The notes beneath the pieces were generated by a model, which was given only the letters and a program-made list of their open reading frames with translations, was not told the DNA's origin and searched no databases. 24,000 nucleotides of DNA from positions 19,504 through 43,503 of the forward strand of contig CAYHVU010000001.1 of the NCBI GenBank assembly GCA_964360075.1, written 5' to 3'. Positions 1-24,000 of the stretch are shown here, one piece after another. Source of the stretch: an uncultured Methanosarcinales archaeon. Lineage in GTDB: Archaea > Nanobdellota > Nanobdellia > Woesearchaeales > ARS49. Each line of letters opens with the position of its first letter. The first letter of the stretch is position 1. A program made the position numbers and the translations under genes.

Positions 1-110
1 AAACCCACCCTTCTACCATAAGAAAAACCGCTGATTGTTTATAAGTCTTTCTATCGTAAAATGCGTTTATAGAGTCTATAAGTGGATTTAAATGCACTTT
101 CAGGAAAAGA

Positions 111-254
111 TTACACTTGCCTGATAAGGTTCGAACGTACCGTAAAACTCGACGGGCAATACACACACTTTTTGCGCTTGTCAGACAGTATTTTATCAGA
201 AGTGTGGTACTTCATTGTATTCTTGCACTTGGGACAGCGCAGAAGAAACATCAT
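111..254 (-). CDS. small 4-Cys zinc-ribbon protein (47 aa), absent from supplied ORF track
   Basis: Hand translation of the minus strand gives MMFLLRCPKCKNTMKYHTSDKILSDKRKKCVYCPSSFTVRSNLIRQV*. It has two CxxC pairs (CPKC and CVYC). The ATG at 254-252 overlaps the TGA stop of the upstream scpB-like ORF (ATGA at 254-251), which suggests translational coupling. Confidence 0.45.
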   Translation of the reverse strand: MMFLLRCPKCKNTMKYHTSDKILSDKRKKCVYCPSSFTVRSNLIRQV

Positions 255-1405
255 TCTTTTTCTACGTGCTTGCCGTGCACGAGCTCTTCAACGCGCTCAT
301 CGATACGCTTCTGGATTTCCTCGGAAATGCCTTGCGAAAACAGGCCTTTACCCTTGAATTCGCGCGACGACTCTTTGCCTTCCGCAATGTTTTGCGCAAT
401 TTCCTCTATCTGTTCTTCTGTGATTGCAGGCGTTTCAGGTTCTGCAGCTTCCGCAGCCGCTTCTTGCTTTGCTTCTTCGCGTGCTTGCTCGATAACTGCA
501 TCTTCAGGTGATGTTTCTGGTTCTGTTGATTCTGTTTGTTGAAGTTCTACTGATACTGGTTTCTCTTGTGTTGTTTTTTCCGCAGTCTTATCTTCAGAAA
601 TTGGAGTCAGTTCTACTTCAGATTCGCCGTACATTTCCATGCCATTCATTTTGTGGACTTCAACCCGCGGGCCAGAAGGCGGCTCGTTCGGAATTGGCGT
701 CGTTTTATATGTTGAAAGCTTGTGCTTCTCGCCTTCTTCATCCAACAATTCAATGGGTGACATTTTCGCGAGTGCAATGTCAAGTTTGACGTGTTCTTCA
801 GCAGTATGCTTCTTGTGCGCATCATCCGCTTGCTTCATTTTCACCTGATGCTCAATCAATTCCTTGCTGCGCTGTTCCATATCTGATTCTTTTTCTTCAA
901 TCGCTTTCTCTATTGCAAGCACATTTTTGAATTTCTCTTTGAGTTGGGCCTCAGGAATGTCAAAGTATTGGAAGAATTTCGGGGCCAATCTTATCAATTT
1001 GGTGCGTCCATGCTTTTGTCGCGTCAAAAATCCATCTTGCTCGAGCAACGCAAGATGATCGTACGCCTTATTCGTGCGCACCTTGACGATGTGACTCTGC
1101 ATTACTGGATTCTTGTACGCAATCACGGCAAGCGTTTCCATGACGCTTTTCGGCAATTCTGTTTGTGTGACGATTTTGCGCACTGTTCCGAGATACGCCT
1201 CTCGCACCGAAAGTTTCCACGCAGTCCCGTCTTGCACGACCATGAGCGAGCCACTACGAATTTCGTATTCGCCTTTAAGCTCTTCAAGCACACGCAGCAC
1301 TTTTTCTGTATCTTTCTCTTTCACGAGTTTTGCTATCTCAAGAAGCTCGATCTTTCTGCCGATCGAGAACAAAATGCTTTCCACCTGCTTTTTGATATCT
1401 TCCAT
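251..1405 (-). CDS. scpB: segregation and condensation protein B (ScpB) with a long acidic C-terminal extension
   Basis: 384-aa ORF. The N-terminal ~170 aa (ESILFSIGRKI...LPKSVMETLAVIAYKNPVMQSHIVKVRTNKAYDHLALLEQDGFLTRQKHGRTKLIRLAPKF) fit the tandem winged-helix ScpB pattern. Residues ~180-384 are E/K/T/P-rich low complexity. Confidence 0.8.
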   Translation of the reverse strand: MEDIKKQVESILFSIGRKIELLEIAKLVKEKDTEKVLRVLEELKGEYEIRSGSLMVVQDGTAWKLSVREAYLGTVRKIVTQTELPKSVMETLAVIAYKNPVMQSHIVKVRTNKAYDHLALLEQDGFLTRQKHGRTKLIRLAPKFFQYFDIPEAQLKEKFKNVLAIEKAIEEKESDMEQRSKELIEHQVKMKQADDAHKKHTAEEHVKLDIALAKMSPIELLDEEGEKHKLSTYKTTPIPNEPPSGPRVEVHKMNGMEMYGESEVELTPISEDKTAEKTTQEKPVSVELQQTESTEPETSPEDAVIEQAREEAKQEAAAEAAEPETPAITEEQIEEIAQNIAEGKESSREFKGKGLFSQGISEEIQKRIDERVEELVHGKHVEKE

Positions 1406-1971
1406 TATGCTGTGTAAATTGTACCTGTCTTTTTTATTTTTTTGGCCGTTACCAGCTGATCAAGATAGTGCCCAATTTTATCCACTGGAATGCCGATGAG
1501 TGTACTCAACTCATCAACGGTCTTTGGGCTTTGCTTCACTGCGAACATGATAAAGTTATGGAGAATGTTCATGGCATTCGTATCGAGAACTTTCGTCATG
1601 GCACGCGCCTGTTTCAACGCAAGATCCACAGTGTGCAAACGCGCCTGCAAATCATTGAGAAACCCTTCGAAATCTTTGCCTTGCATTTTCAGCTCAACAG
1701 GTTCGAGGATTTCGATGCTGCTCGGCATCGCGTCGAAGCAGAACGAAAGCAGGTGATTTGCGTCCTTGAATGTCATGTCAAGTTCGACAAAGACCGCATA
1801 GAGTCCATCACGTTCTTGGGGCTCTGCATAATCTTCCTTGTGGATGGTGACAGTCTTGTCGCCCTTCAATCGCGCAACATAATCCTTGAGCGTCGTTACT
1901 GCATGCTCTTTCGGCGAGCCGAGCACCTCGATGATTATGCGCGTGTGCACATGTTGAAGGATTTGTTCCAT
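1405..1971 (-). CDS. hypothetical protein with C-terminal winged-helix-like segment, co-transcribed with scpB
   Basis: 188-aa ORF whose stop overlaps the scpB start at 1405. A TATA-like CTTTTTAAA (minus strand, 1993-2001) lies 22 nt upstream of the ATG. The C-terminus KTVDELSTLIGIPVDKIGHYLDQLV looks like an HTH. No ScpA signature or other family was recognised. Confidence 0.55.
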   Translation of the reverse strand: MEQILQHVHTRIIIEVLGSPKEHAVTTLKDYVARLKGDKTVTIHKEDYAEPQERDGLYAVFVELDMTFKDANHLLSFCFDAMPSSIEILEPVELKMQGKDFEGFLNDLQARLHTVDLALKQARAMTKVLDTNAMNILHNFIMFAVKQSPKTVDELSTLIGIPVDKIGHYLDQLVTAKKIKKTGTIYTA

Positions 1972-2001
1972 GTAGTTTCAGGAGTTTGACGCTTTAAAAA
2001 G

Positions 2002-2187
2002 CTAGCGCCTCCAGATTATGACTGCAATGATGAGCACGAGCACGCCTCCAAGAATCCAAAAAGCACCATGAAAGCCGGTTTCTGCAACTGCAAGCCCTGT
2101 AACCTGCGCTGCAGTGTGTCCTGCAACGCCGAGCTCAAGTACAAGCGGAATGGATACCATGCAACAAGAAAGGTATTCAGAATTCAA
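2002..2187 (-). CDS. possible small membrane protein (61 aa)
   Basis: ORF-track entry with a hydrophobic C-terminal segment, FWILGGVLVLIIAVIIWRR. It has the same orientation as the scpB operon. No homology was recognised, so it could be spurious. Confidence 0.3.
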   Translation of the reverse strand: MNSEYLSCCMVSIPLVLELGVAGHTAAQVTGLAVAETGFHGAFWILGGVLVLIIAVIIWRR

Positions 2188-2205
2188 AAGGTTTCAGGCG
2201 CCATT

Positions 2206-2222
2206 GCCGGAAAGTTTCCGGC
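2206..2222. promoter_or_regulatory. 17-bp inverted repeat GCCGGAAA-G-TTTCCGGC plus downstream CGGAA(A/G) direct repeats
   Basis: Two perfect 8-nt arms around one central base, located in the 2188-2356 intergenic region. Related CCGGAAGA (2227-2234) and ACGGAAAAGA (2238-2247) follow. Its function (operator or hairpin) is not established. Confidence 0.25.
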
Positions 2223-2356
2223 CAAACCGGAAGAATTACGGAAAAGACACAGCGTCGCTTATAAAGAAACAGTATAAAACAAGAAATTCACCACTTTCAA
2301 ATGCGAAACAATCTTTTTATGGTGCCATTAAAAGGAAACACGTGGGGGAAACCGCG

Positions 2357-2770
2357 ATGGGACTATTTGATGCATTCAAAAGGAAGCAAGAGCCAATGGA
2401 ATTGCCTCCGCCGCCTATTCCTGATGAGTTTGAACTCCCACCAATGCCAGACTCCCAGGAAATGCCAGAAACGCCTGAAGAATTGCCTGCTGAAATCCAC
2501 GAAGAATCTGACATCCCTGAAGCAGAGCATCACTCAGAAGTCCACAGGCCAAGCCGCGAAGGGCCTTTGTTTGTCAGCATGCAGGATTATCAGGCCATTC
2601 TGAGCGATGTCAACGGTATCCGCACAAAAATTGGGGACGCAGAAGAATCTTTCAAGAAGCTCGGCGAACTCAAGGATGCCCAGGACAAACTCATCGATGA
2701 CTGGCGCGGTCTGTTCGAGCAAGTACAAAAGAAACTGACATACGTAGATGACGTGTTGTTTGAGAGGTGA
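2357..2770 (+). CDS. small coiled-coil protein, paralog 1 of a tandem triad (N-terminal amphipathic MGLFDAFKRK, Pro/Glu-rich linker)
   Basis: The ORF track starts at 2114, but that N-terminus is non-protein-like. I place the start at ATG 2357, where a TATA-like ATTAAAAG (2327-2334) lies 23 nt upstream. The C-terminal 70 aa, PLFVSMQDYQAILSDV...AQDKLIDDWRGLFEQVQKKLTYVDDVLFE, align with the next ORF. Confidence 0.6.
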   Translation: MGLFDAFKRKQEPMELPPPPIPDEFELPPMPDSQEMPETPEELPAEIHEESDIPEAEHHSEVHRPSREGPLFVSMQDYQAILSDVNGIRTKIGDAEESFKKLGELKDAQDKLIDDWRGLFEQVQKKLTYVDDVLFER

Positions 2771-2775
2771 CCATC

Positions 2776-3006
2776 ATGGATGAAAGACAGACCCCGGTAT
2801 TTGTGAAACTCAGCGAATACAAAGAGCTCACTGAAGTAATCAGCCTTGCACGTGATGGCATCCAGAAATGTAAGGCTGTACTTAGCAGGATTCACGACAT
2901 CAAAGCCCAAGAAGACGCAATCCTCGAATCCTGGCAGACTGAACTTAATGACATTGACGGAAAGGTTGATGACGTAGACAAACGGCTTATGGAGCCCGAA
3001 GTATGA
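2776..3006 (+). CDS. small coiled-coil protein, paralog 2 of the triad
   Basis: ATG 2776 is preceded by GAGAGGTGA (SD-like) 5 nt upstream; the track uses GTG 2767. PVFVKLSEYKELTEVI...AQEDAILESWQTELNDIDGKVDDVDKRLMEPE parallels the C-terminal module of paralog 1. Confidence 0.6.
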   Translation: MDERQTPVFVKLSEYKELTEVISLARDGIQKCKAVLSRIHDIKAQEDAILESWQTELNDIDGKVDDVDKRLMEPEV

Positions 3007-3359
3007 AGGACGGTCACGTTTTCTACGCAGGCATCCACAATCCAATAGAACTGCGCAGGGATCTCTTGCTGGCGCAAAAGGACATTCTGGACAGTCTCAA
3101 GAAACATGAGCATATGCGCGCTCTCCGCGCAGAAAAAGAAATGATGATGGGTGAATTCAGAAAGCGCCTTGGTGCAATCAAACTTATCATGAACAAGCTT
3201 AAGTCTATGTTACCCGCGCATGCCATCAGGGCACCAGCTGACCAGCCACGCACTGCTTCCGCGCCTGCAAAGAAGGAAGCGAAAGAACGCAAAACAAAGC
3301 TACAGCTGCTGGAAGACGAGCTTTCGCGCATAGAGTCTAAATTGAGCTCTCTCGAGTAA
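3003..3359 (+). CDS. small coiled-coil protein, member 3 of the triad
   Basis: The ATG overlaps the previous stop (ATGA at 3003-3006). HVFYAGIHNPIELRRDLLLAQKDILDSLKKHEHMRALRAEKEMMMGEFRKRLGAIKLIMNKLKSMLP has the same layout, followed by a basic linker and a terminal heptad segment LQLLEDELSRIESKLSSLE. Confidence 0.6.
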   Translation: MKDGHVFYAGIHNPIELRRDLLLAQKDILDSLKKHEHMRALRAEKEMMMGEFRKRLGAIKLIMNKLKSMLPAHAIRAPADQPRTASAPAKKEAKERKTKLQLLEDELSRIESKLSSLE

Positions 3360-3443
3360 GTGTTCTCCATTATCGTAACTCCAGAATAACAATACTTAAA
3401 TAGGAACATCGAGCAGTTTCTGTTTGCAAATGGGGGCAGAGTT

Positions 3444-4190
3444 ATGAAATTAGTACTTGCAGACGCAACCTATCTCAAGGACAGCATTTCAGTTCTTTCC
3501 GAGCTTGTAAACGAAGCTCGCTTCAAGATAACGAAGGACGCCATCGAAGTCATTGCCATGGACCCGGCAAATGTTGCCATGGTCATCTTCAAACTCTTGT
3601 CGAGCTGTTTCACAGAATACGAAGTGCCTAAAGACCAAGAAATCGCGATCAACCTGCAGAACTTCAAGCAAGTGCTGAAACGCGCCAGCCCGAGCGACAT
3701 TCTCACGCTGGAAGTCTCGGCCGAAAACAAGCTTGTAGTACAGTTGAAAGGAAGCACTACGCGCACTTTCTCGTTGCCAATAATCGACATTGAGGAAAAG
3801 GAACAAAGAATTCCTAACCTCACGTTTCCCGTCACTATCTCTATGCCGAGCAGCACGCTCAACGATGCCATTTCAGACGTTGACATCATTGCCGAGTCTG
3901 TGAGTTTTGCTGCAGAACCTGAACGCTTTTCAATTATGGCCGAAGGCGACTTGAGCAAGGCGCACATTGATATGAAAGCAGGCGATGACATCACTGTTCG
4001 TTCCGAGACCACAGCAAAAGTCAAGGCAAAGTACTCTATTGAATACCTGAAGAAAATGATTCAGGCCGCGAAATTGGCAGACAAGGTCGAGATTCATTTC
4101 AACCAAGACTATCCGTTGCGTCTTGACTACAAGGTCATCGACAAGCTCGCAGTAAGTTTTATTCTGGCGCCGCGTGTTGAGAATGACTGA
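3444..4190 (+). CDS. pcn: DNA polymerase sliding clamp (PCNA)
   Basis: 248 aa, typical PCNA length and N-terminus (ADATYLKDSISVLSELVNEARFKITKDAIEVIAMDPANVAMV). A TATA-like CTTAAATAG lies ~40 nt upstream, and GGGGG precedes the ATG. Confidence 0.9.
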   Translation: MKLVLADATYLKDSISVLSELVNEARFKITKDAIEVIAMDPANVAMVIFKLLSSCFTEYEVPKDQEIAINLQNFKQVLKRASPSDILTLEVSAENKLVVQLKGSTTRTFSLPIIDIEEKEQRIPNLTFPVTISMPSSTLNDAISDVDIIAESVSFAAEPERFSIMAEGDLSKAHIDMKAGDDITVRSETTAKVKAKYSIEYLKKMIQAAKLADKVEIHFNQDYPLRLDYKVIDKLAVSFILAPRVEND

Positions 4191-4234
4191 CGAAACCTTT
4201 ATATAACGTTTTACGCGGGGCAAAACGGGGCACA

Positions 4235-5134
4235 ATGACATTACTCGTTTTGATGGCAGGAGAAGGTCTCAGATTCAAGTCTGCAGGCTACATTCACATC
4301 AAACCTTTGATGAGAATCGGCGGAAAGTTCGCGGTCAAGCATCTTCTCGACAGTTTTCCGAAAGAAAAAAACATAGTTTTCGTCTGCTCGCTTGAGCAGT
4401 TCAGAAAGAGCAATCTCGCTGACGCGCTGCAAACGATGAGCGGCGATTGCAAACTTGTTGCAATCAAAGCACACAGTCAAGGCCCGCTAGTCTCTGCGCG
4501 CGAAGCATACACACAAATGCCTGATACTGAAGAGGTCATCGTTTCGCCTATTGGATTGTCGCTTTATTGGAATCTTCCTGACTTCAAGCAAAAGATGAAA
4601 TGCCAAAACTGTGATGCAGCTGTGCTTGTTGTAAGGGGCGGCCACCCGGCTGCTGAAGGTTCCAAAGCGTACGGTTTCGTGCATGCTGACGGGCAAAAAC
4701 TCATCGATTTGCACGATGCAGGACAACCAGACAGTCCTGTCTCAATCGGAGCATATTGGTTCAAGGACGGCGCGCTTATGAAAAAATACTTCGACAAGGC
4801 GCTCGCAGCGGGCCTGAAAACTGGCGAAGAATTCTGGTGCGGTCAGGCATTGAATCTGCTCGTCAAAGATGGCAAGAACGTGTTCGTTCATGAACTGCAG
4901 CATGCTGCGCAATGGGGCACGCCAGAAAGTTTGGAACAGTTCGAAGCCTGGTCTCGTGTGTTCTCATTGATTTGCGGAAAGTTCGCGACGCGACCAGTTA
5001 CAGAAATCCCCGCAACTCGAGAAGCCTTAGTGATGGCGCGACCCGATCAGAAAGCGTTGCATCCGAAGATTTTCACGATATGGCACGGTTACTTTGCGAG
5101 TGCGCCTTGGCATCCGTATTTCGGTTCGAAATAG
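4235..5134 (+). CDS. sugar-phosphate nucleotidyltransferase-like protein (GT-A/NTP_transferase fold)
   Basis: The N-terminal LVLMAGEGLRFKSAGYIHIKPLMRIGGK matches the (L/P)MAGxGxRF...KPL signature of nucleotidyltransferases found in polysaccharide clusters. TATA TTTATATA at 4198-4205. Confidence 0.6.
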   Translation: MTLLVLMAGEGLRFKSAGYIHIKPLMRIGGKFAVKHLLDSFPKEKNIVFVCSLEQFRKSNLADALQTMSGDCKLVAIKAHSQGPLVSAREAYTQMPDTEEVIVSPIGLSLYWNLPDFKQKMKCQNCDAAVLVVRGGHPAAEGSKAYGFVHADGQKLIDLHDAGQPDSPVSIGAYWFKDGALMKKYFDKALAAGLKTGEEFWCGQALNLLVKDGKNVFVHELQHAAQWGTPESLEQFEAWSRVFSLICGKFATRPVTEIPATREALVMARPDQKALHPKIFTIWHGYFASAPWHPYFGSK

Positions 5135-5139
5135 AAGTC

Positions 5140-6666
5140 TTAACCGCGAATCATCGATAATGGAATGCGTTTCTCTTCCATCTTCACGGGCTCTTTCACC
5201 ACTACGATTGATGGGGTCATCTCAGGTTTGTTTTCAGGTGACTTGAAAAGGCTTGATTTCACTGAAAGCTTGAGCACTGACCAGCCTGCCGCGATATGTC
5301 TCTTGAGGTCTGAGAAGTTATTCATCTCAGTGAGTTTGCGGAACAAATATTTTGGCTGCATGTAGAGTCTGCGGTAACCATAACCCATGAGTTGCACTAT
5401 TTCTTCGCTCGTGAGATGCTTTGTTCTGACGAGCGATCTCGGTGCAAGAATGGCTGTGTACATATCAACTGTGAATTCAGGGATGAATAGATCCTCGTCG
5501 CGGATCTGTTCGTAAATTTCTGTTGTCGGAAAAGGACACAGGACCTGGATGGAAGGATAGTCCGCGCCGAGCTTGGCAGCGAAGTCTATTGTCTGCATTA
5601 CGTTTTCGCGAGTCTCCCATGGGAAGCCAATGATGAACGTAGCCTTGACGCGAATGCCGTATTTTTGTGTGAGCTTTACCGCTTTCGTGACTTGGTCTAG
5701 CGTGATGCCTTTTTTGATTTGTTTCAATCCTTCTTCGTATCCAGTTTCTACGCCGTATAAGATGCTCTTGCAACCTGCTTTAGCCATGATGGCAAGAATC
5801 TCATCATTGATGTGGCTCACGCGCGTGAGACAATCCCACGTGATGTCCCATTTTTTGTCTATCATGCCTTGACAGAGCTCAATGACACGATCATGACGCA
5901 CTGTGAATTCGTCGTCTTCGAAATAGATGTGTCTTACGCCGAACTCATCGTGCAATCGTTGGATGTGCTCGAGTGCTTTCTTCGCGCTCATTGCTCTCCA
6001 GCGGCCGCCAAAGACTTTTGATGAACAACAAAATGTGCAGAGGAAAGGGCAACCGCGCGAGGTCACCATTGAAAGCGTGCGTCTCCCGTTATCGTAGACT
6101 GCGTATGCGCGATACTTGTCCATCGGCAACAAATGATACGCGGGGAATGGCAAGTCGTCAAGATTGGCAATCCAAGGTCTTTTTTCGTTCATGATAAGCT
6201 TGCCGTGGTCCATGTAGCATAGACCTTTGATGGTGGCTAATGTGCCTTTCTTTTTGATGACATAATCCATGAGCTCGACTGCCGTGATTTCGCCTTCGCC
6301 GATGATACCGTAATCGATTGAACCCTGTCGCATCGTGTGTTCAGGAAGAATAGAAAGATGAGGACCGCCCGCGATAATTTTTACATCAGGACGAAGTTCT
6401 TTTGCGCGCTTCGCTAGCTCAAAACTTTTTAGAATGGTCGCGCCAATCGCGCTAACACCCATAACTTTGAGTTCAGGATCTTTCAATGCTTCGATGAAGC
6501 CCTTCTCATCGTAACCAGTCGCAAGCATATCCAGAATCTTGACTGTGTATCCTGCTTTTTCCAAGCAGGCCATGATTGTGGCCAGCCCAACACTAGGATA
6601 GATAGGACTTGCTCCTTGCATATCGCCATAGCTGAAAGGAGCTACAACAAACAGCATTTGTGTCAT
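5140..6666 (-). CDS. B12-binding-domain radical SAM enzyme (class B rSAM)
   Basis: 508 aa. N-terminal Rossmann-like cobalamin-domain pattern (VKILDM...MGVSAIGATI...IIAGGPH). Radical SAM CxxxCxxC motif in SRGCPFLCTFCCSS. A strong AGGAGG lies 8 nt upstream of the ATG. Confidence 0.85.
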   Translation of the reverse strand: MTQMLFVVAPFSYGDMQGASPIYPSVGLATIMACLEKAGYTVKILDMLATGYDEKGFIEALKDPELKVMGVSAIGATILKSFELAKRAKELRPDVKIIAGGPHLSILPEHTMRQGSIDYGIIGEGEITAVELMDYVIKKKGTLATIKGLCYMDHGKLIMNEKRPWIANLDDLPFPAYHLLPMDKYRAYAVYDNGRRTLSMVTSRGCPFLCTFCCSSKVFGGRWRAMSAKKALEHIQRLHDEFGVRHIYFEDDEFTVRHDRVIELCQGMIDKKWDITWDCLTRVSHINDEILAIMAKAGCKSILYGVETGYEEGLKQIKKGITLDQVTKAVKLTQKYGIRVKATFIIGFPWETRENVMQTIDFAAKLGADYPSIQVLCPFPTTEIYEQIRDEDLFIPEFTVDMYTAILAPRSLVRTKHLTSEEIVQLMGYGYRRLYMQPKYLFRKLTEMNNFSDLKRHIAAGWSVLKLSVKSSLFKSPENKPEMTPSIVVVKEPVKMEEKRIPLSMIRG

Positions 6667-6709
6667 TAAGAAATCCTCCTTTCCATGAGAAAAAATACCT
6701 TTTTCGGCC

Positions 6710-7243
6710 CTATTTATATCTTATGATTTTGTCGCTCTTGTAGACAATTTCGACTATATCTCCTTCTTTGACGAGATGGTTGTGTAAAGGAGTAGTTCCT
6801 TTACCGGGCTCTTCTCCATTGATGAGAATGATGATGCCACTCGTGGTCTTTCCCAATAGGTTGCGTGCCTGCACCTTGTGCTCTTTGATGTCCTCCAAAT
6901 GTAATGCACGTTTGCGTTCCTGCGTATCTGTATCAATGAACAATGCGATTTTCCAGATGGGATTCGTCTTAAGCTGGCGATTGATGTGCGCATAAACGCT
7001 TCTACCCGGCACCAAAACCTCTGTCTCCACGCCGATGGACGCATCGAATGCCGCAAGAAGTTGTGTTCGGTCTGTTCCTTTGTCAACGGTGAACCGTTCT
7101 ACCAGTTTGCAGTGCGGAACAACCGCGCCATTGCGTACAAAATCCTTGAGTTGTGACGCGCTGCGCTTCTTGACTATCACCAATTGCAGCAATCGTGGCA
7201 ATGATGCGCGGACGGTTGCGAGGAACGGCATGCCTATTTTCAC
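6710..7243 (-). CDS. hypothetical protein, C-terminus faintly beta-grasp (ThiS/MoaD/TGS)-like
   Basis: 177-aa ORF directly upstream of, and co-oriented with, the rSAM gene. The C-terminal IIILINGEEPGKGTTPLHNHLVKEGDIVEIV resembles beta-grasp proteins but has no terminal GG. The family is not recognised. Confidence 0.45.
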   Translation of the reverse strand: MKIGMPFLATVRASLPRLLQLVIVKKRSASQLKDFVRNGAVVPHCKLVERFTVDKGTDRTQLLAAFDASIGVETEVLVPGRSVYAHINRQLKTNPIWKIALFIDTDTQERKRALHLEDIKEHKVQARNLLGKTTSGIIILINGEEPGKGTTPLHNHLVKEGDIVEIVYKSDKIIRYK

Positions 7244-7319
7244 TCGAAACGGTATTTAAAGGTTCGTAACGTGTGATACATCGATAAAGTTTTAATAGTC
7301 GACAGTTGCTGACGACAAT

Positions 7320-7913
7320 ATGTCAACATATAATGTCACGTTTCACACCAAGAAATGCACTGGTGCGTTTCTCTGCACTTCAATAGCGCCTGCGTTCTTC
7401 AAACCTGCTGGAAGCATTGCGACACTCGCGCATGGCAATGAACATGGTGGTATACTCACACGCACGATTACGTGTTCTGAGCAAGAAGCGGAACGGCTAA
7501 AGGAAGCGGCCGAAAAATGCCCGTCAAATGTCATCGGCATCACTGACAGCAACGGTACGGTCATCGTTGGAACAAAGGTGCACGCGCGGTCTGACATCCG
7601 CGAAATCATAGCAGTCTACGATGACGCGAAAGAATTCGTGCTTGACCCGAAAGGCTACTTCCTTATACGCATTATCCCCGAAAAGAAACATATCGAAATT
7701 GGTTTCTGCGGCAGTCGCAACACGGTCGAGGTCAAGGTGACAGGAACAAAACCAATTGACATCTATCAAACGGTGTTGCGTGAGCACATTATCGACCGAC
7801 CTGATCATGCCGCATACTTAGGAAGGGAATTACAGAAAGCGTATGATGCGTTGCAGCTCGGCATTCCGTACGCGCAAGATGATGAGCTTGATTTTTCAAA
7901 GTGCAAGAAGTAG
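7320..7913 (+). CDS. ferredoxin-like domain fused to a DUF4346-like domain
   Basis: The N-terminal KKCTGAFLCTSIAPAFF...CSEQEA...EKCPSNVI fits the CxGxGxC...CP single-cluster ferredoxin pattern. The C-terminal DPKGYFLIRI...HAAYLGRELQKAYDAL...YAQDDELDF matches my recollection of DUF4346, a domain often linked to pterin-binding proteins. Confidence 0.55.
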   Translation: MSTYNVTFHTKKCTGAFLCTSIAPAFFKPAGSIATLAHGNEHGGILTRTITCSEQEAERLKEAAEKCPSNVIGITDSNGTVIVGTKVHARSDIREIIAVYDDAKEFVLDPKGYFLIRIIPEKKHIEIGFCGSRNTVEVKVTGTKPIDIYQTVLREHIIDRPDHAAYLGRELQKAYDALQLGIPYAQDDELDFSKCKK

Positions 7914-8657
7914 CTAGCGAAGCGCTTCGATTATTGTCAGCAGCAACTTCTTCATTTTGTCTGCATTCTGATGGAAGACGCGCAAAATGTCATCCCACGA
8001 AACAGGATATTCGTCGGTTTTCCAACAGTCGTAATCCGTTGACATCGCGATTGCAGCGTATTCAATGCCTGCTTCTCGCGCGAGCGTGGCCTCTGGTGCA
8101 ATGCTCATATTGATGACGTCTGCACCCCAGGCACGGAACATGTGTGATTCTGCGCGCGTGCTGAACCGCGGGCCTTCTATAGTGACGACCGTTCCTTTCG
8201 GATGATGCGCTATGCCAAGTTTTTTGCACGCGTCGATTAGCGCGACGCGCAAGGACGCAGAGAAAGGATCTGCAAGACTCACGTGTACTGGCCCGTTGGC
8301 AAACGTGTCGTGAAACGTGATACTGCGATGCCGCGTGAAATCGATGAATTGGTCTAGAATAACGAAATCGCCACGCCTGATTTCTTGCCGCAAGGATCCG
8401 ACGGCAGTTGTGGCTAGAATGTGCGTACAGCCTTCTGTTTTCAATGCGTGAATGTTCGCGCGATAGTTCACCTGCGTCGGCGGAAGCTCATGCTTTTTTC
8501 CATGACGCGCAAGGATGCAAACCTCGACGCCAGCGAGCGTACCGCACACAAGAGCAGAAGAAGGCGCACCGTACGGTGTCGTCACTGTCTTTTCAGTATG
8601 TCCTTGCAACAGCTCAGGGTCATCTAGCCCCGATCCGCCGATGATACCTATCTTCAT
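7914..8657 (-). CDS. mtnP: S-methyl-5'-thioadenosine phosphorylase (MTAP, PNP/UDP family)
   Basis: [11 protein letters not shown]...YGAPSS...ARHG..H..PP..VNYRANI.AL...G...[10 protein letters not shown] is the characteristic MTAP pattern. The start overlaps the upstream GT2 gene stop by 4 nt. Confidence 0.85.
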
Positions 8658-9640
8658 GCCATCGCCATAAATCGTTCTGCATTCTTCTTCAGAACTTGAT
8701 CAGTTGGAAACCTTTTCAGTCCTGCAACAAGAATTTTCTTTGCGTCTTCTTTTCGATTAGCATTCGCATAAAGTACGGCAAGATTATTGACGGCCTGTGG
8801 CGCATTTGGACTGTCAGGATTGTGAATGAGGCTTTGCTCGTATGCGTGCATTGCTTGTTCGTTGTGGCGTTGCTCAAGATGCACGTTTGCTATGCTGAAC
8901 CAGACATTCTTGTACTTCGGATCATGCTTGGCCGCGTGCTGATAATAGTCAAGCGCACGGTCCAACTGCTTGCGTTCCTGGCAAAATTGACCTGCCAAGA
9001 ACAACGCGCGAACGTTTTCCGGATGCTCTGTGAGTTCTTTGAACACAAGCCAGCCATAATAGCGCAGCTTGTGCTTTAGATTGCTCGAGAAGAGAATACC
9101 GTAGTGATGGATTACAAAAGGCGCGTCAATAATCATTCCTTTGGCAGCTTCAACAGATGGTTCAATCATCTCGTGCACGCGGTTCACGTACCGGTAACCG
9201 CTGTTGCGGAACACGCGCGCAAGCTTTATCGGCCTGTATGCAGTCGCGCCTTTCGTTATCTCACTTGGCGCACAAACGGCACAGCCGAGCCCGGCATCCT
9301 TAACGTAATTGCGAATTTCGAGTTTCACTGCATCTGCTTCAGTTTTTGCGAGAAAGTCACGTAGTTTTGCAAAATCTTCTGCAGATATGCGTTCATCCGC
9401 GTCAAGCACGAGAATCCATTCCTGCGCTGCATGCTCGAGCGCGATGTTCTTGGCTTTCGCATAGTCATGTTCCCACTGAAAGCGGTAAACTTTCGCGCCA
9501 GCTTCTTCAGCTATTGCCATACTGTTATCCGAACTGCCCGTGTCAACTACGATGAGTTCGTCAACGAACGGTTTCGCTGCCGCCAACGCCTCTTTAAGCC
9601 AAGCAGCCTCATCCTTAACAATCATACAGAGGGAAAGCAT
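8654..9640 (-). CDS. family 2 glycosyltransferase with C-terminal TPR repeats
   Basis: The N-terminal [39 protein letters not shown]...LVLDADE is a GT2 (DxD) pattern. The C-terminal ~130 aa ([32 protein letters not shown]...) are TPR-like. Confidence 0.8.
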
Positions 9641-9648
9641 AGAAGCAG

Positions 9649-9671
9649 GCGCACGTGCGCGTCTTAAAAAG
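9649..9671 (-). promoter_or_regulatory. TATA box (CTTTTTAA on minus, 9664-9671) followed by a perfect 12-bp palindrome GCGCACGTGCGC (9649-9660), just upstream of the GT2 start
   Basis: The TATA edge lies 24 nt from ATG 9640, a leaderless-type spacing. The palindrome occupies the TATA-to-start interval, a position typical of archaeal repressor operators. Confidence 0.3.
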
Positions 9672-9686
9672 GTTGCTGAAATTTAG

Positions 9687-11048
9687 TTAAATCAAGCGCA
9701 AACGCTGGCCAGGCCTGAGCACGTGTGCGTTTTTCGGCACCATGCCGCTCTCGGTCCAGAGCTGCAAGAAACTGTTCACTTTGTTCGGTTCGCTGTGCGT
9801 CGGAATCGCGTGCTTTGGTCGTGTGAGCTTGAGGAATTCCCTGATATCCTCGCGCGCTGCGTGGCCTGAGACGTGGATGTCAGTGTAGAGCCGCACACCT
9901 TGGTTTTGCAGCTCGCGGTCGATTGTTTTTCTATAGGTAATATTGGGCTCGACTGGAATGACGCTTGATGAAAAGATGACGTGATCTTGACTGTTAAAAG
10001 TGAATGGTAGTTTGCCGAATGTCATGCGCGCGAGCATGCTCTTTGGCTCGCCCTGATTGCCAGTAACGACAAGCAGAAACTTGTCTTTGCCGCGCGCCAT
10101 GATTTCCTTGAACTTGCGCTTCACCTGACCGCCATACTTCACAATTTCGACGCCAGATTTTGAAAAGTTGACGAGATCAATATCCTCGGCTGCCTGCACA
10201 TACTTCGAGAGGCTTCTTCCCAAAAATACTATTTTTCTTTTGGTTTGTTTGCCGAATTCAATAATGCTTTTCAGGCGTGCAATGTGGCTGCTATATGTCG
10301 TAATGACTATCGCTTTTCCGCGGTTGTCTACGCCAAGCATTGCGTCACGTAGCATTTCGCGCGCAACAACTTCCGAAGGCATCTTCCCGGATCTGTTGAC
10401 GTAAAGTGTGTCGCAGATGGTGAGCAACACCCCCTTGTCGCCGAGCCTTTTCAGACATTCATAGTGCGGCGGTTTGCCGAGAATCGGATTATTGTCGAAC
10501 TTGAAATCAGTAGCATACAGAATGATGCCGTACTTCGTGTGCAGCGCAATCATGACGCTTTGCGGAATGCTATGCGTGACGTGCACGAATTCTACCGTCA
10601 CGTGCGGTGTTATTTTCATGATGCCATTCGGGTTCAATGGCGTGAGCTTGTTGCGGAGCTGAATCTTTTCATCCCTGAGCACGATTTTCAGCAGCGAAAT
10701 GCTGTACGGACTCGCAATGATTGGACAATCGTAATTGCCCGCTAGAAATGGAACGGCGCCGATATGGTCCAAGTGCGCATGACCGACAAAGATTGCTTTG
10801 ACGTTTTTGCGCCATGGCTTAATGCTGTTGTCATCAGGGATAGCACCTGCTTTGCGCAACGCCTCGACGTTCAGCTTGCTCAAGTCACCAGAATCATCTT
10901 CAGTAAATTTGATGTAGTTAGGCATGTGCAGGCCGATGTCAAAGATGAAGACTTCATCGTCCACTCTAACCGCAGTCATGTTCTTGCCGACTTCTCCTGT
11001 GCCGCCAACTGGCACGACTTCAACACCTGGTGGAAATTGCTGTTTCAT
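9687..11048 (-). CDS. rnj: archaeal RNase J (beta-CASP metallo-beta-lactamase ribonuclease)
   Basis: 453 aa. N-terminal VVPVGGTGEVGKNMTAV, the MBL motif VGHAHLDHIGAVPF, and beta-CASP-like later motifs (HVSGHA near the C-terminus). Confidence 0.85.
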   Translation of the reverse strand: MKQQFPPGVEVVPVGGTGEVGKNMTAVRVDDEVFIFDIGLHMPNYIKFTEDDSGDLSKLNVEALRKAGAIPDDNSIKPWRKNVKAIFVGHAHLDHIGAVPFLAGNYDCPIIASPYSISLLKIVLRDEKIQLRNKLTPLNPNGIMKITPHVTVEFVHVTHSIPQSVMIALHTKYGIILYATDFKFDNNPILGKPPHYECLKRLGDKGVLLTICDTLYVNRSGKMPSEVVAREMLRDAMLGVDNRGKAIVITTYSSHIARLKSIIEFGKQTKRKIVFLGRSLSKYVQAAEDIDLVNFSKSGVEIVKYGGQVKRKFKEIMARGKDKFLLVVTGNQGEPKSMLARMTFGKLPFTFNSQDHVIFSSSVIPVEPNITYRKTIDRELQNQGVRLYTDIHVSGHAAREDIREFLKLTRPKHAIPTHSEPNKVNSFLQLWTESGMVPKNAHVLRPGQRLRLI

Positions 11049-11050
11049 GA

Positions 11051-11133
11051 TGCGGGGAGCAGGATTCGAACCTGCGAAGGCCTAAGCCATTCGCTCTTGA
11101 GGCGAACTCGTTTGACCGCTTCGATATCCCCGC
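11051..11133 (-). tRNA. tRNA-Leu (anticodon CAA), class II with long variable arm, no encoded CCA
   Basis: Hand-folded minus strand: GCGGGGA TA TCG AAGCGGTCAAA CGA G TTCGC CTCAAGA GCGAA TGGCTTAGGCCTTC GCAGG TTCGAAT CCTGC TCCCCGC A. All four stems pair and the T-loop TTCGAAT is canonical. Confidence 0.9.
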
Positions 11134-11137
11134 GTAG

Positions 11138-11179
11138 CGCGGGGGTGTCCGCAGAACGTTTTCTGCGCGCATCCCCGCG
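11138..11179 (-). other. structured 5' leader of tRNA-Leu: acceptor/T-arm-like minihelix repeating the tRNA 5' end
   Basis: The minus strand reads C GCGGGGAT GCGC GCAGAA AACG TTCTGC GGACA CCCCCGC G, then CTAC, then the tRNA. GCGGGGAT (11178-11171) equals the first 8 nt of the tRNA. CGCGGGG pairs with CCCCGCG (7 bp) and encloses a 6-bp hairpin. Confidence 0.5.
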
Positions 11180-11206
11180 AGGATACGGACGTCGGCTGAA
11201 AGGCGC

Positions 11207-11220
11207 TTTTAAATGTTACG
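11207..11220 (-). promoter_or_regulatory. BRE/TATA-like element CGTAACATTTAAAA (minus strand) upstream of the tRNA-Leu leader
   Basis: The TATA edge is ~29 nt from the leader GCGGGGAT at 11178. The 11-mer CGTAACATTTA recurs exactly at 12948-12958, upstream of another minus-strand operon. Confidence 0.4.
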
Positions 11221-11230
11221 CAGGGTCGAT

Positions 11231-11375
11231 TTGCGGGATTGAAAATCCCGCGAGTCTTTTTCGCCTCCAGATGCAAGCAGAATCCAGTAGGTTCTGCTGC
11301 ACCAAGAGAACGAAGTTCTCTGGTGCCAGAGGACTCTGTCCTCTTGGCACAACAGAACGGAACGTTCTGTTTGTG
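11231..11375. repeat. array of five consecutive, sequence-related stem-loops (candidate structured ncRNA or palindromic repeat cluster)
   Basis: H2 11233-11251: GCGGGATT GAA AATCCCGC. H3 11276-11298: AGCAGAA..TTCTGCT. H4 11299-11326: GCACCAAGAGAAC GAA GTTCTCTGGTGC. H5 11325-11348: GCCAGAGGAC TCT GTCCTCTTGGC. H6 11348-11375: CACAACAGAACG GAA CGTTCTGTTTGTG. Only mutually overlapping ORFs of palindromic origin cover this stretch. Confidence 0.5.
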
Positions 11376-11422
11376 GCGGGTCATCTGAAAGAATGCCATC
11401 AAGCTCCTTTTGGGACCAGGGA

Positions 11423-11899
11423 TCACTTGTGGCCGAAATAGAACATTTTGTCAATTGCGACATCACCTGGCTGGTAGTTGCCTTGGCGCGGATGCACCGG
11501 TTTTTCTTCGGCCTTGAGCGATTTTTGCGTTTCCTGCACGACATGCACAACTTTGGCTTTCGTGTCCTGAAATTTCTTGAGCTCGAACTTCAAACGCTCA
11601 ATTTCCATGGCTAATGCCGCGATTGTGTCGCGCACCGTCTGGAACTGTCCATCAATCTTTTTGCCGTTCATATCTAAGAGTAGGTTAACGCGGCTCTCGA
11701 TGAGCGCGCTTCCGGGTACTTGCACTGTTTCCACTTCGATTCCTCCTTTCTCGTTCTGCGTTAGCGTCACGACCTTCTTCGGCGCGTCACAGACGATTTC
11801 TTGCGCCTGCTGGAACGCCTCAGGCGCAGTGGTCGCCATGCCGTGCTTCTGCAGATTCTTCATCATGTCATTGATTTTAGCGACATCATTCACATTCAT
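11423..11899 (-). CDS. hypothetical coiled-coil protein (158 aa)
   Basis: Last gene of the minus-strand operon; its start overlaps the previous stop by 4 nt. It has a central heptad-like segment (TVRDTIAALAMEIERLKFELKKFQDTK) and a C-terminal HPRQGNYQPGDVAIDKMFYFG. The family is not recognised. Confidence 0.6.
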   Translation of the reverse strand: MNVNDVAKINDMMKNLQKHGMATTAPEAFQQAQEIVCDAPKKVVTLTQNEKGGIEVETVQVPGSALIESRVNLLLDMNGKKIDGQFQTVRDTIAALAMEIERLKFELKKFQDTKAKVVHVVQETQKSLKAEEKPVHPRQGNYQPGDVAIDKMFYFGHK

Positions 11900-12150
11900 G
11901 GTCTCACCATGGTGAAATCAAAATAGCCCTCCTTGTCGATTCTCGGAGTTGTCCTGCGCTCGATGATTGGCACTTCCTGTCGTGTTACGACTGCAGGAAT
12001 ACTCCTTCGCGGAGGTCCTAGCTGTTGCGCGCACTTTTCGCAATATGCTTTCAGTCCTTCCTTGCGCGCGATGCAGAAATCGCACAAACGCTTGCCGCAC
12101 CACATGCAGCCAGATACAAGTTCCTTGTTATGCTTGATGCATTTGTCCAT
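11896..12150 (-). CDS. B-box-like zinc-finger protein (84 aa)
   Basis: CIKHNKELVSGCMWCGKRLCDFCIARKEGLKAYCEKC has Cys/His spacing (C-x2-H, CxxC, CxxC, CxxC) like a B-box or double zinc ribbon. It starts 1 nt after the upstream stop. Confidence 0.6.
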   Translation of the reverse strand: MDKCIKHNKELVSGCMWCGKRLCDFCIARKEGLKAYCEKCAQQLGPPRRSIPAVVTRQEVPIIERRTTPRIDKEGYFDFTMVRP

Positions 12151-12151
12151 T

Positions 12152-12889
12152 TTATTGGCGGAAGTTTTCCTTGATGAACTGTATCATCACGTTGTTGCCT
12201 GAGCTCGTGTACGCTTGGAGCGCCGTGCTGAGCAGTCCTTGACGCAAGCACGTGTCGCCGAGTAGATTGAGCTTGTCCTTGTCTTCGGAAAGTTCATATG
12301 CTTTTGCGGCATAACCTATTTGGTTGTCCTGCAATGCTTTGTCGCCAACGGCCGCGAGCTTGACTTTGTTGCCAACTGCAGAGAACACTTCGATTGCGTA
12401 GTCCCATTTGCCCTTGTCCAAGCAGTCCTCTCCGACTTTGACGAGCTTCTCGACATTTCCTACGAGCCTGAAGGCCTTGACCGAGTCTGCAATTCTGCCA
12501 TCTTCGAGACATTTGTTGCCGAGCTTGAGCAGTTTGTCTGTTGCGTCCGCGAGCCTGTATGCATCTATTGCGCTCGAGAACAGCCCGACGCGTTCATAAT
12601 CAAGTCCGATTGTGACGAGCTTTGCTTTGTTGCCTGCGAGAATAAATGCCTTGATTGCTTCTGGCAGCTTGCCTTTGCGCGCGTATTCGTCGCCCATGGC
12701 GTTGAGCAGCCCGACACGCATTTCTTCTGAGAACATATTGAGATTGATGTTGTCAAGGCCTTTGTCCAGCAAACTGGGCACGATGCGCTTGAAATTTTCC
12801 ACATTTTCGCTCTGCTTGAGCAATTCTGCGCTACTCTGAGCGAGCGCATTCACCATTTTTCTCATTACTAATTCGCCGTCGGCAGTCAT
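12152..12889 (-). CDS. alpha-helical repeat protein with six tandem 29-residue repeats
   Basis: The track ORF extends to 13153, but that N-terminus is low quality and overlaps the divergent gene. I start at ATG 12889 (MTADGELVMRK...), which is preceded by GGAAGGTGA. Repeats follow KLxx(V/L)Gxx(C)LxxGxxxxA(I/V)xA(F/Y)xxxGxxx with a 29-aa period. Confidence 0.65.
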   Translation of the reverse strand: MTADGELVMRKMVNALAQSSAELLKQSENVENFKRIVPSLLDKGLDNINLNMFSEEMRVGLLNAMGDEYARKGKLPEAIKAFILAGNKAKLVTIGLDYERVGLFSSAIDAYRLADATDKLLKLGNKCLEDGRIADSVKAFRLVGNVEKLVKVGEDCLDKGKWDYAIEVFSAVGNKVKLAAVGDKALQDNQIGYAAKAYELSEDKDKLNLLGDTCLRQGLLSTALQAYTSSGNNVMIQFIKENFRQ

Positions 12890-12942
12890 ACTTTTCACCT
12901 TCCTTTTGAACTCGATTTTCTCACACTTTTGAGCATGATTCA

Positions 12943-12958
12943 ATATATAAATGTTACG
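12943..12958 (-). promoter_or_regulatory. BRE/TATA-like CGTAACATTTATATTG (minus) for the 12889-11423 operon
   Basis: It shares the exact 11-mer CGTAACATTTA with the tRNA-Leu promoter. It lies ~54 nt upstream of ATG 12889, which leaves room for a ~30-nt leader containing the SD-like GGAAGGTGA. Confidence 0.4.
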
Positions 12959-13019
12959 TTTTAGTATACTGGTATGGAAAAGAGAAAAGCTTAATAAGCA
13001 GAATTCCAGAAAAACAGCC

Positions 13020-13451
13020 ATGAATGCACACGAAACACTCACTGAATGGCTTGAGCAGTACGTGAGGAACAAAGATTTGCTCGCGAAAAGCATTGTCAAC
13101 ATTGTGCGCGACGAAGGCGGCTGGACATTCGCAGTCATCAAGAAAGACGGCACGCAGCACTATCTGGTGATGCCACATTTCTCTCCTGAAGAATTTTTCA
13201 AACGAATGAAGACTGAACTCAACGGCGTGCTCGTCATGCTGAACACTAAACACAATCTCAACCACGTCATCGAACACTGGCAGGAGCTCACGAAATTTCC
13301 AAAGCTCTCAATCATTTTCGCAAATCCTGATGCGCCCGGAGACAAGCGCTGGATAATTTGCCCACACACGCACGATAAAATCGCGGAACGTCAAGCATTA
13401 CGTCGCGGGCTAGAATCCTTGGCTATAACTGTGGAAGAAGCGCAGAAGTGA
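13020..13451 (+). CDS. hypothetical protein (143 aa)
   Basis: The track starts at 12951. I prefer ATG 13020 (MNAHETLTEWLEQYV...), which avoids the divergent promoter region. The family is not recognised. Confidence 0.6.
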   Translation: MNAHETLTEWLEQYVRNKDLLAKSIVNIVRDEGGWTFAVIKKDGTQHYLVMPHFSPEEFFKRMKTELNGVLVMLNTKHNLNHVIEHWQELTKFPKLSIIFANPDAPGDKRWIICPHTHDKIAERQALRRGLESLAITVEEAQK

Positions 13452-13504
13452 AACGCGAAACGACAAAACGCCCTTTGATTTATGATGTGCTTATTGAAAA
13501 CTCA

Positions 13505-13903
13505 TCATTCAATTAAGATTTCAAGCGCAGGAACCAAGAGTTTGCATTCTTGCACGAGAATGCGACGGTGACATTTTTCAGGTGTAAACTCATAACAAGT
13601 CAGGGTGACATTCTCTTTGAGCGCACGCATGCTCCAATGGACTAGCTCCTCTCGCAATTCAGGTTTTGCGAGATGGGTTCGGTAGATATCCATCAAATCC
13701 TCAAATGTGAGCCGCCCACGATAGTACTGCCCAACAGATTTTTCTGGTGGCGAAAGACAACGTACCCAATAATCAATCCCCGCTCCTTTTGCGAGTTCGC
13801 GTTCAGGATTAAGCCAAGTTTCATCAGTTAGCCGGCTCATCGTACAAACGCGAATACCATCCTCAGGTCTACGTTCACGAAAGACACAAGCAGTTTTTAG
13901 CAT
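13505..13903 (-). CDS. DUF488 (YeaO-like) family protein
   Basis: The N-terminal RERRPEDGIRV...RL and the C-terminal VTLTCYEFTPEKCHRRILVQ match the DUF488 pattern (LLCxE..p..CHR) as I recall it. The ATG lies 2 nt after the tRNA-Gly discriminator base. Confidence 0.6.
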   Translation of the reverse strand: MLKTACVFRERRPEDGIRVCTMSRLTDETWLNPERELAKGAGIDYWVRCLSPPEKSVGQYYRGRLTFEDLMDIYRTHLAKPELREELVHWSMRALKENVTLTCYEFTPEKCHRRILVQECKLLVPALEILIE

Positions 13904-13905
13904 AA

Positions 13906-13993
13906 TGCACCTGCCGGGAATCGGACCCGGATTCCAAGCTTTTTCCGACGTTTTTCGTGGGAAGCTCGTATCTTACCATTAGACGACAAGTGC
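13906..13993 (-). tRNA. tRNA-Gly (anticodon CCC) with a 17-nt intron at the canonical 37/38 position
   Basis: Hand-folded minus strand: GCACTTG TC GTCT AATGGTA AGAT A CGAGC TTCCCA [CGAAAAACGTCGGAAAA] A GCTTG GAAT CCGGG TCCGATT CCCGG CAGGTGC A. The intron spans 13941-13957. TTCC pairs with intron GGAA as the central 4-bp helix, flanked by 3-nt bulges CA|C and AA|A (BHB-like; the outer intron helix is weak). Confidence 0.8.
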
Positions 13994-14722
13994 TTTATTC
14001 GGGTTGTTCGGACGCACCCAGTCTAAGAATCTTGTGGTATTTTTTCCGTGGAGTGTGAGTGTGTAGATATCTGCCTTTCCTATTTTTTCCCATTTGTCCA
14101 TAAATGGGTTTAAATGACAAGACTGATGAATAATCATTAACGCATTATGCGCCAATCTGGGAGAAACGGTTGAAAAAGATATGCGCCGTTTAGGAGCATA
14201 GTAACTTCCATCAGTGTCTATAAGTCCTCGTAAAAACCCCAAGTTAAACTCATGATTATTTTTATCGAGTTTAACTAATCGGACCGTGTACGTTTTCTTA
14301 CCTTCCCAAATTAAATATTTTGCAATAAGTTCGCGAATGGTTTTTGAATAATATGTGAACGTGTAACAAGATGGCTTTCCTTTGTACAGCGTATGATAAA
14401 TTCGCGGTTTTTTCCCGAACCAACGTGTTAAAGTTTCCTCGAGATAGCGACGATATCCAGTTTCATATGCTCCCGCATATATCTGGATAATGTGTTGATA
14501 GTTTTTGGAACAATGATAATGTCCATCTCCGGCAAATATACCTAAAAACTCCCCGAGTTCATTATTGTTCTCAAAATGAAACGAAATTGGTTTGTTCTTT
14601 TTCCCATTGATTTTTTTGTAATGATAATAAATAGTTGATTTGCCAATATTGAGACGTTTGGAGATTTTATTGATTGATTGACCTTGATGAAGCAAATCAA
14701 TAATTTGATTCTTGTGTTTCAC
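13979..14722 (-). CDS. double-motif LAGLIDADG homing endonuclease with N-terminal helix-turn-helix
   Basis: Two LAGLIDADG motifs (LGEFLGIFAGDGHY and LGFLRGLIDTDGSY). N-terminal HTH QSINKISKRLNIGKSTIYYHYKK. GTG start at 14722; no in-frame ATG lies upstream before the stop at 14747-14749. The last five codons plus the stop (GCA CTT GTC GTC TAA) are the first 15 nt of tRNA-Gly. Confidence 0.85.
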   Translation of the reverse strand: MKHKNQIIDLLHQGQSINKISKRLNIGKSTIYYHYKKINGKKNKPISFHFENNNELGEFLGIFAGDGHYHCSKNYQHIIQIYAGAYETGYRRYLEETLTRWFGKKPRIYHTLYKGKPSCYTFTYYSKTIRELIAKYLIWEGKKTYTVRLVKLDKNNHEFNLGFLRGLIDTDGSYYAPKRRISFSTVSPRLAHNALMIIHQSCHLNPFMDKWEKIGKADIYTLTLHGKNTTRFLDWVRPNNPNKALVV

Positions 14723-14761
14723 AAACTTTGAAAACTGTTCAGATATTTAAACGTAATCATT
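13994..14761 (-). mobile_element. AT-rich homing-endonuclease cassette (free-standing, no intron or intein context visible)
   Basis: Hand counts of 60-nt lines give 30% GC (14221-14280) and 38% GC (14521-14580) inside the cassette, against 55% (13621-13680) in the neighbouring gene. The cassette is bounded by tRNA-derived sequence on both sides. Confidence 0.55.
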
Positions 14762-14811
14762 ATGAGCCGGGTTCAGTTATGCGGAAGATCCTACCATTGA
14801 ACGAGCAGTGC
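14762..14811 (-). pseudogene. tRNA-derived fragment (acceptor 5' strand plus D-arm, then scrambled remainder)
   Basis: The minus strand GCACTGC TC GTTC AATGGTA GGAT C TTCCGCA TAACTGAACCCGGCTCAT matches 19 of the first 25 nt of the intact tRNA-Gly 5' half (GCACTTGTCGTCTAATGGTAAGATA). A CTTCCGCA resembles the Gly anticodon loop CTTCCCA. No anticodon stem, complete T-arm or matching 3' acceptor could be folded. Confidence 0.4.
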
Positions 14812-14837
14812 GCTAGTCAATAGCCCCCCAAAAAAAG

Positions 14838-14847
14838 TATAAAAAAG
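14838..14847 (-). promoter_or_regulatory. TATA-like CTTTTTTATA (minus) ~27 nt upstream of the tRNA-like fragment; the T-runs may also terminate the PRC-barrel gene
   Basis: After the PRC-barrel stop (14849-14851) the minus strand reads TAATCTTTTTTATACTTTTTTTGGGGGG. The spacing to the fragment 5' end at 14811 is promoter-like. Oligo-T runs are archaeal terminator signals. Confidence 0.35.
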
Positions 14848-14848
14848 A

Positions 14849-15127
14849 TTACGCTGTTTCTTCGCCGTCTTCAGGCGAATACGCGGGCACTGCAGAGCGA
14901 GCAATAATCATGATATCGCCAACAGCCTTCACTAGCTGATGCGGCACGACAACGCCCTTTGCGCTGCCTAGGACCTTGCTCAGGAACGAGTTCTTCGTTG
15001 CGCGAACACGCCAACCGTACACTTTCGTAGGCGTCAGCATGGCTTCCTCTATGTCGCCAAAGTAATCGCCAGAATCCGTGAAGACCTTCATATCATAGGT
15101 CTCAATCATTTTCTTCATCTTTAACAT
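14849..15127 (-). CDS. small PRC-barrel domain protein
   Basis: 92 aa. MKVFTDSGDYFGDIEEAMLTPTKVYGWRV...GVVVPHQLVKAVGDIMII fits the PRC-barrel pattern (G..lG.v.d..id...v.g..v....vvvP...v..vgd.vi). A strong AGGAGGT lies 7 nt upstream. Small archaeal PRC-barrel proteins have been linked to cell division (CdpB type). Confidence 0.65.
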   Translation of the reverse strand: MLKMKKMIETYDMKVFTDSGDYFGDIEEAMLTPTKVYGWRVRATKNSFLSKVLGSAKGVVVPHQLVKAVGDIMIIARSAVPAYSPEDGEETA

Positions 15128-15168
15128 CGGGCTACCTCCTTGCGGGTGAGTTCTTTGCCGTGCGTAAG

Positions 15169-15177
15169 TATTTAAAG
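15169..15177. promoter_or_regulatory. shared, near-palindromic TATA box TATTTAAAG between divergent PRC-barrel and TraB genes
   Basis: It lies 23 nt upstream of ATG 15199 on the plus strand (leaderless spacing) and ~41 nt upstream of ATG 15127 on the minus strand (leader with AGGAGGT). Confidence 0.4.
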
Positions 15178-15198
15178 ATTTTGCGTCTTGAATGCTGT

Positions 15199-15852
15199 AT
15201 GCTCACCCTTCTCGGAACGTCCCATATTGCCAAACAGAGTCTAAATGAGGTCAGAAAGGCTATTGAGGAGGGCAAACCCGACATTATTGCGCTTGAATTG
15301 GACAGAGGGCGCCTAGAATCATTATTGAACCCGCAAAAACAGAAGATTCGCTTGCGGGACATGGCGCGTGTTGGAATCAAAGGGTGGATGTTCGCGCAAC
15401 TCGGAAGCTGGGCCGAAAAAAAGCTCGGCAAGCACGTTGGCGTGGCGCCTGGCGCTGAAATGCTCACCGCTGTGCGCTTGGCGCGCGAAAAAAAGATTCC
15501 GATCGCGCTCATTGATCAAGAAATCAGCATCACGCTCAAACGTTTCTCGAAGGCGCTCACGTGGAAAGAAAAGTTCAGGTTTGTGTGGGATGTGTTTGCA
15601 GGCGTATTTTCACGCAAAAAGCCTGATTTTGATTTGCGTACTGTGCCTACACAGCAAGTGCTGGAAAAACTCATCGGACAGGTAAAAGTGAGCTATCCGA
15701 ACGTTTACCGTGTGCTTGTCACGGAGAGGAATCACGTGATGGCAAATCGTTTGTATTCGTTGTTGCGCGCAAACCCTGAAAAACGCATTCTTGCTATCGT
15801 TGGCGCCGGTCACGTCGAAGAGATGGAACGCTTACTTCACAAAACTATTTAA
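15199..15852 (+). CDS. TraB/PrgY (Tiki superfamily) protein
   Basis: MLTLLGTSHIAKQSLNEVRKAIEEGKPDIIALELDRGR (GTxH...PD.vavEL pattern) and the C-terminal IVGAGHVEEMERLL (GxGH..E). The track start GTG 15160 would include the TATA box, so I use ATG 15199. Confidence 0.75.
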   Translation: MLTLLGTSHIAKQSLNEVRKAIEEGKPDIIALELDRGRLESLLNPQKQKIRLRDMARVGIKGWMFAQLGSWAEKKLGKHVGVAPGAEMLTAVRLAREKKIPIALIDQEISITLKRFSKALTWKEKFRFVWDVFAGVFSRKKPDFDLRTVPTQQVLEKLIGQVKVSYPNVYRVLVTERNHVMANRLYSLLRANPEKRILAIVGAGHVEEMERLLHKTI

Positions 15853-15874
15853 ATCAAAAGAGGAAGACGAACGT

Positions 15875-16618
15875 ATGCCCCGCGATTTTATCGACAAAAT
15901 CAAGCGCTATGCGCCTTTTTCTGCAGTCGAGACTCGCGAGTTCTGGCTTTCAGTCATCATTCTTGCATTCACGATTTCGTGGAACAAATGGGGCACTGTT
16001 GAATTCGATCTTTGGGTTGGGCTTGCTAATCTCTTGATCGCGGTCGTGATGTCATGGGTCATTTTGAGCGTTCATCACTTTGCGCAGCGCTTGTGGGGAT
16101 TACGCCAAGGATTGAAAGTGGAGCACAAAATTTGGTGGTATGGCGCGGGAATCGCATTCGTCACGACAATTCTCTCGCGCGGCCAGTTCGCAATCCTCGG
16201 GCTCACGGGCACATTCATTTCAGCATTGAACATCCATCGTCTCGGACGCTACCGTTATGGCCCTCAAGTGAAGGATTTTGCCATGATTGCCTTGATGGGT
16301 CCTGCCGCAAACATCTTGCTAGCGGGTATTGTGAAATCGATTGAGCTGTACACGCCAATTCCGTTGCCGTCAGAAATAGTAAACCAGTTCTTTGTCACGA
16401 GCCTTGCGTTTGCTGCATGGAACCTGCTTCCATTGCCACCGCTTGATGGGAGTAGAATTGTATTCGCGTCGCGGGTCCTGTATGCGCTCATTGCAGGCTG
16501 CGTGCTCGGATACATCTTCCTCTTAAGTCAAGGGGTCTATTCCTGGCTATGGGCAATCGCGCTCGGCTTGGCAAGCGTAAGCGTCTTTTACGTCTGGCTG
16601 GAACGCTCATGGGGCTAG
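15875..16618 (+). CDS. site-2-protease (peptidase M50)-like polytopic membrane protein with degenerate HExxH
   Basis: ATG 15875 is preceded by AGAGGAAGA. The C-terminal motif AAWNLLPLPPLDGSRI matches M50 NxxPxxPLDG. At the position expected for HExxH the sequence is SVHHFAQRLWG, and there is no HExxH anywhere in the protein. Confidence 0.65.
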   Translation: MPRDFIDKIKRYAPFSAVETREFWLSVIILAFTISWNKWGTVEFDLWVGLANLLIAVVMSWVILSVHHFAQRLWGLRQGLKVEHKIWWYGAGIAFVTTILSRGQFAILGLTGTFISALNIHRLGRYRYGPQVKDFAMIALMGPAANILLAGIVKSIELYTPIPLPSEIVNQFFVTSLAFAAWNLLPLPPLDGSRIVFASRVLYALIAGCVLGYIFLLSQGVYSWLWAIALGLASVSVFYVWLERSWG

Positions 16619-16941
16619 ATCTCAAGACGTCGCAGCTCTGGGCTGAATATTGGACGTTCTTTTTGTTGTTGCTCGGTTTCTTGTTGACGTTGTGGATTGA
16701 TAATCCTCAGACTAGTTATGTTGTGGCTGTTGCATTCGGATTATTGCTCGGCAGGATGCTGTGGCAGTACAAGCAACGTATGCGCGGCTCCATCATCACC
16801 ATTATTCTCGGCTTCGTCATGGGATTTCTCTTAGGCGTCCAAGTGGCCGACCGCAAACTACTTATCATCCTTCTTGTCGTTGGTATGCTGGTAAGCTACT
16901 ATGCCCACGACAGAAAACTCATTCACGGTACAGCGTATTAG
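16609..16941 (+). CDS. small membrane protein (about 4 TM segments)
   Basis: ATG 16609 overlaps the previous stop. Hydrophobic segments include WTFFLLLLGFLLTLW, YVVAVAFGLLLG, IITIILGFVMGFLLG and LLIILLVVGMLV. Confidence 0.5.
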   Translation: MGLDLKTSQLWAEYWTFFLLLLGFLLTLWIDNPQTSYVVAVAFGLLLGRMLWQYKQRMRGSIITIILGFVMGFLLGVQVADRKLLIILLVVGMLVSYYAHDRKLIHGTAY

Positions 16942-17500
16942 CGCGCGTGTCTGGAAAGTTCCTGCTGAAGGCAACGCATACTTTCTTGATTTTGAGCGCA
17001 AAATCATCATTGACACGAGCAGCCGTGCCGAGCGCCCGAAACTTGAAATGTTTTTGTCGAAAGTGGTTGACTTTTCAAAAATAACTGATGTTGTGTTGAC
17101 GCATCTGCATCTTGACCATTGCGCAAACATTGATTTGTTTCCGAACGCGAAACTATGGGCGTCACGCGCAGAGATTGAACAATTCAGAAAAGATCCGAAC
17201 GGTACAGTGCTCGATCCACGCCTCGCGGAAAAAGTGGCTACGCGAGGACTGCATCCGGCGGAAGACGCGCAACTGCCTGAGCTCGAAATCATCCACACTC
17301 CGGGGCACACTGTCGGGAGCATTTGCTTGTTTTGTGCGTCCGAGAAAATATTGTTTTCAGGCGACACTATCTTTCCTGTTGGTATTGGCAGAACTGATTT
17401 GCCGTCAAGCATTCCGAGCAAAATGCAGGATTCACTGAACAAGTTAGCGCAATACAACTTCAAGATTCTATGTGCGGGGCATGATTACGGACTTCACTAA
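16901..17500 (+). CDS. metallo-beta-lactamase fold hydrolase
   Basis: HxHxDH motif in VVLTHLHLDHCANI, followed later by HTPGHTVGS and GDTIF...GRTD. Confidence 0.8.
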   Translation: MPTTENSFTVQRISARVWKVPAEGNAYFLDFERKIIIDTSSRAERPKLEMFLSKVVDFSKITDVVLTHLHLDHCANIDLFPNAKLWASRAEIEQFRKDPNGTVLDPRLAEKVATRGLHPAEDAQLPELEIIHTPGHTVGSICLFCASEKILFSGDTIFPVGIGRTDLPSSIPSKMQDSLNKLAQYNFKILCAGHDYGLH

Positions 17501-17553
17501 CCACTGGACATCCTCGCGATTTCTTTAAAAGCAACAAGACCACGGTGCAGTGC

Positions 17554-19746
17554 ATGATAAAGGGGTTCGAGCCAAGGCGCTACCAAGAAACCATTCTCAA
17601 CACGTGCGTTGGCAAGAATGCTCTTGTCGTGCTCCCAACCGGGCTTGGAAAGACCGCAATCGCGATGATGCTCGCAGCGCAACGTCTGCATATCTTCCCA
17701 AACTCAAAAATTGTCTTCCTCGCGCCCACAAAACCGTTGGCAGAACAGCATTTGCAGACTTTCCTGAAGAGTTTCAAAATTGAGGAAGAGAAATGCGCGT
17801 TATTTACGGGCGACACGGCTCCTGCAGATCGAGCGCGTCAGTGGACTGATTTGCAGCTCATCTTTGCGACACCGCAAGGAATCGAAAATGATGTCATCAG
17901 CAACGCGATTTCGCTGCAAAATGTCTCGTTGATGATTTTTGACGAGGCGCACCGCGCAACTGGTGACTACAGTTACGTGTTTCTCGCAAAACAATATAAC
18001 AAGCGCGCGAACTTCCCGAAAATTCTTGCGCTCACTGCCTCACCCGGCTCAGAAACGCTCAAGATTGAGGAAGTCTGCCAGAACTTGTTTATTGATGCAG
18101 TCGAAGTGCGCACGCCTGACGACCCTGACGTAAAACCATATGTGCAAGAAACTGTTGTCGAATGGGTGAAGCTTGATTTGCCGGATGGATTCAAGAAAAT
18201 CCAGTACTATCTCAACAGCTGCATCAAGTCAAAGCTCGTTGAAATAAAACGCATGGGCATGACTAAGAGCATCAACTTCATCAGCAAGCGTGAACTGCTC
18301 GAACTACAGGCTGATTTACGGCAGCAGATGACCACTGGCGAGCAAGATGTCGACACGTGGCGCGCCATTTCAATCACCGCAGAAATCATCAAGGCACAGC
18401 ACGCGCTTGAATTGCTCGAGACGCAATGTGTCGCGTCGCTCGACGCATACATGCGCAAAGTGTTCGAGGAAGGCCGCGCAGGGAAATCAAAAGCAGTCAA
18501 GAATTTAATAGCGGATGCTTCATTCAAGAGCGCAAACTATCACTTAACGCAGTTGCGCGAACAACATATCGAGCATCCTAAGCTCACGGCATTGAAAACA
18601 ATTATGGAAGAAGAATTTGCCGCGAACAAATTTGCGAAATTCATTATTTTCACGCAATACCGTGATACTGCAGTCGCAATCAAAGATGCACTCGAGCACG
18701 CAAAAGGCTCTCTTTCCGAGATTTTCGTTGGTCAAGCAAAGAAAAAGACAACTGGATTGAGCCAGAAACAGCAGATTGAAATGTTGCAGCAGTTCCGCGA
18801 TGGATTGTTCAATGTCTTGATTGCAACGTCTGTTGCAGAAGAAGGCCTGGACATTCCTAATGTTGATGCTGTCGTATTCTACGAGCCTATTCCTTCGGCA
18901 ATCCGCACTATCCAGCGCAGAGGACGCACAGGCAGACATGATAAGGGCAAAGTCATTATGTTAATGACGAAAGGCACGCGCGATGAGGCTTTCTCGTACA
19001 GCGCAAAGCACAAGGAACGCCAGATGCATCAAATATTGAAAACAATGCAGACCATGACGTTCGAGCCGCAAAAGACTATTGCGACTTACGAACCTCAAGA
19101 AAAGATAAAAGTATACGCTGACTATCGCGAAAAGGCTTCGGGCGTTGTCAAAGAATTAGTCGAACTAAATGCAGATTTGAAATTGGAAATGCTGCAGTGC
19201 GCCGACTATGTCTTGAGCGACCGTGTTGGGGTTGAATTCAAGACTGCGCAAGACTTCGTTGACAGCATTGTCGACGGCAGATTGCTTGAGCAGCTCAAGC
19301 AGTTAAAGGATAGCTACATTCGTCCCATGATTATCATTGAAGGCACGGAAGATTTGTACGCGTTGCGGAATGTGCACGCGAACGCAATTCGCGGCATGCT
19401 TGCGACCATCACTGTGAGCTACGGCATTCCTGTTCTAAGAACAAAAGACGCGAAAGACACAGCAGCAATGCTTTTCATGATTGCAAAGCGAGAGCAATCA
19501 GATGACAAGCACGACTTTTCTCCGCACGCGAGCAAGAAACCAATGACATTGCAAGAATCGCAGGAATACTTGATTTCTTGTTTCCCGAATATTGGTCTGA
19601 ATTTGGCAAAAGAGTTGTTGCAACACTTCGGCTCGGTCAAAAATATTGTGAATGCATCTGTCGAAGATTTGCAGAAAGTCGCGGGTGTGGGTGAGAAGAA
19701 GGCACAGGGGATGAAGGAGATTACGGATAAGGAATATTTGAAATGA
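17554..19746 (+). CDS. hef: Hef-type helicase/nuclease (SF2 helicase + ERCC4/XPF nuclease + HhH2)
   Basis: Walker A LPTGLGKT, DEAH box MIFDEAHRA, motif VI QRRGRTGR. ERCC4 region ADYVLSDRVGVEFKTAQDFVDSIVDGRLLEQ. C-terminal HhH (FPNIGLNLAKELLQHFGS...LQKVAGVGEKKAQ). I start at ATG 17554, 23 nt after TATA TTTAAAAG (17524-17531); the track uses GTG 17545. Confidence 0.85.
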   Translation: MIKGFEPRRYQETILNTCVGKNALVVLPTGLGKTAIAMMLAAQRLHIFPNSKIVFLAPTKPLAEQHLQTFLKSFKIEEEKCALFTGDTAPADRARQWTDLQLIFATPQGIENDVISNAISLQNVSLMIFDEAHRATGDYSYVFLAKQYNKRANFPKILALTASPGSETLKIEEVCQNLFIDAVEVRTPDDPDVKPYVQETVVEWVKLDLPDGFKKIQYYLNSCIKSKLVEIKRMGMTKSINFISKRELLELQADLRQQMTTGEQDVDTWRAISITAEIIKAQHALELLETQCVASLDAYMRKVFEEGRAGKSKAVKNLIADASFKSANYHLTQLREQHIEHPKLTALKTIMEEEFAANKFAKFIIFTQYRDTAVAIKDALEHAKGSLSEIFVGQAKKKTTGLSQKQQIEMLQQFRDGLFNVLIATSVAEEGLDIPNVDAVVFYEPIPSAIRTIQRRGRTGRHDKGKVIMLMTKGTRDEAFSYSAKHKERQMHQILKTMQTMTFEPQKTIATYEPQEKIKVYADYREKASGVVKELVELNADLKLEMLQCADYVLSDRVGVEFKTAQDFVDSIVDGRLLEQLKQLKDSYIRPMIIIEGTEDLYALRNVHANAIRGMLATITVSYGIPVLRTKDAKDTAAMLFMIAKREQSDDKHDFSPHASKKPMTLQESQEYLISCFPNIGLNLAKELLQHFGSVKNIVNASVEDLQKVAGVGEKKAQGMKEITDKEYLK

Positions 19747-19795
19747 ACAGTCTGGCATCTACATCTTTTTAAGGTTGAACTGTGGCAAAGACTTC

Positions 19796-20281
19796 ATGCC
19801 ACGACAAGTCAATGGAAAGGAATTTTATTCGTTCGATTACAAGCCTGCGAACACCAAGGAATGGACGCATCAGCAGGATCTTTCCGGATTGCTCTTGAGC
19901 GCAGCATTGTTCATGGACTTCGAACGCGTCGGCAGCAAGTCAGGCATGAAACACACACGCGATGCAATTCCTTTGCTGCAGCGCGTTGTGGAAGAAGCGC
20001 GCGTGCCGGGAAAGATTGCAGATGCGTATCCTGACAATAAGGACTGTTTTGTGAGCATCACGGATTATATCTCATTTTGGCATGCGCTGAGTGAAGAACA
20101 ACAAGAGTCAACACGTCAAGCAAACCACGTGCTCATGCGATTCAGCCTGTTCGCGGCAGAACTCCAAGACTACGACACGCTTTCTCCAGAACGCAAGCGC
20201 AACCTGCAATCGTTCTGTCTGACGCTGCATGAAACAGTGAATGTTTCAGAACGTCAATATCGTCGCGAACTTGTCGGATAA
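19796..20281 (+). CDS. hypothetical protein (161 aa)
   Basis: ORF-track entry (TTG 19775). I prefer the first ATG at 19796. No family was recognised. Confidence 0.5.
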   Translation: MPRQVNGKEFYSFDYKPANTKEWTHQQDLSGLLLSAALFMDFERVGSKSGMKHTRDAIPLLQRVVEEARVPGKIADAYPDNKDCFVSITDYISFWHALSEEQQESTRQANHVLMRFSLFAAELQDYDTLSPERKRNLQSFCLTLHETVNVSERQYRRELVG

Positions 20282-20311
20282 GCTTAAAAGTGCCCGTTCT
20301 CATTGTTTGTC

Positions 20312-21163
20312 ATGCAACCCGCGTTCATCTACATCGCACTCGCCATCGTTGCAAGTGCGACGAAGAAAATCCTTGACCGGTTTGTCGCGGTGAGGACATC
20401 CGTCTATTCGTTCGCGATCGTGACGCAATTTCTCGCGGCACTGCTGTTCCTTCCGTTTGCGTGGAACTCTTTGGCGTTTCCTACCTCAAACGCTGCCTGG
20501 CTTGCGCTTGCTGCAGGTTGTGCGGTATGGATGGTTATGTCTTTAACGGTCTATTTGAGTATTAAGAAAGCGGAAGTGTCCATCAAGGAACCGTTGCATC
20601 AGTCCAAACTCATCTGGACGCTGCTGTTCGGAATGATTTTTCTTGGAGAGGTATTCACGACACAAAAACTCATCGGCACGGCCATCATTTTTGTGGGTAT
20701 GACGGTCGCAGTGTTTCATCCTGAACGGAAGCTCGGGAGATTTCTTGAGCCTGATGTTTTGTGGACCTTATTCCACGCTCTGCTTGGTGCTGCCGCCGTC
20801 ATTATTGACAAGCATGCACTCACGTATTTTGCGCCTGAAACGTACGGCTTTATTGTGTATCTTGTTCCGGGCATCGTGTTGCTTTCCGCACTACCCAAGA
20901 AATATCCTGAAGTAACGCACTTACTAAAATTCACGGGCATGCCTGCCATCATCACAATCACCCTCGCAACTGCGACGTATTTCTTAGCATTGAAAGCATA
21001 TCAGCTTGCGGATGCGACGTTGGTATATCCGTTGTTGCAGTTAGGGACCGTCATTGCCGTATTGCTCAGTATGTTTTTGTTTGGCGAGAAAGAACACCGC
21101 GCGCAAAAAGTCATTGGACTCATCTGTGTTCTTATCGGCGCGATTGTGCTGAAGTTTGCCTAA
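20312..21163 (+). CDS. EamA/DMT-family transporter (about 10 TM)
   Basis: Two-fold hydrophobic repeat architecture, each half ending in an EamA-like motif (LFGMIFLGEVFTTQKLIGTAIIFVGM and LSMFLFGEKEHRAQKVIGLICVLIGAIVL). ATG at 20312; the track uses TTG 20303. Confidence 0.7.
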   Translation: MQPAFIYIALAIVASATKKILDRFVAVRTSVYSFAIVTQFLAALLFLPFAWNSLAFPTSNAAWLALAAGCAVWMVMSLTVYLSIKKAEVSIKEPLHQSKLIWTLLFGMIFLGEVFTTQKLIGTAIIFVGMTVAVFHPERKLGRFLEPDVLWTLFHALLGAAAVIIDKHALTYFAPETYGFIVYLVPGIVLLSALPKKYPEVTHLLKFTGMPAIITITLATATYFLALKAYQLADATLVYPLLQLGTVIAVLLSMFLFGEKEHRAQKVIGLICVLIGAIVLKFA

Positions 21164-22008
21164 ACCCTCATCTCCTTCAACCGTCGCACGCGTTCGGCCA
21201 TTGGCGGATGCGTCGAGAGCAGCGTCACGAAGAAGTCAGCAGTGAAAGGATTCGCGATAAAGAGCGAGCTCGTTGCTGGATGCCCGAAGCGCATCGGATG
21301 CTTCTTGACACCATCATGGATTTTCTCCAAAGCATGCGCAAGTGAGTGCGGATCTTTGCATAAATGCGCGCCAGTCACGTCTGCCTGGTATTCTCGTGCG
21401 CGGCTAATTGCCAGTTGCACGATTAGCGCGACGAGAGGCGCGAGGATTGTCAGCACAATCAAGCCTATGAGTTGTCCGCCGTTATTGTTTCTGTCATTAG
21501 AACCGCCGAATATCGCGGCATAACGCGCCATCATTGCAGCATAACTAATGACTGCAGCAATCGTGGCAGCAATCGTCGTAATCAGGATATCGCGGTTCTT
21601 AACATGCCCGAGCTCATGCGCCATCACGCCACGCAACTCTTTCTCGGACAAAAGCTTCAAAATGCCTTCGGTGGCTGCGACAACAGCATGTTTTGGGTTC
21701 CTGCCTGTCGCGAACGCGTTCGGAGTCTCTGTAGGAATAATGTAAATTCTTGGTTTCGGTATATCTGCTTCGCGCGACAACTCCTCAATCATGCGATGCA
21801 ATGCAGGATACTCACTTTTGCGCGCTTCTTTCGCGCGATAGATTGCCAACACAATTTTGTCAGAGAAGAAATACGTGATTAAATTCATTCCCAGCGCGAG
21901 CACGAGCGCAATTGTCAATCCAGTTCTGCCCCAAAACAGCCCTCCGACGGCGAGCATCATTCCAGCAAGCACACCTAACAACAGCACTGTTTTGATTTGG
22001 TTCCACAT
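21160..22008 (-). CDS. htpX: HtpX-type M48 membrane zinc protease
   Basis: HExxH in VMAHELGHVKNRD. Two N-terminal TM segments. C-terminal THPPMAERV, typical of HtpX. Confidence 0.9.
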   Translation of the reverse strand: MWNQIKTVLLLGVLAGMMLAVGGLFWGRTGLTIALVLALGMNLITYFFSDKIVLAIYRAKEARKSEYPALHRMIEELSREADIPKPRIYIIPTETPNAFATGRNPKHAVVAATEGILKLLSEKELRGVMAHELGHVKNRDILITTIAATIAAVISYAAMMARYAAIFGGSNDRNNNGGQLIGLIVLTILAPLVALIVQLAISRAREYQADVTGAHLCKDPHSLAHALEKIHDGVKKHPMRFGHPATSSLFIANPFTADFFVTLLSTHPPMAERVRRLKEMRV

Positions 22009-22033
22009 AAAGAATTCCTGCCTTTCTGTCTTC

Positions 22034-22405
22034 TTAAGGATTATGGATGCCGAGAGTAGTCATGTATGTCGCCAGTCCTTCAATGTGCGTTACAGGAGTG
22101 TGCCTGAGAAGGAATTTCCTGAAACCGTCGTCGACAAGCACACCATTCCTGCGCAATCCTTCGCTCAATGCACCATACAACTCCTTCCCTTTCGGATCAA
22201 GATCAGTCAGAATCACTGCAGCGCGTGTTTCAGCAGCAACGTCCTCAACGACCGCGTAAATTGGTTTCGAGAGTGTCACAATGCGCTTTAGACCAAGTGC
22301 TCGCAAAGCAGCTGCGTCCTTGCGTCCTTCAACGATTATCAAAGGTTGCGCCGCAAGCAAATTATTCACCCATTTGGTCAATTCCGCAGTGCTAGTCGAA
22401 TGCAT
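22034..22405 (-). CDS. small Toprim-domain protein (RNase M5 / small primase-like family)
   Basis: IIVEGRKDAAALRALGL carries the catalytic Glu and VILTDLDPKGKELY the DxD motif. The track starts at 22465, but that ATG lies only ~12 nt downstream of the only TATA (22477-22484), too close for a TATA-directed start. ATG 22405 is preceded by GGAG, so I start there. Confidence 0.7.
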   Translation of the reverse strand: MHSTSTAELTKWVNNLLAAQPLIIVEGRKDAAALRALGLKRIVTLSKPIYAVVEDVAAETRAAVILTDLDPKGKELYGALSEGLRRNGVLVDDGFRKFLLRHTPVTHIEGLATYMTTLGIHNP

Positions 22406-22476
22406 GGCATTCTCCTGCACCGCTCGTGTTGCTACACTTCGCGGGATCAAGCATGCACTGGACATGCGCGCAACAA

Positions 22477-22484
22477 TTATATAA
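22477..22484. promoter_or_regulatory. palindromic TATA box TTATATAA between divergent Toprim and primase genes
   Basis: It lies ~32 nt upstream of ATG 22516 on the plus strand, in a 110-nt divergent spacer. Confidence 0.35.
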
Positions 22485-22515
22485 GGTTTGAGTGTCCACC
22501 ATAAATAGGGGGAAC

Positions 22516-23910
22516 ATGATACATCTCAGCACCTTGTTGCAATATTATAAGCGCCCTGAAATCCAGCAAGCGCTTGTTGAAGCAGCACAAGATAAGGAAA
22601 TTGCAGTAAGCTACGCAGGCGAGGGCTATGGTAAGCGCCCAGATACGCTACAATATCCGCAAGACGTGCTTGAACACGTAAAGCGCGGCGCAACGAGCTT
22701 CCATTGCTCTGAAGAGCTCTGGCTCAACCCGATGCAGGTCACGACAGGCGCACCGCGGCAAGAGCTCGACGCATTAAGAAAAGGCTGGGACTTGGTGCTT
22801 GACATCGACTGTCCTGAACTAAAGTACAGTCAAATCGCAGCAGACTTGCTCGTGCAGGCACTAAAGTATCACGGCATTGAGTCGATTTTCGTGAAATTCT
22901 CTGGCAATCACGGCTTCCACATTGCAGTTCCATTTGAGAGTTTTCCGTCGACAATCCACGACAAACCAATTAAGGACTGGTTTCCGGATGGTCCGAGAAA
23001 AATCGCGGCATATCTCGCGAACCTCATCAAACCAGAACTCACAAAACAGTTGCTCGCGTTCCACGATATCGCAACTATCATGGCTCGCGTCAAGAAATCG
23101 CACGATGAACTCGTGAAAGACGCAAAATTCGACCCGTTCAAAGTACTCACCATAGACACAGTACTCATCGCGCCTCGGCACTTGTATCGTATGCCGTATT
23201 CGTTCAATGAAAAATCAGGGCTCGTCAGCATTCCTATTGATCCTGCGCGATTGCTTGCCTTCGACAAATCTGAAGCAATCCCTGAACAAGTGCAGCCAAC
23301 AAGAATTTATCTTGACCGTACGCACACAAACGCAGGTGAGGCCAGACAATTGCTCGTAAACGCATTCGACTTTGTCGCAAAAGAAACTAACGCAAAAGAA
23401 GAACGCGACGCATACAGACCGCGAAAAGAGTTTGACATTCCCCAAACTGCACTTGCAGAAACTCTCTTCCCGCCGTGCATTCAACTCATTAGGCAAGGCC
23501 TCAAAGACGGAAAGAAGCGCGCGCTGTTTATTCTAGTAAACTTCTACAGAAGTGTAGGCTGGGAGTACGACAAGATTTTGGAAGAGCTCAAGACCTGGAA
23601 CACAAAGAATCCAGAACCTTTGAGAGACACAATAATTGAAGGTCATGTGCGTTATCATAAGCAAGCAAAGAAAGTGGCGCTCCCATCTAATTGTCGTTCG
23701 TTCTACGAAGAGCTTGGCGTGTGCAAACCTGACAATTTATGCAACCGCATCAAGAATCCTGTGAGTTACTCTACAAGAAAGGCCTGGCTTATAAATAGAG
23801 ACCGAGAAGAGAACGAAAAGAAGCCTAATGTTAATAAGACTAACAGAAAAGAACAAAAAGAACCAGAAACAGCCTCCATTCCATCGGAAACGCCACAGCA
23901 AGATTTATAA
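22516..23910 (+). CDS. priS: archaeo-eukaryotic primase: catalytic PriS domain fused to a PriL-CTD-like Fe-S domain
   Basis: PriS motifs: DLVLDIDCPE (DxD), FSGNHGFHIAVPF (SGxxGxH) and RMPYSFNEKSG. The C-terminal FPPCIQL plus three further Cys (SNC, GVC, NLC) match the PriL 4Fe-4S domain pattern. ATG 22516 is preceded by GGGGG; the track uses GTG 22492. Confidence 0.85.
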   Translation: MIHLSTLLQYYKRPEIQQALVEAAQDKEIAVSYAGEGYGKRPDTLQYPQDVLEHVKRGATSFHCSEELWLNPMQVTTGAPRQELDALRKGWDLVLDIDCPELKYSQIAADLLVQALKYHGIESIFVKFSGNHGFHIAVPFESFPSTIHDKPIKDWFPDGPRKIAAYLANLIKPELTKQLLAFHDIATIMARVKKSHDELVKDAKFDPFKVLTIDTVLIAPRHLYRMPYSFNEKSGLVSIPIDPARLLAFDKSEAIPEQVQPTRIYLDRTHTNAGEARQLLVNAFDFVAKETNAKEERDAYRPRKEFDIPQTALAETLFPPCIQLIRQGLKDGKKRALFILVNFYRSVGWEYDKILEELKTWNTKNPEPLRDTIIEGHVRYHKQAKKVALPSNCRSFYEELGVCKPDNLCNRIKNPVSYSTRKAWLINRDREENEKKPNVNKTNRKEQKEPETASIPSETPQQDL

Positions 23911-24000
23911 AGAACCCCCAGCCGCATTCTATAGCGCGAGTCTACCGACGGTAGCCTCGAAGGACAAGCCTGGAAAGACCGCTTTTCAGTACAGAGTCTG

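Follow-up and report, generated by a model that had tools for sequence, protein, structure and literature searches.

Protein genes beginning two nucleotides behind tRNA genes in a DPANN archaeon: candidate near-leaderless mRNAs released by tRNA 3' processing

Introduction

How can a protein gene be expressed if its start codon lies only two nucleotides behind a tRNA gene? The question is raised by the window studied here (the whole stretch of DNA that was analysed, 24,000 nucleotides long), which contains only two tRNA genes, both of them (2/2) placed 2 nt before an ATG. The source organism is a tiny groundwater archaeon. In mitochondria, the tRNA punctuation model of Ojala, Montoya and Attardi holds that cuts by RNase P and RNase Z in a polycistronic precursor set the mRNA ends (PMC3790967). 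In plant mitochondria, some mRNA ends are set by tRNA-like structures, or t-elements (PMC1920247), which have also been used to free RNAs in Haloferax (PMC4946936). In N. equitans, an RNase Z cut of the tRNA-Val/sRNA8 precursor makes the 5' end of the sRNA, as supported by RNA-seq (PMC3491384), and in T. kodakarensis tRNA-Lys lies inside the 159-nt 5' leader of the TK0306 mRNA (PMC4247193).

A first-pass annotation of the window had read the junction between tRNA-Gly and a DUF488-like gene as a tRNA-mRNA co-transcript, in which cleavage after the discriminator base leaves an effectively leaderless mRNA. We followed up this reading with comparisons among related loci. On balance, the DUF488 and RNase J genes of the window, both promoterless, are probably co-transcribed with the tRNAs before them and freed by tRNase Z as near-leaderless mRNAs.

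Results

Two tRNA genes directly before protein genes

The two junctions and their surroundings comprise the following features.

13505-13903, minus strand: DUF488-N3a gene, 132 aa, ATG at 13903-13901, without a promoter of its own
13904-13905, minus strand: spacer TT, 2 nt from discriminator to ATG, read directly from the sequence
13906-13993, minus strand: intron-containing tRNA-Gly(CCC), discriminator A13906, CCA not encoded
13941-13957, minus strand: tRNA-Gly intron of the archaeal bulge-helix-bulge (BHB) type, 17 nt, at position 37/38 (CGAAAAACGTCGGAAAA)
9687-11048, minus strand: RNase J-like beta-CASP ribonuclease gene, 453 aa (Pfam RNase_J_b_CASP, 77.9 bits), without a promoter of its own
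11049-11050, minus strand: spacer TC, 2 nt from tRNA-Leu to the RNase J ATG, read from the sequence
11051-11133, minus strand: tRNA-Leu(CAA), discriminator A11051 (ARAGORN and Rfam, 58.1 bits)
11134-11190, minus strand: structured 5' leader of tRNA-Leu, a stable hairpin by fold energy

The coordinates first given for the Gly junction (discriminator A13906, TT, ATG 13903-13901, a 132-aa ORF) were all borne out by the sequence, and the same geometry, which had also been claimed for tRNA-Leu/RNase J, is found there (A11051, TC, ATG 11048). The gene described as DUF488-like does belong to this group; Pfam PF22751 (DUF488-N3a) matches with 40.9 bits against a cut-off of 27, with residues 3-117 on profile positions 2-111. 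The window protein keeps the CHRR motif (CHRRILVQECK) and is accepted by the 'active' Pfam model. For RNase J, the first start past an in-frame stop is ATG 11048, and no alternative start precedes the conserved VEVVPVGG strand. The leader of tRNA-Leu folds at -27.9 kcal/mol (z = -3.95; 0/200 shuffles as stable), and its hairpin is kept in L002. An Rfam search yielded no family for this leader; microRNA and CRISPR-repeat matches around 11134-11358 scored far under the gathering scores and were rejected as reflecting the hairpin shape only.

Recurrence among relatives in a variable slot

One related locus, L001, has the same sequence as the window and provides no independent evidence. The tRNA-Gly/DUF488 junction recurs in L002 and L003 (Woesearchaeota-like MAGs) with a spacer of 1 nt (T), and the tRNA-Leu/RNase J abutment recurs in L002 with 4 nt, in line with the earlier remark that the arrangement is not a one-off. 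Among the tRNAs of all loci compared, six junctions are of 4 nt or less, and they belong to three junction types only. Since both window tRNAs are involved and the arrangement recurs in L002 and L003, the abutment is unlikely to be a matter of chance. Sequence comparison indicates that the Gly/DUF488 junction is kept at 1-2 nt despite divergence of the DUF488 proteins to 36-51% identity, against 81-98% for the flanking genes. The tRNA-Leu/RNase J spacer is 2 nt in the window and 4, 18, 26, 65, 98, 108 and 246 nt in relatives; the 2-nt spacing is thus a recent contraction and not a fixed design.

Relatives differ in the content of the slot that the PRC-barrel gene and the convergent gene enclose. 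DUF488 is present in 3/7 of them and absent from L004, L005 and L007. In L009, an ORF of 181 aa begins 2 nt behind the discriminator of tRNA-Leu, and past it comes a 12-nt repeat of the tRNA 3' end. A 112-nt scar follows tRNA-Gly in L004 and L012 and ends in the same kind of tRNA 3'-end repeat; L012, whose layout is that of L004, was the single contig returned by a metagenome scan with a tRNA-Gly(CCC) pattern. By these comparisons, DUF488 is accessory and diverges fast, its slot is variable, and the adjoining tRNA attracts insertions. The L002 protein has lost the CHRR motif, and its best match is the 'inactive' Pfam subclade. Because of this loss and of the absence from L004, L005 and L007, DUF488, and with it its expression, may be weakly constrained. 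ARAGORN also proposed, for L003, a tRNA-Arg whose intron would be 716 nt long; since called protein genes cover that stretch, we took this for a false positive.

The window itself carries an insertion on the other side of tRNA-Gly.

13979-14722, minus strand: helix-turn-helix (HTH) and LAGLIDADG endonuclease-like gene (Pfam LAGLIDADG_3, 37.5 bits; HTH_7, 30.4 bits)
14788-14811, minus strand: orphan 5' fragment of the native tRNA-Gly, positions 1-24, 24/24 identical to the intact tRNA-Gly of L002

The LAGLIDADG domain (PF14528, 37.5 bits against 22.5) occupies residues 158-232, with the HTH N-terminal to it, and the last 15 nt of the gene, stop codon included, lie inside the 5' part of tRNA-Gly. 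Such an overlap of an ORF into a tRNA is also found in L007 (57% identity, full length) and L009. The orphan fragment, a 5' tRNA repeat flanking the LAGLIDADG gene, has an acceptor strand (GCACTGC) that is unable to pair with CAGGTGC, the 3' strand of the intact copy. A literature search of incomplete coverage, and therefore weak as evidence, brought up no earlier description of a tRNA gene with a free-standing LAGLIDADG gene fused to it.

Integrative elements target tRNA genes, as exemplified by SSV-type integration in archaea. The loci described above resemble such cases in that a tRNA serves as the insertion site, part of it is duplicated and the neighbours are foreign (L009, L004 and the orphan fragment of the window); they differ in that no integrase gene was seen, the duplicate in the window is the 5' part of a tRNA linked to LAGLIDADG, and no repeat flanks DUF488. 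It might accordingly be proposed that the abutment is a scar of mobile DNA, with DUF488 as promoterless cargo that arrived at or with tRNA-Gly and is poorly expressed or silent, so that the junction marks only an insertion site. The repeats in L009, L004 and L012, the varying slot, the divergence of DUF488 between well-conserved flanks, the insertion in the window and the lost CHRR motif in L002 all fit this proposal. Nevertheless, we consider it unlikely. No att-type repeat was found flanking DUF488 or RNase J, and the DNA beyond DUF488 contains no tRNA-Gly 3'-end repeat in the window or in L002 and L003. In three genomes the DUF488 ORF is unbroken, with the family motifs preserved in the window copy, and RNase J, a core gene in conserved synteny and no cargo, shows the same geometry. 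A scar would in any case be compatible with release by tRNase Z, as it concerns the origin of the junction and not its expression.

Promoter and terminator signals

Potential promoters were scored with a TATA matrix derived from the window's own genes. The matrix recognises only TTTAAATA-like boxes, and because of its origin it is circular for window genes; for L010, L013 and L018 it is independent. The boxes that bear on the two tRNAs are as follows.

14744-14751, minus strand: TATA-like box TTTAAATA, centred 25.5 nt upstream of the LAGLIDADG GTG, matrix score 10.0
14837-14847, minus strand: promoter-like box CTTTTTTATAC of the native tRNA-Gly, now before the orphan fragment, matrix score 7.4
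11206-11213, minus strand: TATA-like box TTTAAAAG, 76.5 nt upstream of tRNA-Leu, matrix score 11.4, the same box being present in L002

In many window genes a TATA-like box has its centre some 26 nt ahead of the start codon, the geometry of leaderless transcripts, and leaderless primary transcripts thus appear common in the source genome. Neither DUF488 nor RNase J has such a box. The best score at -40 to -17 is -2.1 for DUF488 (48th background percentile) and -4.6 for RNase J (22nd percentile), and no TATA-like box was found in this interval for the tRNA-abutting genes of the window, L002, L003, L005 and L007 (percentiles 9-75). By comparison, boxes in the 96th-99th percentile, with centres at -24 to -26, precede the stand-alone DUF488 genes of L013 and L018 and the RNase J gene of L010, whose spacer is 65 nt. 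There is no room for a Shine-Dalgarno sequence upstream of either gene; the first-pass claim that neither a promoter nor a Shine-Dalgarno sequence could be accommodated was therefore upheld at both. Likewise, no T5 run occurs from tRNA-Gly to 60 nt beyond the DUF488 stop. With no TATA-like box at -40 to -17, any leaderless state of these mRNAs would arise by processing and not by initiation.

The promoters expected to serve these genes lie before the tRNAs. In L002 and L003, a TATA-like box stands 27-31 nt upstream of tRNA-Gly, and as DUF488 follows the tRNA after 1 nt, one promoter could serve both. Box TTTAAAAG is presumed to be the promoter of the tRNA-Leu/RNase J unit. The situation of tRNA-Gly in the window is less simple. 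No box scoring at least 3 lies within 117 nt of it, because the LAGLIDADG gene was inserted upstream; box CTTTTTTATAC, at the same tRNA-relative position as in L002, now precedes the orphan fragment. The strongest box upstream of tRNA-Gly, and the nearest strong one, is TTTAAATA, 754 nt away, which may be a candidate promoter of an endonuclease-tRNA-DUF488 unit. Judged by these signals, transcription of tRNA-Gly itself is unexplained unless it is carried on the LAGLIDADG transcript, in which case RNase P cleavage would remove the stop codon of the endonuclease.

A further possibility is that each tRNA gene contains an unconventional promoter, and that the mRNA is a primary leaderless transcript starting at or near the ATG. 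Weak or divergent promoters can occur in archaea, the matrix is blind to boxes unlike TTTAAATA, and leaderless initiation would agree with the apparent habit of this genome. However, the -40 to -17 interval is the G+C-rich T-arm and acceptor stem, scores at the 9th-48th percentile in 3/3 Gly/DUF488 genomes and is constrained in sequence by tRNA structure, and the stand-alone homologues do possess canonical boxes. A promoter of this kind is therefore quite improbable.

The tRNA-Gly gene and its intron

The identification as tRNA-Gly made at first pass was confirmed by a full-length match to Rfam RF00005 (45.9 bits against a gathering score of 29; model positions 1-71) and by the spliced form, which is Gly(CCC). 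The gene was missed by default ARAGORN and by Rfam in gathering mode; ARAGORN found it in intron mode only and named it Phe(AAA), an identity that was rejected because splicing at 37/38 yields the loop of the orthologous Gly(CCC) tRNAs. Removal of the 17-nt intron (13957-13941) at this canonical site gives a 71-nt tRNA called as Gly(CCC), whose 7-nt anticodon loop, UUCCCAA, is the same as in intron-less orthologues. A BHB drawn by hand consists of the anticodon stem as h, a 4-bp H in which U32U33C34C35 pairs with GGAA, a 2-bp h' and two bulges of 3 nt each (CA|C and AA|A). This canonical form has -5.2 kcal/mol; the minimum-free-energy structure is another fold, at -10.6. A homologous intron of 18 nt lies at the identical site in L005. 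The first-pass annotation had mentioned neither this intron nor the overlapping LAGLIDADG ORF and the orphan tRNA fragment.

All 21 stem pairs (21/21) of tRNA-Gly are intact, standard pairs. Compensatory changes are seen in 15/21 of them among seven orthologues, and 99.3% of the cells are paired. To judge from this pattern, tRNA-Gly is under structural selection and so stays a substrate for the tRNA-processing enzymes; the covariation indicates a functional tRNA. Two features depart from the orthologues: the T-loop has T-C-C, with C at position 55, in place of the conserved U54-U55-C56 (T-T-C in 6/6 orthologues), and the score of 45.9 bits lies below their 53-62 bits.

These properties bear on whether the tRNA might remain uncut before translation and act as a structured leader at the 5' end of the mRNA, stabilising or regulating it while ribosomes initiate internally at the AUG. 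One precedent is the valyl-tRNA synthetase mRNA of N. equitans, in which half of tRNA-His 'defines the 5' untranslated region' (PMC3491384), and the tRNA-Lys within a 159-nt leader in T. kodakarensis (PMC4247193) points the same way. In the present case, however, there is no Shine-Dalgarno sequence, and internal initiation would be disfavoured at an AUG that stands 2 nt from a stable acceptor helix of 7 bp. The covariation indicates that tRNA-Gly functions, and as CCA is not encoded, its 3' trailer must be removed for function. We regard retention of the tRNA on the mRNA as very improbable.

The start codon of the DUF488-N3a gene

The ATG at 13903 is the first start codon past an in-frame stop. 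A homologue search with the single sequence matched only itself, and an alignment of three orthologues was needed to collect the family. The first-pass view that the start is unlikely to be further downstream was supported by a 39-member alignment, in which homologues do not begin at the internal Met: 34/39 homologues begin in the column of residue 1, 31 of them with 'ML', and Met22 is an internal residue conserved in 37/39. Residues 1-21 are conserved like the remainder (0.68 versus 0.63) and carry the motifs ML.T.C and EDG.RV. According to this alignment, ATG 13903 is the true family N-terminus, and the public gene call P0001, which has 111 aa and begins at Met22, is a truncation of the 132-aa protein, which is called at full length in another assembly. 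Thus, a true start at Met22 with a 65-nt leader, which would make the abutment an artefact of ORF calling, has the public call in its favour but is almost certainly wrong in view of the alignment, the Pfam match from residue 3 and the 132-aa call, and the promoter would still be missing. The distant DUF488 genes in L013, L016, L018, L019 and L022-L024 are not behind a tRNA, and a general linkage of DUF488 to tRNAs was discarded.

Discussion

Anatomy and start codons are observed, promoter-like and terminator-like signals are lacking, and relatives conserve the arrangement; from this we infer that the genes are co-transcribed with the tRNA, that tRNase Z cuts the precursor and that the downstream product is translated. 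The DUF488 and RNase J genes would be transcribed as the 3' part of tRNA precursors. In the window, the transcript reaching DUF488 would probably begin at the LAGLIDADG promoter (14751-14744), because the insertion parted tRNA-Gly from its native promoter, and would carry the endonuclease mRNA, the tRNA and the DUF488 mRNA. tRNase Z is predicted to cut after the discriminator, at A13906 in tRNA-Gly and at A11051 in tRNA-Leu. The upstream product would become the tRNA, with the BHB intron of tRNA-Gly spliced out and CCA added, and the downstream product would become an mRNA that bears a 5'-monophosphate and has 2 nt before its start codon (UUAUG... or UCAUG...), to be translated like the leaderless mRNAs apparently used for many genes of this organism. 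In Sulfolobus, aIF2-gamma protects triphosphate mRNA ends (PMC3792030); by analogy, a 5'-monophosphate mRNA would lack this protection, which counts against the processed-mRNA reading. The co-transcript proposed at first pass withstood every sequence-level check that might have refuted it, while its simple picture needs three amendments, namely the missing proximal promoter of tRNA-Gly, the recent contraction at tRNA-Leu/RNase J and the accessory nature of DUF488.

The arrangement is like mitochondrial punctuation in that tRNAs directly abut protein genes (by 2 nt at both window junctions and by 1, 1 and 4 nt in relatives) and the mRNAs would have essentially no 5' leader. It is unlike it in being local, with two tRNAs per 24 kb, each with a TATA-type promoter region, in a cellular archaeal chromosome where the coding sequence is on the 3' side of the tRNA only and ordinary promoters coexist. 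N. equitans, also a DPANN archaeon, offers a promoterless gene immediately after a tRNA, with the downstream 5' end made by tRNA 3' cleavage; the product there is a small guide RNA (C/D box sRNA8) backed by RNA-seq, whereas here it would be an mRNA in need of translation. TK0306 likewise unites an archaeal tRNA and a protein gene, on one mapped primary transcript, but the leader is longer (159 nt), and the available part of that report describes no direct abutment of tRNA and start codon and no leaderless product (PMC4247193). With t-elements the likeness is that RNase P and tRNase Z act on a tRNA shape and set the ends of neighbouring RNAs; those are non-functional mimics or engineered constructs, whereas the present case is a complete tRNA gene with strong covariation.

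In the literature, incompletely covered and hence weak evidence, no report was found of a natural archaeal tRNA/coding-sequence abutment that gives a leaderless mRNA. Confirmation would establish a natural example from archaea of a translatable leaderless mRNA that owes its 5' end to tRNA 3' processing and not to transcription initiation, and the punctuation principle and the N. equitans precedent would then reach protein genes on free DPANN chromosomes. It would also bear on promoter economy in ultra-small archaea, on leaderless translation with 5'-monophosphate ends and on the coupling of gene expression to tRNA maturation.

A broader and more speculative reading, possible but on the doubtful side, joins processing with insertion: tRNAs would act as expression platforms in a genome-reduced DPANN lineage, their promoters and tRNase Z sites serving promoterless downstream genes, the core gene RNase J included. 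Mobile cassettes would exploit the discriminator site by inserting exactly at that base, as the 181-aa ORF of L009 and DUF488 at tRNA-Gly may have done, and the LAGLIDADG gene would move together with a replacement tRNA-Gly to which it is fused, the short intron of this tRNA perhaps disrupting the site that the enzyme itself targets. A 5'-monophosphate mRNA for RNase J would itself be open to 5'-3' decay, which would point to autoregulation. Finally, tRNA/coding-sequence junctions of this kind are under-reported in MAGs, because gene callers truncate the protein (111 versus 132 aa) and default tRNA finders miss or misname an intron-containing tRNA.

Junctions between tRNA and protein-coding genes

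Two tRNA genes of the window are each followed, after only 2 nt, by a protein-coding gene on the same strand. After tRNA-Gly(CCC), TT separates the discriminator A13906 from the ATG (13903-13901) of a DUF488-N3a gene, and the coordinates of this junction and of the 132-aa ORF, as claimed in the first-pass annotation, are borne out on the sequence. The same geometry, which had also been claimed for RNase J, recurs at tRNA-Leu, which ends at A11051 and is followed by TC and the RNase J ATG at 11048. The abutment is genuine, kept in relatives and open to testing, but it extends known mechanisms only modestly.

Features of the window referred to in the text
13906-13993, minus strand: tRNA-Gly(CCC)
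13957-13941, minus strand: tRNA-Gly intron, 17 nt, CGAAAAACGTCGGAAAA, at the canonical position 37/38
13505-13903, minus strand: DUF488 ORF, 132 aa, opening at the first start codon downstream of an in-frame stop
13979-14722, minus strand: HTH + LAGLIDADG ORF, 247 aa, ending inside tRNA-Gly
14811-14788, minus strand: orphan tRNA-Gly 5' fragment, 24 nt, identical to the 5' part of the tRNA-Gly of L002, a Woesearchaeota-like relative
14847-14837, minus strand: native promoter-like box in front of the orphan fragment
11134-11190, minus strand: tRNA-Leu leader hairpin, -27.9 kcal/mol, z = -3.95

With ARAGORN and the Rfam filters at default, tRNA-Leu(CAA) (11051-11133, minus strand) was the sole tRNA detected. 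Permissive Rfam filters yielded a second full-length tRNA at 13906-13993 (45.9 bits; gathering score 29) whose anticodon loop bears an insertion, giving two in all. Removal of the intron at 37/38 leaves the loop UUCCCAA, the same as in the intron-less tRNA-Gly(CCC) of relatives, and ARAGORN identifies the spliced 71-nt RNA as Gly(CCC). A canonical archaeal bulge-helix-bulge can be drawn around this site, with the anticodon stem as outer helix, a 4-bp central helix (U32U33C34C35 with GGAA) and 3-nt bulges (CA|C and AA|A); it is stable (-5.2 kcal/mol), and the minimum-energy fold differs. Some, not all, tRNA-Gly(CCC) alleles of the clade carry a short bulge-helix-bulge intron at 37/38: a homologous 18-nt intron lies at the same site in L005 (tRNA region 3085-3173), and one of about 54 nt in L010 (8950-9074, minus strand). 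Default tRNA finders overlook such genes or name them Phe; the Phe(AAA) call made by ARAGORN in intron mode, which stems from setting the 17-nt intron at 32/33, was rejected in favour of the 37/38 splice.

The cloverleaf of tRNA-Gly is strongly supported by covariation: 99.3% of cells are paired, against about 40% in slid-partner controls, and 15 of the 21 pairs show compensatory changes. In the window every pair is intact, two acceptor-stem pairs having changed in a compensatory manner relative to L002. A U at T-loop position 55 is near-universal. The window has a C there (loop 13923-13917, minus strand; TCCGATT), whereas all six orthologues have U (TTCGATT or TTCAATT), and its covariance-model score is 7-16 bits below theirs. 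A T follows the discriminator in all archaeal tRNA-Gly and tRNA-Leu genes inspected (the window and L002-L012); this may reflect common descent and not a signal for processing, because the sample comprises only two orthologous tRNA families.

Conservation among relatives

The source is an ultra-small archaeon of groundwater; a 1.4-kb contig identical to the window came from the 0.1-um fraction of Hainich well H51. Its genes are of archaeal type (PCNA, Hef-like helicase-nuclease, primase, ScpB and an RNase J-like beta-CASP enzyme), and by RNase J the nearest genomes found are MAGs under the labels Candidatus Woesearchaeota or Nanoarchaeia, L002 (94% identity) and L003 (84%) being closest. The titles of L003, L004 and L009 (Methanosarcinales) and of L006 (Binatia bacterium) conflict with contig content; gene order and RNase J identity (53-84%) place all four with the Woesearchaeota/Nanoarchaeia-like relatives, so these labels look wrong, or the contigs mis-binned. 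The shared order is TraB, PRC-barrel, a variable slot (with tRNA-Gly), a convergent gene, TPR, B-box, a 158-aa gene, tRNA-Leu and RNase J.

DUF488 follows tRNA-Gly(CCC) by 1 nt in both L002 and L003, even though the three proteins share merely 36-51% identity, and it is missing from L004, L005 and L007. Distant DUF488 genes among the loci examined stand alone or, in L022, lie 2 nt after PCNA; none sits behind a tRNA. Between L002 and the window, DUF488 is 36% identical and the flanking genes 81-98%, which suggests that the L002 gene is either fast-evolving or exchanged. This copy (2855-3280) has lost the CHRR motif, and its best Pfam match is the 'inactive' subclade. RNase J lies behind tRNA-Leu in the window and in seven relatives, eight genomes in all, at a distance of 2, 4, 18, 26, 65, 98, 108 or 246 nt; the tight spacing is therefore recent. 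In the four with spacers of at most 26 nt and without a box, a promoterless dependence of RNase J on tRNA-Leu appears to hold.

Insertions and a LAGLIDADG gene at the tRNA genes

Less probably, the abutment would be no more than the scar of an insertion, its gene being weakly expressed. In this clade, insertions do occur at tRNA 3' ends, precisely at the end and with 12-nt repeats of the tRNA end: L009 carries a 181-aa ORF without a Pfam match 2 nt past the tRNA-Leu discriminator, followed by such a repeat (4755-5470), and the same kind of repeat marks a scar of 112 nt behind tRNA-Gly in L004 (1780-1971, minus strand) and L012 (440-624, minus strand). No integrase gene lies near these three insertions. 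A search for tRNA-end repeats flanking DUF488 or RNase J found none.

The 5' end of tRNA-Gly, on which the first-pass annotation was silent, is overlapped by the LAGLIDADG ORF, whose C-terminal codons and stop codon fall in the tRNA: its final 15 nt are tRNA-Gly positions 1-15. The overlap is kept in three genomes, recurring in L007 (2818-3555) and L009 (about 10540-11400, minus strand) with protein identities of 57% and 29%. An RNase P cut of a joint transcript would strip the stop codon. Upstream, the orphan fragment is followed by a short gap and CTTCC, part of the anticodon region, and its acceptor strand is mismatched to the 3' strand of the intact tRNA-Gly. This misfit suggests that the intact tRNA-Gly arrived with the LAGLIDADG gene; the native gene seems to have been broken and then replaced by the incoming copy. 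The LAGLIDADG gene may be a free-standing homing endonuclease travelling with a replacement tRNA gene, and a mobile cassette of this kind makes the locus more interesting. The intron splits tRNA-Gly in the same anticodon-loop region where the orphan fragment breaks off, so the intron might shield this allele from the neighbouring putative endonuclease.

Promoter and terminator signals

Many window genes carry a TTTAAATA-like box whose centre lies some 26 nt upstream of the start codon, the geometry of archaeal leaderless genes; in a few, the box is farther upstream and a GGAGG sequence is present as well. Scored over -40..-17 with a simple TATA-like matrix derived from the window genes' own boxes, DUF488 reaches the 48th background percentile and RNase J the 22nd, in keeping with the earlier claim that no promoter fits before DUF488. 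The tRNA-abutting genes of L002, L003, L005 and L007 lie at the 9th-75th percentile. The matrix is independent of the DUF488 genes that stand alone in L013 and L018 and of L010 RNase J (65-nt spacer), all of which reach the 96th-99th percentile and have their box at -24..-26. A promoter of unconventional type within the tRNA gene would be a less likely alternative. L002 and L003 have a TATA-like box 27-31 nt 5' of tRNA-Gly, so that one promoter can serve both the tRNA and DUF488; in L007, it lies at -31.5 from tRNA-Gly, within the LAGLIDADG ORF. The window has no TATA-like box scoring at least 3 within 117 nt of the intact tRNA-Gly, and a TTTAAATA box is found 25.5 nt upstream of the LAGLIDADG GTG; the transcription unit may therefore be endonuclease-tRNA-DUF488. 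No T5 run occurs from tRNA-Gly through 60 nt beyond the DUF488 stop.

Proposed processing of the tRNA/CDS units

From the observed anatomy, start codons, missing signals and conservation, we infer co-transcription, cleavage and translation of these units. The best-supported reading is that the downstream genes would be transcribed as trailers of tRNA precursors, and that a tRNase Z cut after the discriminator would then release an mRNA whose start codon is preceded by only 1-2 nt. The logic is the same as that of mitochondrial tRNA punctuation, a likeness drawn in the first-pass annotation and upheld in the present comparison. A trailer cut off by tRNase Z bears a 5'-phosphate. In Sulfolobus, aIF2-gamma shields 5'-triphosphate ends against 5'-3' decay (PMC3792030); by analogy, mRNAs released by tRNase Z may therefore be short-lived. 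Feedback on the RNase J mRNA is a speculation.

Less probably, the tRNA could be kept as an mRNA leader. The nearest archaeal precedents for these units are two: in Thermococcus kodakarensis, tRNA-Lys lies inside the TK0306 leader (PMC4247193), and in Nanoarchaeum equitans a tRNA-Val/sRNA8 precursor is cut by RNase Z to give the 5' end of the sRNA (PMC3491384). Work with t-elements in Haloferax likewise shows that RNase P and tRNase Z of archaea are able to free the RNAs that flank them (PMC4946936). In a literature of incomplete coverage, no report was found of a natural archaeal tRNA/CDS abutment giving a leaderless mRNA.

Start codons

A DUF488 start at Met22, as in the public record (111 aa; 132 aa in another assembly), is disfavored by a 39-member alignment, in which the start column is residue 1 in 34 members ('ML' opening in 31), residues 1-21 are conserved at 0.68 versus 0.63 for the rest, and Met22 is a conserved internal residue (VMSRHT motif, 37 members). 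Homologues thus begin ahead of the internal Met, in line with the first-pass annotation, and the 111-aa call is a truncation, probably caused by a gene caller refusing a start 2 nt past a tRNA. Comparable truncations may conceal further tRNA/CDS junctions in MAG annotations. The Pfam alignment to DUF488-N3a places residues 3-117 on profile positions 2-111. For RNase J, there is no alternative start codon between tRNA-Leu and the conserved first strand, VEVVPVGG.

Sequences upstream of tRNA-Leu

A promoter-like box about 76 nt upstream of tRNA-Leu gives a 50-nt leader, which forms the hairpin at 11134-11190, contains an 8-nt copy of the tRNA-Leu 5' end (GCGGGGAT, 11178-11171) and matches no Rfam family. 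The leader is kept in L002 (5860-5913) and missing in L004-L007, where the box lies 30-36 nt upstream. Between the 158-aa gene and this promoter, the intergenic stretch (about 11215-11420, minus strand) is about 150 nt longer than that of L002; it has Rfam matches at chance level only and contains several long hairpins (e.g., 11291-11358), and may represent a small insertion or else an unrecognised RNA.

Follow-up and report, generated by a model that had tools for sequence, protein, structure and literature searches.

Organization of the locus

The stretch analyzed (the window, 24,000 nt, in whose positions all coordinates are given) belongs to contig CAYHVU010000001.1 of assembly GCA_964360075.1, from a DPANN archaeon; an identical contig, L084, derives from a 'Hain-H51' sample. 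The locus lay on the minus strand between two neighbors: a gene for a PRC-barrel protein upstream (Pfam PRC, 14849..15127, minus strand) and a DUF488 gene downstream (Pfam DUF488-N3a, 13505..13903, minus strand). The former, together with a divergent TraB-family gene (Pfam TraB_PrgY_gumN, 15160-15852, plus strand), served as syntenic anchor. The features on which the original prediction was built were all recovered on the minus strand by reading the sequence: a TATA box (CTTTTTTATA, 14847-14838) directly 3' of the PRC-barrel stop codon (14851-14849), the orphan 5' part of a tRNA-Gly(CCC) (14811-14780), a GTG-initiated ORF of 247 aa encoding an HTH_7 plus double-LAGLIDADG homing endonuclease (14722-13979), and a functional-looking tRNA-Gly(CCC) (13993-13906), interrupted by a 17-nt intron (13957-13941) at position 37/38, the canonical site. 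The DUF488 ATG was only 3 nt past the 3' end of this tRNA, an abutment found likewise in L004/L087.

The orphan fragment started at 14811 with GCACTGC, TC, GTTC, AATGGTA and GGAT (to 14788), followed by CTTCCGCA. Its acceptor strand and D-arm (14811-14788) were intact, the strand of the anticodon stem was gone through a 5-nt deletion, and CTTCCGCA (14787-14780) was a trace of the anticodon loop. Next to it, the sequence AACTGAACCCGGCTC (14778-14764, minus strand) was assigned, by comparison among the cassettes of the Gly(CCC) clade, to a truncated left-end module, the relic of an inverted tRNA T-arm which moves together with the endonuclease. A second TATA box (TTTAAATA, 14751-14744, minus strand), putatively the promoter of the cassette itself, was located approximately 21 nt before the GTG, a distance at which the mRNA would have a very short leader or none.

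At its other end, the ORF ran into the tRNA: the last four codons and the stop codon (GCA CTT GTC GTC TAA) were nucleotides 1-15 of the tRNA, as originally claimed, and the conserved part of the protein stopped at ...PNNPNK, just before the tRNA-encoded codons. GC content was 31-38% in the cassette and 47-52% in the flanks. Taken as a whole, the segment from 14778 to 13906 (approximately 870 bp) was best explained as a mobile cassette, a reading which we consider likely and which is developed below.

The endonuclease

Pfam searches identified HTH_7 at residues 5-32 (E = 4e-7) and LAGLIDADG_3 at residues 158-232 (E = 3e-9; 37.5 bits versus a curated cut-off of 22.5), the latter covering the second domain only; no GIY-YIG domain was found. 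Two LAGLIDADG motifs were present (LGEFLGIFAGDG and FLRGLIDTDG), as in the monomeric class of these enzymes, and the catalytic aspartates D66 and D171 were invariant in the alignment of 42 family sequences. The AlphaFold model (pLDDT 95, pTM 0.85) had the pseudo-dimeric alpha-beta-beta-alpha-beta-beta-alpha fold, and Foldseek matched it with a probability of 1.0 to the intein endonucleases TliVMA and PI-PfuI, to I-SceI and to I-DmoI. These relatives came from the fold search; the sequence search of the PDB gave a weak match, restricted to the HTH. In gene-caller annotation the product appears simply as a LAGLIDADG protein, or as hypothetical.

Nonsynonymous change in the endonuclease (pN 0.19-0.33) was well below synonymous change (pS 0.73-0.89), indicating purifying selection at the sequence level; dS was saturated, so that the dN/dS values are only upper-bound-like. 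Together with the invariant aspartates, these rates showed a nuclease active site which is intact and under selection. The ORF was entirely 5' of the 17-nt intron, the only one in the tRNA, and the proposal that the endonuclease is free-standing and not intron-encoded was thus upheld.

The functional tRNA-Gly(CCC) and its intron

Covariance models bore out the integrity of the downstream tRNA (13993-13906), which scored 45.9 bits with the Rfam tRNA model RF00005 (gathering score 29) and 61.1 bits with our own tRNA model. It was missed both by ARAGORN under default settings and by Rfam at the gathering threshold on the whole window, so that the tRNA complements of DPANN archaea may be under-counted at cassettes of this kind. 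In the Rfam alignment the anticodon loop contained 20 inserted nucleotides, and in the RNAfold prediction UCC/GGA lengthened the anticodon stem with a 3-nt AAA bulge, resulting in a bulge-helix-bulge-like fold. A similar intron was present in the endonuclease-linked tRNA of L001.

These data bear on the idea that the orphan fragment and the downstream sequence are the exons of one tRNA, the endonuclease being harbored by a very large bulge-helix-bulge intron, or separating the halves of a split tRNA. LAGLIDADG genes are known from archaeal rRNA introns, and ARAGORN proposed introns of 827-852 nt across the ORF in L036 and L052; these calls took the TATA box for the anticodon loop. The downstream tRNA was complete by itself, the acceptor of the fragment (GCACTGC) paired with the 3' end (CAGGTGC) at only 5 of 7 positions, neither group I nor any other intron family was detected with Rfam, and a usable second half was absent at most loci. 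This arrangement is highly improbable and was rejected.

No promoter was evident directly before the tRNA within the ORF, where the sequence was rich in GC (...GGGTGCGTCCGAACAACCCGAATAAA); a scan for sigma-70 promoters and terminators is uninformative in archaea. Two T5 runs were present on the sense strand of the ORF before the tRNA, and archaeal transcription could end there, ahead of the tRNA. Pairing of the 3' trailer with a T-loop intron, predicted for the pre-tRNA-Gly(UCC) of opposite-strand cassettes, was the model for a search for leader-intron pairing in same-strand cassettes, which by eye yielded only a 5-bp match in the window, not kept in L001 or L004.

Origin of the two tRNA copies

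A covariance-model signal in 14762-14811 had been set beforehand as the test of the fragment. None was found with Rfam (E <= 10), either on 13700-15000 or on the fragment alone (14772-14830) with truncated matches allowed, and our own tRNA model found nothing in the fragment. Over 31 nt the fragment was 74% identical to the downstream tRNA; the local score of 23, compared with a maximum of 26 among shuffled sequences, was not above chance by itself. The negative outcome of the covariance test was overruled by the alignment to cassette-free alleles, the one comparison that validates the fragment. In L086 and L085, whose PRC proteins were 88% and 89% identical to that of the window, the PRC stop codon was followed by a TTTTTT(C)TATAC box and an intact tRNA-Gly(CCC) gene lacking an intron; the endonuclease was absent. 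The box (TTTTTTATAC or TTTTTTCTATAC) stood before the intact tRNA in L085, L086 and L160 at the same place as in the window, and the orphan aligned to nucleotides 1-36 of these tRNAs, matching 21 of the first 24 in L086 and 22 of 24 in L085, with the anticodon loop aligning as well. Since in relatives an intact tRNA-Gly(CCC) with a nearly identical 5' end occupies this site after the PRC-barrel gene, preceded by the same TATA box, the fragment is the displaced resident gene, and the proposal of a real tRNA remnant keeping its promoter was substantiated.

The functional tRNA had a different affinity. Its first 24 nucleotides matched the cassette-free relatives at 18 of 24 positions and the endonuclease-linked tRNA of L001 at all 24, and its exons were identical to those of the L001 tRNA at 67 of 71 positions. 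The L001 endonuclease was 70% identical to that of the window, and the host genes of L001 were as distant from the window as those of L085 and L086. Acceptor pairs differed in a compensatory manner (GCACTTG/CAGGTGC in the cassette versus GCACTGC/GCGGTGC in the resident gene). Since the orphan was closer to the cassette-free relatives and the 5' part of the live copy matched the linked L001 tRNA, the cassette most likely brought the functional tRNA with it, in agreement with the original suggestion of a replacement copy carried by the element. Over its 3' part the tRNA matched L086 (30/35) hardly less well than L001 (31/35), and it may be a chimera of an imported 5' part and a resident 3' part.

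It is rather unlikely that nothing was imported, that is, that the endonuclease alone was inserted between the resident promoter and the resident tRNA, the first 30 nt or so being duplicated during repair. The shortness and imperfection of the repeat would suit such an event, as would the equal similarity of the 3' part to L086 and L001 and a downstream T-arm (CCGGG TCCGATT CCCGG) resembling the resident one of L086 (CCGGG TTCGATT CCCGG). However, it is the dead copy, not the live one, that is closer to the cassette-free relatives, and the acceptor stem of the live copy differs from the resident one on both strands; its acceptor pairs and intron, like its 5' end, are those of the linked L001 tRNA, despite the equally distant host. 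Common targets of integrative elements are tRNA genes, a portion of which becomes duplicated, and the repeat might be read as the attachment-site duplicate of an element with an integrase, or as a chance likeness. However, no integrase is encoded in the insert, which measures only about 0.87 kb, the duplication is imperfect and concerns the 5' end, and the alignment to cassette-free alleles excludes chance; this explanation is scarcely credible. Import of the tRNA together with the endonuclease thus remained the preferred reading.

A family of endonuclease-tRNA cassettes in DPANN

Eighty-eight homologues of the endonuclease were found, and 146 loci were confirmed by tblastn. A tRNA was located at the 3' end of the ORF in 76 of 82 homologue loci in DPANN genomes, 39 on the same strand and 37 on the opposite one. 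In same-strand loci the stop codon was provided by tRNA positions 8-10, 13-15 or 20-22. The overlap between ORF and tRNA, although present as predicted, is therefore not special to this locus: an ORF without its own stop codon, ending at tRNA +1, is the rule throughout the family. Since about half of the family has its tRNA on the other strand, co-transcription is not its general logic. Endonuclease clades tracked tRNA identity (Gly-CCC, Ala-GGC/CGC, Gly-UCC and Asp-GUC). This joining of an endonuclease to a tRNA gene, which recurs in no fewer than 76 unrelated DPANN genomes, appears to be undescribed: full-text searches of a mainly open-access literature found no published description of endonuclease-tRNA fusions in archaea.

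The left ends of the cassettes also had common features. In L001, L002, L003, L004, L007, L011, L013 and L100, an A/T box preceded the start codon by the same distance as in the window, and with this conserved TATA box of the cassette, expression of the endonuclease need not rely on the old tRNA promoter. Cassettes of the Gly(CCC) clade in unrelated contexts shared the left end TGCGCCnnCCGGGAATTGAACCCGGCT...TTAAATA. The inverted T-arm motif was present in 16 of 82 loci (approximately 2.5 expected) and clustered at -48 to -64. Relics of tRNA genes were found upstream as direct 5' parts (L055, L069 and L075) or inverted 3' halves (L003, L007, L010, L011, L013 and L100), and direct repeats of the tRNA 3' part in the opposite-strand loci L020, L036, L045 and L056.

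Introns as a shield of the linked tRNA were considered and discarded. They were not enriched: 57 of 76 linked tRNAs (75%) exceeded 80 nt versus 28 of 44 (64%; Fisher p = 0.21), and six Gly(CCC)-linked tRNAs had no intron. Inspection by eye revealed no systematic difference between endonuclease-linked and unlinked tRNA-Gly(CCC) from which a cleavage, target or immunity site could be deduced.

Distribution of the cassette at the TraB-PRC locus

The comparison of related loci that had been proposed as a check revealed cassette-free alleles at the TraB-PRC site. The gene pair flanked alleles with the cassette (the window, L001, L002, L004/L087 and L100) and without it (L085, L086, L160, L126 and others), and the endonuclease was present in only 3 of approximately 14 TraB-PRC metagenome loci having a nearby tRNA-Gly(CCC). 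L002, with the endonuclease, and L085, without it, had both flanks in common and different tRNA sequences, and at one syntenic locus (L100) the unit was found in either orientation. Genomic comparison thus showed a presence/absence polymorphism at a syntenic site. Among syntenic loci, the divergence of the endonuclease (57-70%) was similar to that of the host TraB (62-67%), which also fits long vertical residence. Viral contigs gave only three weak matches (26% identity), and a viral carrier is therefore not supported.

The distribution weighs on another interpretation, namely that the protein is a domesticated, WhiA-like LAGLIDADG-HTH factor which aids or regulates the expression or processing of the adjacent tRNA, the fragment being an unrelated relic. 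WhiA structures were among the Foldseek matches, the protein is under long-term purifying selection and always stands beside a tRNA, and the motif CACTGGACA, conserved upstream of many family members, is a candidate operator for the HTH. However, WhiA has lost its catalytic aspartates, both of which are invariant here, and in the protein of the window the HTH is N-terminal. The sporadic distribution with cassette-free alleles at the same site, the foreign GC content, the tRNA relics beside many copies and the two orientations of the unit at the L100 locus also argue against domestication, which we judge quite improbable.

Proposed mechanism

The most satisfactory reading, and a likely one, is that of a free-standing homing endonuclease which targets a tRNA gene and brings a replacement copy with it. 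The cassette would have entered the tRNA-Gly(CCC) gene resident behind the PRC-barrel gene, leaving the resident promoter and 5' part as a decaying orphan (14847-14780), and the tRNA of the cassette would have taken over its job. The enzyme would cut cassette-free copies of its cognate tRNA gene, and double-strand-break repair would then copy the cassette, the homology arms being provided by tRNA sequence (the orphan on one side, the tRNA on the other) and by the flanks. The linked tRNA copy would evade cutting and rescue the function, so that loss of the cassette would deprive the host of the tRNA as well. Since same-strand cassettes have no visible promoter in front of the tRNA, the latter would have to come from the endonuclease transcript, through release by RNase P at 13993 in the window. 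By removing the stop codon from the endonuclease mRNA, the RNase P cut would probably hold down the output of the enzyme, and tRNA maturation and full-length translation might, as originally proposed, exclude each other. The inverted orientation of many of the upstream relics sits outside this scheme.

Comparison with known systems

A close parallel was found in the mORFs of fungal mitochondria, LAGLIDADG or GIY-YIG genes at the 3' end of atp6, atp9, cox2 and nad3, first described in Allomyces macrogynus atp6, in which the end of the gene is supplied from a foreign source and its native counterpart persists as an unexpressed remnant (PMC3630166). Like them, the window had a free-standing endonuclease ORF joined to a host gene, a functional copy with an apparently imported part beside the ORF, and a displaced native remnant closer to the gene of relatives than the functional copy is. 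In mORFs, however, the C-terminus of an organelle protein gene is replaced, whereas the window has a chromosomal archaeal tRNA gene; moreover, in the family described here the ORF enters the tRNA 5' end or abuts the 3' end on the other strand, the whole tRNA is apparently carried, and a large family is split by tRNA identity.

Phage T4 also has free-standing endonucleases: SegB, situated in a tRNA gene cluster, as discussed in PMC13096335, and MobE (PMC2790892). The Seg and Mob genes, like that of the window, are free-standing and adjoin tRNA genes, and they spread by cutting a nearby endonuclease-less genome with co-conversion of flanking markers, as the window element may do. They nevertheless encode GIY-YIG (Seg) or HNH (Mob) enzymes with their own stop codons, lying between genes of phage genomes, whereas the window has a LAGLIDADG enzyme fused to one specific tRNA gene of a cellular chromosome. 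I-DmoI, PI-PfuI and TliVMA, among the best structural matches, share the fold and the catalytic motifs, but reside in an rRNA intron or an intein, whose splicing repairs the host gene; the window enzyme lies outside the tRNA intron, would repair the gene via the replacement copy, and has an additional N-terminal resolvase-type HTH. With tRNA-targeting integrative elements, the cassette has in common the putative target, a partial duplicate at the junction and a gene that is still functional; it differs in lacking an integrase or recombinase, in its small size and imperfect duplicate, and in encoding a homing-type nuclease.

Significance

Classical archaeal LAGLIDADG genes survive inside introns or inteins that are spliced out. 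The window element is neither spliced nor harmlessly intergenic; it appears to swap the targeted tRNA gene for its own copy, with the reading frame fused to it, and if the mechanism holds, replacement would add a third strategy by which homing endonucleases persist in essential RNA genes. With its dozens of natural members, whose specificities probably follow the tRNA sequences to which they are linked, the family is also a possible source of enzymes.

That tRNA-targeting mobile elements shape the architecture of archaeal tRNA genes is a long-standing proposal, for which the endonuclease-tRNA family provides a concrete and widespread test system. Tentatively, and with more doubt than for the cassette itself, DPANN archaea might harbor a large undescribed class of selfish elements, endonucleases welded to tRNA genes, acting as a natural "cleave-and-rescue" drive. 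Each lineage would cut the gene of one tRNA species and bear an uncuttable copy; the same-strand tRNA would come only from the endonuclease transcript, so that silencing or loss of the element would cost the tRNA, and removal of the stop codon by RNase P would throttle the nuclease. If true, such elements would be a selective force behind the heavily fragmented, intron-rich and reoriented tRNA genes of DPANN.

Organization of the endonuclease-tRNA locus

The order and coordinates of the features originally predicted on the minus strand, including the overlap between ORF and tRNA, were confirmed from the sequence, ORF calling, Pfam and Rfam. The PRC-barrel gene ends with a TAA at 14851-14849 and is followed by the TATA box of the old tRNA (CTTTTTTATA, 14847-14838); 26 nt past this box lies a tRNA fragment (GCACTGC TC GTTC AATGGTA GGAT, 14811-14788), with CTTCCGCA after it. 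Further downstream are AACTGAACCCGGCTC (14778-14764), a cassette TATA box (TTTAAATA, 14751-14744) 21 nt ahead of the GTG start, the endonuclease ORF of 247 codons (14722-13979), and tRNA-Gly(CCC) (13993-13906), with a 17-nt intron at 37/38 (13957-13941) whose bulge-helix-bulge-like fold extends the anticodon stem. Pfam detected a resolvase-type HTH_7 domain (residues 5-32) and LAGLIDADG_3 above cut-off in the ORF, and two LAGLIDADG motifs were recognisable. The 3'-terminal 15 nt of the ORF (GCA CTT GTC GTC TAA) are nt 1-15 of the tRNA. GC content was 31-38% in the ORF region vs. 47-52% in the flanks. The DUF488 start codon was located 3 nt past the tRNA 3' end (13903-13906; likewise in L004/L087, a related cassette-bearing locus, L087 ~849-851), with no promoter visible between them in the window or in L004/L087; the two ORFs and the tRNA between them may share one longer transcript.

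The tRNA-Gly(CCC) scored 45.9 bits with the Rfam tRNA model (gathering score 29) and 61.1 bits with a purpose-built model trained on 40 DPANN tRNAs. It was missed by ARAGORN at default settings and by the Rfam gathering filters on the whole window. When introns were allowed, ARAGORN reported a tRNA-Phe(AAA) whose intron was misplaced; the gene would be lost in routine annotation. Its T-loop (TCCGATT, 13924-13930) has a C at the normally invariant U55, and a T-loop of this type was also present in the endonuclease-free tRNA-Gly(CCC) of the relative L160. An A1-U72 first pair, unusual for tRNA-Gly, was seen in endonuclease-free tRNA-Gly(CCC) genes near PRC/TraB in six related loci (L091, L097, L121, L126, L129 and L160; ACGGCAG...CTGCCGTA). 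The sole other tRNA in the window was an ordinary tRNA-Leu(CAA) (11051-11133, minus strand), with its own TTTAAAAG box upstream and without an attached endonuclease.

Probable displacement of the resident tRNA gene

Covariance models, proposed in the original prediction as a check on the upstream fragment, gave no signal in it, even for the fragment alone with truncated matches allowed, and its similarity to the downstream tRNA (74% over 31 nt) was not above that of shuffled controls. It was identified instead by alignment to cassette-free alleles, whose existence in relatives had also been proposed as a check. Among 78 related loci fetched from metagenomes with the neighbouring TraB-family protein as query, L086 and L085 (PRC proteins 88% and 89% identical, respectively) had no endonuclease; after the PRC stop codon come a TTTTTT(C)TATAC box and, at the place of the fragment, an intact intronless tRNA-Gly(CCC) starting with GCACTGCTAGTCCAGTGGTAGGAT... 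in L086 and GCACCGTTCGTTCAATGGTAGGAT... in L085. Over tRNA nt 1-24 the window fragment matched L086 at 21 and L085 at 22 positions, and the alignment extends through the anticodon loop past a 5-nt deletion. Because of this alignment and of the TATA box common to the three loci, the fragment is, as judged from sequence comparison, the displaced 5' part of the resident tRNA gene.

The functional window tRNA matched the cassette-free relatives at merely 18 of these 24 positions, and its acceptor stem showed a compensatory change on both strands (GCACTTG/CAGGTGC vs. GCACTGC/GCGGTGC in the resident type). It matched the endonuclease-linked tRNA of the cassette-bearing locus L001 at 24/24 positions over nt 1-24 and at 67/71 across the exons; L001 encodes an endonuclease 70% identical to that of the window, and its tRNA has a similar intron at the same position. 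Host distances to the window, estimated from TraB, were about equal (67% for L001, 62-63% for L085/L086). L002, with the endonuclease, and L085, without it, had both flanks in common and different tRNA sequences. The simplest reading would be that endonuclease and tRNA move together as a unit, replacing the resident gene. The 3' part of the window tRNA was equally similar to L086 and L001, so this tRNA may be chimeric. Synonymous sites between endonuclease orthologues were saturated while the non-functional remnant still retained 21-22 of 24 positions; the remnant thus seems much younger than the lineage splits, pointing to a comparatively recent insertion in the window lineage.

Conservation across the endonuclease family

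Eighty-eight endonuclease homologues were found, belonging to DPANN-type archaea in every named case, and scanning one genome per species gave 80 loci. The purpose-built model detected a tRNA at the ORF 3' end in 76 of 82 non-redundant loci; the other six were cut by contig ends or had multi-intron tRNAs visible by eye. In the 39 same-strand loci the conserved protein end (...KPxNxNK) was located exactly at the tRNA start and the stop codon was provided by tRNA positions 8-10, 13-15 or 20-22 (overlap of 10-23 nt), and in the 37 opposite-strand loci the ORF end met the tRNA 3' end. Protein clades tracked tRNA identity and orientation: Gly(CCC), mostly same-strand and including the window member; Ala(GGC/CGC), same-strand; Gly(UCC), opposite-strand; and a further Asp(GUC) clade. 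Introns were not enriched in endonuclease-linked tRNAs. In the syntenic TraB-PRC locus L100 (470-1440) the whole unit was flipped with respect to the PRC gene and had an inverted T-arm relic at its far end. Distribution was sporadic: of ~14 metagenomic TraB-PRC loci that have a tRNA-Gly(CCC) close by, only 3 encode the endonuclease. Several contigs with a DPANN-type cassette (L004, L025, L030, L031 and others) were filed as “Binatia bacterium”, “Aminicenantes bacterium” or “Methanosarcinales archaeon”, probably through binning or labelling errors.

In a large clade, the endonuclease is convergent with tRNA-Gly(UCC) (L020-L032, L036, L040, L042, L045, L056 and L058; endonuclease stop to ~+150). 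These tRNA genes had up to three introns, one of them in the T-loop (53/54), forming a covarying hairpin with a loop complementary to the tRNA 3' trailer, itself the antisense of the final endonuclease codons. T-loop-intron/trailer helices averaged 7.6 nt for cognate vs. 5.8 for non-cognate pairs, and the outer helix (CCGGGAAA/UUUCUUGG) showed G-U pairs on the tRNA strand only.

Both catalytic aspartates and the surrounding glycines were invariant in 42 sequences, and orthologues showed pN of 0.19-0.33 vs. pS of 0.73-0.89. The AlphaFold model was confident (pLDDT 95), with the intein- and intron-borne LAGLIDADG endonucleases TliVMA, PI-PfuI, I-SceI and I-DmoI as top structural matches; WhiA was also among the matches. 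By sequence and predicted structure, the endonuclease looks active.

tRNA relics upstream of many cassettes

Direct tRNA 5' parts resembling that of the window were found upstream in L055, L069 and L075, and opposite-strand cassettes often had a direct repeat of the tRNA 3' part ahead of the promoter (identical across 16 + 12 nt in L036). A left-end module (TGCGCCnnCCGGGAATTGAACCCGGCT, ~14 nt, then TTAAATA) was common to cassettes of the Gly(CCC) clade from unrelated contexts. It is the reverse complement of a tRNA T-arm and acceptor strand, and its motif showed an enrichment of about six-fold at -48 to -64; just the right part of the module remains in the window (14778-14764). Relics of these kinds are consistent with cassettes that land in tRNA genes and displace parts of them. 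For the inverted relics one may speculate that near-palindromic tRNA gene ends (acceptor stem and T-arm) permit joining or inversion either way. In L010 (2740-2960), three tandem, progressively degenerate inverted tRNA 3' halves (ATGCGCCGGCCGGGAAT...) were observed upstream of the endonuclease; its tRNA-Gly(CCC) is on the opposite strand, though the enzyme belongs to a same-strand clade.

The exact motif CACTGGACA was present in 20 of 83 endonuclease loci and absent from the window. It was nearly confined to the endonuclease strand, just upstream of the promoter (4-6 nt plus a variable heptamer from the TATA box; for example, L002 2950-2958 and L023 2918-2926), and is the reverse complement of U8, D-stem GTCC and AGTG in some tRNA-Gly(CCC) genes. 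The complementary sequence, TGTCCAGTG, resembles the resolvase HTH site, and the motif may serve the N-terminal HTH as an operator or target element.

Proposed mechanism and comparison with known systems

From the observed anatomy, polymorphism, sequence evidence pointing to an imported tRNA, family rule and intact active site, a mechanism can be proposed in which the enzyme would cut those copies of its cognate tRNA gene that lack the cassette, repair would copy the cassette using the tRNA sequence and flanks as homology, and the linked tRNA would rescue function. No promoter was seen within ~60 nt ahead of the tRNA at the window locus, so the tRNA should come from the endonuclease transcript, which would start at the cassette TATA box, with the old tRNA promoter as a possible second start. 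Cleavage by RNase P would free the tRNA at 13993 (the L001 cassette has an RNase P protein gene nearby), leaving, as the original prediction pointed out, an endonuclease mRNA without a stop codon. Because it is common to all 39 same-strand members, this predicted loss is probably tolerated, or even useful in restraining nuclease production; read-through might also be attenuated by two T5 runs inside the ORF.

The closest published analogue is the fungal mitochondrial “mobile ORF” (PMC3630166). This endonuclease gene imports the C-terminal part of atp6, atp9, cox2 or nad3 from a foreign source, in some cases in phase without a stop codon, and the displaced native end persists as a remnant that resembles relatives more than the functional copy does; the window shows the same diagnostic pattern for a tRNA gene. 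Phage SegB likewise stands free among tRNA genes, but is of the GIY-YIG type and has a stop codon of its own, and classical archaeal LAGLIDADG enzymes have the same fold but are housed in introns or inteins, unlike the window enzyme. A full-text literature search of incomplete coverage found no published endonuclease-tRNA fusions in archaea.

The original reading, a free-standing tRNA-targeting endonuclease carrying a replacement copy, is supported by the comparative data once amended on three points: a predicted promoter belongs to the cassette itself, the whole family shares the design, and in about half of its members the tRNA is on the opposite strand. What gives the finding high interest is how widespread the design is, with no fewer than 76 independent loci in DPANN lineages, and its relevance to the question of what disrupts tRNA genes so frequently in archaea.
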